Positions 1-64,000 of a DNA stretch of 64,000 nt are shown here, piece after piece. Source of the DNA: Candidatus Methylomirabilota bacterium (GTDB lineage: Bacteria > Methylomirabilota > Methylomirabilia > Rokubacteriales > CSP1-6); NCBI GenBank assembly GCA_036002345.1, contig DASYTM010000010.1:18978-82977 (forward strand). Reading direction: 5' to 3'. Below the pieces are notes generated by a model. It did no database searches, was not told the origin of the DNA, and saw only the letters and a list, made by a program, of their open reading frames with translations. Position numbers and translations under genes: made by a program. How positions within the stretch are numbered: the first letter of the stretch is position 1; each line of letters starts with the position of its first letter.

Positions 1-366
1 ACCGTCTACATCGCGCAGCCCGACATGCACCTCATCGTGCGCGGCGGGCACCTCGTGCTCACCGACACGAAGCTGGTGCACTTCAGCCGCCCGTCCATCG
101 ACCTGCTCTTCGAGTCCGTCGCCGACGCCTACGGCGATCGTGCCATCGGCGTGATCCTCTCCGGGTCGGGCGTGGACGGCGCGGACGGCATCCGCGCCAT
201 CAAGGCCAAGGGCGGCACCACGCTCGTCCAGGATCCCGCCAGCGCCGCCCACGCCGGCATGCCGCAGGCGGCCCGCGCGACGAACTGCGTGGATTTCACG
301 CTGCCGCTCGAGGAGATCGGCCTGGCCCTGGCGAGCCTGGTGTCTCCGCCCGGAGATGACGCGTGA
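1..366 (+). CDS. cheB: Chemotaxis-type protein-glutamate methylesterase CheB, catalytic domain; 5' end truncated by window edge
   Basis: Translation ...PSIDLLFESVADAYGDRAIGVILSGSGVDGADGIRAIKAKGGTTLVQDPASA... matches CheB methylesterase core motifs. The ORF runs off the window start. Stop TGA at 364-366. Confidence 0.8.
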   Translation, partial: TVYIAQPDMHLIVRGGHLVLTDTKLVHFSRPSIDLLFESVADAYGDRAIGVILSGSGVDGADGIRAIKAKGGTTLVQDPASAAHAGMPQAARATNCVDFTLPLEEIGLALASLVSPPGDDA

Positions 367-2267
367 GCGACGACGCCGCCGCGCCGAGCGCGCAGAAGGA
401 AAGCGATCCGGCCTTCCGGAGCCTGCTCGAGACGCTGAGCACGCGCTACAACTTCGACTTCCGCGACTACAAGGAAGCCTCGCTGGTGCGGCGCATCCAG
501 GCGCGGATGAGCCAGGTGCGCACGGACTCGTTCGCGGCGTACGCGCGCTACCTCGAGGCCAACGACAAAGAGCACGTCGCGCTCTTCAACACGATCCTGA
601 TCAACGTGACGGGATTCTTCCGCGACCCCGACGCCTGGCAGACGCTGGCCGACGACGTGATTCCCAAGATCGTGGAGGGCGCGGCGGAGTCGCGGAGCAT
701 CCGGATCTGGAGCGCGGGCTGCTCGTCGGGGGAGGAGCCGTATTCGATCGCCATCCTCCTCGCCGAGCATCTCGGGCCCGCGGCCACGAACTACGCGATC
801 AGGATCTACGGCACCGACATGGACGAGGAGGCGCTGACGGCTGCCCGCCACGCGCTGTTCCGCACCGAGCAGCTCAAGGACGTCCCGGACCGCCTCGTGG
901 ACCGTTACTTCGGCCGTGAGGGCCAGCTCTATCGGTTCCGGCGCGAATTCCGCCGCTGGTGCATCTTCGGCAGCCACAATCTGACGCAGGCGCCGCCGCT
1001 CTCGCACGTGGACCTGCTCGTCTGCCGCAACGTCCTCATCTACTTCACCACCGAGCTGCAGGACCGCATCCTCACGCGCTTCCACTACGCGATCCGCGAG
1101 GACGGCGTCCTCTTCCTCGGCCGCTCGGAATCGCTGCTGGCGCGCTCGCGGCTCTTCACGGCCGTGCAGCCGAAGTCACGCATCTTCCAGCGGCTGCCGT
1201 CGGGCGGGCGCCAGGCGGCGGCCGCGCTGCCGGCGGCGGCGGCGTTCGTCCCGGCGTCCCGCCTGGAGCCCGCGGCCGCGCCGGCCCGCATCCAGCGCGC
1301 CCTCGACGCGCTCCCGGCCGCGGTGATGATTATCGACATCAGCGACACCATCCTCGGCTGGAATCCCGCCGCGGAGACCCTGTTCGAGATCCCCGTGGCG
1401 AGCGCGCTGGCGCGGAAATTCCGGGACCTGGACGCGAGCTACCGCATCGAGGCGCTGCGCGCGCGGATCGAGGACGTGAAGGCCCGCCACGCGTCGAGCC
1501 GCATGGACGACGTCAGCTTCACACGCCGCAGCGGCGAGACCGTCCACGCCGACATCACGATCGTGCCGCTCTTCGAAGGCTCCCGGCTCACCGGCGTGCT
1601 CGTCTACGCCACCGAGGCCACCGAGCACGCGAGGCTCAAGGAGCAGATGACGCGCGTCGCCGAGCAGCACGCCACCGCCATCGAGGAGCTGCAGTCCACG
1701 AACGAGGAGCTGGAGACGACCAACGAGGAGCTGCAGTCCACCAACGAGGAGCTGGAGACGACGAACGAGGAGCTGCAGTCCACCAACGAGGAGCTGGAGA
1801 CGACGGTGGAGGAGCTCCAGGCCGCCAACGCCGAGCTCGGGACGCTGAACGCCGAGCTGGAAGCCCGCACCGCCGAGCTGAAGCGGCTCGACGGCTACAA
1901 TCACGCCCTGCTCAACAGCCTGGAGCACAGCGTCTTCGTGGCGGACCGCACGCTGGTGCTGACGAGCTGGAACATCGCCGCCGAGCGGATGTGGGGGGTG
2001 CGCGCCCAGCAGGCCGTCGGCCGCGACGTGCTGGTCTTGCCCATCGGCGAGGCGGCGCGCATGCTCCGGCCCGCCGTCGAGGCGGCGCTGAAGGGCGACG
2101 CGGCGGTGGACGTGCGCAACGTGCCCTACACGCTTCCCGGTGGGGAGACGCGGATGGCCGTCGTCAAGGTGTCGCCGCTGCGCGATCCCTCCGGCGAGGT
2201 GATCGGCGTGATCGGAGTGGCGGTGCCGACGGAGGCGGCGAAAGGAGCGAGCGCGCGGAGCCGCTGA
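363..2267 (+). CDS. cheR: CheR-type protein-glutamate O-methyltransferase fused to PAS domains through a coiled-coil heptad-repeat linker (CheBR-PAS family sensory protein)
   Basis: GTG start overlaps the cheB stop. N-terminal CheR SAM-MTase motifs (RIWSAGCSSGEEPYSIA, LLVCRNVLIYF). PAS-like segment. Linker with (S/T)TNEELQ/ETTNEELQ heptads. C-terminal PAS (VFVADRTLVLTSWN...). Confidence 0.85.
   Translation: MSDDAAAPSAQKESDPAFRSLLETLSTRYNFDFRDYKEASLVRRIQARMSQVRTDSFAAYARYLEANDKEHVALFNTILINVTGFFRDPDAWQTLADDVIPKIVEGAAESRSIRIWSAGCSSGEEPYSIAILLAEHLGPAATNYAIRIYGTDMDEEALTAARHALFRTEQLKDVPDRLVDRYFGREGQLYRFRREFRRWCIFGSHNLTQAPPLSHVDLLVCRNVLIYFTTELQDRILTRFHYAIREDGVLFLGRSESLLARSRLFTAVQPKSRIFQRLPSGGRQAAAALPAAAAFVPASRLEPAAAPARIQRALDALPAAVMIIDISDTILGWNPAAETLFEIPVASALARKFRDLDASYRIEALRARIEDVKARHASSRMDDVSFTRRSGETVHADITIVPLFEGSRLTGVLVYATEATEHARLKEQMTRVAEQHATAIEELQSTNEELETTNEELQSTNEELETTNEELQSTNEELETTVEELQAANAELGTLNAELEARTAELKRLDGYNHALLNSLEHSVFVADRTLVLTSWNIAAERMWGVRAQQAVGRDVLVLPIGEAARMLRPAVEAALKGDAAVDVRNVPYTLPGGETRMAVVKVSPLRDPSGEVIGVIGVAVPTEAAKGASARSR
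1681..1806 (+). repeat. Near-perfect 42-nt tandem repeat (3 copies) inside cheR, encoding EELQSTNEELETTN heptad units
   Basis: gaggagctgcagtccacSaacgaggagctggagacgacSaac is repeated head-to-tail three times; read directly from the sequence. Confidence 0.9.
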
Positions 2268-3821
2268 TCAGCCGCGGTCGATCATCCTGTCGAGGACGTC
2301 CGGATCGACGGGCTTCACGAGATGCTCGTCGAAGCCGGCTTCGAGGGAGAGTTGCCGCGCCTCGGCATCGCCGTACCCGGTCAGCGCGATGAGGCGGACT
2401 CCCGCGCCGAGCCGCCGGCGGATGCGCTTCGCCACCTCGTAGCCGTCGATTCCCCGCAGCCCGATGTCCACCAGGGCGACGTCGGGCGTCCACCCCACCG
2501 CGAGCTTCACCGCCTCGGCGCCGTCCGGCGTGTCGCGCACCTGGTGGCCGCCGAGCTCGAGGATGGTGCGCAGCATCTCGCGCGCGTCGCGATTGTCGTC
2601 CACGACGAGGACGCGGCGGGCCGACGTGGCCGGCGCCGGAGGCTCCTCGCGCGGCGCCGCCGCGTCATGCGTGGACGGCAGGCACACCTCGAACACGCTG
2701 CCGCGATCGGGGCCGGCGCTGAGCGCGCGGATGGTGCCCCGGTGCAGCTCGACGAGGTGGCGCGCCACGGTGAGTCCGATGCCGAGGCCGCCGGTCGTCC
2801 GCGTCCGGGTGGTGTCGCCCTGCACGAACAGGTCGAAGATGCGCTCCAGGAGCTCGCCCTCGATGCCCCGTCCGGTGTCGCTCACCATGAGCGACGCGGT
2901 CTCGTCGGTGGCCGTCAACACCACCGCGATCTGGCCGCCTTCCGGCGTGTACTTCACGGCGTTGCCGAGCAGGTTGGCGACGACCTGCTCCAGGCGCACG
3001 GCGTCGCCCAGAACGGAGACGGGCTGCTCCGGCAGCTCCACCCGCAGCTTCTGGGCGCGTGCGCGCGCGTCGAACGACACGGTCTCCAGCGCCTGCCGGG
3101 TGACGGCGGCCAGGTCCACCGTCTCCAGCCGCAGCGAGATCTTGCCGAGGACGATGCGCGACACGTCGAGCAGGTCGTCGAGCAGGCGCGACTGGCTCTT
3201 CACCTGGCGCTCGGCGATGCGCAGGGCCTGCTCGGCGACCCGGTCGCCGGCGCCGGTCTGACGTTTGCGGAGGATGTGCACGGCGCTCGCGATGCCCGCG
3301 AGGGGATTGCGGAGCTCGTGGGCCAGCATGGCCAGGAAGCGGTTGCGCTCGAGGTCGGCCTGCTTCACCGACGAAAGCTCGACGAGCCGCGCGTTGAGCT
3401 CCTCGTTCAAGACCCGGAGCTCCTCGTTCAGCGTCTGCAGCTCCGCGCCCCACCGCCGGTCCGCCGCCCGCGCGTCGTGCGCGGCCACCAGCGTGGCCGC
3501 GTTCCCGGCGACCCCGACGCGCTCCACCCACACGTCCCACACGGAGCCCCCGTCGTCGGCCGCCACGCCGACGGCGGCGTGCTGCGCGTGAGCCTCCCGC
3601 CTGGTGGCGTCCACGGCCTGGAGGAGCGGCGCGCGCCACGCGTCGGTGAGGACGTCTTTGAAGTTCTTGCCGACGGGATCGGTGTCGGGATGCGCGAACG
3701 TGCTCAGAGCCGGGGCGTTGACGGCCACCACCACGTCGTCCGCATCCAGCAGGAACGCCGGCATCGGGAGGCTCTCGACGATCATCCGGGCGTCCGGAAG
3801 GCTATCCATGCGCCATCTCAC
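2268..3821 (-). CDS. Hybrid sensor histidine kinase/response regulator (PAS - NEEL coiled coil - HisKA - HATPase_c - REC)
   Basis: HisKA H-box (FLAMLAHELRNPLAGI). HATPase motifs (DTGRGIEGELLERIFDLFVQG, GGLGIGLTV). C-terminal receiver (VLVVDDNRDAREML...DVALVDIGLRGIDGYEV). Convergent with cheR; the two stop codons abut as TGATCA. Confidence 0.85.
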   Translation of the reverse strand: MRWRMDSLPDARMIVESLPMPAFLLDADDVVVAVNAPALSTFAHPDTDPVGKNFKDVLTDAWRAPLLQAVDATRREAHAQHAAVGVAADDGGSVWDVWVERVGVAGNAATLVAAHDARAADRRWGAELQTLNEELRVLNEELNARLVELSSVKQADLERNRFLAMLAHELRNPLAGIASAVHILRKRQTGAGDRVAEQALRIAERQVKSQSRLLDDLLDVSRIVLGKISLRLETVDLAAVTRQALETVSFDARARAQKLRVELPEQPVSVLGDAVRLEQVVANLLGNAVKYTPEGGQIAVVLTATDETASLMVSDTGRGIEGELLERIFDLFVQGDTTRTRTTGGLGIGLTVARHLVELHRGTIRALSAGPDRGSVFEVCLPSTHDAAAPREEPPAPATSARRVLVVDDNRDAREMLRTILELGGHQVRDTPDGAEAVKLAVGWTPDVALVDIGLRGIDGYEVAKRIRRRLGAGVRLIALTGYGDAEARQLSLEAGFDEHLVKPVDPDVLDRMIDRG

Positions 3822-3903
3822 CTCGGGGAAGGGATTTCAGTGTCGGCCCCCAATGGGGCGAAGTCAACGAGCCACGCGCACGCATCTTGCAGTGACCCAG
3901 GCC

Positions 3904-4308
3904 ATGTACGCCATCCCCCCCGGTCTCGACGGCGCGGCCGACCCCCGCGTCGCCGGCGTGTCCTGTCCGGAATGCTCCGGTGTGCTCTCGGTGCGCGTCG
4001 AGGGGCGGCGCGCCGACCTGTTCTTCGAGTGCCGCGTCGGGCACACGTTCACCGACACCGAGGTGCTCCTCGGCAAGGAGGCTCGGCTCGACGCGTGGCT
4101 GTGGACGGCGTACACGGCGCTCGAAGAGCTCGTCGCGCTGACGACCGACCTCGCCGCGCGTGAGTCGACCCCCGCGGACGCCCGGCGGCGGTACGCGACG
4201 CGCCGGGCAGGTGCCCAGGCCACTGCGAACCGCCTGCGCCGACTCATCGACGACGACGAGCCCATCGCGTTTCCGGAGAGCGGCGCGCCGGCGGTCGCGC
4301 CGCCTTGA
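3904..4308 (+). CDS. Small hypothetical protein with putative zinc-ribbon (CPECSG...C..GH)
   Basis: First in-frame ATG after the minus-strand kinase start. The stop overlaps the downstream cheB-like start (ATGA). No family recognised. Confidence 0.45.
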   Translation: MYAIPPGLDGAADPRVAGVSCPECSGVLSVRVEGRRADLFFECRVGHTFTDTEVLLGKEARLDAWLWTAYTALEELVALTTDLAARESTPADARRRYATRRAGAQATANRLRRLIDDDEPIAFPESGAPAVAPP

Positions 4309-4922
4309 TCAACGCGGACCGCGTCAGGCGGGACGTCATCGTCATCGGCGGCTCGGCGGGCAGCGTCGGGCCGGTGAGGGAGCTGCTCGCGAAGCTGCCG
4401 TCCGATCTCCCGGCCACGCTGGCCGTCGTCCTCCACCGGAGTCCGTTTTACGCGACGCAGCTGCCATGGCTGCTCGGCCTCCGCGCCGTGCTCCGCGTGG
4501 TGGAGCCCAGCGACGGCGATCCCGTGCTGGGCGGCGTCGTTTACATCGCGCCGCGCGACCACCACGTGATCTTCGACGACGGGGTGATGAGGCTGACGCG
4601 CGGGGCCAAGGAGCACTACACGCGGCCCGCCATCGATCCCCTGTTCCGCTCCGCGGCGGCCCGTTATGGCTCGCGCGTGCTGGGCGTGCTGCTGTCCGGC
4701 ATGGGCGCCGACGGCGTGTCGGGCCTGATCGCCATCAAGCGGGCGGGCGGCCTGTCGCTCGTGCAGTCGCCCAGCGAGGCGCAGTTTCCCGCCATGCCGT
4801 GCACCGCGCTCGCCGAGGACGACGTGGACGCCGCGCTGCCCATCGACGAGCTGGCCCCGGCCATCGTGCAGCTCGCGCGCGGGGAGACGCTCGAGGCGGC
4901 CCGCCCTCGCCTCACGCCTTGA
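4305..4922 (+). CDS. cheB: Stand-alone CheB-type methylesterase catalytic domain protein
   Basis: VIVIGGSAGSVGPVRELLAKLP, HRSP, GVLLSGMGADGVSGLIAIKRAGGLSLVQSPSEAQFPAMP match CheB esterase motifs. Coupled to the upstream small ORF. Confidence 0.8.
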   Translation: MINADRVRRDVIVIGGSAGSVGPVRELLAKLPSDLPATLAVVLHRSPFYATQLPWLLGLRAVLRVVEPSDGDPVLGGVVYIAPRDHHVIFDDGVMRLTRGAKEHYTRPAIDPLFRSAAARYGSRVLGVLLSGMGADGVSGLIAIKRAGGLSLVQSPSEAQFPAMPCTALAEDDVDAALPIDELAPAIVQLARGETLEAARPRLTP

Positions 4923-4954
4923 CTCGATCCGGGCCGGAGTCTAGGCTCGGCTGA

Positions 4955-5341
4955 ATGGCGCGCGCGATCCGGATCACCGCCGGCGGCGTCTCGGCCACGG
5001 CCGAGCTGAACGACAGCAAGACCGCCATCGCCATCTGGGACGCCCTGCCGATCGACGCCAAGGCGCAGACCTGGGGCGACGAGATCTACTTCGCCATTCC
5101 CGTTCGGGCCGACGAAGACCACGGCAAAGAAGTGGTGGCCCTGGGAGACCTCGGCTACTGGCCCCCGGGGCAGGCCTTCTGCATCTTCTTCGGGCCGACG
5201 CCCGCGAGCCGCGGCGACGAGATCCGTCCCGCGAGCGCGGTGAACGTGGTGGGGCGCGTCGGCGGCGATGCCACGGTGTTCAAGCAGGTCCGCGCGGGGG
5301 CGCGCGTGACCATCCAACGGGATGGCGAAAGGGGGGCGTGA
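4955..5341 (+). CDS. Hypothetical protein, cyclophilin-like/DUF3830-like
   Basis: 128-aa ORF with ordinary codon usage. Stop overlaps the transaldolase start (ATGA). Family assignment is tentative, from memory of DUF3830-like small proteins. Confidence 0.45.
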
Positions 5342-5991
5342 TGAAGATCTTCCTCGACACGGCCAACGTCAACGAGATCAAGGAAGGCGTGGCGCTCGGC
5401 GTGGTGGACGGCGTGACCACCAACCCGTCGCTCGCCACCAAGGAGAAGCGCCCGTTCCGTCCGCTCGTCGAGGAGATCTGCGCCGTCGTGCCCGGCGACG
5501 TGAGCCTGGAGGTCGTGGCCACCGACTTCGAGGGCATGATCAAGGAGGGGCAGGAGCTGGCCCAGATCGCCCCCAACGTCGTCGTGAAGTGCCCGCTGAC
5601 CGCCGACGGGCTCAAGGCGGTGAAGTACCTCACCGGCAAGGGCATCCGCGTGAACCAGACCCTCTGCTTCTCGGCCACGCAGGCGCTCCTGTCGGCCAAG
5701 GCCGGGGCCTACTACATCAGCCCGTTCCTGGGCCGGCTCGACGACATCGGCGCCGTGGGCATGGACCTCATCCGCGACATCTGCGAGATCTACCGCGTGC
5801 AGGGCCTCAAGACGCAGGTGCTCGCCGCGTCCATCCGCAACCCGCTGCACGTGATCGACGCCGCCAAGGCCGGCGCGCACGTGGCGACGATGCCGTTCTC
5901 CGTGCTCCAGCAGCTCATCAAGCATCCGCTCACCGACATCGGCCTCAAGAAGTTTCTGGACGACTGGCAGAAGGGCGGGGCCAAGCTCTAA
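5338..5991 (+). CDS. tal: Transaldolase / fructose-6-phosphate aldolase (short, Fsa/TalC type)
   Basis: 217 aa. [10 protein letters not shown]...GVTTNPSL...QTLCFS...[10 protein letters not shown] match the class I aldolase transaldolase subfamily. Confidence 0.9.
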
Positions 5992-5997
5992 GCGGCC

Positions 5998-6934
5998 ATG
6001 GCGGCGGCGGTCGCGGATGCTCGGCTCGGCCGCCGCCTCGTGCTCGACGAGATCTTCGATCTCTCGCTCTATCGCGCGCTGCGCGACGTCGCGCCCGCGC
6101 ACCTGGCGCCCGTGTTCGACGCCCTCATCCCGATCGAGACCCGCCACGTCGCCTTCTGGCAGAAATTCTTCGGGCTCGAGTCCGTCACCGGCCTCGACGC
6201 CGGCCGGCGGCTGAAGCTCGCCCTCCTCGTGCTCGTGTGCCGGCTCTTCGGCGCGCCCGCCATCCACATCGTGCTCGAGGCCATCGAGGTGCACGGCATC
6301 CGGAAGTACCTGGAGGTGTGGCGCCGCTACGGCGACACCCCGCTCGGCGCGGCCGTGCGCGCACGAGGACCTCGTGGTCACCGCGGAGGCCGCCCGCCGG
6401 ATCAACCCCGAGAAGGTGCGTAACCTCTTTCTCGGTCTCAACGACGGCCTGGTGGAGATCCTCGGCGCCGTCAGCGGCTTCTTCGCGGCCTTCAACAGCA
6501 ATGCGGCCGTGGTGGCCGCCAGCTTCACGGTCGGGGTGGCGGGGGCGCTCTCGATGGCCGCCGGCGCCTACATCGCCGCCGGCTCGGAGGCGGAGCTGCG
6601 CGCGACGGAGGAAGCGCGGCGGCGGTTTCTCGCGGAGCCGGTGACGAGCGAGGCCGGCGAACGGCCGCTCGGGGCCGCGGCCATCGTGGGGATCGGCTAC
6701 CTCGTCGGCGCGATCGTGCCCGTGCTCCCGGTGCTCTTCGGGGCGCGCAGCGTGCTGCCCACGGTGGCGACGGGCGGCGCGATGATCGTGGCCGTCTCGG
6801 CGATCGTGGCCTTCATCTCCGGGATGAACGTGCGGCGCCGCATCACGCTGAACGTGGTGATCACCGGCCTGGCCGTGATCGTGACCTACGCGCTCGGGCT
6901 GCTGGCGAAGCGACTGCTCGGCGTCGAGCTCTAG
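5998..6934 (+). pseudogene. VIT1/CCC1-family iron/manganese transporter with N-terminal ferritin-like domain; reading frame broken by an apparent frameshift near 6355-6375
   Basis: Frame 1 (5998-) encodes the ferritin-like part. A different frame (6374-6934) encodes the VIT1 membrane domain (NPEKVRNLFLGLNDGLVEILGAVSG..., multiple TM helices). A contiguous protein is normally expected (...AAVRA|HEDLVVTAEAARRINPE). Confidence 0.6.
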
Positions 6935-7812
6935 AGCGTCGCGCGGACTTCGGACGCGAAGCGCTCGATCGCTCCCGTCATCGAGGCGAGGTCGCGCGCG
7001 GCCGTCTCGAGGATCACGTGATCCACGCCGAGCTCGCGCAGCGCCTCGACGTCGGCGCGCAGCTCCGCGGCCGGCTTCTTGCCCGGCAGCCCCAGCCGGG
7101 CGCTCAGCGTCAGCGTCTTCGGGTCGCGGCCCGCCTTCTCGCACGCCGCGCGCAGGTGGGCGAGCCCCTCCCTCAGCGCCGGCGCCGTCGGGAACGCCGC
7201 GTGCCAGCCGTCGCCCAGCTCGGCCACGCGCCGGAGCGCGCGTGGCGTGTGGCCGCCGATCCAGATGGGGATCGTCCCACGCGCCGGCGCGGGCCGGCAC
7301 GCCAGGGCGTCGAAGCGGAAGAACTCGCCGGCGTGCGCCGCGCGCGGGTCGCGCCAGCACGCGCGCATCACCCGGATGGCCTCGTCGCTCCACGCGCCGC
7401 GCCGGTCGTAGGGCGCGCCGAGGGCCTCGATCTCCTCGCGCATCCAGCCCACGCCCGCGCCCAGGATCACGCGGCCGGGCGCCAGGTGATCGAGCGTGGC
7501 CAGCATCTTGGCGGCGAGCAGGGGATGGCGATGCGGGAGGACCAGCACGGTCGTGCCCAGCGCCACGCGCTCGGTGACGCCGGCCACCAGGGCCAGCGCG
7601 GTGAGCGGCTCGAGGAAGTCCGTGGCGGGCGGCAGCGGGAAGTCGCCGGTGGCGTTGTACGGATAGCGCGAGGCGATCCGCCACGGCAGCACCACGTGAT
7701 CGCTCGCCCACAGCGAGTCGTAACCGAGCGCCTCCGCACGGCGCGCGAACCCCACGAGCGTCTCCCGCGTCGCCGCGGCCCCGTACACGGGCAAATGGCA
7801 GCCGAATTTCAC
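6931..7812 (-). CDS. Luciferase-like monooxygenase (LLM) family / F420-dependent oxidoreductase
   Basis: VKFGCHLPVYG...GYDSLWASDHVV...LEPLTALALVAGVTERVALGTTVLVLPHRHPLLAAKMLATLDHLAPGRVILGAGVGW. GTG start overlaps the stop of the upstream acyl-AMP ligase. Confidence 0.75.
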   Translation of the reverse strand: MKFGCHLPVYGAAATRETLVGFARRAEALGYDSLWASDHVVLPWRIASRYPYNATGDFPLPPATDFLEPLTALALVAGVTERVALGTTVLVLPHRHPLLAAKMLATLDHLAPGRVILGAGVGWMREEIEALGAPYDRRGAWSDEAIRVMRACWRDPRAAHAGEFFRFDALACRPAPARGTIPIWIGGHTPRALRRVAELGDGWHAAFPTAPALREGLAHLRAACEKAGRDPKTLTLSARLGLPGKKPAAELRADVEALRELGVDHVILETAARDLASMTGAIERFASEVRATL

Positions 7813-9407
7813 GCGTTCAGGATGCGGTCGCGCAGCTCGTCGTCCCGGACCATCTGCGCCAGGCGCGAGCGCTGGATCTTGCCGCTCGACGTCTTGGGGA
7901 TGGTGGAGGGCTGCACGAGCAGCACCCGCGCCGGGCGGTGGCCGGTGGCCCGGTGCACGCGCTGCACGATCTCGCGGACCACCGCGCCGAGATCGGCGAT
8001 CCCGTCGCGCAGCTCGGCCACCACGTAGAGCCGCTGCGTGCCCGTCCGTTCGCTGTCGATGCCGATGGCGGCGGAGTACCGCACGCCGGAGACGCGGTCC
8101 ACGACCTCCTCGATGTCGGCGGGCACCAGGTTCTGGCCGCCGAGGATGATCACGTCCTTGAGCCGGCCGGTGATGTAGAGGAAGCCCTCGGCGTCGACGA
8201 AGCCGAGATCGCCGGTGCGGAGCCAGCCGTCGCCGGTGAGGACGCGTGCGGTGGCCTCGGGGTTGTTGTAGTAGCCCTGCATGACGCCCGGGCTCTTCAC
8301 GCACACCTCGCCCTCGGTGTTCGCGGGCACGTCCGTCAGCGCCACCGGCCCGTCGTCGCGCGCGGGCTCGGCGATGCGCAGGGAGACGCCGGGGCACGGC
8401 GCGCCGACGGAGAGCCAGCGCCCCGTGCGGTCGTAGCGCAGCGGCACGCCGCGCGGCCAGATGGCCACGGCCAGCGTCGCCTCCGCGAGGCCGTAGCACG
8501 GGCGGATGATGCCCTTCAGCCCGAAGTGCGCCTCGAACGCGTCGATGGTGGACGTCCGGACCGGCTCGGCCCCGGAGAGCGCGGCCTTGAGGGTGGAGAG
8601 GTCGTACTCCGAGACGTCGCGCGTGTTGCGCACGCAATTGCGATAGCCGAAATCCGGCGAGACCGTGAAGGTGGCGCGCACCCTGGTGATCGTCTCCAGC
8701 CACGGGCGCGGGTTGCGGAGGTCGGGCGGCAGCAGCCAGATCGGCGTGGCGGTGAGGGGCGGCGTGAACGCGCAGCCGATCAGGCCCATGTCGTGATAGA
8801 GCGGCAGCCACGACACCACGCGGTCGTCGGGGTTGAGCCCCGCCGCCTCCGACATGAACTTCGTCGTCTCGACCACGTTCTCGTGCGTCAGGATCACGCC
8901 GCGCGGCTCGCCCGTCGAGCCCGACGTGTACTGCAGGAAGCACAGGTCGGTTGGCCGCGGCGCGTGCTCGGGCGGCAGCGGCGCGTCGGAGTCGAGCTCG
9001 TTGGGCTCGAGCACCAGGCGCACGTTGGGGGCCAGGGCCACGCTCGCGTCCACGCCGGCGCGGAACCAGCCGATCGTCGCCACGGCCACGGCCTCGGAGT
9101 CGCGGAAGACGTTCGCCGTCTGCTCCACGCCGAGGGTGGGATACAGCGGGACGGGCACGGCGCCGAGGCGCAGCGCGCCGAAGAACGTGTAGAAGAACTC
9201 CGCGCACGTCGGGTAGACGAGGCAGACCTTGTCCCCCGGCCGCACGCCGGCGGCGGCGAAGCCCGCCGCGTAGCGCCCGCTCCGCGCCCAGAGATGGCGG
9301 TACGTCACCGTGTCGTCGAAGAGCGAGAAGTACTGCGCGTCGGGCGTGAGTGCCGCACGGCGCCGCATGACGTCGGTCAGCGTCGTCGCCGCCCTGGGAT
9401 CGCTCAT
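7809..9407 (-). CDS. Fatty-acyl-AMP ligase / AMP-dependent synthetase family (FAAL-like)
   Basis: YTSGSTGEPRGV (AMP-binding core), WLPLYHDMGL, GEVCVKSPGVMQGYYN, LRTGDLG. Start MSDPRAATT at 9407. Confidence 0.85.
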   Translation of the reverse strand: MSDPRAATTLTDVMRRRAALTPDAQYFSLFDDTVTYRHLWARSGRYAAGFAAAGVRPGDKVCLVYPTCAEFFYTFFGALRLGAVPVPLYPTLGVEQTANVFRDSEAVAVATIGWFRAGVDASVALAPNVRLVLEPNELDSDAPLPPEHAPRPTDLCFLQYTSGSTGEPRGVILTHENVVETTKFMSEAAGLNPDDRVVSWLPLYHDMGLIGCAFTPPLTATPIWLLPPDLRNPRPWLETITRVRATFTVSPDFGYRNCVRNTRDVSEYDLSTLKAALSGAEPVRTSTIDAFEAHFGLKGIIRPCYGLAEATLAVAIWPRGVPLRYDRTGRWLSVGAPCPGVSLRIAEPARDDGPVALTDVPANTEGEVCVKSPGVMQGYYNNPEATARVLTGDGWLRTGDLGFVDAEGFLYITGRLKDVIILGGQNLVPADIEEVVDRVSGVRYSAAIGIDSERTGTQRLYVVAELRDGIADLGAVVREIVQRVHRATGHRPARVLLVQPSTIPKTSSGKIQRSRLAQMVRDDELRDRILNA

Positions 9408-11005
9408 CACTGGCTCCTCTCGAGCGTCGCGGAGGTCTCGTGGTCGCGTCCGTTGCGGAGATAGACGAGCCGCACCGTGTCGCCGGGCCGGCGCGCGCGG
9501 ATGGCCTTGCGGAGCGACTCGAAGCCGTCGAGCGACACGTCGTCCACGCGCACCAGCACGTCGCCGTCGCGGAGCCCGGCGCGCTCGGCGGCGCTGCCGG
9601 GGATCACGTGGGCCAGCCGGGCGCCGTCGCCCGCGTGGCCGTCGCCGCCGACGCCGAGGTAGGCGCCGCCCGCGGCGGCGCGCCCGGCGCGCTGGCGAGC
9701 CGTCGGCGCCGGGACCTTCGCGTAGACCGGGCGCGCGCCCTCGTCGAGCGAGGTGACGATGGCGGCGCCCACGGCCGCCACCCGCGCCATGCCGTCCACG
9801 TTGAGCTTGTCGGCGGTGTCGCTCGGACGGTGATAGTCCTCGTGCCCGCCGGTGTGGAAGAAGAGCACCGGCGTGCCGGCGGCGTAGAAGCGCGTGTGAT
9901 CCGAGGCCGAATAGGGAGTGCCGCGGAGGTCCGCGTTCACTCCAGCCGCGCGCGCGGCCTCCGCGGTGGCCGCGCGCAGCCGGTCGCCGGTGTCCACGCC
10001 CCCCACGGTGAGCTTGTCCTCGCGCATGCGGCCGACCATGTCGAAGTTCAGCATCGCGACCGTATGGCCCAGCGGCAGCGCGGCGTGGCGCACGTAGTGG
10101 CCGGAGCCGATGAGGCCCAGCTCTTCGGCGCCGAAGAGGGCGAAGACCAGCGTGCGGCGCGCGCCGCCGGCGGCGGCGAAGGCGCGCGCGAGCCCGACCA
10201 CGACGGCGGCGCCGGAGGCGTTGTCGTCGGCGCCGTGGTACACGTCGCCGCCCGCCGCGCCGAGGTGGTCCCAGTGCGCCCCGAGCACGACGATCTCGCG
10301 CGCCAGGGCGGGATCGGTGCCGGGCAGCACGCCCACCACGTTGGCGGCGCGCACGTCCGCGGCCGCGAGGTCCACCACGAGCCGCGCCGGGACCTCGCCT
10401 GCGGCGCGGAGGGTGTCGGCGACCGCGCGCGTGATCGTGCCGGACGCGATGTCCACCGATGCCGCCGTCGCGTCGAGAGCGGGCAGCGGGTCCGCCACGA
10501 CGAGCACGGCCGCCGCGCCGCGGTGGCGCGCCTCGATCAGCGTCTCGAGCCGCGAGCCGCGCGCCGGCGCCGCCACGACGATCCGGTCGCGCACGTCGGG
10601 CCACTCGTCCGCGACGAACACCAGCGGCGCGGTCACCGCGCCCAGGCGCGAGCCTCCGTGAGGCATCCACTCGACGCCGGGCTGCAGCATGCGGCCGCCG
10701 GCGGTGAGCGCGTTGCCGGGACCCAGGCCCCGGCCCGGCGCGACGCTGAACGGTTGTAAAAACGTCCCGGCGTCGCCGCCGGGGCGCAGGCCGGCGGCGG
10801 CGAGCCACGCGGCGAGCCGCTCGATCGCGCGCTCGCCGCCGGGCGTGCCGGCGCGACGGCCGTTCATCTCCGGCGCGGTGAGCGTTTCTACAACCGTGCG
10901 GAGCTCGGCGGAGGTCGGCGGGACGACGGGCGTGCGGCCGAGCGCCGCCGTCGACGTCAGGACGAGCGCGAAGGCAGCCAGCAGCGTCGCGGGGCGGCGG
11001 ATCAT
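9407..11005 (-). CDS. Secreted M28-family aminopeptidase with C-terminal PDZ domain
   Basis: Signal peptide (MIRRPATLLAAFALVLTSTAALG). M28 motifs (HWDHLG...GADDNASG, FALFGAEELGLIGS, DHTRFY). C-terminal PDZ (GARLAHVIPGSAAERAGLRDGDVLVRVD). Confidence 0.8.
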   Translation of the reverse strand: MIRRPATLLAAFALVLTSTAALGRTPVVPPTSAELRTVVETLTAPEMNGRRAGTPGGERAIERLAAWLAAAGLRPGGDAGTFLQPFSVAPGRGLGPGNALTAGGRMLQPGVEWMPHGGSRLGAVTAPLVFVADEWPDVRDRIVVAAPARGSRLETLIEARHRGAAAVLVVADPLPALDATAASVDIASGTITRAVADTLRAAGEVPARLVVDLAAADVRAANVVGVLPGTDPALAREIVVLGAHWDHLGAAGGDVYHGADDNASGAAVVVGLARAFAAAGGARRTLVFALFGAEELGLIGSGHYVRHAALPLGHTVAMLNFDMVGRMREDKLTVGGVDTGDRLRAATAEAARAAGVNADLRGTPYSASDHTRFYAAGTPVLFFHTGGHEDYHRPSDTADKLNVDGMARVAAVGAAIVTSLDEGARPVYAKVPAPTARQRAGRAAAGGAYLGVGGDGHAGDGARLAHVIPGSAAERAGLRDGDVLVRVDDVSLDGFESLRKAIRARRPGDTVRLVYLRNGRDHETSATLERSQ

Positions 11006-11020
11006 CTCCGCGTAGTTTAC

Positions 11021-12445
11021 CTAATTCACGCGGACGACGCGGCCACCGGTGACGCGGCGCAGCTCGTCACTGGTGAGACGAAACACGGTGTGGGGATGGC
11101 CCCCCGCGGCCCAGATCGCGTCCCACTTCAGAAGATCCTCGTCCACGAGCGTCGTGAGCGGCGCGGGATGCGCGAGCGGCGCGACGCCCCCGATGGCGAA
11201 GCCGGTGTGCGCGCGCACGAACTCGGCGTCGGCCTTCCCGAGCGGCTCGCCGAGCAGCGCGCCGAGCTTGGCCTCATCCACCCGGTTCGCGCCGCTCGTG
11301 AGCACGAGCAACGGCCGCCCGCTGTCGCGCAGCCGGAACACGAGCGATTTCACGATCTGGCCGACGTCGCACCCGACGGCGCGCGCGGCGTCGGCGGAGG
11401 TGCGCGCGGCGTGCTCGAGCACCACGATGGTGGTCGTCACCCCCGCCGCCGCCAGGGCGTCGGCGACGCGGCGCGCGCTCGCGGGCAGCGCAGCCGGAGC
11501 AGCGACGATCGACCGGCAGGCGCGCATCTGGTCGAGGTGCTCCAGGTCGTGATCCGCCATGTGCGTGACGTACTGGGCGAGGCTGAGCGGGCCGAAGAAG
11601 CCGGAGAGGCCCGGCCGCTCGCCGGCGCCGGGCGGCAGCGTGGCGAGGTACGCGACCGCTTCGGCGCGCGCGCGGCGAAACGCCGCGAGGTCGTCCTCGA
11701 ACCGGCCCGCTCGACGGTCGCGCTCGCGCGCCCACGCCACGGGATCGAAGGCGGCGAAGCGCGGGCGGTCCTCGGTGGCCATGAGCCGGAAGCGCGGGAG
11801 GAAGAGCCGGCTGTCGAGCTCCATCAGGTGGGCCAGCACTTCCTTCATCGACCACTCCTCGGGCTCCGGCCGCCGGGAGAGCGTCTCGGCGTCGAGCCCC
11901 GCGGCGAGCGCGGCCACGAGGTCGGGCGTGGCGGCGAGTGGCTTCAGCAATTCGCCGAGCGGGAGCGCCACGCGCGCCTCGCAGCGCTTGGGCGTCAGGC
12001 CCAGCGTGGCGCGCACGTCCTGGATCTGCCGCAGGTGCTCGGTGTCGTGGGCGTCCATCGTCCGCGCGTAGGCCTCGACGCTCACGGCGCCGCGGCTCGG
12101 GCTCACGCCCTCGCGGCGCCAGCCGGCCTCGTCGAGCCCGCCGAGCAGCGTGATGGTCTGCTTGCGCGCGGCGGCGAACGCCGCCAGCAGCGTGGAGAGG
12201 TCCGCGTTGTCGCCCTCGGTGCGCTGGGTCTTGTCGAACACCGGGCGCGGCTCGGCGAGCATGCGGCGCAGGCGCGGCAGGAACGTGTCGCGGTCGCCCT
12301 CGACGAGGTGGCGCACGACCTCGCCGATCGACCACTCGCCGGGCTTGGGCGGCGTCCACGCGTGCGTCCCCGGGTCGCGCGCCATCTCGCCCAGCAGCGT
12401 CGGCGTGGCGGCGAGCCGCGCGACGGTCAGCTCGCGCTCGGTCAT
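11021..12445 (-). CDS. Fusion protein: two DinB_2-like (DinB/YfiT four-helix bundle) domains + YbaK/ProX-type aminoacyl-tRNA deacylase-like domain
   Basis: Two repeats with DinB-type His motifs (HLVEGDRD...HDTEHLRQI; HLMELDSR...HDLEHLDQM). C-terminus resembles the YbaK deacylase fold (GCDVGQIVKSLVF...VLTSGANRVDEAKL...GFAIGGVAP). Start MTERELT at 12445. Confidence 0.65.
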   Translation of the reverse strand: MTERELTVARLAATPTLLGEMARDPGTHAWTPPKPGEWSIGEVVRHLVEGDRDTFLPRLRRMLAEPRPVFDKTQRTEGDNADLSTLLAAFAAARKQTITLLGGLDEAGWRREGVSPSRGAVSVEAYARTMDAHDTEHLRQIQDVRATLGLTPKRCEARVALPLGELLKPLAATPDLVAALAAGLDAETLSRRPEPEEWSMKEVLAHLMELDSRLFLPRFRLMATEDRPRFAAFDPVAWARERDRRAGRFEDDLAAFRRARAEAVAYLATLPPGAGERPGLSGFFGPLSLAQYVTHMADHDLEHLDQMRACRSIVAAPAALPASARRVADALAAAGVTTTIVVLEHAARTSADAARAVGCDVGQIVKSLVFRLRDSGRPLLVLTSGANRVDEAKLGALLGEPLGKADAEFVRAHTGFAIGGVAPLAHPAPLTTLVDEDLLKWDAIWAAGGHPHTVFRLTSDELRRVTGGRVVRVN

Positions 12446-13176
12446 AGTGACCGCACCGCGCGCAGCACGTCGGCGGGATCGGGGCGCACCTGGAAGTTGT
12501 CGGCGAGGGAGAGCCAGCGCACGGCGCCGCCGCGATCGAGCACGATGGTCGCCGGCCGCGGCACGTCCTCGCCGTGCTCGCCGCCGCGCGCGTGGATCAG
12601 TCCGTAGCGGCGCGTCACGGCCAGGTCGCGATCGGCGACGAAGCGGAAGTTGAGCTTCAGCCCGCGCGCCAGCTCCTGGCTCCGCTCGTTGGGATCCGGC
12701 GAGACGGCGATGATCTCGACGCCGGCCTTCTCGGCCTCGGACAGCGCGGCTCCAAGCCCTTGGAGCTCCGCCACGCAGAACGGTCACCAGTAGCCGCGGT
12801 AGAAGACGAGGATCACCGGCTTCTTGCCGCGATACTCCGCGAGCGTGACGGGACGGCCGCCCGCGTCGGGCAGCGTGAAGTCCGGCGCGGGCCGGCCGAC
12901 GGCGAGCGCGGTCGGTGTGTCGGGGATTCGCGCCAGCACGAAGTTGAAGGTGGCGCCGCCCGCGAAGAGCGCCAGCGTCAGCCCCAGCGCGGTCCACGCG
13001 TACCAGCGGCGGCCGAGCGCCACGGCGAGGCCGGCGAGCGTCGCCGCGATCGCGAGCGCCGCCACGTAGCCCTCGGGCTGGTTGCGCACCGCGGGCACGC
13101 GCAGCAGCAGCGCGTACGCGGCGACGGCCGCGGCGGCGACGGCGAGGCTGAGGGCGGTGAGCCAGCCGGCGCGCAT
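12442..13176 (-). CDS. Membrane-anchored TlpA/ResA-like thiol:disulfide oxidoreductase (redoxin); candidate selenoprotein with in-frame TGA (Sec) at 12784-12786 giving a W-U-P-F-C motif
   Basis: A single frame is continuous across the TGA: ...APDFTLPDAGGRPVTLAEYRGKKPVILVFYRGYW-[TGA]-PFCVAELQGLGAALSEAEKAGVEIIAVSPD... It aligns to the redoxin consensus (APDFTL...WCPPCR.E.P). The N-terminus has 3-4 TM helices. Other genes in the window use TGA as a genuine stop. Confidence 0.7.
12749..12766 (-). promoter_or_regulatory. Candidate bacterial SECIS hairpin 17 nt downstream of the in-frame UGA of the redoxin gene
   Basis: mRNA reads UGA CCGUUCUGCGUGGCGGA GCUCCA-AGGGCU-UGGAGC. This is a perfect 6-8 bp stem with a G-rich apical loop. 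Confidence 0.4.
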
Positions 13177-13868
13177 CAGATCACGATGCGGTCGAAGCAC
13201 TCGGCGTAGGCATAACCCTTCGGCTGGCCGAGCTCGGCGTTGCGGTCGCGCACGCGCTTCTCGATGGCGGCGAAATCCTTGAACTGGCTCGCGTGGCAGG
13301 CGAGGGCCTTGATCTTGAGGTCCATCACGTCGCTGATGTCCACGACCACGTGCGGGTTCTGCCACTGCATGACGTAGACCTCGCGGACCTTGTGGGGCTC
13401 GAACTCCGCCATCAGCTCGGGGAAGGCGAGGTGGTCGCGCGACAGCGGATAGACGCAGTCCAGCGCCACGCCGGCCACCGTCCGGTGGTCGCGGTGCGAG
13501 GCCCCGAGATTGTACGTGCGCTGCGGATTCTGGCAGAGGACGAGGTCGGGCCGGAAGCGCCGGATCTCGCGCGAGACGTCGCGGCGGAGGTCGCGCGTGT
13601 CCTCGACCTCGCCGTCGGGATAGCCGAGGAAGGCGACCGACTCGATGCCGAGCGTGCGCGCGGCGTGCTTCTGCTCCTCGGCGCGGATGGCGGCCAGCCG
13701 CGGCGAGGTCATCGTGCGGTCGCTCGAGCCCTTGTCACCGTTGGTGACGACGACGAGGGCGACCTCCTTGCCTTCCTTGACGAACTTCGCCAGCGTCCCG
13801 CCCGCGCCGAACTCGGAGTCGTCGGGGTGGGCGGTGATCACGAGCACGCGCCGGATCGGGTCGGTCAT
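13176..13868 (-). CDS. PIG-L/LmbE family N-acetylglucosaminyl deacetylase (BshB/MshB-like)
   Basis: VLVITAHPDDSEFGAGGTLAKF...VVTNGDKG... matches the LmbE-like zinc deacetylase signature. TGATG overlap with the upstream redoxin start. Confidence 0.8.
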   Translation of the reverse strand: MTDPIRRVLVITAHPDDSEFGAGGTLAKFVKEGKEVALVVVTNGDKGSSDRTMTSPRLAAIRAEEQKHAARTLGIESVAFLGYPDGEVEDTRDLRRDVSREIRRFRPDLVLCQNPQRTYNLGASHRDHRTVAGVALDCVYPLSRDHLAFPELMAEFEPHKVREVYVMQWQNPHVVVDISDVMDLKIKALACHASQFKDFAAIEKRVRDRNAELGQPKGYAYAECFDRIVI

Positions 13869-13957
13869 TCGCGCCGGGGTCTCCCTCGTGGTTTTGAAAT
13901 TGAGATGCCGGGGTCCAGCATACCGATTCACCGCGGACCCCGTGCGATAATCCCGCG

Positions 13958-14161
13958 ATGTCAGCGGACCGCGGGCGCCGGATCGCGGTGGTCGTGCTGG
14001 TGCTGCTGCTCTCCCTCCCGCCGCTGGCCCTGCTCCTGCCCGGCTCGCCCGCCACCGTGCGCGTCGCCGGCGTCGGCGTCCTCTGGTGGTACGCGGCTCT
14101 CGCGGCGCCGCTCCTCGGCGCGGCCCTCGCGACGGTGATTCTCCGCCGCGCGTCGCGATGA
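13958..14161 (+). CDS. Small hypothetical membrane protein
   Basis: 67 aa, two hydrophobic helices. Stop overlaps the next start (ATGA). Confidence 0.35.
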   Translation: MSADRGRRIAVVVLVLLLSLPPLALLLPGSPATVRVAGVGVLWWYAALAAPLLGAALATVILRRASR

Positions 14162-15594
14162 CCGGCGCCCGCGCGCTCGCCGCCTGGACCGGCCCCGCGC
14201 TCGCCGCCGCCGTCGTCGCGGGCATCACGGCCGGGACCGCCGTCGCGCCGGTGCTCCTCCTCAGCGCGGCGCTGGCCCCGCTCGTCGCGCTGCTCCAGCC
14301 CGCGCGCGCGCCCGCGGCGCCGCACGCGGTGACGCTCGCGCTCACCGCCGTCGTCGCCGCGCTGCTCCTGTGGGCGCACGTCGCGCTGCTCGCCGACACC
14401 GCGACGCTGCTCGGCGCGGGTCGCGCGCAGGCCGTCGTGCTCGCGCTCGCGCTGGCCCTGCTCGTCGGGCTGGTGCCCGGCGCCGGGCGCTGGTGCGCGG
14501 TGGTGGGCGGGCTGGGGGGCGTCGCGCTGCTGCTCGTCCTCGTGGACGCCGCGGCGACCGTCGGCGTCGCGCCGTGGACGGCGTGGCGGGAGGCCGCCGC
14601 GCGGCCCGCGGTCGTGTTCGGCGCGCGCAGCCCGTGGGTCCGCGACGGCGAGCGCCTCGTCCGCGGCGCCACGCTCGCCTTCGACGAGGGCCACCGCGTC
14701 GTCGCGGTCACGCGGGGCACGCTTCGCGTCGTCGAGGCCGACGGCGCGCGGCGGGTGGTCCGCGACTGGCGGCTGGCCGCGGGCGACGCCGTCAGCCTGC
14801 GGCCGGCCGACACGCTCGTCGCCGAGGCGGGCAGCCGGCTGCGCTTCGAGCCGGGCAAGCGCGTCCCCGGCGCCGCCGCGTCGGGCTCGGCCTGGGCCGA
14901 CGCCGCCACGCGCGCGCCGCTCGCTCAGGTCGTGGGCCTGGCCGTCACGCTCCTGCTCGGCGCCGTGGCCCTCGTGCCCGCGGGGGGACGGCGCGCCGCC
15001 GCCGCGCCGGCGATCGTCCTCGTGTTCGCGCTCGGCACGGCCGCGTGGGGCGTCTACGCGGCCGTGGTCGCGCCGGAGTCGGGGCTGGCCGGCTCACCCG
15101 CGGAGGCGCTGCTGGCGCCGGCGCGCAGCGCGACGCCGGGCGGTGAGCTCTCGCCCGGCGCGCTGACCATCGTGGTCGTCGTGGGGCTGCTCGCGCTGTT
15201 CGTCGCGGCGGCGGGCGCGCTCCGCGATCGCGTCGCGGAGACCGGCGGCCGCCGGTGGCCCGAGGCCTGGATGACGGCGGTCATTGCCGCCGGCCTCGCC
15301 GGCCTGGTCGACGTCGTCGATCCGTGGACGCCGCTCGCGGCGGGGCTCGGCGTGGCGGCGGCGGCGCTGGCGGCGCCGCGGCTGGCGGGCGCCGACGGGG
15401 CGTGGATCGGCCCGTGGCCCGCCGCGGCGGTCGGCGGGCTGGTGGGCGTGGCCGTCTTCGCCGCCGTGGCGGCCCTTGGGGCCGGGCTGCCCGCCCCGCT
15501 GGCAGTCCTCCGTGACCTCCCGGCGCTGGCCGCGGCGCCGGCGGCGTGGGTGATCGTGAAAGTCTTACGACGGGAGGCGGGCGAGACGCGCTGA
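14158..15594 (+). CDS. Hypothetical polytopic membrane protein (Ala/Leu-rich, 8 or more predicted TM segments with a central soluble beta-rich insert)
   Basis: Long hydrophobic segments. No recognised family. Codon periodicity is consistent with the neighbouring genes. Confidence 0.45.
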
Positions 15595-15635
15595 GGGTTG
15601 GCAAGGCCCCCGCCGCCCTACCATAATGGGTGGAC

Positions 15636-18407
<2,772 letters not shown>

Positions 18408-18415
18408 GCACGGGC

Positions 18416-19852
18416 ATGCGGCGGACCAAGATCGTCTGCACCATCGGGCCCGCGTCCTCCACCGTCGCCGAGCTCGACCGCCTCGCCGCCGCGGGCATGG
18501 ACGTGGCGCGGCTCAACTTCTCGCACGGCACGCACGCCGAGCACGCCGAGGTCATCCGCCGCATCCGCGAGGCCGAAGCGCGCTGGCAGCGGCCCGTCGC
18601 GATCCTGCAAGACCTGCAGGGACCCAAGATCCGGCTCGGCACCTTCGGCGACGGCGGGGGCGGCCGCGTGGACCTCCAGCCCGGGCGCCCCTTCGCGCTC
18701 TGCCGCACGCCCTGCGTGGGGAGCGAGGCGCGCGTGTTCGTCTCGCCGCCCGAGTACCTCGGCCGGGTCAAGGCCGGCGACGAGATCTGGATGGACGACG
18801 GCATGATCCAGCTGCGCGTCGAGGCCACCACGCCGGACGAGGTCCGCTGCGTCGTGGTGGCGGGCGGCCGCATCAGCGACCACAAGGGCATCTCGCTGCC
18901 GCACGTGGATCTCCCCGCGTCGTGTCTCACCGAGAAGGACGTCGCGGATCTCAAGTTCGGCATCGAGCAGGGCGTGGACTTCGTGGCCGTCTCGTTCGTG
19001 CGCACGGCCGCCGACATCCGCGAGGTCCGGCGCTTCCTGGCCGCCCAGGGCGCCGAGATCCCGCTCGTGGCCAAGCTGGAGCGCCACGAGGTGCTCGCCA
19101 ACCTGCGCGACGTCATCGGCGCGGTGGACGCGGTGATGGTGGCGCGCGGCGACCTCGGCGTGGACGTGCCGCTCGAGGACGTGCCGCACATCCAGAAGGA
19201 GATCATCCGCCAGGCGCACGCCGCCAAGGTTCCCGTGATCGTGGCCACGCAGATGCTGGAGTCGATGGTCACCCACACGCGGCCCACGCGCGCGGAGGTC
19301 GCCGACGTGACGGCGGCGATCTTCGACGGCGCCGACGCCATCATGCTCTCCGCGGAGACGGCCTCCGGCCGCTACCCCGCCGAGGCCGTGGAGACGATGG
19401 CGCGGATCGCGGAGCGCGCCGAGCAGGCCACCCTCTGGATGGAGCCGCCGCGCCGGCGCCGCGACAGCCACGCGCCCGTCGGCTTTCCCGAGGCCATCTC
19501 CGACGCCGCCGCCAGCGCGGCCCGCGCCCTGGACGCGCGCGCCATCGTGGCCTTCACCCAGTCGGGCTTCTCCGCGCGGCTCATCTCGCAGGAGCGCCCG
19601 GCCACGCCGATCATCGCGTTCACGCCGTTCGCCAGCGTCCAGCGCCGGCTCGCGCTGACCTGGGGCGTGACGTCGCGGATCATCCGCAAGGTCGAGACCA
19701 CCGACGAGATGGTCGAGGAGATCGAGGCCACGCTGCTCGGCGACGGCACCGTCCGCGCCGGCGACGTGCTCGTGATCATCTCCGGGTCGCCCATGTGGGT
19801 GACCGGCACCACCAACCTCCTCAAGCTCCACCGCGTCGGGGAACGCCGCTGA
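18416..19852 (+). CDS. pyk: Pyruvate kinase
   Basis: MRRTKIVCTIGPAS...ARLNFSHG...MVARGDLGVDVP...ATQMLESM matches the canonical PK motifs. Confidence 0.95.
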   Translation: MRRTKIVCTIGPASSTVAELDRLAAAGMDVARLNFSHGTHAEHAEVIRRIREAEARWQRPVAILQDLQGPKIRLGTFGDGGGGRVDLQPGRPFALCRTPCVGSEARVFVSPPEYLGRVKAGDEIWMDDGMIQLRVEATTPDEVRCVVVAGGRISDHKGISLPHVDLPASCLTEKDVADLKFGIEQGVDFVAVSFVRTAADIREVRRFLAAQGAEIPLVAKLERHEVLANLRDVIGAVDAVMVARGDLGVDVPLEDVPHIQKEIIRQAHAAKVPVIVATQMLESMVTHTRPTRAEVADVTAAIFDGADAIMLSAETASGRYPAEAVETMARIAERAEQATLWMEPPRRRRDSHAPVGFPEAISDAAASAARALDARAIVAFTQSGFSARLISQERPATPIIAFTPFASVQRRLALTWGVTSRIIRKVETTDEMVEEIEATLLGDGTVRAGDVLVIISGSPMWVTGTTNLLKLHRVGERR

Positions 19853-22800
19853 GCCGCGGCCGCCGACTCCTCGTCCTCGGGGCGGCCGTCGCCGGCGTCG
19901 CGGGGGTGTGGATCGGGGGCGGCGTGCTGCTCCTGCGCGAGGTGGACGCGCGCGGCGCCGCCATGGCCGACCTCGCCGCCGAGCGCGCCGGCGCGGCCGT
20001 CGCCGAGGAGCGCCGCGCCCTCCTCCGCGAGGCGGCGCTGCTCGCGCAGGAGCCGGCCGTCGTCGAGGGCGCCGCCCGGCGCGACTGGGCGACGCTGGCC
20101 CGCGGGGCCGCGCGGCTGCGCTCGCTCACCATGGAAGGGCACGCCGACCTCGTCGTCGTCCTCGACGCCGCCGGCGCGCCGCTGCTCCAGGTCCCGGCCT
20201 CGCCACGCGTCGAGCTGCCCGCGCTGCCGCCGCCGGCGCGGCCCACGGTGAGCACCGTCACCCTCGGCGGGCGCGCGTACCTGCTCGGCGTGGCGCCGAT
20301 CGGCGGCGAGCCCGGAGGCGGCCTCGTCGTGGTGGGCCGGCGCGCCGAGCGGCCCGCCGCGGCCGGCGGCGACCGGCTGCGCCACTCGAACGAGGTGTCG
20401 CGCCAGGGCCTCGTGCGCGCGCTGGTGGCCAGCGGCGCGCTCGCGGCACTCGCGGCCGCCGCCATCGCGCTCTTCGCCACGCGACGGCGCGGCCCGGCGA
20501 CGCCGCGGGCCGCCGCCACGCCGGCGGCCACCGGCGGGCGCGAGCTCAAGGCCCTCTACGAGGCCGCCGTCCTCGTCGGCAGCGGCACCGAGCTCGAGGC
20601 GACGGTCACCCAGACCCTCGCCGTGATCTGCGCGGTGGCGCGGATCGACCTGGGCATGGTGTACCGCGTCGATCGCGCGAGCGGACGGCTGGCGCTCGTC
20701 GCGCACTACGCGATCCCTCCGCGCTACATGGACTTCCTCCAGACGCGGTCGATCGAGGGCACGCGCATCGGGCAGACCGCGCGCACCGGCGAGCACACGC
20801 TCGTGGACCTCGATCCCGCGCGGCTCCGCGATCCCGTCCTGAAGGAGGCCGTGGCCCGCGAGGGCTACCGCACGCAGCTCTCGCTGCCGATCCCGGTGCA
20901 GGGGACGACGTGGGGCGTGATGACGCTCGTCTCCAAGGAGCGCCGCCGCTTCGACGCCGACGAGCTCACGCTGCTCCACGCCGTCGGCCACCAGCTCGGG
21001 CTCGCCGTGGCCAACGCCGCGCTCTTCGCGGAGACGGGCGCCAAGTCCCGGCGGCTCGAGACGCTGACCCGCGTCGCCCAGGGCCTGGCCGCCACGCTGC
21101 CCGACGAGGAGCTGTTCGCCCGCGTGATCGGTGCCGCGCGCGAGACGTTCGACGCGGCCGCCGCGCGCCTCTGGCTCCTCGAGGAGGACGGCGAGACGCT
21201 CGTCATGCGCGCCGGCGCTGGCGTGGAGCTCGCGAGCGAGCTGCGCCGGGTGCGCGTCGGCGAGGGCCTCACCGGCCGGGTCGTGGCCCAGCGCGCGCCG
21301 CTGACCGTCGCCGACCTCGCCACGGACCCGCGCCCGCTCGCCAGCGACCGCCTGCTCGCGCAGGGCATGGCCGCCTACGCCGGCGTGCCGCTGGTGGTGG
21401 GCGACCGGGTCCTCGGCGGCCTGGCCATCGGCCTGGCCCGGCCGCACGAGTTCAGCGCCGAGGAGCTGGAGGTCCTCACCTCACTTGCCAACCTCGCCGC
21501 GGTGGCCATCGAGAACGCGCGCCTGCTGTCCGGCGAGCGCACGCGCCGCCAGTACCTCGGCGCCCTCCTCGACATCAACACCAAGATCGGCGCCATGGCG
21601 CCGACGGAGACCCTGCTCACCTCCATCGCCGAGGAGGCCGCGCGGCTGCTCGGCGTGGACAACGCCGGCTTCCGCCTCCTCGAGGGCGACGACCTCGTGC
21701 TGGCGGGGCTGGCAGGCACCGCGCGCGAGACGATGCTCCGCCCGCGCATCAAGATCGGTGAGAGCGTGAGCGGCAAGGTGCTGGCGGCGGGGCGGACGCT
21801 GCGGCTGGACATCGAGGAGGTGCCGGACATCGTGCCCGAGCACCTCGTCGCCGACCGGCGTCACGGTTACACGAAATTCCTCGGGGTGCCGCTGCGCATC
21901 GGCGAGCGGGTCATCGGCGTGCTCACGTTCCGCGCGCGCTGGCCCTTCAGCGCGCGCGACGAGGAGCTGGCGGAGGCGTTCGCCGGCCAGGCCGCCATCG
22001 CCATCGAGCACGCGCGCCTCGTGCGCGAGGCGTCGGAGCAGGCCGGGCGCCTGCGCGCGCTCACGGACCTCTCGCGCCTCTTCACGGGCACGCTCGAGCC
22101 CGACGTCGTCAACGAGCGGATCGTGGACAGCGTGGGGCGGCTCTTCGCGTCGGTGTCGGCGACGCTCTTCCGCATGGACCAGGCCACCGGGGAGCTCGTG
22201 CCCATGGCGACCTCGGCGGCCGGGACGCGCCTGGCGGCGCCCGTGCCCGTTCTGCCGCGCGGGGTCGGCATTTCCGGGCTGGCCGCGCTGTCGCGCCGGG
22301 TGGTGGTGTCGTCGGACGTGTCCGCGGACCCCAACATCGAGCGGAGCGACGCCCTGCGCGACTGGGCCGCCGCCGTCGGCGACTACTCCGCGATCGCGGT
22401 GCCGCTGGTGGTGGGCGACGTGCTGGTCGGCGTGCTCACCGTGCGCGGCGAGCGCGGCCGCGTCTTCGACCCGGCGGACTCGCAGCTGGCGCAGACGTTC
22501 GGCGACCAGGCGGCCCTCGCCCTCGCCAACGCGCGGCTGTACACGGAAGCGACGCAGCGGCGCGCGGAGGCCGAGGAGCTGGCGCGCCTGGCGCGCACGC
22601 TCACCGAGTCCCTCGACGTCTCGGAGGTCGTGGAGCGCACGGCGGAGAGCGTGCTGCCGATGTTCCGCGCGCAGTCCTCGGTGGTGCGGCTCCTCCAGCC
22701 CGACGGCTCGCTGGTGGCCCTCGCCCTGGGCGGGCGCGCGCGCGACCAGTTCGAGATGGGCCACGTGCTGCCGCCCGGCGTGGGCGTGCTGGGGCGCGCC

Positions 22801-25800
22801 GTGGTGAACGGCCGCGTCGCGTCGTCGTCCGACCTGTTCACCGACCGGAGCACGCGCGTCTCCGACGATCTGCGCGAGCGCGTGCACGCCAGCGGCGACG
22901 GCGCGGTGCTGGCGGTGCCCATGCGCGCCAAGGGCGTGATCATCGGCGCGCTGGGGATCGCCGACCGGCCCGGCCGGATCTTCACGGACGGCGAGGCGGC
23001 CCTGCTGCAGGCCTTCGCCGACCAGGCCACGCTGGCGCTGGAGAACGCCCGGCTGTTCTCGCTCGAGCGCGCGCGCCGCCAGCAGATCGCCGCCCTGGCC
23101 GACATCGAGCGCGAGCTGGCCGCCGTCCTCGACGCCGAGCGCCTGCCCGACCTGATCGTCGAGCGCGCCACCGGGCTCTTCAAGGCCAACGGCGCGCTGT
23201 GGATCATGGACGAGGCGGGAGGCCTGATGCCCCGGGCGTGGCGGGGGCAGGACCTCACGGGCGAGCGCCTGGGGCGGGGCGAGGGCTTCGCGGGCCTGGC
23301 CGTGAGCGAGCGGCGCGGCTTCATCACCAACGACTACGCGCGCTCGCCGCACGCGGTGGGGCGCTACGTCGACGCCGGCGTGCGCAGCATCATCGTGCAG
23401 CCCGTGATCCTGCGCGACCGGCCGCTCGGCGTGCTCACCATGAGCCGCGTGAGCACGGAGGCGCCGCCCTTCGGGGTCGAGGACCTCGCCCTGCTGCAGA
23501 GCTTCGCCGCCCACGCCGCCACCGCCCTCGACAACGCGCGCCTGTACGAGGAGGCGCGCCGCTACGCCGACCGGCTGCGCGCGCTGGAGGAGGTCAACCG
23601 CCTCGTCTCGTCCTCGCTCAATCCCGACGAGGTCCTCGCCAACCTTGCCCGCGCGATCTCGCAGTTCTTCGACGCGCCGTACGTGAGCGTGTGGAGCCTC
23701 GACGAGAGCACGGGCCGGCTGCGGCGGGCCCTCACCCACGGCGACTCCAGCCTGGCCTCCGACCTCCACCAGGAGCTCGCCCCCGGCGAGGGCGCGGTGG
23801 GCTGGGTCGTCCAGCACCGCGAGCCCATCCTGTGGACGGACGTGACCACGGACCCGCGCATCATCGACGGCGCGGAGCTGACGCGCGCCGGGTTCAAGTC
23901 GTTCACCGCCTATCCCGTCGCCATCGGCGAGCGCATGCTCGGCGCCTTCGCCGTGCACCGCGCCTCGCCGTGGCTGCTCACGCCGGAGACGGCGTCGCTC
24001 ATGGGCTCGCTGGCCGCGCAGGCGGCGGTGGCGCTGGAGAACGCGCGCCTCTACTCGGAGACGACTCGGCGCCTGACGGAGACCCGCGCCCTCCTCGAGG
24101 TGGCCGAGGTGCTGAACTCCACCCTCGACGCGCGCCAGCTCCTCAAGCGCGTCGCCATCAAGCTCGCGCAGATCCTCCAGGTGGACCGCTGCACGATCGA
24201 GCGCTGGGACGGCGACCGCGTCATCCCGCTCATGTCGCAGTTCGCCGACGGCCGGCGTCGCGAGCGGATGTGGGAGGCCTTCCTCACCGTCACCAACCGT
24301 CCCCTGCGTGACGTGCCGACCAACGCGCGCGCCATCGAGACGCGCCGGCCCGTGATCGTGGACGACGCCACCGATCCCGCCCTCACGCCGGCCGACTGGG
24401 TGGCGGCCTTCGGGCTCAAGTCGTACATGGTGGTGCCGATGCTCCGGCAGGAGGAGGTCATCGGCGTGGTCACGCTCGACTACTGCGAGCGGGTGGGGCG
24501 CTTCGCGCCGTGGCAGGCCGATCTCGCCACGGCCGTGGTCGGCCAGGTCGCCCTCGCGCTGGAGAACACGCGCCTGTACGGGGAGGCGCAGGAGCGGCTG
24601 CGCGAGACCACCACGCTGCTCGCGGTCGGCCGCGTGCTCACCGAGCGCGCCAGCGGCCCGGAGGCCATGCGCCGGGTGGCGGCGGAGGTCGCGCGCGCGT
24701 TCGGCGCCGACATGGCCGGCGCGTGCCTGCTCGACGAGCGCAAGGAGCGGCTCGTGGCCGTGGGCGGCTACCACGTCCCCAAGGATCTGCTGCAGGCCTT
24801 CGCGGAGCGCCCCATCGTGCTCGACCGCTTCCCGTGGCTGCAGGACGCCTGGCGCGCCGGCCGCGCCGCCACCAGCCCGGATCCGCACGCCGATCCGCGC
24901 TTCGACCAGGCGTGGCAGGCCGCGATGCCGCCGCACTCGCTCCTCTTCGTGCCCACGCTCGCCCACGGCGAGCCCGTCGGCGGCCTCTTCCTCGTGTGGT
25001 GGCACACCGGCCGCCTGTTCGATCCCGCCGAGATCCGCCTCGTGGAGGGCGTGGCCGCGCAGGTCGGCCTCGCCATGGAGAACGCCGAGCTGGCGCGCCA
25101 GACCCAGGTGAAGCTCGCCGAGACGCAGACGCTGCTCTCCGTGAGCCGCGCGCTCTCCACGACCCTCGACCTCCAGCAGCTCGTGCGGCACTTTCTGCGC
25201 GCCGTCGCCACCACCCTCGGCGCCGACTCCGTGGGCTCGTGGCTCGTGCAGGAGGACGGGGAGTGGATGGAGCCGCTCGTCGGCTACCACCTGCCGCGGG
25301 AGCGGCTCGCCGACGCCCGCGAGCTCCGGATCTCGCTGCTCAAGCACCCGTTCTACGCGGAGGCCGCGCGCACCAGGCGTCCGGTGTTCACGAGCGACGC
25401 CATGAACGACTCGCGCCTGCCCCCGGCCGTGCGCGAGCGCGGCTCGCACCGGACGCAGCTCTTCGTGCCCGTCGTGGTCAAGGACCGGATGATCGCCGCC
25501 TTCGCCGCCATCTGGTGGGAGACGGCGCGCGAGTTCTCCGAGGACGAGCTGGCCCTCATGGAGGCCATCGCCAACCAGGCGGGCGTCGCGCTCGAGAACG
25601 GCCGCCTCTTCGAGGAGAATCGCCAGCGCCTCGAGGAGCTGTCCGTGCTGCACGACCTCTCGCGCGCCGTCACCGGCCAGCTCGAGCGCGGGGCGATCGT
25701 GGAGGCGGTGCGGCGCCACATCGCGCGCGTGCTGGACGCGCGCAACCTCGTCATCATCGTGCGCGACGAGGAGCGGGACGAGCTGGAGGTGACGCTGCGG

Positions 25801-27285
25801 GTCACCGACGGCGCCGACGACCCGAGCGAGCCGCGGCGCTACCCGCTGGAAGACATCGGCCTCATGTCCGTCGTCCTCGCCACCGGCCGGCCCCTGCGGA
25901 CCGACGACTACGCGGCGGAGTGCGAGCGGCGGGGCGTGCAGCCCGTGGCGGGCTCCGCCGATCGCAAGACCTGGCTCGGCGTGCCGATGACGGCGGGCGA
26001 GCAGGTCCTCGGCGTCATCGTCCTGCGCGGGGCCGCGCGCCCCTACGGCGCCGCCGACGAGCAGCTCCTCCTCAACATCGCCCACCTGGCCGCCCTCGCC
26101 CTGCGCAGCGTGCGCCTGTACGAGGAGCGCACGCGCGCCTACGGCGAGCTGGCGGCCGCCCAGGACCAGCTCGTGCGCACCGAGAAGCTGCGCGCGCTGG
26201 GCGAGATGGCCTCCGGCGTGGCGCACGACTTCAACAACCTGCTCGCCTCCGTGCTGGGCCGCGCCCAGCTCCTGATGCGCCGCGTGCAGGACCCGCAGCA
26301 GCGGGAGTGGCTGCGTGTCATCGAGCGCTCCGCCCTGGACGGCGCGGCCACGGTGCGGCGGCTGCAGGAGTTCACGCGCATCCGTCGCGACCAGCCCATG
26401 GTGCCGCTGGACGTGGCGCAGATCGTGCGCGACGCGCTCGACATCACCCAGTCGCGCTGGCGCGAGGAGCCAGTGAGCCGCGGCATCGTCGTCGACGTCC
26501 AGGCCGATCTCGCCGCCGTGCCGCCCATCCTCGGCGACGCCGCCGAGCTCCGCGAGGCGCTCACCAACCTGATCCTCAACGCCGTGGACGCGATGCCCGC
26601 GGGCGGGACGCTGCGCCTGGTCACCGCCGCCAACGACGACCACGTGGAGGTCGCCGTGTCCGACACGGGCGTCGGCATCCCGCCCGCCGTGCGCGAGAAG
26701 ATCTTCGACCCCTTCTTCACCACCAAGGGCCCGCAGGGCACCGGGCTCGGGCTGTCGATGACCTACGGCATCGTGTCGCGGCACGGCGGCTTCGTGAGCG
26801 TGGAGAGCGAAGAGGGGCGCGGCTCCACGTTCCGGCTGTCCTTCCCGTCGGCGGCTGCCGTGGAGCCGGCGACCCCGGCCGCCAAGCCCGCCGCCTCGGC
26901 GCCCACGCGCACGCTGCGCTGTCTCGTGGTCGACGACGAGGCCGACGTGCGCAGCGTGCTCGGGGACGTCATCGAGTCCGCCGGCCACCAGGCCACGCTG
27001 ATCGCGGGCGGCGCGGACGCGATCGAGCGATTCCGCGCCGAGCCCTTCGACGTCGTGCTGACCGACCTCGCCATGCCCCGCGTCTCCGGCTGGCAGGTGG
27101 CGCGCGCCGTCAAGCAGATCGCGCCGCGCGTGCCCGTGTTCCTCGTGACGGGCTTCGGCGTGGAGCTGTCGCCCGAGGAGCGCCGCACCCACGGCGTGGA
27201 CCTCGTGCTCGTCAAGCCGCTGCAGATCCAGGAGATCCTCGACGCCCTGGCCGAGGTGGCGCGCAACGCCGCGCCGCCCGCCTGA
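19849..27285 (+). CDS. Giant multi-GAF hybrid sensor histidine kinase (2 TM + periplasmic sensor, then about 11 tandem GAF domains, HisKA, HATPase_c, C-terminal REC). The start codon is uncertain (CTG at 19849, GTG at 19906, or ATG at 19963).
   Basis: The N-terminus has two hydrophobic helices flanking a ~180-aa region. There are 10-11 recurrences of the GAF terminal-helix motif A(L/I)(E/A)NARL(Y/F/L). HisKA H-box EKLRALGEMASGVAHDFNNLLASV. HATPase GTGLGLSM. REC LRCLVVDDEADVRSVL...VVLTDLAMPRVSG. Confidence 0.85.
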   Translation: MSRGRRLLVLGAAVAGVAGVWIGGGVLLLREVDARGAAMADLAAERAGAAVAEERRALLREAALLAQEPAVVEGAARRDWATLARGAARLRSLTMEGHADLVVVLDAAGAPLLQVPASPRVELPALPPPARPTVSTVTLGGRAYLLGVAPIGGEPGGGLVVVGRRAERPAAAGGDRLRHSNEVSRQGLVRALVASGALAALAAAAIALFATRRRGPATPRAAATPAATGGRELKALYEAAVLVGSGTELEATVTQTLAVICAVARIDLGMVYRVDRASGRLALVAHYAIPPRYMDFLQTRSIEGTRIGQTARTGEHTLVDLDPARLRDPVLKEAVAREGYRTQLSLPIPVQGTTWGVMTLVSKERRRFDADELTLLHAVGHQLGLAVANAALFAETGAKSRRLETLTRVAQGLAATLPDEELFARVIGAARETFDAAAARLWLLEEDGETLVMRAGAGVELASELRRVRVGEGLTGRVVAQRAPLTVADLATDPRPLASDRLLAQGMAAYAGVPLVVGDRVLGGLAIGLARPHEFSAEELEVLTSLANLAAVAIENARLLSGERTRRQYLGALLDINTKIGAMAPTETLLTSIAEEAARLLGVDNAGFRLLEGDDLVLAGLAGTARETMLRPRIKIGESVSGKVLAAGRTLRLDIEEVPDIVPEHLVADRRHGYTKFLGVPLRIGERVIGVLTFRARWPFSARDEELAEAFAGQAAIAIEHARLVREASEQAGRLRALTDLSRLFTGTLEPDVVNERIVDSVGRLFASVSATLFRMDQATGELVPMATSAAGTRLAAPVPVLPRGVGISGLAALSRRVVVSSDVSADPNIERSDALRDWAAAVGDYSAIAVPLVVGDVLVGVLTVRGERGRVFDPADSQLAQTFGDQAALALANARLYTEATQRRAEAEELARLARTLTESLDVSEVVERTAESVLPMFRAQSSVVRLLQPDGSLVALALGGRARDQFEMGHVLPPGVGVLGRAVVNGRVASSSDLFTDRSTRVSDDLRERVHASGDGAVLAVPMRAKGVIIGALGIADRPGRIFTDGEAALLQAFADQATLALENARLFSLERARRQQIAALADIERELAAVLDAERLPDLIVERATGLFKANGALWIMDEAGGLMPRAWRGQDLTGERLGRGEGFAGLAVSERRGFITNDYARSPHAVGRYVDAGVRSIIVQPVILRDRPLGVLTMSRVSTEAPPFGVEDLALLQSFAAHAATALDNARLYEEARRYADRLRALEEVNRLVSSSLNPDEVLANLARAISQFFDAPYVSVWSLDESTGRLRRALTHGDSSLASDLHQELAPGEGAVGWVVQHREPILWTDVTTDPRIIDGAELTRAGFKSFTAYPVAIGERMLGAFAVHRASPWLLTPETASLMGSLAAQAAVALENARLYSETTRRLTETRALLEVAEVLNSTLDARQLLKRVAIKLAQILQVDRCTIERWDGDRVIPLMSQFADGRRRERMWEAFLTVTNRPLRDVPTNARAIETRRPVIVDDATDPALTPADWVAAFGLKSYMVVPMLRQEEVIGVVTLDYCERVGRFAPWQADLATAVVGQVALALENTRLYGEAQERLRETTTLLAVGRVLTERASGPEAMRRVAAEVARAFGADMAGACLLDERKERLVAVGGYHVPKDLLQAFAERPIVLDRFPWLQDAWRAGRAATSPDPHADPRFDQAWQAAMPPHSLLFVPTLAHGEPVGGLFLVWWHTGRLFDPAEIRLVEGVAAQVGLAMENAELARQTQVKLAETQTLLSVSRALSTTLDLQQLVRHFLRAVATTLGADSVGSWLVQEDGEWMEPLVGYHLPRERLADARELRISLLKHPFYAEAARTRRPVFTSDAMNDSRLPPAVRERGSHRTQLFVPVVVKDRMIAAFAAIWWETAREFSEDELALMEAIANQAGVALENGRLFEENRQRLEELSVLHDLSRAVTGQLERGAIVEAVRRHIARVLDARNLVIIVRDEERDELEVTLRVTDGADDPSEPRRYPLEDIGLMSVVLATGRPLRTDDYAAECERRGVQPVAGSADRKTWLGVPMTAGEQVLGVIVLRGAARPYGAADEQLLLNIAHLAALALRSVRLYEERTRAYGELAAAQDQLVRTEKLRALGEMASGVAHDFNNLLASVLGRAQLLMRRVQDPQQREWLRVIERSALDGAATVRRLQEFTRIRRDQPMVPLDVAQIVRDALDITQSRWREEPVSRGIVVDVQADLAAVPPILGDAAELREALTNLILNAVDAMPAGGTLRLVTAANDDHVEVAVSDTGVGIPPAVREKIFDPFFTTKGPQGTGLGLSMTYGIVSRHGGFVSVESEEGRGSTFRLSFPSAAAVEPATPAAKPAASAPTRTLRCLVVDDEADVRSVLGDVIESAGHQATLIAGGADAIERFRAEPFDVVLTDLAMPRVSGWQVARAVKQIAPRVPVFLVTGFGVELSPEERRTHGVDLVLVKPLQIQEILDALAEVARNAAPPA

Positions 27286-27300
27286 CCGGAGGAACAACCG

Positions 27301-28092
27301 ATGGCCTTCCAGCACATCATCGTCGAGCGCGCCGCGCAGGTGGCGACCGTGACTCTGAACCGTCCCGACGCCTACAACGCGCTGAACCTCGGGCTCGGGC
27401 GCGAGCTCTTCGACGCGTCCATCCAGCTCGACGAGGATCCCGGCGTGCGCTGCGTCGTCGTCACGGGCGCCGGCAAGTCGTTCTGCGCGGGCGGCGACGT
27501 GCGCGACTTCGCCGACAACCTGCCGCGGGTGAGCGCGCTCATCAAGGAGCTGACGACGTACCTGCACGGCGCGATCTCGCGCTTCTGCCGGAGCGACAAG
27601 CCCGTCATCATGGCCGTCAACGGCATCGCGGCGGGCGGCGGGATGAGCCTGGCCCTGTCCGGCGATCTCGTGGTGGCCACGGAGTCCGCGAAGTTCACCA
27701 TGGCCTATTCCAAGATCGCCGCCACGCCCGACGGCTCGTCGTCGTATTTCCTGCCACGCCTGGTCGGCCTGCGGCGCGCGATGGAGCTCTACTTCACCAA
27801 CCGCGTGCTCACGGCGCGCGAGGCGCTGGAGTGGGGGCTCGTGACGCGCGTGGTGCCGGACGCCGAGTTCAAGCCCGCCGTCGAGACGCTGGCGCGCGAG
27901 CTGGCCCGGGGCCCGTCCAAGGCCTTCGGCGGCGCCAAGCGCCTCTTCCACCAGTCCACCTGGGAGAGCCTCGAGACGCAGATGGAGCTGGAGACGCAGG
28001 CCATCGCCAACTCCGGCCGCACCGAGGACTTCAAAGCCGGCGTCACTGCCTTCGCCAACAAGAAGCAGCCGCCGCCGTTCCAGGGGCGATAA
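27301..28092 (+). CDS. Enoyl-CoA hydratase/isomerase (crotonase) family protein
   Basis: VATVTLNRPDAYNAL...VVVTGAGKSFCAGGDV...VNGIAAGGGMSLAL. Confidence 0.85.
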   Translation: MAFQHIIVERAAQVATVTLNRPDAYNALNLGLGRELFDASIQLDEDPGVRCVVVTGAGKSFCAGGDVRDFADNLPRVSALIKELTTYLHGAISRFCRSDKPVIMAVNGIAAGGGMSLALSGDLVVATESAKFTMAYSKIAATPDGSSSYFLPRLVGLRRAMELYFTNRVLTAREALEWGLVTRVVPDAEFKPAVETLARELARGPSKAFGGAKRLFHQSTWESLETQMELETQAIANSGRTEDFKAGVTAFANKKQPPPFQGR

Positions 28093-28847
28093 TGGGGACC
28101 ATGAAAGCACGCCTGTTCACCCGCCCCGGCTGATCCTCCTGCGCCAAGACGAAGGAGCTGCTCTCGTCTTGGGGGGTCGAGTTCGACCCGATCGACGTGC
28201 AGGCGGACCCGGCGGCGCGCGCGGAGATGGAGCGGCTCGGCATTCCCCGTCCGCCCGGCGTCGCCTTCCGTGAGCGCGTCGTCCACGGCTGGAACCCCGA
28301 TGCCTACGCCGAGCTGCTCGGCGTGGACTTCCGCATGGGCGTGCGCTTCACGCCCGCCGAGCTGGCCTCGCGGCTCGAGCGCGTGCTCGAGTCCGCCCAG
28401 CACCTCACGGCGCGCTTCGACGCCCGCCAGATGGAGCACGTGCCGCCCGAGCGCAAGCGCACGCTGCGCGACCTCACGTTCCACGTCTTCCGCGTGGGCC
28501 TGTCCTTCGCCGACGCCGTGGACCGCGCGGCACTGCCCGAGGAATGGTTCGAGGAGCGCGCGCCGGCGGAGCTGGTGACGGGCGGCGACGTCGCGCGCTA
28601 CGGCGCGCTCGTGCGCGCGCGCCTCACGGGCTGGTTCCAGGGCGCCGGCGCCGACGAGTTCAAGCGGACCGTGGAGACCTACTACGGCCCGCAGGCCGCC
28701 GACGAGCTGCTCGAGCGGACGACGTGGCACGCGGGCCAGCACCTGCGCCAGCTCTACGTGCTCGCCGAGCGGCTCGGGGTGACGCCGCCCGCGCCGCTCC
28801 CCAAGGACGCACTCGAGGGATTGCCGCTGCCCGACGCGCTCTGGTAG
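28092..28847 (+). CDS. Glutaredoxin-like domain fused to DinB/YfiT-like domain; candidate selenoprotein with in-frame TGA (Sec) at 28131-28133 giving G-U-S-S-C in place of the Grx CPYC motif
   Basis: The single frame MGTMKARLFTRPG-[TGA]-SSCAKTKELLSSWGVEFDPIDVQADPAARAEMERLGIPRPPGVAF closely follows the glutaredoxin N-terminal signature (vY(t/s)kpgCpyCkkAKelLeekGvefeeIDV). The DinB-like C-terminal half lies in the same frame (HLTARFDARQMEH...HAGQHLRQL). TAATG coupling to the upstream gene. Confidence 0.7.
28144..28172 (+). promoter_or_regulatory. Candidate bacterial SECIS hairpin 11 nt downstream of the in-frame UGA of the Grx-DinB gene
   Basis: CCAAGACGA-AGGAGCUGCUC-UCGUCUUGG forms a perfect 9-bp stem. 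Confidence 0.45.
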
Positions 28848-28854
28848 CGAGAGC

Positions 28855-29802
28855 CTAGCTGTCGTCGGTGTCCCACGCGGTGGCCAGCCGGTGGGCGAGG
28901 GTGCGGTGTCGCCGGAAGTAGAACGCGAGCATGGCCAGGGCCGCCAGCACGTTGCCGACGAACACCGTCCAGCCCGCCAGCTCGTCCATCACCCACGACG
29001 CCGCGATGAGGATCAGCCCGAAGAAGAAGATCTCGAAGGCCGTGAAGAGGATCACCAGCGCGAAGACCAGCAGGGGCTGGCGCTCCGCGCCCGCGATCAG
29101 GAACGCGCCGACGATGCCGAAGGCCACGAACGCGAGCCCGTGGACGGCGGTGTAGGAGAGCACCGCCGCCGTCGGCGTCTCCGCCCGGAGCAGCGCGGCG
29201 CCGAGCAGCCGCGGCGTGCGCAGCATCTCGCCGTGGATCGCGTCGATGGCGAAGAACCACAGCGCCACCACGGCAGCCCCGATGACGCCCGCCGCCACGC
29301 CCTCCCCGAGCACTTTGCCCCACGAGCCGACGAGCGAGCGCGGCAGCGCGCGATGCGCGCGGAAGAGGTACCAGAGCATGGCCACGGAGGCGAGCAGGTT
29401 GCCGACGAGCACCGACCACCACGCCAGCGCGCCGGCCTTCGACAGGCCGAACACCTGGACCATCGCGAAGAAGAACGCCTCGAAGCACGCGAAGAGGATG
29501 ATGAAGCCGACGAAGAGCGCCGGCTCCTGCTCGCTCACCGCCATGAGACTCGCCGCGATGATGCCGAAGGCGATGAAGGCGAGGCCGTGCAGCACCGTGT
29601 AGCCGAGGATCGGCCCCAGCGCGGGCTCGAGCCCGATCGCGCTGTCGACGCCGTAGAAGACGAACGCGCCGAGGAGCCCGGGCGTCGTGAACGGATGGCC
29701 GCGCGCGATGTCGTAGACGAAGAACCACACGGCGACGACGACGGCGCCGATCAAGCCGGCGACGATGCCCTCGCGCAAGATCGACCGTTGTGCGCCCGCC
29801 AT
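28855..29802 (-). CDS. Hypothetical integral membrane protein with internal duplication (2 x ~150 aa, each with 4 TM helices)
   Basis: The two halves are clearly homologous (IVAGLIGAVVVAVWFFVYDIARGHPFTTPGLLGA... versus VAAGVIGAAVVALWFFAIDAIHGEMLRTPRLLGA...). No family recognised. Confidence 0.55.
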   Translation of the reverse strand: MAGAQRSILREGIVAGLIGAVVVAVWFFVYDIARGHPFTTPGLLGAFVFYGVDSAIGLEPALGPILGYTVLHGLAFIAFGIIAASLMAVSEQEPALFVGFIILFACFEAFFFAMVQVFGLSKAGALAWWSVLVGNLLASVAMLWYLFRAHRALPRSLVGSWGKVLGEGVAAGVIGAAVVALWFFAIDAIHGEMLRTPRLLGAALLRAETPTAAVLSYTAVHGLAFVAFGIVGAFLIAGAERQPLLVFALVILFTAFEIFFFGLILIAASWVMDELAGWTVFVGNVLAALAMLAFYFRRHRTLAHRLATAWDTDDS

Positions 29803-29855
29803 GGCCGTGCCGTCGCGTATCGTAGCACTTCCGTCGGGCGGGAGCAGCGCGACGG

Positions 29856-31253
29856 CTACGCCTCTTTCGCCGCGCCACCGACGGCCAACGGATGCAACAC
29901 GTCGATCGCCCAGCCCACGTCGAGGCGCTCGCCGGACCAGCCGGGTCGGGAGGTCTGCGCGTTGATGTGAAGGCCGCGCACGTCGTTGTCTGCTCTGAGC
30001 GCCGCCGCGGGATCGGGAGCCACGACCGGCGGAGGCGGCACCTCCGGCAGTAACTCCCCATCCGGCCGCCTGAAGCGGAGCGCTCCGTCCTCCTGCTGTT
30101 CGATCCGGTAACCCTCTTCGTGGACGCTGCGGTGGTGCCGCCGACAGAGCATGACGAGGTTCGACAGCGTCGTCGGGCCGCCATGGGCCCAGTGCTGGAT
30201 GTGATGGCCCTGCCCGAACGGCAGCCCGCAGCCCGGGAAACGGCACCCGCGGTCGCGATGCTCCAGCGCCCGGCGGAGCGCGGGCGGAATCGTCCGGGTC
30301 CGGGCGCCAACCTCCGTGACGTGGCCGTCCGCGTCGTGGCGCATCACCACCCGGCTCGCGTCGCACGCCAGGCGCCGGGATGTTTCCGCGGAACCGTGGC
30401 CGCCGTCTTCGAGGACGGACTGGCCCGGGGCGTCCGGGTCCGCCAGGACCGGCGCATCGACGTGAACCACGACCTGGTAGCGCTCGCCCGCCGTCCCCGG
30501 CTCGAGGCCATGATGGAGTGCGGTTTCCGCCAGCAAGCCGAGGGCGTCGGCCTGCCGCTGCCCCCAGGTCGGCGCGTCATCGCCGACGATCCGGCCCGTC
30601 TCCGGATCGAGCGTTTCCGCGGAAACGTTTCTGGCGCGTCCAGACGGATACAGCACCTCGCAGGCCGCGGACAGTGCCTTCTTCACCACGGCGCCGACCT
30701 CGCGGTCCAGCCGCCCGCGGATGACCACCATCCCGTCCGCGTCTTCATAGAGGTGGAGGGCGCGGCTCCGGTGGCGCTGAAGACTGTCGCGCGCTTCCGC
30801 CTTTCGGTCGACGCCGCGCCAGCCCCGGACGACCCGCTCGACGTGCTCGGCGGTGCCCGCCCGGCCGACCTTGAGCAGTCGCCCTTCGGTTTCGGGCGTC
30901 GCCACCCGTGTCAACGCTCGGACCTTCGAGTACGACAGCTCGCCGCGGGCCAAGGCATCCGCCAGCACCGGCAGCCGGCCCAGGGCTCGCGCGACGCGCA
31001 CGCGCTCCCGAGCGGCACCTGGGTCGAGACCGACACGCCAGGTCAGCCAGTGGGCGCACGACCGGAAGCCGGTGCCCCAACCCTCGCGCGCGTCGAACTC
31101 GCGGATGAGATCGAGCAGCCTGGCCGTCGCTGCATCGAGGTGCGCGGACAGCTCGCCGATCTGGTCGCCGAGCCGCTCGAGCTCGGCGGCATCCGGCGTG
31201 ACGGTGGGTGGGAGCGGCGGCGCGACTCGGACATCATCGAATGCGGTGTTCAT
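29856..31253 (-). CDS. DUF222 / HNH endonuclease signature motif protein (13E12-repeat family)
   Basis: The N-terminal DUF222 region (ELERLGDQIGELSAHLDAATARLLDLIREFDAREGW...CAHWLTWRVGL) and the C-terminal HNH motif (CRFPGCGLPFGQGHHIQHWAHGGPTTLSNLVMLCRRHHRSVHE) are typical of this mobile-element-associated family. Confidence 0.8.
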   Translation of the reverse strand: MNTAFDDVRVAPPLPPTVTPDAAELERLGDQIGELSAHLDAATARLLDLIREFDAREGWGTGFRSCAHWLTWRVGLDPGAARERVRVARALGRLPVLADALARGELSYSKVRALTRVATPETEGRLLKVGRAGTAEHVERVVRGWRGVDRKAEARDSLQRHRSRALHLYEDADGMVVIRGRLDREVGAVVKKALSAACEVLYPSGRARNVSAETLDPETGRIVGDDAPTWGQRQADALGLLAETALHHGLEPGTAGERYQVVVHVDAPVLADPDAPGQSVLEDGGHGSAETSRRLACDASRVVMRHDADGHVTEVGARTRTIPPALRRALEHRDRGCRFPGCGLPFGQGHHIQHWAHGGPTTLSNLVMLCRRHHRSVHEEGYRIEQQEDGALRFRRPDGELLPEVPPPPVVAPDPAAALRADNDVRGLHINAQTSRPGWSGERLDVGWAIDVLHPLAVGGAAKEA

Positions 31254-31493
31254 CGGCTTCTCCTCTGCGCCGACCTTACACCGCGATTTTGAAGGGCCCG
31301 GGGCGCCATCAGGACCGGCGATCGCCGCGCGGGCTCGATTTTTTCAAAACGCGCCGATGCTCACGCGTCTCGGCGTGAATGCGCGACGCTGAAGCCCAAT
31401 CAGGCGTCAATGACCCAGATGCGGCGCACGCACCGATCAACGCCGTCAAGAGTCGAAAATTCGATACAGCGAACCCGGACGCTGCACAGCCCC

Positions 31494-31523
31494 GATAAAC
31501 GAAAAACGTTCCCGCGGGAACGT
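31494..31523 (-). terminator. Rho-independent terminator downstream of the FGE-like gene (18-bp perfect palindrome followed by a U-tract on the minus strand)
   Basis: Plus strand has gataaacgaaaa-ACGTTCCCGCGGGAACGT. On the minus strand the hairpin ACGUUCCCGCGGGAACGU is followed by UUUUCGUUUAUC. It lies in the lower-GC intergenic region 31254-31533. Confidence 0.6.
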
Positions 31524-31533
31524 CGAGTCGACA

Positions 31534-32166
31534 TCACCGCGCCAGCCGAAACCCATAGTCCGAATACCGCAGCGCCGGCGGCAGCGACGACCGGTGGCCG
31601 ACGGCGCTCCAGGGATCGGCGTGGCGCCACGCGCCGCCGCGGCTGACGCGGCGCGTGCCGGCGGGCGGGCCGGCGGGGTTCGCCGCGGGCGACCGGGCGT
31701 AGTAGTCGTCGTCGTACCAGTCGGCGCACCACTCGTGACAGACGCCGGACAGGTCGTACACGCCGAGCGGATTGACGGGCGTCGAGCGCACCCGCGGCGG
31801 CCGGGTGAACCGGCCCAACGGCGCTGCACCCACCCACGGCAGCCGCCCACCCGACACGTCGCCGCGCGCGGCCTTCTCCCACTCGGCTTCCGTGGGCAGC
31901 CGCGCTCCCGCCCACGCCGCGAACGCGCGCGCCTCGTCCCACGACACGCCGACGACGGGCTGCGACGGGTCGTCATAACCGCCGGCGCCCCAGAACGCCG
32001 GCGTCGGCCCGCCGGCAGCCACAAACCGCGCCCAGTCCGCATTCGTCACCGGCGTCACGGCGATCTCGAACGCGTCGAGCGTCACGCGATGGACCGGCCG
32101 CTCACACGGCGGCCCGGCGGGGTCGCCCATGAGGAACGCGCCGGCCGCGACCGTCACGAAGTCCAC
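31534..32166 (-). CDS. Formylglycine-generating enzyme (FGE/SUMF1) family domain protein; start uncertain (GTG at 32166)
   Basis: C-terminal ~210 aa match the FGE-sulfatase domain (FLMGDP...RVTLDAFEIAVTPVTNADWARFV...LPTEAEWEKAARG...GVYDLSGVCHEWCADWY...RGGAW). Nothing upstream in frame carries a domain, and the region overlaps the divergent aminotransferase. Confidence 0.65.
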   Translation of the reverse strand: MDFVTVAAGAFLMGDPAGPPCERPVHRVTLDAFEIAVTPVTNADWARFVAAGGPTPAFWGAGGYDDPSQPVVGVSWDEARAFAAWAGARLPTEAEWEKAARGDVSGGRLPWVGAAPLGRFTRPPRVRSTPVNPLGVYDLSGVCHEWCADWYDDDYYARSPAANPAGPPAGTRRVSRGGAWRHADPWSAVGHRSSLPPALRYSDYGFRLAR

Positions 32167-32170
32167 GAGG

Positions 32171-32176
32171 ATATAA
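32171..32176 (+). promoter_or_regulatory. TATAAT -10 hexamer immediately upstream of the aminotransferase start codons (ATG at 32176 and 32185), suggesting a leaderless transcript
   Basis: gaggaTATAATgcgccccATGaac. A clear sigma-70 -10 element in an otherwise GC-saturated context, with no SD sequence. Confidence 0.4.
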
Positions 32177-32184
32177 TGCGCCCC

Positions 32185-33357
32185 ATGAACGTCGCCGAAC
32201 GCATGGGCCGGCTGGGGACCGAATCCGCCTTCGAGGTGCTCGCGCGCGCCAAGGCGCTCGAGCGGCAGGGCAAGCAGATCATCCACCTGGAGATCGGCGA
32301 GCCCGACTTCGACACGCCCGAGCACATCCGCGACGCGGCCAAGCGCGCGCTCGACGCGGGCGCCACGCACTACGGCCCGTCGGCGGGGCTGCCCGAGCTG
32401 CGGGAAGCCATCGCGAAGCACATCAGCGCGACGCGCGGCGTGCCGGTGGCGGCCGACCAGGTCGTGGTCACGCCCGGCGCCAAGCCCATCATGTTCTTCA
32501 CGATCATGACGCTGGCCGGCCCCGGCGACGAGGTGATCTACCCGAACCCGGGCTTCCCGATCTACGAGTCCGTCATCAACTTCGTCGGCGCCAAGGCCGT
32601 GCCGATCCCGCTGCGCGAGGCGAGTCAGTTCGGCTTCGACATGGACGCCTTCGAGAAGGCGATCTCGCCGCGCACGAAGCTGATCATCATCAACTCGCCC
32701 GCGAACCCGACCGGCGGCGTGCTGGACGCCGGCCAGATCGACCGCATCGCCGCCCTCGCCGCCGCGCGCGACATCCCGGTGATGTCGGACGAGATCTACC
32801 GGCAGTTCCTCTACGACGGCGAGTTCGTCTCGATCTACAACCGCCCGAAGATGGCCGAGCGCACGATCATCCTCGACGGCTTCTCCAAGTCCTACGCGAT
32901 GACGGGGTGGCGGCTCGGCTACGGCGTCTTCCCGCCGCCGCTCGTCGAGCACATCGTGCGGCTCATGGTGAACTCCGCCTCGTGTACGGCCTCCTTCGTC
33001 CAGCTCGCGGGCATCGCCGCGCTCCAGGGCGAGCAGGCCGGGCGCATGGTCGCCGAGTTCAAGCGCCGCCGCGACATCCTCGTGGACGGGCTCAACAAGC
33101 TGCCCGGCGTGACGTGCCTGCGCCCGCGCGGCGCGTTCTACGTGTTCCCGAACATCACGGCGACGGGTCGCTCGTCCGCCGAGGTCGCGGACCGGCTGCT
33201 CACCGAGGCGGGCGTGGCCGCGCTGTCGGGGGCGGCGTTCGGGGCGCACGGCGAGGGTTACCTGCGGCTCTCGTACGCCAACTCCGAGGCCAACCTGCGC
33301 GCGGCACTGGACCGCATGCGGCCTGTGTTCGAAGCGTTCGCGCGCTGGCTGAGGTGA
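32185..33357 (+). CDS. Pyridoxal-phosphate-dependent aminotransferase class I/II (aspartate aminotransferase-like)
   Basis: IIHLEIGEPDFDTP..., INSPANPTGGV, DEIY...SFSKSYAMTGWRLGY (PLP-lysine region). An alternative start lies at 32176. Confidence 0.85.
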   Translation: MNVAERMGRLGTESAFEVLARAKALERQGKQIIHLEIGEPDFDTPEHIRDAAKRALDAGATHYGPSAGLPELREAIAKHISATRGVPVAADQVVVTPGAKPIMFFTIMTLAGPGDEVIYPNPGFPIYESVINFVGAKAVPIPLREASQFGFDMDAFEKAISPRTKLIIINSPANPTGGVLDAGQIDRIAALAAARDIPVMSDEIYRQFLYDGEFVSIYNRPKMAERTIILDGFSKSYAMTGWRLGYGVFPPPLVEHIVRLMVNSASCTASFVQLAGIAALQGEQAGRMVAEFKRRRDILVDGLNKLPGVTCLRPRGAFYVFPNITATGRSSAEVADRLLTEAGVAALSGAAFGAHGEGYLRLSYANSEANLRAALDRMRPVFEAFARWLR

Positions 33358-33368
33358 CCCGGCCCTAG

Positions 33369-34775
33369 ATGCCGCGCGCGACCGTCGCGGCGGTCGTCGC
33401 CGATGGTCTCTGCCGCGCGGGCGTCGCGCGCGTGTTCGCGTCACCCGGCGCGCCGTCCGCTGTCGTAGCCGCCGTCCGTGAGCGCGGGCTCACCGTCGTC
33501 GAGACGGCCGGCGCCACCGCCGCGTGCCTGATGGCGGCGGTCACCGGCGAGCTCGGCGACGCGCCGGGCGTGGCGCTCGTCCCGCTCGGCGGCCGGCTGG
33601 CCGCGGTCGTCGACGGCGCCGCCCACGCCACGCGCGACCGGGCCGCGACGATCGTGATCTCCGACGGTGCCGCCGACGCGCGCCTGCTCGGACCGGTGGT
33701 GAAGGCGAGCGTGGTGGCCGATGCCGCTTCCGCCGGCCACTGGATCGCTCACGCGGCGCAGGCGGCGATGGCCGAGCCGCGCGGCGCCGTGCACCTCGCG
33801 GTGCCCGCGGGCGTCGCTGAGACCGCGACGCTGCCCGTCGCGGCGTCGTGCCGGCGCGCGCCGCTGCCCGCGCCGTCGGCCGAATCGCTCGACGCGCTTG
33901 CCGAAGCGATCGCCGCCGCGGCGCGGCCGGTGCTCGTCGCCGGCCTCGAGACGGGCCCCGGCGATGCCCCGTGGTTCCGCGCGCTCGCGGAATCGCTGCC
34001 CGCGCCGGTGCTGACGACGCCCAAGGGCAAGGGCGTGCTGCCGGATCCGCACCCGCTGGCGCACGGGCTGCTCGACGCCGGGCATCCGCTGCTGGCCCAG
34101 GCCGATCTGCTGATCCTCGTCGGCGTCGATCCGGTGGAAGCGCGGCCGGGCGTCTGGCCCGCGGGCACGCGGCTCGTGCGCATCGCGCGGAGCGTGGCCG
34201 ACGACGTCGTGTTCGGCGAGATCGCGCTCGTGATCGAGGAGCTCGCCCCGCGGCTGCGCGACCGCGTGCGCGCCGACTGGGACGTGGCGGCGCTCGACCG
34301 CCTCAAGCGCTCGCGTCGCGTCGCAGGCTCCGGGCCCGGGCTCGCGCGCCGCCGCGTGGTGGAGCTGGCGCGCGAGATGACGCCGGCCGGCACGACCCTC
34401 GCGCTGGACGTGCCGCTGGCCGACGCCTGGGCCTCGGTGGCCCCGCGGGACTGTCTCATCCCCAACGGCGTGGCCACGCTCGGCTTCGCGCTCCCCGCCG
34501 CGCTCGCGGCGGCGCTGGCGCGGGCGGACGGACGCGTGGTGGCGATCGGCGGCGCCGCGGGCTTCGCGGCCATGGCCGCCGAATGGCCCACGGTGGCGCG
34601 GCTCGGCGCGCCGGTCGTCGCCGTCGCGCTGAACGAGGCGGGCGCGACCGACCTGACCCGCGCGGCGGGCGTGGACGTCGTCACGGCCACCGACGAGGCC
34701 TCGTTTCGCGCCGGCTTCGACCGCGCGTGGCGCGGCGGCGGGCCCGCATTGATCGACGCTCGCGTCAGCCGGTAG
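33369..34775 (+). CDS. Thiamine-pyrophosphate-dependent enzyme (acetolactate synthase large-subunit-like)
   Basis: Three-domain TPP enzyme layout. A TPP-binding-like C-terminal region (IGGAAGFAAMAAEWPTVARLGAPVVAVALNE) is seen only weakly. Low-complexity, Ala-rich. Confidence 0.6.
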   Translation: MPRATVAAVVADGLCRAGVARVFASPGAPSAVVAAVRERGLTVVETAGATAACLMAAVTGELGDAPGVALVPLGGRLAAVVDGAAHATRDRAATIVISDGAADARLLGPVVKASVVADAASAGHWIAHAAQAAMAEPRGAVHLAVPAGVAETATLPVAASCRRAPLPAPSAESLDALAEAIAAAARPVLVAGLETGPGDAPWFRALAESLPAPVLTTPKGKGVLPDPHPLAHGLLDAGHPLLAQADLLILVGVDPVEARPGVWPAGTRLVRIARSVADDVVFGEIALVIEELAPRLRDRVRADWDVAALDRLKRSRRVAGSGPGLARRRVVELAREMTPAGTTLALDVPLADAWASVAPRDCLIPNGVATLGFALPAALAAALARADGRVVAIGGAAGFAAMAAEWPTVARLGAPVVAVALNEAGATDLTRAAGVDVVTATDEASFRAGFDRAWRGGGPALIDARVSR

Positions 34776-34784
34776 CATGGACGT

Positions 34785-35654
34785 ATGAAACACGTGGTGC
34801 TCGCCGCCGCCCTGGTGCTGACCTTCGTCGCCTCTGCCGGTGCCGCCGACCCCCCGCTGCTCGTCAGCCCCGCGTGGCTCGCCGAGCGCCTGGGCCGCGC
34901 CGACGTTCGCGTCGTGGACGTCTCGGACCTCGACGACTACGTCAAGGGCCACATTCCCGGCGCGGTGTATTTCGACTTCGCCGAGAGCCGCATGCAGGCG
35001 AGGGAGGGCGTCTACCGCCTGCTCACCGCCGCCGAGGGGCGCCGGCTGCTCGCGCGGCTGGCGATCGCGCCGGACACGACGGTGGTGGCCTACGACGACG
35101 ACGGCGGCCTGCACGCGGCCTGGCTCTTCCTGGTGCTCGACGTGCTCGGCCACCGGCGCGTCGCGGTGCTGGACGGCGGCAGCCAGGCCTGGCGCGCCGC
35201 GGGGGGCGCATGGACGGCGGATCCCGCGCGTCGCGTGCCGCGCGTCTCGACGTCCGCGCCGCGTCCGGACGCGGCGCGGGTGGCCGATGCCCGGTGGGTG
35301 GAGAAGCGGCTCGGCCAGGACGGCGTCGCGCTGGTGGACGCGCGCACGCCCGACGAGTTCGCCGGCCGCGACCTCCGCGCCCGGCGCGGCGGCCACATTC
35401 CCGGCGCCGTGAACGTCGAGTGGCAGCGCCATCTCCGGCCCGACGGCACGTTCAAGCCGCTCGCCGAGCTGCGCGCGATGTACGCCGCGGAAGGCATCAC
35501 GCCGGACAAGACCGTGGTGACGTACTGCCAGACCCATCACCGCGCCGCGCACACGTACTTCGTGCTGCGCCTGCTCGGCTATCCGCGCGTGGTCGCCTAC
35601 ACGGGCTCGTGGGCGGAGTGGGGCAACCGCGAGGACCTGCCGCTCGCGCGGTGA
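34785..35654 (+). CDS. Secreted tandem-rhodanese sulfurtransferase (thiosulfate/3-mercaptopyruvate sulfurtransferase-like)
   Basis: Signal peptide. Two rhodanese domains (DYVKGHIPGAVYFDF...; active-site loop VTYCQTHHRAAH with catalytic Cys). Confidence 0.85.
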   Translation: MKHVVLAAALVLTFVASAGAADPPLLVSPAWLAERLGRADVRVVDVSDLDDYVKGHIPGAVYFDFAESRMQAREGVYRLLTAAEGRRLLARLAIAPDTTVVAYDDDGGLHAAWLFLVLDVLGHRRVAVLDGGSQAWRAAGGAWTADPARRVPRVSTSAPRPDAARVADARWVEKRLGQDGVALVDARTPDEFAGRDLRARRGGHIPGAVNVEWQRHLRPDGTFKPLAELRAMYAAEGITPDKTVVTYCQTHHRAAHTYFVLRLLGYPRVVAYTGSWAEWGNREDLPLAR

Positions 35655-35658
35655 GAGG

Positions 35659-37092
35659 CTACTCCCACTCCCGATAGGTTTGCGGCGAGAGCTCGTCGGC
35701 GCCGCGGCCCGCCCAGTCGAACGACTTCATGCGCGGCCACATGCGGTCGCCGCCGGCCTGGAGGTCGGCGAGGATCTTCGCCTCGTCGGCGGCGAGGACG
35801 CGGCCGCGGTCCACCACGAGGCGGCCGCCGACCCACACGCGATCGACGTCCTCCGCCGTCGCGTTGTAGACGAGGTTCTTCACGGGGTCGCGCAGCGGCG
35901 TCATGGTCCAGGACGACGCCTTCCAGAGCACGAGGTCCGCCGCCGCGCCGGGCGCAATCCGGCCGAGATCGTCGCGGCCGAGCGCCCGCGCCCCGCCGAG
36001 GGTGGCGGCGTCGAAGACGTCGCCGGCCGTCGTGGCCGCGGTGTTGCGCTCGACGATCTTGCTGCCGATGGCGGCCCAGCGCATGGCCTCGAGGACGGAC
36101 TGGGGATTGGTGTCGGTGCCGAGCGCGACGTTGATGCCGGCCTTGCGATAGAGCGCGAACGACTCGAGCAGCATGCCGCGCCGCATGAACACCCACGGCG
36201 CGTGGGCCACCGAGCAGCCGGCCTCCGCCATGATCTCCACGTCGCCGGCGGGGTAGTTGGTCCACGACGAGCCGCCGATGATGATGGCGTGGCCGAGGAT
36301 CGTGTTCTCCCCGAGCACGCCGAGGTCGTCGAGCCACGCCACCGGCGTCTTGCCGTGGCGCTGGAGCATCTCGTTGAACTCGACGACCGACTGCGAGGTG
36401 TGCACGGTGTAGGGACGCCGGGCCTCGTCGGCGCGCGCCTTCGCCTCGATCAAGAGCTCCGGCGTGCACGTGTCCACCTGCATCGGCGAGAACGCACAGC
36501 GCACGAGGCCGCCGTGGGCGCCGTCGTGCTTCTCCATGAACTCCACGGCGCGCTCGAGCCCCTGGCGTCCGGCCTCCTCGTTCCACTCCCAGACCACGCG
36601 CTTGCCGTCGCGCGTGAGCCACTGGCCCGAGCGAAAGCCGAGCCCCATGTACACGCGCAGGCCGTAGTGTCCGGCGCGCTCGGCCACGTAGGCGCCGAGC
36701 CCGCCGATCTCGAGGGCCGTCGTCACGCCGCCGCGCAGCAACTCGGCCATCGAGAAGTCCACGCACGCGCGCCCGGCCTCCGGGTCCTGCGCGCCGCCGC
36801 GGACCGGCAGCATCTCGAAGAGCCCCGAGTACCAGAACTGCGGGCTGCCCCGGTCCTCGATGAAGGAGCGGTCGAGCGGCGAGCCGCCCATGTGGACGTG
36901 GGTGGTGATGAGCCCGGGCGTCAGCACCCGGTCGCGCGCGTCGATCGTCTCGTCGGCCTGGCCCTCGAGCGTCCGGCCGACGTGGACGACGCGGTCGCCC
37001 TCGAGCACGACCACGCCGTCGCGCAGCAGCCGGTGGCCGTGGCCGTCGAAGGCGACGATCCACCCCGCGCGGATGGCGGTCCGGCGCGCCAT
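35659..37092 (-). CDS. Amidohydrolase family protein (chlorohydrolase/aminohydrolase, SsnA/guanine-deaminase-like)
   Basis: Metal-binding HxH (PGLITTHVHM). HAIIIGGSSW...VALGTDTN. C-terminal aspartate typical of the TIM-barrel amidohydrolase superfamily. Confidence 0.85.
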   Translation of the reverse strand: MARRTAIRAGWIVAFDGHGHRLLRDGVVVLEGDRVVHVGRTLEGQADETIDARDRVLTPGLITTHVHMGGSPLDRSFIEDRGSPQFWYSGLFEMLPVRGGAQDPEAGRACVDFSMAELLRGGVTTALEIGGLGAYVAERAGHYGLRVYMGLGFRSGQWLTRDGKRVVWEWNEEAGRQGLERAVEFMEKHDGAHGGLVRCAFSPMQVDTCTPELLIEAKARADEARRPYTVHTSQSVVEFNEMLQRHGKTPVAWLDDLGVLGENTILGHAIIIGGSSWTNYPAGDVEIMAEAGCSVAHAPWVFMRRGMLLESFALYRKAGINVALGTDTNPQSVLEAMRWAAIGSKIVERNTAATTAGDVFDAATLGGARALGRDDLGRIAPGAAADLVLWKASSWTMTPLRDPVKNLVYNATAEDVDRVWVGGRLVVDRGRVLAADEAKILADLQAGGDRMWPRMKSFDWAGRGADELSPQTYREWE

Positions 37093-38951
37093 TACTTGGC
37101 GACGATGGCCGGATCGAGCCGCATCACCACGTAGCCGCCGACGGCGCCCGCGCCGAAGCCCGGCGCGAAGAGCCGCATCGGGCGGTCGATCTTGCCGTCC
37201 TGGACGGCGTCGTAGATCGCGAGAGGGATCGAGGCGGACGAGGTGTTGCCCACGCGCTCGATGTTGAAGTAGAGCTGATCGGGCTGGAGCCCGGCGGCCT
37301 TGGCGTAGTGGACGACCATCGTCTTGTTCGCCTGGTGCGGCACGATGAGGTCGATGGCGTTCAGCAGCGAGCCGCTCTCCCCCCGGGGATTCGGCAGGGC
37401 GCCGAGCTCGCGGATCATCTGCGTGAGGTAGCGCTTCACGAGCGCCTTCACCTCGGGGCCGAAGACGGTGATGTTGTTGTCGAACTCCGGGTTCGGCCAG
37501 ACGATCGAGTCCACCTCGCTCATCGGCCCGCTCGCGTACGTCTGGAAGTACTCGACGTCGGGCGGCGTGCCGGCAGGGGCGGGGCCCACCACGACGGCGG
37601 CGGCGCCGTCGCCGAAGATCATGCGCGAGGTGCGCACGGTGCCGATCTTGTCGGAGAACTTCTCGCCGCACACCACGAGCACCGGCCGCTCGACCTCCTG
37701 GAGCAGGCGGATCGCCTCCGAGAGCCCGTAGGGGAGCCCCGCGCAGGCGGCCACGATGTCGCACGAGGCGTGGGTCTGGAACATGCCGAGCCGGCCCGAC
37801 AGCCACGTGGCGAGCGACGGCATCATCTTGGCGCTCGTGCAGGAGCAGAAGAGCACGGCGCCGATCTCCTCCGGCTTGCGCCGCGCCTTGTCGAGCGCGC
37901 CCTGGGCGGCGAGCAGCGCGATGTGGTCGAGGTCGAGGTCGGTGTAGAGCCGCTGCCGGATGCCGGTCTTCTCCTCGATCTCGTCCGCCGTCATCGGCGA
38001 CCACGAGTACGCCGCGTTGCGGATGAGGTCGTCGTTGGTGCACGGACGCTCGCCCTGGTAGACGGCCAGCGCCTCCAGCCGCGGCATGATCTTGAACTGC
38101 TTGCGCACGTCCACGGGCGGGTAGGGCGTGGCGGGCTGACGCGCGGCGAGCGCGGGCGGCTTGGGGGGCCGGCTGCGCTGGCCGCGCTTCACGCGGCGGA
38201 TGAAGTCGCGCACCTCGTCGTTGCGCGGGTGGTACACGACCACGAAGTCGTCGTCGGCGAGCTTGCCCACCTCGATCACGCGCATGCGGTCGCGGTCCCA
38301 GCGGAACTGGTTGTGCAGCACCATCATCTGGCGGAGCAGCGCCTCCAGCTCGGGCACGGCGTGGCTGCACTCCACGATGTCGTCGTGGCCGTAGCCCGGG
38401 AAGTCCGGGTTGTGCACGAGCAGGTGGTAGGTGCGGTTCTTCGAGCTCGACAGGATCTCCGACACCGTCGGCTTGATGGGCTCCAGCTCCGCGCCCGCGC
38501 CGGCCTTGTGGCGGAACACGTCGATGAGCACGCGGAAGATCTTGTCCTCCGTCCCCTCGTCCCACGTGGGCTTGAGCGCGCGGTAGCCGCGCTCGATGGC
38601 CGCCGTCAGCTCGCCGCCCTCCCACGGCTTGAAGATCGGGAGGAAGACGTCGTCGCGCTGCCGCGGCACGTCGCGCCAGCGCGTCGGCCGCTTCTCGTAC
38701 ATGGTCAGCGCGTAGCGGTTGACCCAGAAGAGATCGAGGGCGAGGTCGCGCAGCAGGTCGTAACGGCCGCGGTAGGCCGCCGACTCCAGGCGCGTGACGA
38801 TGTCGATCTCCGTCGGCGCCTTTTCCTCGAAGTCACGACGGATGACCGCGCTGAACTGGTCCAGCGTCTCGAAGACGGAGAAGTCGAGGTTGGGGAAGAA
38901 GTTGGATGGGAACACCATCCGTCCGTAGCGATTGATCACAAAGGGCTTCAT
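37092..38951 (-). CDS. Two-domain protein: unrecognised ~290-aa N-terminal domain fused to a 3-oxoacyl-ACP synthase III (FabH/KAS III-like) C-terminal domain
   Basis: C-terminal half carries KAS III motifs (AVLFCSCTSAKMMPSLATWLSGRLGM, active-site Cys; HQANKTMV; GNTSSASIPLAI). N-terminal half (MKPFVINRYGRMVFPSNFFPNLDF...HLLVHNPDFPGYGHDDIVECSH...) has no family I can name. GAGGAG RBS 9 nt upstream. TAATG coupling to the amidohydrolase. Confidence 0.8.
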   Translation of the reverse strand: MKPFVINRYGRMVFPSNFFPNLDFSVFETLDQFSAVIRRDFEEKAPTEIDIVTRLESAAYRGRYDLLRDLALDLFWVNRYALTMYEKRPTRWRDVPRQRDDVFLPIFKPWEGGELTAAIERGYRALKPTWDEGTEDKIFRVLIDVFRHKAGAGAELEPIKPTVSEILSSSKNRTYHLLVHNPDFPGYGHDDIVECSHAVPELEALLRQMMVLHNQFRWDRDRMRVIEVGKLADDDFVVVYHPRNDEVRDFIRRVKRGQRSRPPKPPALAARQPATPYPPVDVRKQFKIMPRLEALAVYQGERPCTNDDLIRNAAYSWSPMTADEIEEKTGIRQRLYTDLDLDHIALLAAQGALDKARRKPEEIGAVLFCSCTSAKMMPSLATWLSGRLGMFQTHASCDIVAACAGLPYGLSEAIRLLQEVERPVLVVCGEKFSDKIGTVRTSRMIFGDGAAAVVVGPAPAGTPPDVEYFQTYASGPMSEVDSIVWPNPEFDNNITVFGPEVKALVKRYLTQMIRELGALPNPRGESGSLLNAIDLIVPHQANKTMVVHYAKAAGLQPDQLYFNIERVGNTSSASIPLAIYDAVQDGKIDRPMRLFAPGFGAGAVGGYVVMRLDPAIVAK

Positions 38952-38977
38952 GGCGGGCTGCTCCTCGACCGCGACTA

Positions 38978-38983
38978 TATAAT
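38978..38983 (+). promoter_or_regulatory. TATAAT -10 hexamer 5 nt upstream of ATG of the PDO-like gene (leaderless arrangement), in a divergent promoter region shared with the KAS III fusion gene
   Basis: cgacTATATAATgaggcATGccc. Confidence 0.4.
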
Positions 38984-38988
38984 GAGGC

Positions 38989-39633
38989 ATGCCCATTCTC
39001 CAGCCCCGCGACGAGGAAGCCGTTCGCAAGGAGTTCCAGCGCCTCGCCGGACCCGTGAAGCTGGTCGTCTTTTCTCAGGAGCTGGTGGCGGGCGACCTCT
39101 GCCGTCAGAACGAGCAGCTGTTGAAGGAGGTCGCGGCGCTCTCGGACCAGATCACCGTCGAGGTGCTCAACCCTGCCATCGACAAGGACCGCGCCGCCGC
39201 CTACGGCATCGACCAGGTCCCGGCCACCGTCGTGGAGGGCGCGCGCGACTACGGCATCCGCTTCCTCGGCGTGCCCGCCGGCTACGAGTTCAGCAACCTC
39301 ATCGACTCGATCATCGCCGTGTCGAGCGGGGAGGCCATGCTGACCGCGGACACCAAGGCCTCGCTGGCCGCGCTGGCCGGCGACGTCGAGATCAAGGTCT
39401 TCTCCACCCCCACCTGACCGCACTGTCCCCGGGCCGTGCGCCTGGCACAGCACATGGCGATCGCGTCGGACCGCGTGACGGCCACGGCCATCGACGCCTC
39501 GGAGTTTCCCGACCTCGCGCGCGCCTACCAGGTGAGCGGCGTGCCGAAGATCGTCATCAACGACAAAGTCGAGCTGCTCGGCGCGTACCCGGAGCCGCAG
39601 TTCCTCGAGGCGGTGCTGCGCGCCGTCGCATGA
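38989..39633 (+). CDS. AhpF-N-terminal/PDO-like glutaredoxin-like protein disulfide oxidoreductase (two thioredoxin-fold units); candidate selenoprotein with in-frame TGA (Sec) at 39415-39417 giving T-U-P-H-C (DsbA-type CPHC motif with Sec)
   Basis: The frame is continuous: ...DVEIKVFSTPT-[TGA]-PHCPRAVRLAQHMAIASDRVTATAIDASEFPDLARAYQVSGVPKIVINDKVELLGAYPE... It matches the second (CxxC-bearing) unit of AhpF-NTD/PDO proteins (CPYCP...ID..EFPELA.KY.V.SVP.IVIN). Confidence 0.65.
39423..39450 (+). promoter_or_regulatory. Candidate bacterial SECIS hairpin 6 nt downstream of the in-frame UGA of the PDO-like gene
   Basis: CUGUCC-CCGGGC-CGUGC-GCCUGG-CACAG forms an extended, near-perfect stem (one G•U) with a 5-nt loop. 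Confidence 0.4.
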
Positions 39634-40339
39634 CCCCAGGTCCGGGCGAGATCTACCAGCGCGAGATGGTGCCCGCCTCCTTCGCGCGGTGGGCGCCCGA
39701 CCTCGTGGCCCTCGCCGCGCCGAAGGCCGGCGAGCGCGTGCTCGACGTGGCGTGCGGCACGGGGGTGGTCACGCGGCTCGTCGCCGAGCGCGTCCAGCCC
39801 TCCGGCCGCGCGGTCGGGATCGACATCAACGCCGACATGCTCTCGGCCGGTCGCGCCGCGTCGCAAGGCCTCCCCATCGAGTGGCACGAGGGCAGCGCGG
39901 TCGCGCTGCCGTTCGCGAGATGCGCCGCGTGCTCGTGCCGGGCGGCCGGCTGGCCGTGTCCTGCTGGCGCTCCGCGGAGCATCAGCCGGGCCCGCGCGCG
40001 CTGGAGGAGGCCATGGTTCGGCGGCTCGGCCCGCACGCCGCCTCGCTGCCGCCGCTCTCCCTGGGCGACCGCGAGACGCTGCGCGGCCTCATCATGGGCG
40101 CGGGCTTTCGCGACGTGCGCATCCGCGCCGAGGTGAAGACGGTGCGCTACGTCTCGGCCGAGCGGTTCGTGCGCATGCGGGTCGAGGGCGCCCCCACCAT
40201 GATGGGCGTGCTGCGCGACGCCGGACCGGACGCCGTCGCCGCCATCGTGGCCGACGTGGAGGCGGCGCTGCGCGAGTACGTCGACGACGAGGGGCTGGCG
40301 TTTCCCATGGCCGCCCACGTCGTCACCGCGGTGGCCTGA
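39630..40339 (+). pseudogene. Class I SAM-dependent methyltransferase (Methyltransf_11/25-like), disrupted by a frameshift plus loss of ~25-30 codons near 39905
   Basis: Frame 0 (39630-) gives motif I (VLDVACGTGVVTRL) through ...GSAVALPFA. Frame 2 (to 40339) continues ...EMRRVLVPGGRLAVSC... to a credible C-terminus. The post-I/motif II segment between LPF and EMRRVL that such enzymes normally have is absent. Confidence 0.5.
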
Positions 40340-40689
40340 TCGCCCAGCTCTTCGCCTACGGCTCGCTGATGCGCGGCTACGCGCTCCATGGCGTACTCGC
40401 GCGCGGGGCGACCTTCCTGGGCCGGGGCAGCGTGAGCGGGCGCCTGCTCGGGCTGGGCCGGTATCCCGGCCTGATCGAGGGCCGCGGCCGCGTGCAGGGC
40501 GAGATCTACCGTCTCGACGACCCGCAACTTCTCCCGGTGCTCGATCGGGAGGAGGGGTACAATTTCGTCCGTTCGATCGCGATCGTCACGCTCGCGCGCG
40601 GCCGGCGCACGCGGGCGTGGGTCTATCGATACCGCGGCCCGCGCGAGCGCGCGGTGCCGCTCCCGCATGGCGACTACCGGAGGACGTGA
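40336..40689 (+). CDS. Gamma-glutamyl cyclotransferase (GGCT/AIG2-like) family protein; probable non-ATG (CTG) start
   Basis: (L/M)IAQLFAYGSLMRG... carries the YGSL motif of the GGCT fold. The first ATG (40369) would remove this motif. Confidence 0.55.
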   Translation: MIAQLFAYGSLMRGYALHGVLARGATFLGRGSVSGRLLGLGRYPGLIEGRGRVQGEIYRLDDPQLLPVLDREEGYNFVRSIAIVTLARGRRTRAWVYRYRGPRERAVPLPHGDYRRT

Positions 40690-42071
40690 TGGCGATGACC
40701 GCCGCCGAGATCATCAAGGCCGACCAGGAGCACCTGATCCACCCGCTGCACCACCCGATCGATCACGCCGAGCCGATGATTTACGTGCGCGGCAAGGGCG
40801 CGACCATCGAGACGTTCGGCGGCGAGCGCTACATCGACGGGCTGGCCGGCCTCTGGAACGTCAACGTCGGCCACGGCCGCGCCGAGCTCGCCGAGGCGGC
40901 CGCCGCCCAGATGAAGGAGCTGGCCTACTTCTCCGCCTACACCGGCTCGTCGAACCTGCCCGCCGTGCAGCTCGCCGAGAAGCTGATCGGCCTCGCCTAC
41001 GACAACATGCAGGGCGTCTTCTTCACGTGCGGCGGGGCGGAGTCCAACGAGTCGGCGTTCAAGACCGCGCGCTTCTACTGGAAGGCCAAGGGCAAGCCCG
41101 ACAAGATCAAGGTCATCGCGCGCCACAACGCCTACCACGGCGTGACGCAGCAGGCCATGAGCGCGACGGGCATGGCCGCCTACTGGAAGATGTTCGAGCC
41201 GCGCGTGCCGGGCTTCGTGCACATCCCGACCTGCTACCCGTACCGGCAGCAGGGCGCCAAGCCGGGCGAGAGCGCGGGGCAGACGGCGGCGCGCCTGCTC
41301 GACGAGGCCATCACCGCCGAGGGCCAGGACACCGTGGCCGCCTTCATCGCCGAGCCGATCCACGGCGGGGGCGGGGTGCTCGTGCCCGACGACGATTACT
41401 TCAAGCTCGTGCGCGAGGTCTGCACGAAGCGCGAAGTCCTCTTCATCGGCGACGAGGTCATCACCGGCTTCTGCCGCACGGGCAAGTGGTTCGCGCTCTC
41501 GCACTGGGGCGTCAAGCCCGACATCATGTCGTTCGCCAAGGGCGTGACGTCCGGGTATCTCCCCCTCGGCGGGATCATGGTCAGCCGTGACATCAAGGAG
41601 ACCATGGACACCGTCAAGCCCGAGGACCGCTGGATGCACGCCTACACCTACTCGGGGCACCCGACGTGCTGCGCCGTCGGCATCAAGAACGTCGAGATCA
41701 TGGAGCGCGAGCGCCTCTACGACAGCGCGGCGAAGATGGGCACGCGCCTCTACACCGGTCTGAAAGACGCGTTCAAGGACCATCCCAACGCCGGCGACGT
41801 CCGGGGCGGCAAGGGCCTCCTGGCCGCCGTGGAGCTGGTGGAGGACCGGGCCACCAAGAAGAACTTCGCCGGCGACAAGAAGATCGCGCCGCGCATGCAG
41901 CAGGAGATGACCAAGCGCGGCGTCATCACCCGCGTGCGCCCCACGAGCGGCGCGCATCCCGCCAACGGCGACACCATCTTCTACGCGCCGCCCCTCGTGA
42001 TCTCCGAGGCCGAGGTGGACCGCCTCGTCTCGGTCACGCGCGACGCGGTGAAGGCGGTCCTCGGCGTCTAA
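40689..42071 (+). CDS. Class III (omega-type) PLP-dependent aminotransferase
   Basis: GLWNVNVGHGR, FFTCGGAESNESAFK, FIAEPIHGGGGV, FIGDEVITGFCRTGKWF...SFAKGVTSGYLPLGG (PLP-lysine). Confidence 0.9.
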   Translation: MAMTAAEIIKADQEHLIHPLHHPIDHAEPMIYVRGKGATIETFGGERYIDGLAGLWNVNVGHGRAELAEAAAAQMKELAYFSAYTGSSNLPAVQLAEKLIGLAYDNMQGVFFTCGGAESNESAFKTARFYWKAKGKPDKIKVIARHNAYHGVTQQAMSATGMAAYWKMFEPRVPGFVHIPTCYPYRQQGAKPGESAGQTAARLLDEAITAEGQDTVAAFIAEPIHGGGGVLVPDDDYFKLVREVCTKREVLFIGDEVITGFCRTGKWFALSHWGVKPDIMSFAKGVTSGYLPLGGIMVSRDIKETMDTVKPEDRWMHAYTYSGHPTCCAVGIKNVEIMERERLYDSAAKMGTRLYTGLKDAFKDHPNAGDVRGGKGLLAAVELVEDRATKKNFAGDKKIAPRMQQEMTKRGVITRVRPTSGAHPANGDTIFYAPPLVISEAEVDRLVSVTRDAVKAVLGV

Positions 42072-42077
42072 CGGCGA

Positions 42078-42281
42078 GTGCCCGCGATGCGCCTGATCAC
42101 GGCTCACCGGATCTTGATCATCGCGGGCATCGCGTTCTTCCTGCTCTACACGCTCATCGAGGCGCGCGCCTACGTGCGGACGGGCTCGGGCGCCGCGCTG
42201 GCCCAGGCCATCGTCTCGCCGCTCATCGCCGTGGGCTTCTGGCTCTACTACCGCTCGCTGGCCAAGCGATGGGGTCCGTAG
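42078..42281 (+). CDS. Small hypothetical membrane protein (2 TM)
   Basis: 67-aa hydrophobic ORF between the aminotransferase and DCC genes. Confidence 0.35.
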   Translation: MPAMRLITAHRILIIAGIAFFLLYTLIEARAYVRTGSGAALAQAIVSPLIAVGFWLYYRSLAKRWGP

Positions 42282-42652
42282 CGCCCGCGGCGCCCGTCGC
42301 GACGCTCATCTACGACGGCGAGTGCGCCATGTGCCGCGCCAGCGCCCTGTGGATCATGCGCCGCGCGATGGACGCGGGCACGCTCGAGATCCTGCCGTGC
42401 CGGTCGGCGCCCCGCTATGCCCGCTTTCCCCAGATCACCGACGCGCAGTGCATGACCGCCATGCAGCTCGTGCTCCCCGACGGGCGGTTGCTCACCGGAG
42501 CCGACGCCGTGCCGGAGCTCCTGCGCCGGGTGCCCCGCTGGCGCTGGGTGGCCGGCGTCTTCGCGCTGCCCGGCGTGCGCCCCCTCGGCCGCGTCGTCTA
42601 TGCCTGGATCGCGCGCAACCGGATGAAGATCTCGTGCGCGATCGATCGATAG
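42269..42652 (+). CDS. DCC-family thiol-disulfide oxidoreductase (DUF393)
   Basis: LIYDGECAMCRASALWIMRR... carries the CxxC near the N-terminus, characteristic of the DCC1-like family. 128 aa. Confidence 0.7.
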   Translation: MGSVAPAAPVATLIYDGECAMCRASALWIMRRAMDAGTLEILPCRSAPRYARFPQITDAQCMTAMQLVLPDGRLLTGADAVPELLRRVPRWRWVAGVFALPGVRPLGRVVYAWIARNRMKISCAIDR

Positions 42653-43257
42653 CCGCGCGCGGGCTGCTGGTGCTGGCCGTGCTGGCCGGCCTGCTCGTGA
42701 CGTCGACGAGCCGGGCGGCGGGCCTGCCGGACGACGTGCGCCGCCGCCTGGCCGCGGGCGAGGTGGTCGTGACCGATACGATGCCGCCGGGCGCGAGCAA
42801 GACGGCCAGCGGCGGCACGGCGCTCGCCCGCGTGCGGGCCGCGCCCGAGCAGGTCTGGCGCGTCATCGTCGACTATCACGGCCATCCGCGGTATTACCCG
42901 CGGGTCACCGCGGCCGAAGTGGTGGAGAGCGACGCGAAGCACGCCCTCGTCCGCTACGAGGTCAGCGTGGGGCCGTTCGCCTTCAACTTCTTCATGGCGA
43001 AGTACCCGGATCCGCGCCGGCGCCGGGTGGAATGGCGTCTCGCCGAGGGGCGGGCTCACGGTCTCTTCCGCGAGAACTCCGGCTACTGGCAGGTCGACGC
43101 GGACGCGGCCGACGCGAGCCTCGTCACCTACGCCATCGCCGTTCGCACCCTGCTGCCGGCCTTCGTCACCGGTGGCGCCGAGCGCGACAGCCTCGTCGAG
43201 ACGGTGACGGCGCTGCGCAAGCTGGTCGAGGAAGGCAGCGCGCCGGCGCGACGATAA
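42634..43257 (+). CDS. Secreted SRPBCC (START/Bet v1/polyketide-cyclase-like) domain protein; GTG start
   Basis: Signal peptide LLVLAVLAGLLVTSTSRAAG followed by a ~150-aa SRPBCC-like fold (VWRVIVDYHGHPRYYP...). Confidence 0.55.
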   Translation: MRDRSIAARGLLVLAVLAGLLVTSTSRAAGLPDDVRRRLAAGEVVVTDTMPPGASKTASGGTALARVRAAPEQVWRVIVDYHGHPRYYPRVTAAEVVESDAKHALVRYEVSVGPFAFNFFMAKYPDPRRRRVEWRLAEGRAHGLFRENSGYWQVDADAADASLVTYAIAVRTLLPAFVTGGAERDSLVETVTALRKLVEEGSAPARR

Positions 43258-43305
43258 CTGCCGCGCGAAATAGCAGCGCGCGCCGCGCTGCAAACGATTC
43301 CGGCA

Positions 43306-43330
43306 GCGCGCGACTGCTTCGATCGCGCGC
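43306..43330 (+). promoter_or_regulatory. Inverted repeat GCGCGCGA-N9-TCGCGCGC ~60 bp upstream of the sigma-54-like promoter (candidate enhancer-binding-protein site)
   Basis: Perfect 8-bp arms with a 9-nt spacer, read directly from the sequence. Confidence 0.3.
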
Positions 43331-43382
43331 AATGAGCGCGTAACTCCGCGTCTCCCCAACGCGCGCGCCGACACGCCGCGCG

Positions 43383-43398
43383 TGGCACGTCCGCTGCA
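43383..43398 (+). promoter_or_regulatory. Sigma-54 (-24/-12) type promoter upstream of the nitrate assimilation operon
   Basis: TGGCACgtccgcTGCA against the consensus TGGCAC-N5-TTGCA. It lies ~56 nt upstream of the nrtA GTG start. Confidence 0.5.
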
Positions 43399-43453
43399 CT
43401 TCTTTCCCCGCGGCATTTCTGTGTTGCGCACGTTTCGCGCAGGGGGAGGACCA

Positions 43454-44701
43454 GTGCGACTGACTCGTCGAGACTTCGTGAAGACCACCGCGGCCGCCGC
43501 GCTGCTGGCCGGCGTGCCGGCCGGCTGGCGCGGGAGCGCGTACGCCTCGGACGCGCCCGAGCATCCGAAGATGCGCATCGGGATCATCGCCCTCACCGAC
43601 TGCTCGTCGATCGTCATGGCCCACGAGCTCGGGCTCTTCAAGAAGCACGGGATCGAGTCCACGATCTCGAAGGAAGCGTCGTGGGCGGTGATCCGCGACC
43701 GCCTCACCCTCGGCGAGAACCAGGCCACGCACCTGCTGCTCGGCATTCCGTACGCGGCGACCATGGGGCTTCAGGGCTCGCCCGTGAAGCCGATGATCAT
43801 CCCGATGTACCTCAACCGGAACGGGCAAGCCATCACGCTCACCAAGGCGCTGCTCGACAAGGGTGTGAAGACGCCGCAGCAGCTCAAGCCGCACGCCATG
43901 GAGGCGAAGGGCAAGGGCAGCCCGATGACGTTCGCCATGACGTACCCCCCGGGCACGCACGCGATGTGGACGCGCTACTGGCTGGCGGCGGGCGGGATCA
44001 ATCCCGATCGTGACGTCACGCTGATAACGATTCCGCCGGCGCAGATGGTGGCCAACATGAAGGTCGGCAAGATGGACGGCTACTGCGTGGGCGAGCCGTG
44101 GGGCGCGCGCGCCATCGCGGATGGCATCGGGTTCACCGCCATCACCACGCAGCAGATCTGGAAGGACCACCCCGAGAAGGTGCTCGGCTTCACGGAAGAG
44201 TTCGCCGCGAAGAACCCGAAGACGGTGAAGGCGGTGATGCGCGCCATCGTCGAGGCGAGCCAGTGGAACGACAAGCTCGAGAACCGCCCGAGGATGGCGG
44301 AGGTGGTCGGCCAGCCGCAGTACGTCAACGCGTCCAGGGAGACGATCCTGGGCCGCATGCTGGGCGATTACGAGTACGGCGACGGGCGCAAGGAGAAGGA
44401 CAAGTTCTACATGACCTTCTTCGACCGCCAGACCAACTTCCCGATGAAGTCGCACGGCACGTGGTGGCTCACGCAGTTCCGGCGCTGGGGCATGGTCAAG
44501 GAGCCGCCGGACTACAAGGGCCTCGTCGACCGCGTCCACCGGCCCGACATCTTCCGCGAGGTCGCCAAGGAGATGGGCATCGAGACGCCGCGCGGCGACG
44601 CGGAGAAGACGACGTTCTTCGACGGCGGCGTGTTCGATCCCGGCACGGATCCCGAAAAGTACGTGAAGGGCTTCGCCGTCCACACCATGGGGGCGGCGTG
44701 A
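43454..44701 (+). CDS. nrtA: Nitrate ABC transporter substrate-binding protein NrtA, Tat signal peptide
   Basis: [13 protein letters not shown]. Tat motif TRRDFVKTTAAAALLAG. NrtA/CmpA-like core (KMRIGIIALTDCSSIVMAHELGLFKKHG). An upstream ATG at 43382 is also in frame. Confidence 0.85.
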   Translation: MRLTRRDFVKTTAAAALLAGVPAGWRGSAYASDAPEHPKMRIGIIALTDCSSIVMAHELGLFKKHGIESTISKEASWAVIRDRLTLGENQATHLLLGIPYAATMGLQGSPVKPMIIPMYLNRNGQAITLTKALLDKGVKTPQQLKPHAMEAKGKGSPMTFAMTYPPGTHAMWTRYWLAAGGINPDRDVTLITIPPAQMVANMKVGKMDGYCVGEPWGARAIADGIGFTAITTQQIWKDHPEKVLGFTEEFAAKNPKTVKAVMRAIVEASQWNDKLENRPRMAEVVGQPQYVNASRETILGRMLGDYEYGDGRKEKDKFYMTFFDRQTNFPMKSHGTWWLTQFRRWGMVKEPPDYKGLVDRVHRPDIFREVAKEMGIETPRGDAEKTTFFDGGVFDPGTDPEKYVKGFAVHTMGAA

Positions 44702-45468
44702 AGCCGCCGGAGCTCTCGCGGTTCCTGCTGCCGCTGCTCGGTCTCGGCCTGGTGCTGGCCGTGTGGACGGCGCTGTCGCACACCGTGGCCACCGACCTGC
44801 CGTCGCCGCTGCGCACCTGGCAGGAGTCGCGGCGCTACGTACTGGAGCCGTTCTTCAAGGACGGCGAGATGAACCAGGGCATCGGACGGCTCGCGTTCTA
44901 CTCGCTCGTGCGCGTGGGCAAGGGCTACGCGCTCGCGCTCCTCATCGGCACGCCGGTCGGCTTCATGCTCGGGCTGTCGCGCAAGTTCTACGAGGCGTTC
45001 GATCCGATCATCCAGTTCCTGCGCCCGATCTCGCCGCTGGCCTGGCTGCCGCTCGGCCTCGTGATCTTCCGTCAGTCCGAGCCGGCCGCCGTCTTCACGA
45101 TCGCCCTCTGCGCGATGTGGCCGACCGTGATCAACACCGCGGTCGGCGTGCGCTCGATCAGCCAGGACTATCTCAACGTCGGCCGCGTGTTGAAGCTCTC
45201 GCGCTTCCGGATGCTGACCAAGATCATCGTCCCCGCGTCGCTGCCCTACGTCTTCACGGGGTACCGCCTGTCCCTCGGGCTCGCGTGGCTCGTCATCGTC
45301 GCGTCCGAGATGCTGACGGGCACCCCGGGCGTCGGCGGCTTCCTGTGGCAGGAGTACAACAGCCTCGTCTACTCGCACATCATCCTGAGCGTCATCACCA
45401 TCGGCGCCATCGGCTTCGGCCTCGACCGCCTGATGGGTGCGATCGAGGCGCGGCTCAAGGCGGCCTGA
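44698..45468 (+). CDS. nrtB: Nitrate ABC transporter permease NrtB
   Basis: BPD_transp_1 permease with EAA-like loop. GTG start overlaps the nrtA stop. Confidence 0.85.
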   Translation: MKPPELSRFLLPLLGLGLVLAVWTALSHTVATDLPSPLRTWQESRRYVLEPFFKDGEMNQGIGRLAFYSLVRVGKGYALALLIGTPVGFMLGLSRKFYEAFDPIIQFLRPISPLAWLPLGLVIFRQSEPAAVFTIALCAMWPTVINTAVGVRSISQDYLNVGRVLKLSRFRMLTKIIVPASLPYVFTGYRLSLGLAWLVIVASEMLTGTPGVGGFLWQEYNSLVYSHIILSVITIGAIGFGLDRLMGAIEARLKAA

Positions 45469-46247
45469 TGCCGTACCTCGACGTGCGCGCGGTCGAGAAG
45501 TCGTTCGTGACGCCGCGCGGGCTCACGCGCGTGCTGGGCGGCGCGAGCCTGTCGCTGGACGAAGGCGAGTTCGTCGCCATCGTCGGCTACTCCGGTTCCG
45601 GCAAGACCACGCTGATCTCGCTCATCGCGGGCCTGCTGACCCCCGACGCCGGCGAGGTCGTGCTGGACGGCGCGCCCGTCACCGCGCCGGGGCCCGAGCG
45701 CGGGATCGTGTTCCAGCAGTACTCGCTCCTGCCGTGGATGACGGTGCGCGAGAACGTCGCGCTGGCCGTCGATGCCGTCGACGGCGCGCGGCCGGCGGCC
45801 GAGCGGCGCCGGCGTACCGACGAGCTCGTGGCGCTGGTGGGATTGACCACGGCGGCGGGCAAGCGGCCGCGCGAGCTGTCGGGCGGCATGCGCCAGCGCG
45901 TGGCCGTCGCGCGCGGGCTCGCCATGCGCCCGAAGGTGCTCCTGATGGACGAGCCGTTCAGCGCGCTGGACGCGCTCACGCGGGCGCACCTTCAAGATCA
46001 GCTGCTCGACATCTGGAACGCGCGGCGCTCCACGGTCGTGCTCGTGACCAACGACGTGGACGAGGCGATCCTGCTCGCCGATCGAATCTATCCGATGACG
46101 CCGGGCCCGGGCGCGGTGCTCGGCCCGCCCATCGAGGTCGGGCTGCCGCGGCCGCGCGAGCGGAGGCACTTGAGCCTGGCGCCGGCCTACCAGAAGGTGC
46201 GGCAGGGGATCGTCGAGTTCCTGCGCGCCTGCCGGCGGGTCGCCTGA
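45468..46247 (+). CDS. Nitrate/sulfonate-type ABC transporter ATP-binding protein
   Basis: Walker A GYSGSGKTT, signature LSGGMRQRVAVAR, Walker B LLMDEPFSALD. Confidence 0.85.
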   Translation: MPYLDVRAVEKSFVTPRGLTRVLGGASLSLDEGEFVAIVGYSGSGKTTLISLIAGLLTPDAGEVVLDGAPVTAPGPERGIVFQQYSLLPWMTVRENVALAVDAVDGARPAAERRRRTDELVALVGLTTAAGKRPRELSGGMRQRVAVARGLAMRPKVLLMDEPFSALDALTRAHLQDQLLDIWNARRSTVVLVTNDVDEAILLADRIYPMTPGPGAVLGPPIEVGLPRPRERRHLSLAPAYQKVRQGIVEFLRACRRVA

Positions 46248-46248
46248 G

Positions 46249-47010
46249 GTGCAGGCCTTCGTCGAGATCGCCGAGCTCGGCAAGACGTACCCGACGCCCA
46301 CCGGCCCGGCCGAGATCGTGCGCGGCTTCAGCCTCTACGTGAGCCAGGGCGAGTTCGTCTGTCTCCTCGGCCACTCGGGCTGCGGCAAGTCCACCGTGCT
46401 CTCGATCCTCATGGGGCTGAACCGGGCGACCACGGGCGGCGTCGTGATCGATGGCAAGGAGATCGACGGGCCGGGCACCGACCGCGGCGTCGTCTTCCAG
46501 TCCGCCACGCTGCTGCCGTGGATGTCCGTGCGCGCCAACGTGCGGCTGGCCCTGGACCAGGTGCGCGGCGGCGGCGACGCGGAGCGCTATCTCGACGCGG
46601 TCGGGCTCGGAGGCCTCGGCGATCGCCTGCCGCGCGAGCTGTCCGCCGGCATGCAGCAGCGGGTGGGTATCGCGCGCGCGTTCTCGCTGGAGCCGCGGCT
46701 GCTCCTGCTCGACGAGCCGTTCTCGCTCCTCGATGCGCTGACGCGCATGGAGCTGCAGGACGAGCTGATGGCGCTGTGGGAGCGCACGCGGCGCACCGTC
46801 ATCATGGTCACCCACGACGTGGACGAGGCGCTGCTGCTGGCGGACCGGATCGTCCTGATGACGAGCGGCCCGTCGGCCACGGTCGGCGAGATCTTGAAGG
46901 TGGAATTTCCTCGCCCGCGCGTACGGGAAGAGATCCTGGCGCGGCCGGACTACTTCTGGCTCCGCGACCAGGTGCTCGGCTTCCTCGAGGCCCAGCCCGT
47001 CCATGCCTGA
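46249..47010 (+). CDS. Second ABC transporter ATP-binding protein of the nitrate uptake system
   Basis: GHSGCGKST, LSAGMQQRVGIAR, LLLDEPFSLLD. Confidence 0.85.
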   Translation: MQAFVEIAELGKTYPTPTGPAEIVRGFSLYVSQGEFVCLLGHSGCGKSTVLSILMGLNRATTGGVVIDGKEIDGPGTDRGVVFQSATLLPWMSVRANVRLALDQVRGGGDAERYLDAVGLGGLGDRLPRELSAGMQQRVGIARAFSLEPRLLLLDEPFSLLDALTRMELQDELMALWERTRRTVIMVTHDVDEALLLADRIVLMTSGPSATVGEILKVEFPRPRVREEILARPDYFWLRDQVLGFLEAQPVHA

Positions 47011-49114
47011 GCAGGCCACCCTCTGTCCGTACTGCGGCGTGGGCTGCGGCCTCCTCGTCGAGGTGCGCGACGGCCGCGTGGCGCGCGTGCGCGGTGACCC
47101 CGCGCATCCCTCCAGCCTCGGCGACGTTTGCGCCAAGGCCGTGCACCTGCCGCCGACGCTGCGGACGCCGGATCGCCTGCTCTATCCGCACGCGCGCGCG
47201 CGGCGAGACGGCGTGCTGGAGCGCGTGCCGTGGGAGCTGGCGGTGCGGACGGTGGCGGACCGCCTCGCCGAGATCGCCGCCATCCACGGGCCCGACGCGA
47301 TCGCCTTCTACGCCTCGGGGCAGCTCACGACCGAGGAGTACTACGCCGCCAACAAGCTGGCCAAGGGCTATCTCCGGACCAACAACTTCGACACCAACTC
47401 GCGGCTGTGCATGGCCTCCGCCGCCGTCGCCTACGCGCGCTCGTTCGGCGCCGATGGACCGCCGTGCTCGTACGAGGATCTCGACGCGGCCGACTGCGTG
47501 CTCGTGATCGGCAGCAACACCGCCGACTGCCACCCCGTGCTCTTCAAGCGGCTGCGACGCCGCAAGGCCGCCGCGCCCGACGACGTCAGCATCGTGGTCG
47601 TCGATCCCCGCTGGACGGAGACCGCGGACCTGGCGGACCTGCACCTCGCCCTCCGCCCGGGCTCCGACGTCGCCCTCCTCAACGGCATGCTCAACGTGCT
47701 CGTGCGCGAGGGCCTCGTGAACCACGACTTCATCGCCGCGCACACCGTGGGCTGGAACGACGTGCGCCGCGAGGTCGCCGCCTATCCGCCCCAGCGCGCC
47801 GCCGAGCTGACGGGGCTGTCGGCCGGTGCGATCGTCTCCGCCGCGCTGCGGTTCGCCGGCGCGCGCCGCGCGCTGACGCTGTGGTCGATGGGCGTGAACC
47901 AGAGCCGCATCGGCACCGACAAGGCCGCGGCGATCCTCAACCTGCACCTCGCGACGGGCCAGATCGGGCGCGCGGGCGCCGGGCCGTTCTCGCTGACCGG
48001 CCAGCCCAATGCCATGGGCGGCCGCGAGACCGGCGGGCTCGCCCATCTGCTGCCCGGCTATCGCGCGATCAGCGATCCCGGGGCGCGCGCCGCCGTCGAG
48101 CGCCACTGGGGCGTCGCGCCGGGAACGATCAACCCACGGCCCGGGCGCGCCGCGCTCGAGATCTTCGAGGGCCTGACGACGGGCGAGGTGCGCGCGGTCT
48201 GGATCCTCTGCACGAACCCGGCGGCGTCCATGCCCGACACCGACGTCGTCGAGCGCGCGCTGCGCCAGGCCGACTTCGTCGTCGTGCAGGACGCCTATCA
48301 CCCCACGGAGACGACGCGCTTCGCCGACGTCCTGCTGCCCGCCGCGCAGTGGCCCGAGAAGGACGGCGTGATGACGAACTCCGAGCGGCGGCTGACGTAC
48401 CTGCCGAGGCTCGTCGCGCCGCCCGGCGAGACGCTGCCCGACGCCGAGATCGTCGCGCGCGTGGCGGCGGCCATGGGATGGAAGAGCGCGTTCGCCTGGG
48501 AGAGCGCGGCGGAGATCTTCGCCGAGTTCGCGGCGCTCACGGCGGGGCGGCCGTGCGACTACGCCGGCGTGACGCACGAGCGCCTGCGCGCGGGCGCGGT
48601 GCAGTGGCCGGCCCCGACCCCGGAGCATGCCGGCACCGCGCGGCTCTACGCCGACGGCGTCTTTCCCGCCGCGGGCGGGCGCGCGCGCTTCGTCCCCGTC
48701 GCCCACGCCGAGCCTGCCGAGCCGCCCGACCGCGCGTTCCCACTGACGCTCACGACCGGACGCGTGCGCGATCACTGGCACACGCTCACGCGTACGGGCC
48801 AGGCGCCGGCGCTCCGCGCGCGCACGCCCGAGCCGATCATCGAGATCAACGAGGCCGACGCGCGCCGCGCGGGTCTGCAAGACGGCGACTTCGTGGAGGT
48901 CGCCTCGCGGCGCGGCAAGCTGATCGCCCAGTGCCGCGTGACCTCGGCCATCCGTGAGGGCGTGTGCTTCGCGCCGTTCCACTGGGGCCGGCGGCTCGGC
49001 TTCTACAAGAGCGCCAACAACCTCACGCTCTCCGCGCGGGATCCGCTCTCGCGCCAGCCCGAGCTCAAGGCGTGCGCGGTGCGGCTGCGCCGCGTCGCGG
49101 GAGCCGCCGGATGA
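47003..49114 (+). CDS. nasA: Assimilatory nitrate reductase catalytic subunit (molybdopterin oxidoreductase, NasA/NarB type)
   Basis: N-terminal 4Fe-4S cysteine cluster CPYCGVGCG...C. Molybdopterin oxidoreductase and C-terminal molybdopterin-dinucleotide-binding domains. Confidence 0.9.
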   Translation: MPEQATLCPYCGVGCGLLVEVRDGRVARVRGDPAHPSSLGDVCAKAVHLPPTLRTPDRLLYPHARARRDGVLERVPWELAVRTVADRLAEIAAIHGPDAIAFYASGQLTTEEYYAANKLAKGYLRTNNFDTNSRLCMASAAVAYARSFGADGPPCSYEDLDAADCVLVIGSNTADCHPVLFKRLRRRKAAAPDDVSIVVVDPRWTETADLADLHLALRPGSDVALLNGMLNVLVREGLVNHDFIAAHTVGWNDVRREVAAYPPQRAAELTGLSAGAIVSAALRFAGARRALTLWSMGVNQSRIGTDKAAAILNLHLATGQIGRAGAGPFSLTGQPNAMGGRETGGLAHLLPGYRAISDPGARAAVERHWGVAPGTINPRPGRAALEIFEGLTTGEVRAVWILCTNPAASMPDTDVVERALRQADFVVVQDAYHPTETTRFADVLLPAAQWPEKDGVMTNSERRLTYLPRLVAPPGETLPDAEIVARVAAAMGWKSAFAWESAAEIFAEFAALTAGRPCDYAGVTHERLRAGAVQWPAPTPEHAGTARLYADGVFPAAGGRARFVPVAHAEPAEPPDRAFPLTLTTGRVRDHWHTLTRTGQAPALRARTPEPIIEINEADARRAGLQDGDFVEVASRRGKLIAQCRVTSAIREGVCFAPFHWGRRLGFYKSANNLTLSARDPLSRQPELKACAVRLRRVAGAAG

Positions 49115-50613
49115 ACCGCATCGAGGCCCTCAAGGCCGAGAAGGACGGCCTCGACGTCCAGGCGGATCTGGCCCGCTTCGCGCGCGAGGGGTGGAAGACG
49201 CTCGGCGACGACGACAAGGAGCGGCTCAAGTGGATCGGCGTCTTCCACCGCCGGCCGACGCCCGGCCACTTCATGATGCGCGTGCGCATGCCGAACGGCA
49301 TCGTCTCGGCCGCGCAGGCGCGGCTGCTCGGCGAGATCACCCTGGAGGCCGGCCGCGCCTCGGGCCGGCCGATCGCCGACGTCACGACGCGCCAGCAGCT
49401 CCAGCTCCGCTGGGTGACGATCGAGAACATTCCCGCCGTCATCGCGCGGCTCGAGGCGGCCGGGCTCTCGACGCTGCAGACGGGGATGGACAACATCCGC
49501 GGCATCATCGGCTGCCCGGCCACGGGCCTCACGCCGCGCGAGCTGCTCGACACCGCGCCGATGGCCGCGGCGTTCCAGAAGATCTTCCTCGGCAACAAGG
49601 AGTTCACGAACCTGCCGCGCAAGTTCAACGTCACGATCACCGGCTGCCTCGAGCACTGTACGGGCGGCGAGACGCAGGACATCTCGCTGACGCCCGCGCG
49701 CTCGGGCCACGAGCCCGGCTTCAACCTCGCCGTGGGCGGCAAGCAGGGCTCGGGCGGCCCCGTGTTCGCCACGCCGCTGGACGCCTTCGTGCGGCCGCCC
49801 GAGGCCACGGACGTCTGCGCGGCGATCGCGCTCGTCTTCCGCGACCACGGACCGCGCGAGTCGCGGAGCAAGGCGCGGCTCGCCTTCCTGCTGGAAGCGT
49901 GGGGAGCCGCGCGCTTCCGCATCGAGCTGGAGAAGCGCCTGGGCCACGCGCTGCCGCCCGCCGGCGAGGACGCGCGCGTGCACGCCCACACGGACCACGT
50001 CGGCATCTTCCGGCAGACGCAGCCCGGGCTGAACTACGTCGGCCTCAAGACCCAGGTCGGGCGGCTGACGGGCGCCGAGCTCGTCGAGCTCGCGCGCCTG
50101 TCGGAGGTGTACGGCCGCGGCGAGCTGCGCTTCACGCCGCTCCAGAACGTGCTGCTTCCGCACGTGCCGGACGCGAAGCTCGGCGACCTCACCCAGGAGC
50201 CGCTGCTGAAGGCCCTGCCGTACAACCCGTCGGAGGTCCAGCGCGGGCTCGTGGCGTGCACGGGCACGGACTTCTGCAACCTCGCGCTGATCGACACCAA
50301 GACGCGCGCGGTCGCGCTGGCGAAGGAGTTCGAGACGCGTGTCGGCGCCACGCGGCCGATCTCGGTGCGCTGGTCCGGCTGCCCCGCGTCGTGCGGTAAC
50401 CACCACACCGCGGACATCGGCCTGCAGGGCTGCAAGGTGAAGGTGAACGGCAAGATCGTGGACGGCGTGCACGTCTTCGTCGGCGGCCGCGGCGGCGCCG
50501 AGCCGCGCGCCGGCATGCGCATCCTCGAGGACGTGCCGTGCGACGAGCTGCCCGCGGCGCTCGAGCGGCTCGTCCGCTTCTTCCCGCGCGGCGAACGCAA
50601 GGAGGCCCCGTGA
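49111..50613 (+). CDS. nirA: Ferredoxin-nitrite reductase (sirohaem/4Fe-4S NirA-type)
   Basis: Nitrite/sulfite reductase ferredoxin-like half domains. Sirohaem-binding Cys cluster (CTGTDFCNLA...SGCPASCG). Confidence 0.9.
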   Translation: MNRIEALKAEKDGLDVQADLARFAREGWKTLGDDDKERLKWIGVFHRRPTPGHFMMRVRMPNGIVSAAQARLLGEITLEAGRASGRPIADVTTRQQLQLRWVTIENIPAVIARLEAAGLSTLQTGMDNIRGIIGCPATGLTPRELLDTAPMAAAFQKIFLGNKEFTNLPRKFNVTITGCLEHCTGGETQDISLTPARSGHEPGFNLAVGGKQGSGGPVFATPLDAFVRPPEATDVCAAIALVFRDHGPRESRSKARLAFLLEAWGAARFRIELEKRLGHALPPAGEDARVHAHTDHVGIFRQTQPGLNYVGLKTQVGRLTGAELVELARLSEVYGRGELRFTPLQNVLLPHVPDAKLGDLTQEPLLKALPYNPSEVQRGLVACTGTDFCNLALIDTKTRAVALAKEFETRVGATRPISVRWSGCPASCGNHHTADIGLQGCKVKVNGKIVDGVHVFVGGRGGAEPRAGMRILEDVPCDELPAALERLVRFFPRGERKEAP

Positions 50614-51380
50614 GCACCCGACCCTTCGTCTCGTTCGTCGGCGCGGGCCCGGGTGATCCGGAGCTGGTGACGCTCAAGGCGCTGCGCCGGCTGCGCGGGG
50701 CCGAGGTCGTCATCCACGACCGGCTGATTCCCGCCGCGCTCCTCGACGAAGCGCCGGCGACCGCGGAAGTCATCGACGCCGGCAAGGCGCCCGGCCGCCC
50801 CTGCATGGGCCAGTCGCAGATCAACTGGCTGCTCGTGGACCGCGCGCGGCGCCGCGGGCGCGTGGTGCGGCTCAAGGGCGGCGACCCGGCCGTCTTCGGG
50901 CGTCTCGCCGAGGAGATCGTGGCGGTGCGCGCGGCCGCCATCGAGTTCGAAGTGGTCCCGGGCGTGACCGCGGCGACGGCGGTCGCGGCCCGCACGGGCA
51001 TCTCGCTCACCGCGCGCGGCCACGCCTCGATGCTGATCTTCGCGACCGGTAGCGACCACGCGGGGCGGGGCACGGCCGCGCTCGACTGGGAATTGCTGGC
51101 ACGCGCGGAGGCGACGCTGGTCTTCTACATGCCGGTGCAGGGGCTCGAGGGGATCACCACCGCGCTCACGGCTCTGGGGCGCGACGCGCGCGAGCGCGCG
51201 CTGGTGGTGGAGCGCGCGGGCACGCTGGACGAGCGGGTGGTGGCCGGCCGCCTGGGCGACATCGCCGCGCGCTGCCGCGAGGCCGCCATCGGCACGCCGG
51301 CGCTGCTTCTCGTCGGGCCGACACTGGACGCGGCGTCGGTCCCGCTCGCCGTGGGCCACCTCACGGCCGCGGAGGCCTGA
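50610..51380 (+). CDS. cobA: Uroporphyrinogen-III C-methyltransferase
   Basis: VGAGPGDPELVTLKALRRL...VVRLKGGDP matches the tetrapyrrole methylase family. AAGGAGG RBS. GTG start overlaps the nirA stop. Confidence 0.85.
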   Translation: MSTRPFVSFVGAGPGDPELVTLKALRRLRGAEVVIHDRLIPAALLDEAPATAEVIDAGKAPGRPCMGQSQINWLLVDRARRRGRVVRLKGGDPAVFGRLAEEIVAVRAAAIEFEVVPGVTAATAVAARTGISLTARGHASMLIFATGSDHAGRGTAALDWELLARAEATLVFYMPVQGLEGITTALTALGRDARERALVVERAGTLDERVVAGRLGDIAARCREAAIGTPALLLVGPTLDAASVPLAVGHLTAAEA

Positions 51381-51382
51381 CC

Positions 51383-51958
51383 GTGCCGGATTACTTCCCC
51401 GCGTTCCTGGACCTGCGCGGCCGGCGCTGTCTCGTCGTGGGCGGCGGCGCCATCGCGGAGCGCAAGGTCGCGGGCCTGCTCGAGTGCGGCGCGCGCGTCA
51501 CCGTCGTGAGCCCCGCCCTCGTGCCCGAGCTCGCGAGCCTGGCCGCGGCCGCGCGCATCGAGCACCGAGCGCGCGGGTTTCTCAAGCGGGACGCGCGCGG
51601 GTGCGTGTTGGTGATCTCGGCCACCGGGGTCGCGTCCGTGGACGACGCCGTCGCGCAGGCCGCCCGCCGCCACGGCGCGCTCGTCAACGCCGTGGACCGC
51701 CCCGCCCGCTGCGATTTCATCTACGGCTCCGTCCTTCGTCGCGGCGAATTGCAGATCGCCGTCTCCACGGGCGGCCGCGCCCCCGCCCTCGCGCGCGAGA
51801 TCCGCCGCCGGCTGGAGCCCGTCGTGGGACCGGAGTACGCGGAGCTCGTCGAGCGTGTCGGCCACGAACGCGTGGCCGCGCGGGCGAGGGCGCGCACGCC
51901 ACGCCAGCGGCTCGTCGCCGGCGAGGGCGTGGTGTCTGCGGCCCTGCGCTCATTGTAA
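51383..51958 (+). CDS. Precorrin-2 dehydrogenase / sirohydrochlorin ferrochelatase (SirC/Met8/CysG-N-like)
   Basis: Rossmann fold (RRCLVVGGGAIAERKVAGLLECGARVTVV). With cobA it completes sirohaem synthesis for NirA. Confidence 0.75.
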   Translation: MPDYFPAFLDLRGRRCLVVGGGAIAERKVAGLLECGARVTVVSPALVPELASLAAAARIEHRARGFLKRDARGCVLVISATGVASVDDAVAQAARRHGALVNAVDRPARCDFIYGSVLRRGELQIAVSTGGRAPALAREIRRRLEPVVGPEYAELVERVGHERVAARARARTPRQRLVAGEGVVSAALRSL

Positions 51959-51982
51959 GAATTCTCCCCGCCGCGCGTCGCT

Positions 51983-51997
51983 GGCATCGCCGTTGCT
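51983..51997 (+). promoter_or_regulatory. Sigma-54 (-24/-12) type promoter upstream of the CBS-gdhA-cNMP gene set
   Basis: cTGGCATcgccgTTGCTg against the consensus TGGCAC-N5-TTGCW. It lies ~47 nt upstream of the ATG at 52044. Confidence 0.45.
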
Positions 51998-52043
51998 GCC
52001 CTTCTCTCTGCTTGGCCGAACGCCAAACCATGAGGTGTGAGGA

Positions 52044-52517
52044 ATGAAGATCAAGCACGTCATGACGAAGGATCCGACCTCGTGCCTGCCGTCGGACACC
52101 GCGCAAGACGCGGCGGGCATCATGCGTGACCAGGACGCCGGGGTGGTCCCGGTGATCGAGAACGAGCAGAGCCTGAAATTGGTGGGCGTCGTCACCGACC
52201 GCGATCTCTGCATGAACATCGTGGCCGAGGGCCGCGATCCGCGGACGACGAAGGTCGACGAGTGCATGACACAGACGGTGGTGAGCGCCTCGCCCCAGGA
52301 CTCCATCGAGAAGGCGACCGACCTGATGCGCGAGAACCAGATCCGGCGCATCCCCATCGTCGACGAGCAGCACCACCTGGTGGGCATCGTGTCGATGGCC
52401 GATCTCGTCGGCCGCTCGAACGTCAAGACCACCGAGACGCACGAGACCCTGAAGACCGTCTCGGCGCCGACCGCCGAGCCCAGCAAGCCGCGCGCGAGGT
52501 CCCGGAAGGCCGCCTGA
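52044..52517 (+). CDS. CBS-domain pair protein
   Basis: Two CBS motifs (VMTKDP...VVPVIEN...LVGVVTDRDL; IRRIPIVDEQHHLVGIVSMADL). GAGGTGTGAGGA RBS. Confidence 0.8.
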   Translation: MKIKHVMTKDPTSCLPSDTAQDAAGIMRDQDAGVVPVIENEQSLKLVGVVTDRDLCMNIVAEGRDPRTTKVDECMTQTVVSASPQDSIEKATDLMRENQIRRIPIVDEQHHLVGIVSMADLVGRSNVKTTETHETLKTVSAPTAEPSKPRARSRKAA

Positions 52518-52582
52518 GCCGCGCCCAGGGCCACGATTCTGTGGCAGGTCCCACCGGGGTCCTGCCGTAGAATCGTTGGAGC

Positions 52583-53815
52583 ATGTCCGGCTTCGAGGAG
52601 GTCAACTACTACTTCCGGAAGGCTGCGCGGGTGATGGACCTCTCGGCGGCGGTCGAGCGCATGCTCGTCACGCCGTACCGGGAGGTCAAGGTGGACGTCT
52701 CGGTCACGCTCGACAACGGCGAGCTGGGGACGTTCATCGGCTACCGCGTCCAGCACGACCGCTCCCGCGGCCCCATGAAGGGCGGGCTGCGCTACCACCC
52801 GACGGTGGACCTGAACGAGGCGCTCGGTCTGGCCTCCCTGATGACCTGGAAGACGGCGGTGGTGAACCTGCCGTACGGCGGCGCCAAAGGTGGTATCGCC
52901 GTCGATCCCAAGACGCTCTCCGGCGGCGAGCTGGAGCGGCTGACCCGCAAGTTCGTGCAGCAGATCCACGAGATCATCGGGCCCCAGACGGACATCCCCG
53001 CGCCCGACGTCAACACCAACGCGCAGGTGATGGCGTGGATCATGGACGAGTACTCCAAGATCCACGGCTTCTCACCCGCCGTCGTGACGGGCAAGCCCGT
53101 GGACCTCTTCGGCAGCCGGGGCCGCGAGGAGGCGACGGGCCGCGGCGCCGTGTTCGCGCTCGAGGAATACCTCAAGGACGCGGGGGAGGGCGAGATCCGC
53201 GGCAAGACGTTCGCGATCCAGGGCTTCGGCAACGTCGGCTCGTGGGCCGGGCGCTTCCTGCACGAGCGCGGCGGCAAGGTGGTCGCGGTCTCGGACGTCA
53301 AGGGCGGGGTGCAGAATCCCGAGGGCCTCGACATCCCCCGGCTGATCGCCCATCAGAAGAACGAAGGCACGGCCACGGCCTTTCCGGGCAGCGATCCGAT
53401 CAGCAACGACGATCTCTTGCTGCTGCCCGTGGACGTGCTGGTGCCCGCCGCCCTCGGCGGCGTCATCAGCGCCGCCAACGTGAAAGACGTCCGCGCGCGC
53501 CTGATCCTCGAGGCCGCCAACGCGCCGACCACGCCCGAGGCCGACGAGGCGCTGGTCAAGCGCGGCATCACCGTGCTGCCCGACATCTACGTCAACGCGG
53601 GCGGCGTCACCGTCTCCTACTTCGAGTGGGCGCAGAACATCCAGCAGTTCACCTGGGAGGAGGACAAGGTCAACGCGGAGCTCCATCGCCACATGCGGGA
53701 CGCCTACGCGACGCTCGCGCGCGTCGTGCGCGAGCGCAAGGTGTCTTTCCGCACCGCCGCCTTCATCGTGGCCATCGGCCGCGTGGGGCGGGCCACCGTG
53801 CTGCGCGGAGTCTGA
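52583..53815 (+). CDS. gdhA: Glutamate dehydrogenase (Glu/Leu/Phe/Val dehydrogenase family)
   Basis: Active-site region NLPYGGAKGGI (catalytic Lys), NAD(P)-binding GFGNVGS, TVSYFEW. Confidence 0.95.
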   Translation: MSGFEEVNYYFRKAARVMDLSAAVERMLVTPYREVKVDVSVTLDNGELGTFIGYRVQHDRSRGPMKGGLRYHPTVDLNEALGLASLMTWKTAVVNLPYGGAKGGIAVDPKTLSGGELERLTRKFVQQIHEIIGPQTDIPAPDVNTNAQVMAWIMDEYSKIHGFSPAVVTGKPVDLFGSRGREEATGRGAVFALEEYLKDAGEGEIRGKTFAIQGFGNVGSWAGRFLHERGGKVVAVSDVKGGVQNPEGLDIPRLIAHQKNEGTATAFPGSDPISNDDLLLLPVDVLVPAALGGVISAANVKDVRARLILEAANAPTTPEADEALVKRGITVLPDIYVNAGGVTVSYFEWAQNIQQFTWEEDKVNAELHRHMRDAYATLARVVRERKVSFRTAAFIVAIGRVGRATVLRGV

Positions 53816-53830
53816 GAGGAGGCAGCCGCC

Positions 53831-54346
53831 ATGACGCCATCGGAGGCGAGCAAGGTCATTCGCGGCGTGCTCTGCCGCGGCCTCTCCTACGAGCAGACCG
53901 AGCAGATCTTGAAGGCGATGGTGCCGGTGAAATCCGAGGCCGGGATCGCCGTCTTCAAGGAGGGCGAGCGGCCGCAGGGCCTGATGGTGCTGCTGGAGGG
54001 CACGGTGGAGATCGTCAAGGAGGGCAGCCTGGAGATCCTCGCGACGATCGACGCGCCGACGGTGCTGGGCGAGATCAGCCTGCTCACGGAGGGCCCGCAC
54101 ACCGCCACCGTGCGCGCCAAGACGGCGTGCGAGTTCAGCCTGCTCACCTCCACGCAGTTCCACCGGCTCCTGCGCGAGGAGAGCCTGGCCGCCTACAAGG
54201 TCATCGCCATCCTGGCCGAGGTGCTCGCGCGGCGCCTGAACCGGATGGACGAGAAGTTCGTCGAGGTCTCGCGCAGGTCGGAGTCCACGCACGTCGAGGA
54301 GCTGGCCGCCTTCAAGCAGAAGCTCTTCACGGAGTGGAGCTTCTAG
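53831..54346 (+). CDS. Cyclic-nucleotide-binding (cNMP) domain protein
   Basis: GERPQGLMVLLEGTVEIV...LGEISLL...ATVRA match the CAP-family cNMP-binding fold. Confidence 0.8.
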   Translation: MTPSEASKVIRGVLCRGLSYEQTEQILKAMVPVKSEAGIAVFKEGERPQGLMVLLEGTVEIVKEGSLEILATIDAPTVLGEISLLTEGPHTATVRAKTACEFSLLTSTQFHRLLREESLAAYKVIAILAEVLARRLNRMDEKFVEVSRRSESTHVEELAAFKQKLFTEWSF

Positions 54347-54367
54347 CGCACACTAGCTGCGAATCTT

Positions 54368-55072
54368 CTAGGACGCCACGCGGGCGACGACGGGCGCCTG
54401 CCAGCGCCAGCAGCGAATGGCCTCGGCGCCGGGCTCGACGGCCACCGCGGCCGCGTAGCCGGAGCCGAGCGACAGGTTGCGCACCGTCCAGGCGGCGGGC
54501 GGCGTCTCGCGCATCGCGTCGAGCCCACGCCCGACCGCCTTCGCGTACGCCTCGTGCGCCGTCCAGAGCGCGAAGAACGCGCGCGAGCGCACGGCCAGCG
54601 GCATCCGCGCCAGCGCCTCCGCCTCCTCGGCGGGAAAGACCCGGCGCGCGATCTCGAGGTCCGCGCGGTCGGGGCGCTCGCGCTCCACGTCCACGCCGAC
54701 GTCGCGCCGCCAGCTCACCGCGACGAGCGCGATCTCGTCGGCGTGGGCCAGGTTGAAGCGCAGCGGCGCCGGCTCGCCCCCGTTGAACAGGAAGGGCTTG
54801 CCGAACGCGTCGGTCGCGAGCGCGAGCCCGAGGGGCGCGCGGCGGAGGTAGGCGGCGAGGATCGCGCGCAGGATGCCGCGCGCGGCCGTCCAGCGGTCAC
54901 GGTGCTGGGCCAGCCGGTAGCGCAGCGCACGCGCGCGCTCGTCGGGCGCCAGGGCTGCGGCGAGCGTGGCGAGCCGAGCCGGCGGCACGTCGAGGTCCGC
55001 GCGCCAGACGTGGACCTCCGCGGGCGGCAGCGCCGGCGCCGTCGGTGCGGGCGTCCACGCCGCGGGACTCAC
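54368..55072 (-). CDS. 4'-phosphopantetheinyl transferase (Sfp-type)
   Basis: FNLAHADEIALVAV...GVDVERE...WTAHEAYAKAVG matches the PPTase motifs. GTG start overlaps the NRPS stop (GTGA). Confidence 0.8.
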   Translation of the reverse strand: MSPAAWTPAPTAPALPPAEVHVWRADLDVPPARLATLAAALAPDERARALRYRLAQHRDRWTAARGILRAILAAYLRRAPLGLALATDAFGKPFLFNGGEPAPLRFNLAHADEIALVAVSWRRDVGVDVERERPDRADLEIARRVFPAEEAEALARMPLAVRSRAFFALWTAHEAYAKAVGRGLDAMRETPPAAWTVRNLSLGSGYAAAVAVEPGAEAIRCWRWQAPVVARVAS

Positions 55073-58000
55073 TCGAGCCGCGCCTCGAGCGCGGTGGCGA
55101 CGCGTTCGATGTGGCGGGTCACGATCTCGTCGTGGTCGCCGGGCACGCGCACGGTCTCGACGCGCGCGACGAGCGATCCCCACCCGAACGTCGGGTCGCC
55201 GGCGCGCGCGGGCTCTTCGGCCTCGGGCCAGAACACCACGACGTGACCCGGCCACGGGCCGGGCAGGTAGCCGAGGCAGGCGTCGTAGTAGCGCTCGAAG
55301 AGCGGCGGCGCCGGCGGTGCGGCCGGCGCCGGCAGCGGCAGCGTGCGGCGCAGCCGCCGCGCCAGCTGGCGGGACAGCCGCGCCGTCGCGCGCGTCACGA
55401 AGGCGGCGCGGCCCCGCGCGTCGAGGCCGCGGAGGCGGTCGGCGAACAAGCGCACGCGGCCGAACTGCTCGAGCGCGCCCTCGGGACCCAGGCCGAGCGC
55501 GCGCGCGGCGGCGGCGATCGGCCGGCGCAGCACGTGGAAGCGCGTGTCGGCGTCGGTAGCGATGAGCACGAGCCGCTCGACCTGCCGGCCGGCGGCGGTG
55601 AGCAGCCGCGCGGTCTCGTAGGCGACGAGGCCGCCGTTGCAGTAGCCGCCGAGGACGAGCGGGCCCTCGGGGTGCGCGGCGACGACCTGCTCCACGTGCG
55701 CGCGCGCCATCGCCTCGATGGTGGTGGGGACCGGGCGGCCGTGCAGGCCGAGCGGGTGGATCACCCAGAAGGCGCGGTCGGCGCCGAGGTGGCGTGCCAG
55801 CGTCAGCGTGTAGAAGCCCGCGCCGTTGAGGTCGCCATGGAAGAAGAAGAGCGGTGGCCGCGCCCCGCCCGCGCGCAGGCGGACGAGCGGCGCCTGGAAC
55901 TCCGCGGGCTCGCTCGCCAGCAGCGCCTCGGACAGCGCCTCGATGGTGGGGCTGGTGTAGAGCACGGCCAGCGGCAGCGAGGTGCCGTAGAGGTCGTGCA
56001 CGCGCTGGAGCATCCGCACCGCGAGCAGCGAGTGGCCTCCGAGATCGAAGAAGTCGTCGGTGGCGCCGACCTCGGTCACGCCGAGCAGCTCGCGCCACAC
56101 CTCGGCGAGCTGCCACTGGAGCGGGCCGCGCGCGCGCACGAGGGCGCGGCCGTCGCGCGCGGGCTCCGGCGCGGGCAGCGCGCGGCGATCGAGCTTGCCC
56201 GTGGGCCCGAGCGGCAGGGTCTCGAGCGTCACGAAGGCCGCGGGTACGAACGCCGCGGGCAGCCGGCGCTTCACGAAGTCGCGCAGCGCCGCCGGCGTCG
56301 GGACCTCGCCGGCCGCGGGCACCACGTAGGCGATCAGCCGCACGTCGTTCGGCCGGTCTCCGACCGCGGCGATCACGGCCACCTCGCGCACGGCCGGGTG
56401 GGTGGCCAGGACCGCCTCCACCTCGCCCGGCTCGACGCGCACGCCGCGGACTTTCACCTGCGTGTCGAGGCGGCCGACGTACTCGATCGTGCCGTCGGGC
56501 CGCCAGCGGGCGAGGTCGCCGGTGCGATAGAGGCGCGCGCCCGGCGTGGCGTCGAAGGGATGCGCCACGAAGCGCTCCGCGGTGAGATCGGGGCGGTTGA
56601 GATAGCCGCGCGCGAGCCCGGCGCCGCCGATGTGGAGCTCGCCGGGCACGCCCACGGGCACGGGCTCGTGGTGACGGTCGAGCAGGTAGGTCTCGGTGCC
56701 CGCGATGGGCCGGCCGATCGGAATCGAGACCGTGTCCGGTTCGAGCGGGCGCGGCACGACGTGACACACGCTGAAGGTCGTGGCTTCCGTCGGGCCGTAG
56801 CCGTTGACGAAGCGCGCGCCGGGCAGGAGGGCCTGGCCCCGCGCGACGTGGGCGACCGACAGCGCTTCCCCGCCCACGACGATCTGCCGCACGCCGGCCA
56901 GCGCGTCGGGCGCGTCGTCGATGAGCGCGTTGAAGAACGCGGCGGTGAGGAACATCGCGGTCACGCCGTGGGCGCGCACCGCCTCTCGCACCGCGCGCGG
57001 CGTGGGCACGCCGCCCGTGAGCACCGCGCAGCGCCCGCCGTGCAGCAGCGCGCCCCACACGTCGAAGGTGGCGGCGTCGAAGGCGATGGCCGAGAGGTGC
57101 AGGAACGTCTCGTCCTCCGCGAAGCGCACGTACGACTGGCCGAAGACCAGTCGCAGGATGGCCCGGTGCGGCACGGCCACGCCCTTGGGCCGGCCCGTCG
57201 AGCCCGAGGTGTACATGACGTAGGCGAGCGCGTCGGGATCGACGGCGGCGCCCGGCGCGCGCGCGCCGGCCTCGACCTCGTCGAGCCACACCGTGTGGAC
57301 GACGCCGCGGAAGTCGACGCGCGGCGCATTGCGGTCGGCGACGAGCACGCGGCAGCCGGCGTCCTCGGCCATCAGCGCCAGCCGGTCGGCGGGATGCGCG
57401 GGATCGAGGGGCAGGTAGGCGCCGCCCGCCTTCAGCACGCCGAGCAGGGCCGTGACCATCGCCGGTGAGCGCTCGCTGTGGACGCCGACGCTCACGTCGC
57501 GCCCGACCCCGAGCGCCGCCAGCCGCCGCGCGAGCGCGCTGGCCCGGGCGTCGACCTCCGCGTACGTGAGCCGCGTGGCGTCGTCGGTGAGCGCGACCGC
57601 GTCGGGCGTCCGCGCCGCCTGCGCCTCGAACACGCCGTGCACGGTGGCGGGGTCCGGATAGGCGTCGCGCGCCCGCGCCCAGTCCACGAGCACGCGGCGT
57701 CGCTCGGCGTCGTCGAGCATGGGCAGCGCCGAGAGCGGGCGCGCGGGATCGGCGGCGACGGCGGCGAGCAGGTTGGCGTAGTGGCCGGCCATCCGCGCGA
57801 TCGTGTCGGCGCGCCACAGGTCCGTCGCGTACGTGAAGCGGCCGCCCAGGCCGTCGGGCCGCGCGTTCATCTCGAGGTAGAGGTCGAACTTGGTCGTGCG
57901 CGTGTCCACGTCGAGGTGCGAGAGGTCCCAGCCCTCCGGCAGCCGCGCCATCGGCGCCTCGAGCGACATCACGGTCTGGAAGAAGGGGTGGCGGGCGGCG

Positions 58001-59109
58001 TCGCGCTCGGGCTGCAGCGCGGCCACCACGTGCTCGAAGGGCAGGTCGTCGTTGGACAGCGCCTCCAGCGCCACGTCGCGCACGCGCTGCAGCAGCTCGA
58101 CGAACGTCGGATCGCCCGAGCAGTCCACGCGCAGCGCGAGCGGGTTGGCGAAGAAGCCGAGGAGCCGGCCGACCTCCGGCCGCTTGCGGCCGGCGCTCAC
58201 CGAGCCCACCACGAGGTCGTCCTTGCCGGTGTAGCGGTGCACGAGGACCAGGTACGCGGCGAAGAGCGTCATGTAGAGGGTCACGCGCCGCCGGGCGCTC
58301 AGCGCCGCCAGCGCGGGGCCGAGGGCGGCCGGCAGCGCGAACGGATGCATCGCGCCGCGGTAGGAGAGCGCGGGCGGGCGCGGCCGATCGCCCGGCAGCT
58401 CCACGACCGGCACGTCGGCCAGGCGCTTGGCCCAGTACTCGAGCTGACCGGCGTAGGCCCCGCGCTCGACCTCGGCCCGCTGCCAGGCGGCCCAGTCGGC
58501 GTACTGCAGGGGAAGCTCCGGCAATGCGGCGCGCGCGCCCGCGAGCGCCGCCGCGTAGAGCGCCGCCAGCTCGGGCACCACGACCTGGTAGAGCGAGTAG
58601 CCGTCGAAGATCGCGTGGTGCAGCGTCAGGTAGAGCCGCGAGTCGTCGTCGGCCAGCCGCGCCAGCCGCGCGCGCAGCAGCGGGCCGCGCGCGACGTCGA
58701 AGGGCCGCCGCGCGTCCTCGGTGGCCCGGCGCACGGCCTCCGCTTCCCGCTCCGCGGCCGGCAGCCCGCGCAGATCGGCGAACGGCACGTCCACGACGCT
58801 CGAGGGCAGGACACGCTGCACGGGGCGGCCGTCCTGGGTGGGGAACACCGTGCGCCACGCCTCGTGGCGGGCGACGAGGTCAGAGAGCGCGCGGGCGAGG
58901 GCGGCCGGCTCCAGCGCGCCGCGATAGCGGATGGTGACGGGCTCGTTGTAGAGCGGCACGTCGGGAGCGAGCTGCGCGTGCAGCCAGATCTGCTGCTGGG
59001 CGAAGGAGGGCGGCTCGCCGTCCCGCGCCGCGTCGCGGCGGGGCTGACCGGCGATGGGCCGCTCGACGCGCGCGCGCTCGGCGACGCGCGCGCCCGACGC
59101 CGGGACCAC
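55069..59109 (-). CDS. Nonribosomal peptide synthetase termination module: C-A-T-TE (thioesterase with Cys nucleophile, GYCNGG)
   Basis: C domain (HHAIFDGYS). A domain core motifs (YTSGSTGRPKGV, NGYGPTE, YRTGDLARW, GRLDTQVKVRG). T domain (FFDLGGHSL). TE (PLFFFHGDLNGAG...GGYCNGG). GTG start overlaps the P450 stop (TAGTG). Confidence 0.9.
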   Translation of the reverse strand: MVPASGARVAERARVERPIAGQPRRDAARDGEPPSFAQQQIWLHAQLAPDVPLYNEPVTIRYRGALEPAALARALSDLVARHEAWRTVFPTQDGRPVQRVLPSSVVDVPFADLRGLPAAEREAEAVRRATEDARRPFDVARGPLLRARLARLADDDSRLYLTLHHAIFDGYSLYQVVVPELAALYAAALAGARAALPELPLQYADWAAWQRAEVERGAYAGQLEYWAKRLADVPVVELPGDRPRPPALSYRGAMHPFALPAALGPALAALSARRRVTLYMTLFAAYLVLVHRYTGKDDLVVGSVSAGRKRPEVGRLLGFFANPLALRVDCSGDPTFVELLQRVRDVALEALSNDDLPFEHVVAALQPERDAARHPFFQTVMSLEAPMARLPEGWDLSHLDVDTRTTKFDLYLEMNARPDGLGGRFTYATDLWRADTIARMAGHYANLLAAVAADPARPLSALPMLDDAERRRVLVDWARARDAYPDPATVHGVFEAQAARTPDAVALTDDATRLTYAEVDARASALARRLAALGVGRDVSVGVHSERSPAMVTALLGVLKAGGAYLPLDPAHPADRLALMAEDAGCRVLVADRNAPRVDFRGVVHTVWLDEVEAGARAPGAAVDPDALAYVMYTSGSTGRPKGVAVPHRAILRLVFGQSYVRFAEDETFLHLSAIAFDAATFDVWGALLHGGRCAVLTGGVPTPRAVREAVRAHGVTAMFLTAAFFNALIDDAPDALAGVRQIVVGGEALSVAHVARGQALLPGARFVNGYGPTEATTFSVCHVVPRPLEPDTVSIPIGRPIAGTETYLLDRHHEPVPVGVPGELHIGGAGLARGYLNRPDLTAERFVAHPFDATPGARLYRTGDLARWRPDGTIEYVGRLDTQVKVRGVRVEPGEVEAVLATHPAVREVAVIAAVGDRPNDVRLIAYVVPAAGEVPTPAALRDFVKRRLPAAFVPAAFVTLETLPLGPTGKLDRRALPAPEPARDGRALVRARGPLQWQLAEVWRELLGVTEVGATDDFFDLGGHSLLAVRMLQRVHDLYGTSLPLAVLYTSPTIEALSEALLASEPAEFQAPLVRLRAGGARPPLFFFHGDLNGAGFYTLTLARHLGADRAFWVIHPLGLHGRPVPTTIEAMARAHVEQVVAAHPEGPLVLGGYCNGGLVAYETARLLTAAGRQVERLVLIATDADTRFHVLRRPIAAAARALGLGPEGALEQFGRVRLFADRLRGLDARGRAAFVTRATARLSRQLARRLRRTLPLPAPAAPPAPPLFERYYDACLGYLPGPWPGHVVVFWPEAEEPARAGDPTFGWGSLVARVETVRVPGDHDEIVTRHIERVATALEARLE

Positions 59110-60356
59110 TATCCCGCGCTCCCCAGCACGATGGGCAGCGCCTCCAGGCCGCGCAGGCCGAGGTTCTGCCGCCACACGAGCGGGCCGGGCGCGAGCTCGA
59201 TCCGCGGGAAGCGCCGCACGAGAGCCTCGAAGGCGACCTGGCCCTCGATGCGGGCCAGCGGCGCGCCGAAGCAGAAGTGGGCGCCCCAGCCGAACGAGAG
59301 GTGGCGGTTGTCGGCGCGGCCGAGGTCGAGCCGATCGGGCTCGGGGAAGCGCTCGGGGTCGCGGTTGCCCGCGGCCATGACGGCGATCACGGCCTGACGC
59401 TTCTTGATGCGCTTGCCGCCCATCTCGAGGTCCTCCGGCGCCATGCGCGCCGTGTGCTGGCTCGGCGGCTCGTAGCGCAGGAGCTCCTCGACGGCGCTCG
59501 GGATCAGCGAGAGATCGGCGCGCAGCCGGGCCAGCTCGTCGGGGTGGCGCAGCAGCGAGAGGACGCCGTTGCCGATCAGGTTCGTCGTCGTCTCCTGGCC
59601 GCCGACCATGGTGATGATGCAGTTGGCGACGACTTCTTCCTCGGTGAGGCGGTCGCCGTCGATCTCCGCGGTCAGGAGCGCGTTGATGAGGCCCTCGCGC
59701 GGCTGCTTCTTCTGCTCGCGGATCCGCTCGCGGAAGTACTCGGCCATGCCCTCGGTCGCACGCAGCATCCGGGCGGCGTGGTCGGGGTTGTGCTGGAAGT
59801 TGCCGAGCACCTGGGCGAAGTCCGCGGACCAGTTCTTGAGCTGGTCGTGGTCCTCGGTGGGCACGCCGAGCATCTCGGCGGTGACGATGGCGGGCAGGGG
59901 CGCGCCGAGGTCGGCGATGACGTCCATGCCCCCGCGCTCGGCGGCGGCGTCGAGGAGGCGGTTGGTGATGTCCTTGATGTGCTCGCGCAGGATGGCCACG
60001 CGGCGGGGCGTGAAGGCGTGGGCGGACAGCCCGCGCAGCCGCGTGTGCGCGGGCGCGTCGAGGAACAGCATCTGCTTGACCATCACGCGCGCGATCGGCG
60101 TGAGCGTCGGGAGGCCCAGGGCGGCGAGCTGCTCGGGCGAGGGGGTGCGATCCGCCGAGAACTTGAAGAGCACGGTGACGACGTCGGCGTAGCGCGTGAC
60201 GACCCACGCGTGCAGGAACGGATCCCAGTGGACGGGATCCTCGGTGCGCAGCCGCTGGAAGAGCGGGTACGGGTTCGCCAGCACCGCGGGGTCGAGCAGC
60301 CGGTACAGGCTCAGCGTACGGTCGGTCGCGGGGGCGGCGGCCGTGGCGGGCGTCAT
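59109..60356 (-). CDS. Cytochrome P450 monooxygenase
   Basis: Haem-binding FGWGAHFCFGAPLAR, EELLRY (K-helix ExxR), I-helix MVGGQETT. ATGA coupling to the upstream A-T gene. Confidence 0.9.
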   Translation of the reverse strand: MTPATAAAPATDRTLSLYRLLDPAVLANPYPLFQRLRTEDPVHWDPFLHAWVVTRYADVVTVLFKFSADRTPSPEQLAALGLPTLTPIARVMVKQMLFLDAPAHTRLRGLSAHAFTPRRVAILREHIKDITNRLLDAAAERGGMDVIADLGAPLPAIVTAEMLGVPTEDHDQLKNWSADFAQVLGNFQHNPDHAARMLRATEGMAEYFRERIREQKKQPREGLINALLTAEIDGDRLTEEEVVANCIITMVGGQETTTNLIGNGVLSLLRHPDELARLRADLSLIPSAVEELLRYEPPSQHTARMAPEDLEMGGKRIKKRQAVIAVMAAGNRDPERFPEPDRLDLGRADNRHLSFGWGAHFCFGAPLARIEGQVAFEALVRRFPRIELAPGPLVWRQNLGLRGLEALPIVLGSAG

Positions 60357-62110
60357 GCGGCGGCTCCCAGACGCGCGCGCTCGATCTCGTTCGCCAGGTC
60401 GGCGACGGTCGGCGCGTCGAAGAGCGTGCGCAGCGGCAGGTCCACGCCGAAGACGTCGCGCACGCGCACGATGAGCTGGGTGCCGAGCAGCGAGTGACCG
60501 CCGAGCAGGAAGAAGTTGTCGCTCACGCTGACCTCCTCCACGCCGAGCAGCGTCGAGAGGATCGCCGCCAGCTCCACCTCGACCTCGGTGCGCGGCGCCA
60601 CCACCGGGCCGTCGCGCAGCGTGTTGCCCGCGTCGGGGGCGGGCAGGGCCGCGCGGTCCACCTTGCCGTTGGTCGTGAGCGGCAGGGCCGGCAGCACGAC
60701 GAACGTCGCCGGCACCATGTACTCGGGCAGGCTGCGCGAGAGCGCGCTCGTCAGCGCCTCGCGACCGAGGGGCACGCCGTCGGCCACGACGTAGGCGACC
60801 AGCCGGCGCTCGCCGGCCTCGTCCTCGCGGGCGACCACGGCGCAGGCCGCGACGCCGAGCACGGCGCCCAGGGCCGCCGTGATCTCGTCGGGCTCCACGC
60901 GATAGCCGCGGATCTTGACCTGGTCGTCCACGCGGCCGAGGAAGGCCACGCGCCCGTCGGCCAGGAGGCGCGCGCGGTCGCCGGTGCGGTAGAGGCGCGC
61001 GCCGGGCTCGTCGGGATGCGGCACGAAGCGCTCGGCGGTGAGGTCGGGCCGCCCGCGGTAGCCGCGCGCCAGCCCCGCGCCCGCGATATAGAGCTCGCCG
61101 GCGGCGCCCATCGGCACGGCGCGCAGCGCCTCGTCGAGCACCAGCACGTCCATGTTGTCGATCGGACGGCCGATCGTGGGCAGCGTCTCGCCGAAGGGCT
61201 CGGCCTCGACGGGCCCCGAGGTCGTGACCACGGCGCACTCGGTGGGGCCGTAGTTGTTGATCAGCGTGAACGGCAGCGACTCCGGCGGATAGCGGTGCAG
61301 CGTGTCGGCGCCGGTGAGGAGCGTGCGGAGCGCCGTCCACGCCGGCCAGGACAGGCCGATCAACCGCTCGGCGACCGGGGTGGGCACGAAGCCGATCGTG
61401 ATCCGCTCGGCGACGAGCCAGTCGCGCAGCGCCTCGGGATCCGTGCGGATCTCGTCCGGCGGCAGGTGCACGCTCGCGCCCGACGCGAGGTACGGCCAGA
61501 TCTCCCAGACGGCGGCGTCGAAGGCGGGGCTCGCGTAGAGCGGGGCGCGGTCGTCGGCGGTCACGCCGAAGGCGCGGCGATGCCACGCGACGAGGTTGCC
61601 CAGGCCCGCGTGGGTGATCTCGACGCCCTTGGGCCGGCCCGTCGAGCCCGAGGTGTAGATCACGTAGGCCAGGTGCCCGGCCTTCACGACGTCCGGCCGG
61701 GCGCCGACGCGCCCGGCGCCGAGCGTCGCCTCGTGGATGTCCAGCCGCGGCCACGCCCTGAACGGCAGGCGCGCGGCGAGCCGGGACTCGGTGACGAGGA
61801 CGCGCGGCGCGGCGTCCTCGAGCATGAAGGCCAGCCGGTCCGGCGGCACCCCGGGGTCGAGGGGCAGGTACGCCGCCCCGGCCTGAAGCACGCCGAGGGC
61901 GGCGACGACGAAGGCGGCCGAGCGGTCGAGGCAGACGGCCACGACGGCATCGGGGCCGACGTCGAAGCCCTGCAGGGCGGCCGCCAGGCGCGCGGCCCGG
62001 CGATCCAGCTCGCGGTAGGTCAGGGTCTCTGTGGAGTCGGCGACGGCAAGGGCGTCGGGGGACACGGCGGCCTGGGCGGCCACCGTCTGGGGGACGAGGT
62101 CGCAAATCAT
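60353..62110 (-). CDS. NRPS initiation (loading) module A-T; hand-derived specificity code DAWFLGNVVK (Leu-type)
   Basis: YTSGSTGRPKGV, NNYGPTE, YRTGDRARL, GRVDDQVKIRG, FFLLGGHSL. No C domain. Preceded by a 136-bp lower-GC promoter region. Confidence 0.9.
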   Translation of the reverse strand: MICDLVPQTVAAQAAVSPDALAVADSTETLTYRELDRRAARLAAALQGFDVGPDAVVAVCLDRSAAFVVAALGVLQAGAAYLPLDPGVPPDRLAFMLEDAAPRVLVTESRLAARLPFRAWPRLDIHEATLGAGRVGARPDVVKAGHLAYVIYTSGSTGRPKGVEITHAGLGNLVAWHRRAFGVTADDRAPLYASPAFDAAVWEIWPYLASGASVHLPPDEIRTDPEALRDWLVAERITIGFVPTPVAERLIGLSWPAWTALRTLLTGADTLHRYPPESLPFTLINNYGPTECAVVTTSGPVEAEPFGETLPTIGRPIDNMDVLVLDEALRAVPMGAAGELYIAGAGLARGYRGRPDLTAERFVPHPDEPGARLYRTGDRARLLADGRVAFLGRVDDQVKIRGYRVEPDEITAALGAVLGVAACAVVAREDEAGERRLVAYVVADGVPLGREALTSALSRSLPEYMVPATFVVLPALPLTTNGKVDRAALPAPDAGNTLRDGPVVAPRTEVEVELAAILSTLLGVEEVSVSDNFFLLGGHSLLGTQLIVRVRDVFGVDLPLRTLFDAPTVADLANEIERARLGAAA

Positions 62111-62246
62111 GGTGTTGCGTTGTACAAGCCCGGTGCCAGACCCAAACGTGGGCGAACGGTCGGAAAAGGGCCGGGAACGACTGTGAAAACAGGCAAGTGG
62201 CCCACTCGGAAGGGGGACGCTGATGCGGCATCTGGTGCAATGCGTT

Positions 62247-63638
62247 TCACATGGCGACGGGCGCTCCCACCACACCGTCGGCTTCGAGCCGGGCGGCCAC
62301 CCGGAACAGCGCGGCCTCGTTCCACGGCGCCGCGACGAGCTGGACCCCGTGCGGCAGGGCGCCGGGCGTGACGATCGGCACCGAGAGCACGGGCAGGCCG
62401 ATGAAGGACAGCGGCTGCGTGAAGACCCCCAGGTGTCCGCGCGTGACGACCTCCGCGTCACCGATTCGCGTCGTCCACGGCGCGCCGATGGCGGGCGCCT
62501 CCCACGGGGTCGTCGGCGCGAGCAGGACGTCCACGTCCCGGAAGACCTCGGCGACGCGGCCGCGGAACCAGGCCCGGTAGCGCTGGGCGCGCAGGTAGGC
62601 CCCGGCGGGGAGGAGCGCGGCCGCCAGGAGACGGTCGCGGGTCATCGGGTCGAAGTCGGCGGCGCGCGCGCGCAGGCGCTCGTGATGGTAGGCGCTGCCC
62701 TCGGCCGCCGTGATGACCTGCGCCGCCGCGCGGGCGCGATGGGGCTCGGGCAGGGTCACCTCCCGGCGGGCGCCGAGCGCCGTCGCCACGCGCGCCACGG
62801 CGGCCAGCGCCGCGTCGGTGGCGAGCCGGCCGAAGTGGCCGCCGGCGATCGCGATGCGGAGGCCCTCGAGGCTGCCGCCGAGCTCGGCCGAGCACGTAGC
62901 GGCCGGGCGCGTCGAGCAGGCCGGATCGAGCGCGTCGGGCCCGGCGATCGCGTCGAACGCCGCGGCGAGGTCGGCCACGTCGCGCGCGAACGGGCCGACG
63001 TGGTCGAAGGACCACGCGAGCGGCACGACGCCCGCGCGCGAGACGCGGCCGAACGTGGGCTTGAGCCCGAACACGCCGCAGAGCGCGGCGGGCACGCGGA
63101 TCGAGCCGTTGGTGTCGGTGCCGAGCGTGAGCGGCACGAGTCCCGCGGCCACCGCCGCCGCGGGGCCGCCCGAGGAGCCGCCGGCCACCCGCGACGGGTC
63201 ACGCGGGTTGCGCGTGGGGCCGTAGTGGGTGTTCTCCGTCGTGAAGCCGTAGGCGTACTCGTCCATGTTCAGCGCGCCGACGAGCACGGCGCCGGCGGCG
63301 CGCAGGCGCGCGACCGCGCTGGCATCGCGCGCCGCGGGCGGGTCGCCGGCGTTGATCTTCGAGCCGGCGAGCGTGACGAGGCCGGCGACGTCGAAGAGGT
63401 TCTTGACCGCCACCGGCACGCCGGCGAGCGGGCCGGGGTTCTGGCCGGCGGCGACGCGCCGGTCGATCGCCGCCGCGTCGGCCTGCGCACGCTCGCTCAG
63501 CACGCTCGTGAACGCGTTGATCCCCGCGTCGCGCCGGGCGATGCGCTCGAGGGCGGCGGCGACGACGTCGCGGCAGGACACCTTGCCGTCGCGCACGGCC
63601 GCGGCGATGGCGAGGGCGGAGGTCCCGGCGTCGATCAT
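62247..63638 (-). CDS. Amidase-signature family amidase (AtzE/GatA-like)
   Basis: GVPVAVKNLFDVAG, catalytic GGSSGG...GTDTNGSIRVPAA. Confidence 0.85.
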   Translation of the reverse strand: MIDAGTSALAIAAAVRDGKVSCRDVVAAALERIARRDAGINAFTSVLSERAQADAAAIDRRVAAGQNPGPLAGVPVAVKNLFDVAGLVTLAGSKINAGDPPAARDASAVARLRAAGAVLVGALNMDEYAYGFTTENTHYGPTRNPRDPSRVAGGSSGGPAAAVAAGLVPLTLGTDTNGSIRVPAALCGVFGLKPTFGRVSRAGVVPLAWSFDHVGPFARDVADLAAAFDAIAGPDALDPACSTRPAATCSAELGGSLEGLRIAIAGGHFGRLATDAALAAVARVATALGARREVTLPEPHRARAAAQVITAAEGSAYHHERLRARAADFDPMTRDRLLAAALLPAGAYLRAQRYRAWFRGRVAEVFRDVDVLLAPTTPWEAPAIGAPWTTRIGDAEVVTRGHLGVFTQPLSFIGLPVLSVPIVTPGALPHGVQLVAAPWNEAALFRVAARLEADGVVGAPVAM

Positions 63639-63874
63639 GGCTCGAAGCGCGGCGCCGGCTCGGTCTGATCCGGCAGCGCGAACTCGTCCACGAGCCGTGC
63701 GGCGGCGAGCAGCGCGTTGAGGTGAACGACCACGGCGGCGCGCGAGGCGGGGGCGATCGGGAGCCCGACCTCCGCGGCGAGCCGCTCGACGTCGGTTTCG
63801 GTCAGCGGGATGTCCACGGGCGGAGTGATACCCGATGAAATTCGCCGGCGCAACTGCTCAGGCAGCGGGCACAC
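63635..63874 (-). CDS. Small GatC-like/DUF4089 protein encoded immediately upstream of, and overlapping, the amidase gene (AtzG-like partner)
   Basis: 79-aa ORF with ATGA overlap to the amidase. It resembles the small subunit that pairs with AtzE-type amidases. Family call is from memory. Confidence 0.4.
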   Translation of the reverse strand: MCPLPEQLRRRISSGITPPVDIPLTETDVERLAAEVGLPIAPASRAAVVVHLNALLAAARLVDEFALPDQTEPAPRFEP

Positions 63875-64000
63875 GCGCGTGTGATGCTCATCCGGCGAGC
63901 AGAGCCCGAATCGGCCGCACCGCCCGAAGTGCGCGCCGTTGTGGCGATGCGATGGAGCGCCGGGTGCGGCACACCCCTTGCTCCTTCGGCTCGTAGCCTG

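Follow-up and report, generated by a model that had tools for sequence, protein, structure and literature searches.

The plus strand of the 64-kb stretch of DNA analysed here (the window, meaning the whole of that stretch) carries at 38989..39633 a coding sequence of 214 residues plus a terminal TGA, which is preceded by a −10-like hexamer, interrupted by an internal TGA, followed within the frame by a hairpin and overlapped at its end by a methyltransferase open reading frame (ORF). Translation of 38989-39633 revealed a single in-frame TGA at 39415-39417 (...KVFSTPT*PHCPRAVRLAQH...), and the ORFs on its two sides (38989-39417, 142 residues; 39436-39633, 65 residues) share a common frame, as the initial annotation had noted. 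The third-position GC content (GC3) of this coding sequence was 0.94 upstream of the TGA and 0.93 downstream. A minus-strand ORF at 38833-39453 was discarded as a shadow that mirrors the coding plus-strand frame with its GC3 of 0.94. The interval 38989-39633 most likely represents a single gene encoding a thiol-disulfide oxidoreductase of two domains, in which the in-frame TGA encodes selenocysteine (Sec).

The read-through product, with U written as C for profile scoring, matched the NCBIfam model TIGR02187.2 (“PDO_seleno_TRX”), which stands for the protein disulfide oxidoreductase (PDO) family, at 257.7 bits against a curated cut-off of 185, residues 7-211 corresponding to profile positions 3-208 of 209; the Pfam matches were Thioredoxin_3 and DUF7088. 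Comparison by phmmer aligned residues 3-213 with the PDO structures of Pyrococcus furiosus (1A8L; E=2.2e-42) and P. horikoshii (1J08; E=3.5e-43) and with 2YWM and 2AYT (about 1e-41), and in both 1A8L and 1J08 the TGA fell on the first Cys of CPYC. The alignment to P. furiosus PDO that had been proposed as a check thus runs from end to end and puts the TGA at the leading Cys of the CxxC in the C-terminal unit (C-unit), and full-length homology to solved PDO structures predicts two thioredoxin-fold units. The earlier description of the product as AhpF-N/PDO-like holds for the PDO family, whereas a stand-alone PDO, not AhpF, is indicated by the AhpF model TIGR03140, which reached 74.6 bits against a cut-off of 502.9 and matched only in its N-terminal-domain part (positions 7-183 of 515). 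Membership in DsbA (PF01323) was likewise rejected, at 20.3 bits against a gathering threshold of 25.6 and with no single stretch passing alone; the label ‘DsbA-type’ given to the motif at the TGA therefore reduces to a resemblance, which the orthologs (n=81: the window and 80 species-level loci, most of them from Methylomirabilota/Rokubacteria) divide between UPHC (42) and UPYC (39).

The in-frame TGA occupies the position of a catalytic cysteine

The TGA at 39415..39417 (plus strand) is the predicted Sec codon for residue 143, on the evidence of ortholog conservation and of Cys in homologs, and by alignment it opens the U-P-H-C redox motif of the C-terminal thioredoxin-fold unit (39415..39426, plus strand). 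Its assignment to the first Cys position of the C-unit CxxC, made earlier from the sequence, agrees with both the PDO alignments and the family representatives. The full-length homolog P0001, which is 72% identical, has Cys at the TGA position (TPT-C-PHC); Cys stands in the same column in ~140 of 150 family cluster representatives, and the motif reads CPYC or CPHC in 120 of the 150.

The N-terminal unit (N-unit) differs. There, Cys38 (39100..39102, plus strand), aligned to the second Cys of CQYC in the N-unit of P. furiosus PDO, is the sole Cys remaining of the CxxC, and the second CxxC that archaeal PDOs have in this unit (PMC7465337) is replaced in the window by G-D-L-C. Across the 81 orthologs the first position of the N-unit motif is Gly, Ala, Pro or Gln and never Cys, unlike most family representatives, which have a CxxC here. 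The TIGR02187 HMM has no requirement for an N-unit CxxC, and the AhpF N-terminal domain is also without one. Because the N-unit CxxC has degenerated to x-x-x-C in the clade, U-x-x-C is left as the only complete redox centre; the loss qualifies the predicted function, isomerase activity not being expected, rather than family membership.

Orthologs conserve the TGA and the frame beyond it

The TGA is kept at the Sec position in 81/81 orthologs, and the frame 3′ of it stays open for 71-83 codons. Diversity at the three codon positions downstream of the TGA was 0.13/0.11/0.38 in the 81-ortholog comparison, and amino-acid identity was 80% downstream vs 73% upstream. On these comparative data, the segment 3′ of the TGA is under purifying selection and evolves as coding sequence. 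The six codons from the TGA to the GTG at 39436 (PHCPRA) show 91% protein identity with variable third positions, a combination indicating that these codons, too, are translated. One metagenomic contig (L081) has TTA at the Sec codon. An apparent Leu-form (P0002) was considered as a non-Sec lineage and rejected, its TTA being one base from TGA and its hairpin intact.

A putative bSECIS hairpin follows the TGA

Minimum free energy (MFE) folding, RNAalifold, the published criteria for bacterial SECIS elements (bSECIS) and silent-site constraint together point to a putative bSECIS hairpin at 39423..39450 (plus strand). In its lower stem CUGU (39423-39426) pairs with ACAG (39447-39450), and in its upper stem CCGGGC (39429-39434) pairs with GCCUGG (39440-39445) around the apical loop CGUGC (39435-39439). 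The folding energy (dG) is −13.4 kcal/mol. The hairpin reported in the initial annotation is thus real and starts, as stated there, 6 nt past the UGA, its first paired base being the sixth nucleotide, but ‘long’ and ‘extended’ overstated a stem of 10 bp that a CC/C internal loop interrupts.

The bSECIS model used was the consensus of Zhang & Gladyshev 2005 as summarised in Fig. 2A of PMC13188914, which specifies a loop of 3-9 nt, an upper stem of 4-16 bp, 16-37 nt from UGA to loop and an MFE <= −7.5, with a G among the first two loop positions (PMC13188914). The modelling recommended earlier placed the hairpin within 4/4 of the published criteria (loop of 5 nt, upper stem of 6 bp, 17 nt from UGA to loop, MFE of −13.4), and the loop has the G at position 2, followed by U. 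Unlike in the consensus, N1 and N2 of the commonest loop, CGUGC, are C and C and cannot pair as preferred; in the rarer ortholog loops GGUGC, GGUAC and GGUCC they can.

Judged on the single sequence alone, the hairpin is no more than chance: its energy resembles that of shuffled sequence at 72% GC (z = 0.53, −0.11 and 0.04 for three folding windows), and the MFE fold of a 61-nt window differs from the conserved hairpin. Rfam at gathering thresholds gave no matches in the whole window, and it contains no usable model of the bacterial SECIS with which to score the hairpin. RNAalifold on the 81 sequences recovered the same fold as the single-sequence hairpin. Formal covariation was weak: 7/10 pairs are invariant, and double changes occur at one pair only (pair 12-33; C-G 33, U-A 19, U-G 16, unpaired 13; Fisher p=3e-5, uncorrected for phylogeny), which 13 of the 47 distinct sequences leave unpaired, while the observed covariation score was reached in 17/500 shuffles. 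We therefore used silent-site constraint as the evidence for the hairpin. Silent-site diversity was 0.039 in the six stem codons vs ~0.4 elsewhere, and of the 92 four-fold-degenerate codon columns just 4 never vary, all of them in the stem (permutation, 0/200,000). Furthermore, CGG and CGC, two different Arg codons, are each fixed in the stem, which argues against a simple codon preference. In one ortholog (L064) an R-to-Q change converts a G-U pair to A-U. Part of the nucleotide invariance of the hairpin coincides with a strongly conserved peptide, CPRAVRL. With its fit to the published geometry, strong silent-site constraint and weak covariation, the hairpin is best described as a putative bSECIS.

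Promoter and gene neighbourhood

The −10-like hexamer TATAAT, previously reported 5 nt ahead of the ATG at 38989, is present at 38978..38983 (plus strand) as part of a putative leaderless promoter. In 70/72 orthologous loci the start codon is preceded at 5-7 nt by a TAnAnT hexamer, where ~0.004 per locus would be expected, and a Shine-Dalgarno-like motif at −15..−5 occurs in 0/72; no −35 match was found on the plus strand. The conserved −10 box and the missing Shine-Dalgarno motif favour the leaderless transcript that had been proposed, and the mRNA is probably leaderless, with a start site predicted from the −10 box that stands 5-7 nt before the ATG.

At the other end of the gene, the PDO stop (39631-39633) forms an ATGA overlap (39630..39633, plus strand) with the start of a ubiE/COQ5-type methyltransferase ORF. 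This methyltransferase appears internally deleted and frameshifted in the window and is missing from 80/80 related loci, so the ATGA coupling is specific to the source genome and lies outside the conserved unit. The conserved neighbours are a GGACT-like gene and a class-III aminotransferase; neither a thioredoxin reductase nor a peroxiredoxin gene was a conserved neighbour in the loci compared.

Predicted selenocysteine context in the window and the phylum

The locus had been described as the third TGA-at-CxxC instance within 27 kb, and the two others were indeed found: a UxxC TGA at 12786-12784 on the minus strand (YW-U-PFC, in an AhpC/TSA protein encoded at 12442-13176) and another at 28131-28133 on the plus strand (RPG-U-SSC, in a Glutaredoxin+DinB_2 protein). 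A third-position-GC scan of the whole window returned only five TGAs with coding-like flanks in the same frame, two of them in UxxC motifs; the third UxxC site fell outside this filter, its upstream flank of 13 codons being too short. Neither the 64-kb window nor the 80 loci retrieved showed any of selA, selB, selC and selD, ARAGORN detected no tRNA-Sec but only tRNA-Pro in the window and 46 loci, and crude motif scans of window and loci sequence for SelB, SelD and SelA signatures were empty. The literature describes a Methylomirabilota metagenome-assembled genome (MAG) with 63 predicted selenoprotein genes as well as Sec-type hydrogenases in Methylomirabilota, and treats the phylum as selenoprotein-rich. 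Together with the multiple UxxC genes, this record suggests that the source genome is competent for Sec.

Alternative readings of the in-frame TGA

Read-through of the UGA could in principle occur without Sec, for example by a near-cognate Trp or Cys tRNA or by lineage-specific codon reassignment, with the conserved nucleotides acting in, say, ribosome pausing or mRNA stability, and both the empty searches for Sec machinery in window and loci sequence and the weak covariation for a specific SECIS fold speak in its favour. Reassignment is rejected, however, by TGA being the main ordinary stop codon in the source genome and in the orthologs. The TGA, moreover, stands at the catalytic Cys of a CxxC, a classic site of Sec/Cys exchange, where Trp or Gly at residue 143 would destroy the redox centre. 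Considering also that the family is established as a predicted UxxC selenoprotein, that the hairpin geometry matches the bSECIS model and that an abundance of selenoproteins is reported for the phylum, we regard Sec-independent read-through as highly unlikely.

A genuine stop at the TGA, which would yield a 142-residue N-unit protein and leave the C-unit either to be made separately from the GTG at 39436 or not to be made, has on its side more than 100 public protein clusters, including VGT02_00880 of the source genome, in which the 142-residue product is given as complete (‘hypothetical protein’ or ‘AhpF’), as well as the location of the GTG just 18 nt 3′ of the TGA and the non-significance of hairpin energy taken alone. 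Yet the translated codons of PHCPRA lie ahead of that GTG, the GTG sits inside the apical loop of the hairpin without a Shine-Dalgarno motif, and it is replaced by GTA or GTC in 4/81 orthologs. A product started there would be without strand beta-1 and the entire CxxC motif, and the N-unit by itself has no CxxC. The internal stop is TGA in every ortholog; the true end of the gene, in contrast, is marked by TGA (70), TAG (8) or TAA (3), with TAG or TAA in 11/81. P0001, with Cys, and the ~140 full-length family representatives are single polypeptides. The scenario that the initial annotation had named as refuting its proposal, a separate Grx-like N-unit plus a GTG-started 65-residue protein, is hence contradicted by the downstream selection, the GTG variation and the absence of an N-unit CxxC, and we consider the probability of a genuine stop to be very small indeed.

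Finally, the TGA might reflect faulty sequencing or assembly, or mark a Cys-PDO that recently became a pseudogene. A one-base change from TGC or TGT to TGA would be enough, and the TTA of L081 indicates that single-base variants or errors do occur at this codon, but the same TGA in 81 independent assemblies (66-91% protein identity), with purifying selection downstream, effectively refutes this reading, which retains a negligible probability.

Discussion

Our results make it very likely that the locus encodes a 214-residue PDO whose UGA at 39415 is read as Sec by way of the hairpin SECIS, with U-P-H-C as its sole complete redox centre and a leaderless mRNA. By this mechanism the hairpin at 39423-39450, 6 nt downstream of the codon, would serve as the bSECIS and bring SelB-GTP-Sec-tRNA(Sec) to the UGA-paused ribosome, and Sec would be the N-terminal nucleophilic residue of the C-unit centre. 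The product would be a cytoplasmic PDO, a protein also known by the names glutaredoxin-like protein and ‘homolog of the AhpF N-terminal domain’. An NAD(P)H-dependent thioredoxin reductase would supply its electrons, which it would hand on to disulfide substrates or peroxiredoxins. PDO is known to be reduced by NADPH and thioredoxin reductase and to regenerate Bcp peroxiredoxins; the Sulfolobus solfataricus enzyme is reduced by thioredoxin reductase and has disulfide reductase and peroxiredoxin-regenerating activity, and the thiol-transferase activity of PDO resides in the C-terminal site (PMC7465337). By analogy with archaeal PDO, which is the sole basis for naming redox partners, these donor and acceptor roles are the most likely ones, and the protein most likely functions as a reductase or thiol-transferase, not as an isomerase.

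A bolder proposal is that Methylomirabilota have remodelled the PDO scaffold to give an obligate single-centre selenoenzyme, a distinct subtype that could serve as dedicated reductant in a thiol-peroxidase relay based on selenium. With one Cys in the N-unit, UxxC in the C-unit and Sec fixed in all species examined, such an enzyme could regenerate, for example, the Sec-containing AhpC/TSA and Grx-DinB proteins of the same window, and Cys38 of the N-unit might act as a resolving residue toward a selenenyl intermediate. If true, this would be a functional subtype, beyond a Sec variant of a Cys enzyme; we think it unlikely.

As gene callers stop at the Sec codon, the active site and the second domain have been lost from annotation, and the JGI name ‘AhpF’ for the 142-residue fragments is misleading, given the lack of a reductase module and the TIGR03140 score under its cut-off. 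A corrected annotation returns a conserved redox enzyme to the proteome of a phylum widespread in soil and groundwater and gives a family of selenoproteins with few known hosts an example that spans a clade. In addition, the 81 orthologs form a natural and clean data set for studying the constraint that a bSECIS puts on silent sites within a coding region. The gene is a real but ordinary addition to a family whose selenoproteins were first predicted in 2004, and it leaves the present picture of Sec decoding and PDO function unchanged.

Comparison with known PDO and AhpF proteins

The Sec-containing TIGR02187 family was predicted by Kryukov & Gladyshev 2004, as cited in a review, and PDO is already listed as a high-confidence predicted UxxC selenoprotein; examples are ABB15282.1 of Carboxydothermus hydrogenoformans and the Symbiobacterium thermophilum protein (PMC13188914, PMC9312934, PMC1794560). 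Compared by published description, the window protein shares with these Sec-PDOs the NCBIfam family, the placement of Sec in UxxC and the type of evidence, namely a Sec/Cys pair with a downstream hairpin. It differs from them in coming from Methylomirabilota/Rokubacteria rather than from Clostridia and Symbiobacterium, and in the degenerate N-unit CxxC, a feature of the Methylomirabilota clade; and whereas a 2006 survey listed only two occurrences of the family, Sec is fixed here in all 81 orthologs.

With the P. furiosus and P. horikoshii PDOs the resemblance extends over the two thioredoxin folds (residues 3-213, E about 1e-42), TPTCPYCP there aligning with TPT-U-PHCP here. The PDOs of Pyrococcus, Aquifex and Sulfolobus, however, have Cys in place of Sec and an extra N-unit CxxC (CQYC) where the window protein has G-D-L-C, and they come from hyperthermophiles, in contrast to the soil and groundwater metagenomes that yielded the Methylomirabilota clade. 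The AhpF N-terminal domain (1ZYN, 1HYU), a distant match (E about 1e-13), has the same tandem thioredoxin fold with a redox-active CxxC in the second fold only. In function it is an electron shuttle that is charged by a flavoprotein disulfide reductase and delivers to a peroxiredoxin; in contrast to AhpF, the window protein stands free of a fused FAD/NAD(P)H reductase module.

Reading frame and TGA sites

Translation of 38989-39633 (+) in a single frame gave a 214-codon product with one internal TGA (39415-39417; ...DVEIKVFSTPT-[TGA]-PHCPRAVRLAQHM...), in agreement with the initial annotation, which had described two ORFs in a common frame (38989-39417, 142 aa, and 39436-39633, 65 aa) with the TGA between them. 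Because the window has a GC content of 70-76%, raw ORF lists were crowded with shadow ORFs, and third-position GC (GC3) was therefore taken as the coding signal. GC3 in this plus-strand frame was 0.94 upstream and 0.93 downstream of the TGA. Only five TGAs in the entire window were flanked on each side by coding-like sequence of one shared frame: those at 27283 and 53813 are ordinary stops whose frame is taken up again by the next gene, the minus-strand TGA at 43773 looks spurious, and the remaining two, at 39415 (+) and 12786 (-), lie in U-x-x-C motifs (U, selenocysteine, Sec) of a protein disulfide oxidoreductase (PDO) gene and of an AhpC/TSA protein (YW-U-PFC). The filter passed over a further UxxC site, TGA 28131-28133 (+) in a Glutaredoxin+DinB_2 protein (RPG-U-SSC), because only 13 codons of the gene precede it; the initial tally, which made the PDO TGA the third such instance at a CxxC within 27 kb, was correct.

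The two other sites belong to candidate selenoproteins. The gene at 12442-13176 (-; TGA 12786-12784) encodes a membrane-anchored AhpC/TSA (Redoxin) protein, ...VILVFYRGYW-[TGA]-PFC..., with a coding-like frame on either side of the TGA and a hairpin downstream, and is in keeping with the known 'Prx-like thiol:disulfide oxidoreductase' UxxC selenoprotein family. The gene at 28092-28847 (+) fuses a Glutaredoxin domain to a DinB_2 domain (MGTMKARLFTRPG-[TGA]-SSC), has a strong hairpin of 9 bp or more downstream of the TGA (dG -21.3, z -1.7), and gives weak NCBIfam matches to GlrX_YruB and the 'Uxx_star' glutaredoxin-like (seleno)protein.

Protein family and redox motifs

When the read-through product, with U written as C, was searched against NCBIfam profiles, it matched TIGR02187.2 ('PDO_seleno_TRX, protein disulfide oxidoreductase') over nearly the whole profile with 257.7 bits against a curated cut-off of 185, and Pfam identified DUF7088 as its N-terminal unit (N-unit) and Thioredoxin_3 as its C-terminal unit (C-unit). 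Residues 3-213 align with the solved PDOs of P. horikoshii (1J08, 3.5e-43) and P. furiosus (1A8L, 2.2e-42) and with the Aquifex structures 2YWM and 2AYT; in the alignment to PDO structures the TGA coincides exactly with the first Cys of the C-unit active site, TPTCPYCP. The comparison suggested initially, with P. furiosus PDO and with AhpF N-terminal domains, set 2.2e-42 against only distant similarity (~1e-13), and the AhpF model scored 74.6 against a cut-off of 502.9; AhpF identity was rejected, and by these alignments the predicted product is a stand-alone PDO. The original 'DsbA-type' describes a resemblance of the U-P-H-C redox motif; membership of DsbA was rejected, the DsbA model falling under threshold on the read-through product.

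The TGA position is occupied by Cys in a full-length homolog that is 72% identical, P0001. A family survey, in which the Cys-form homolog was compared with 1.84 billion cluster representatives, showed Cys at the U column in ~140 of the best 150 matches (CPYC 97, CPHC 23), most of which also have the N-unit CxxC. In the Sec-PDO clade the N-unit motif is G/A-D/E-L-C, with a first position that is never Cys in the 81 orthologs, which leaves U-x-x-C as the sole complete redox centre.

Conservation of the TGA and of the downstream frame

The exact 142-aa product was found by protein search in a Methylomirabilota MAG (hypothetical protein VGT02_00880), together with over 100 relatives (80-95% identical), every one called at exactly 142 aa and many named 'AhpF' by JGI; such uniformity is the signature of gene callers halting at a conserved TGA. 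A different database protein, P0106 (199 aa), joins the N-terminal ~130 PDO residues to a C-terminus of GGACT type (PF06094); a deletion that runs from the Sec codon into the gene next to it, or a chimeric assembly across this stretch, could account for the fusion.

A scan of one genome per species yielded 80 loci, almost all from Rokubacteria/Methylomirabilota MAGs, with 66-91% identity and tblastn matches that cross the TGA. Four near-identical Sec-PDO loci (L026, L036, L059 and L076; 67-74% identity to the window) come from MAGs labelled Binatia, Actinomycetota, Acidoferrum and Dormiibacterota, and may be better explained by mis-binning of Rokubacteria contigs than by horizontal transfer. 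With the window included, TGA occupies the Sec codon in 81/81 and the frame stays open for 71-83 further codons, while the terminal stop varies (TGA 70, TAG 8, TAA 3). Pairwise differences at codon positions 1/2/3 were 0.13/0.11/0.38 downstream of the TGA and 0.18/0.16/0.38 upstream, and amino-acid identity was higher downstream (80%) than upstream (73%), indicating that the downstream part is translated in frame under purifying selection.

These data rule out a split gene, the arrangement that the initial annotation had named as its refutation, in which a separate upstream protein would be accompanied by a 65-aa product started at its own GTG. The TGA is kept in every ortholog, the six codons between TGA and GTG are conserved as protein (91% identity), the GTG is replaced by GTA or GTC in four species, and a GTG-started product would entirely lack a CxxC. 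A sequencing error or pseudogene is likewise ruled out by the invariant TGA and the purifying selection beyond it. The original observation and its interpretation, a UGA that most likely encodes Sec in a PDO-type oxidoreductase, were both correct.

One apparent exception, P0002, has Leu at the Sec codon and is the only full-length relative with neither Sec nor Cys. Its gene (L081:177-836, on the 1.4-kb metagenomic contig Ga0597037_0494071) carries TTA, one base from TGA and a very rare codon at this GC content, and its putative SECIS hairpin is wholly preserved; most likely the TTA is an erroneous base call or arose from TGA by a very recent mutation. If real, the Leu would leave an inactive active site.

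Silent-site constraint in the putative SECIS hairpin

The hairpin reported downstream of the UGA was recovered by folding: numbered from the U of UGA as 1, the stem joins 9-12 to 33-36 and 15-20 to 26-31 around the loop CGUGC (21-25; dG -13.4 kcal/mol), and RNAalifold independently predicted the identical structure from the 81-sequence alignment. The bacterial SECIS (bSECIS) model, as set out in PMC13188914, has an apical loop of 3-9 nt, an upper stem of 4-16 bp, a G at the first or second loop position, a UGA-loop spacing of 16-37 nt and an MFE <= -7.5 kcal/mol. Modelling, as proposed initially, placed the putative hairpin within all four published constraints (loop 5 nt with G at position 2, then U; upper stem 6 bp; spacing 17 nt). 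Its energy was no better than that of dinucleotide shuffles (z ~ 0), so the hairpin by itself is no evidence at this GC content. Covariation is weak: 7/10 pairs never vary among the 81 orthologs, and compensatory changes occur only at pair 12-33 (C-G 33, U-A 19, U-G 16, unpaired 13 of 81; Fisher p = 3e-5 without phylogenetic correction); 17/500 shuffles reached the observed covariation score.

The strong evidence for the SECIS element is silent-site constraint. Codons U+4 to U+9 (CCC CGG GCC GTG CGC CTG) are essentially frozen, with a third-position diversity of 0.039 versus ~0.4 elsewhere; only 4/92 four-fold-degenerate codon columns have zero entropy, and all four fall within this six-codon run (permutation test, 0/200,000). 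Arg is fixed as CGG at one codon of the stem and as CGC at another, which is not the outcome expected of codon preference, and the sole residue replaced in the stem, an Arg that is Gln in locus L064, converts a G-U pair to A-U.

Putative promoter and gene neighbourhood

The TATAAT claimed 5 nt upstream of the PDO ATG was found at 38978-38983, and a TAnAnT hexamer lies 5-7 nt upstream in 70/72 orthologous loci with an identifiable start (chance expectation ~0.004 per locus), the remaining upstream sequence being unrelated. A Shine-Dalgarno-like motif was present in 0 of 72 loci. This pattern supports the proposal that the PDO transcript would be leaderless, although a consensus scan of the plus strand gave no -35 match.

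The gene order PDO, GGACT-like gene (PF06094) and class-III aminotransferase is kept in ~75/80 loci. Just 37 nt upstream of the PDO ATG a FabH-like gene starts in the divergent direction; its product has a beta-ketoacyl-ACP synthase III domain and an N-terminal extension of ~290 aa, and a FabH-like gene is the upstream neighbour in 44/80 loci. The consensus scan gave a minus-strand promoter-like site (39002 to 38974; TGGAGA, 17 nt, TATAGT) whose -10 overlaps the plus-strand TATAAT within the intergenic region (38949-38988), and a single AT-rich box may serve both divergent genes. Overlapping the PDO stop (ATGA), a ubiE/COQ5-type methyltransferase ORF (39630-40339, +) appears broken: its N-terminal part runs in the frame of 39630 up to ~39917 (...ALPFA), its C-terminal part (VREMRRVLVPGG...) in a different frame from ~39911, and ~25 expected core residues are missing. 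None of the 80 related loci has this ORF, and PDO is directly followed there by the GGACT-like gene; an insertion in decay, or an artefact of assembly, could explain it. Two genes upstream of PDO, a chlorohydrolase-family amidohydrolase (35659-37063, -; NF004801, 421.6 bits, cut-off 416) weakly matches the putative selenium-metabolism protein SsnA (TIGR03314; 105 bits, far under cut-off), probably a shared superfamily signal.

Proposed mechanism and comparison with known selenoproteins

With the ribosome at the UGA, SelB carrying Sec-tRNA(Sec) would bind the hairpin, and Sec would enter the U-P-H-C centre of the C-unit as its nucleophilic residue. Neither tRNA-Sec nor recognisable sel genes were found in the 64-kb window or the fetched loci; the Sec machinery step is supported by the presence of three UxxC genes in the window and by literature on the phylum, which reports 63 predicted selenoprotein genes in one Methylomirabilota MAG and group 4 hydrogenases of the Sec type in Methylomirabilota. 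We infer the functional steps by homology. Characterised PDOs are reduced by NADPH and thioredoxin reductase and then regenerate Bcp peroxiredoxins; their thiol-transferase activity resides at the C-terminal site and their isomerase activity requires both sites (PMC7465337). Because the N-unit site is degenerate, the Sec-PDO is predicted to act as a reductase or thiol-transferase, not an isomerase.

The family is already listed with high confidence among predicted UxxC selenoproteins; its prediction is credited to Kryukov & Gladyshev 2004, and a 2006 survey has it in Carboxydothermus hydrogenoformans and Symbiobacterium thermophilum (PMC13188914, PMC9312934 and PMC1794560). The NCBIfam model name itself includes 'seleno'. 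The PDO gene is thus a new, clade-wide addition to a family of selenoproteins that had been predicted before, in a phylum for which richness in selenoproteins has already been noted; the finding is real and would not surprise a specialist. Specific to this PDO gene are the fixation of Sec in all orthologs examined, the loss of the N-unit CxxC and the systematic mis-annotation in databases as a 142-aa fragment.
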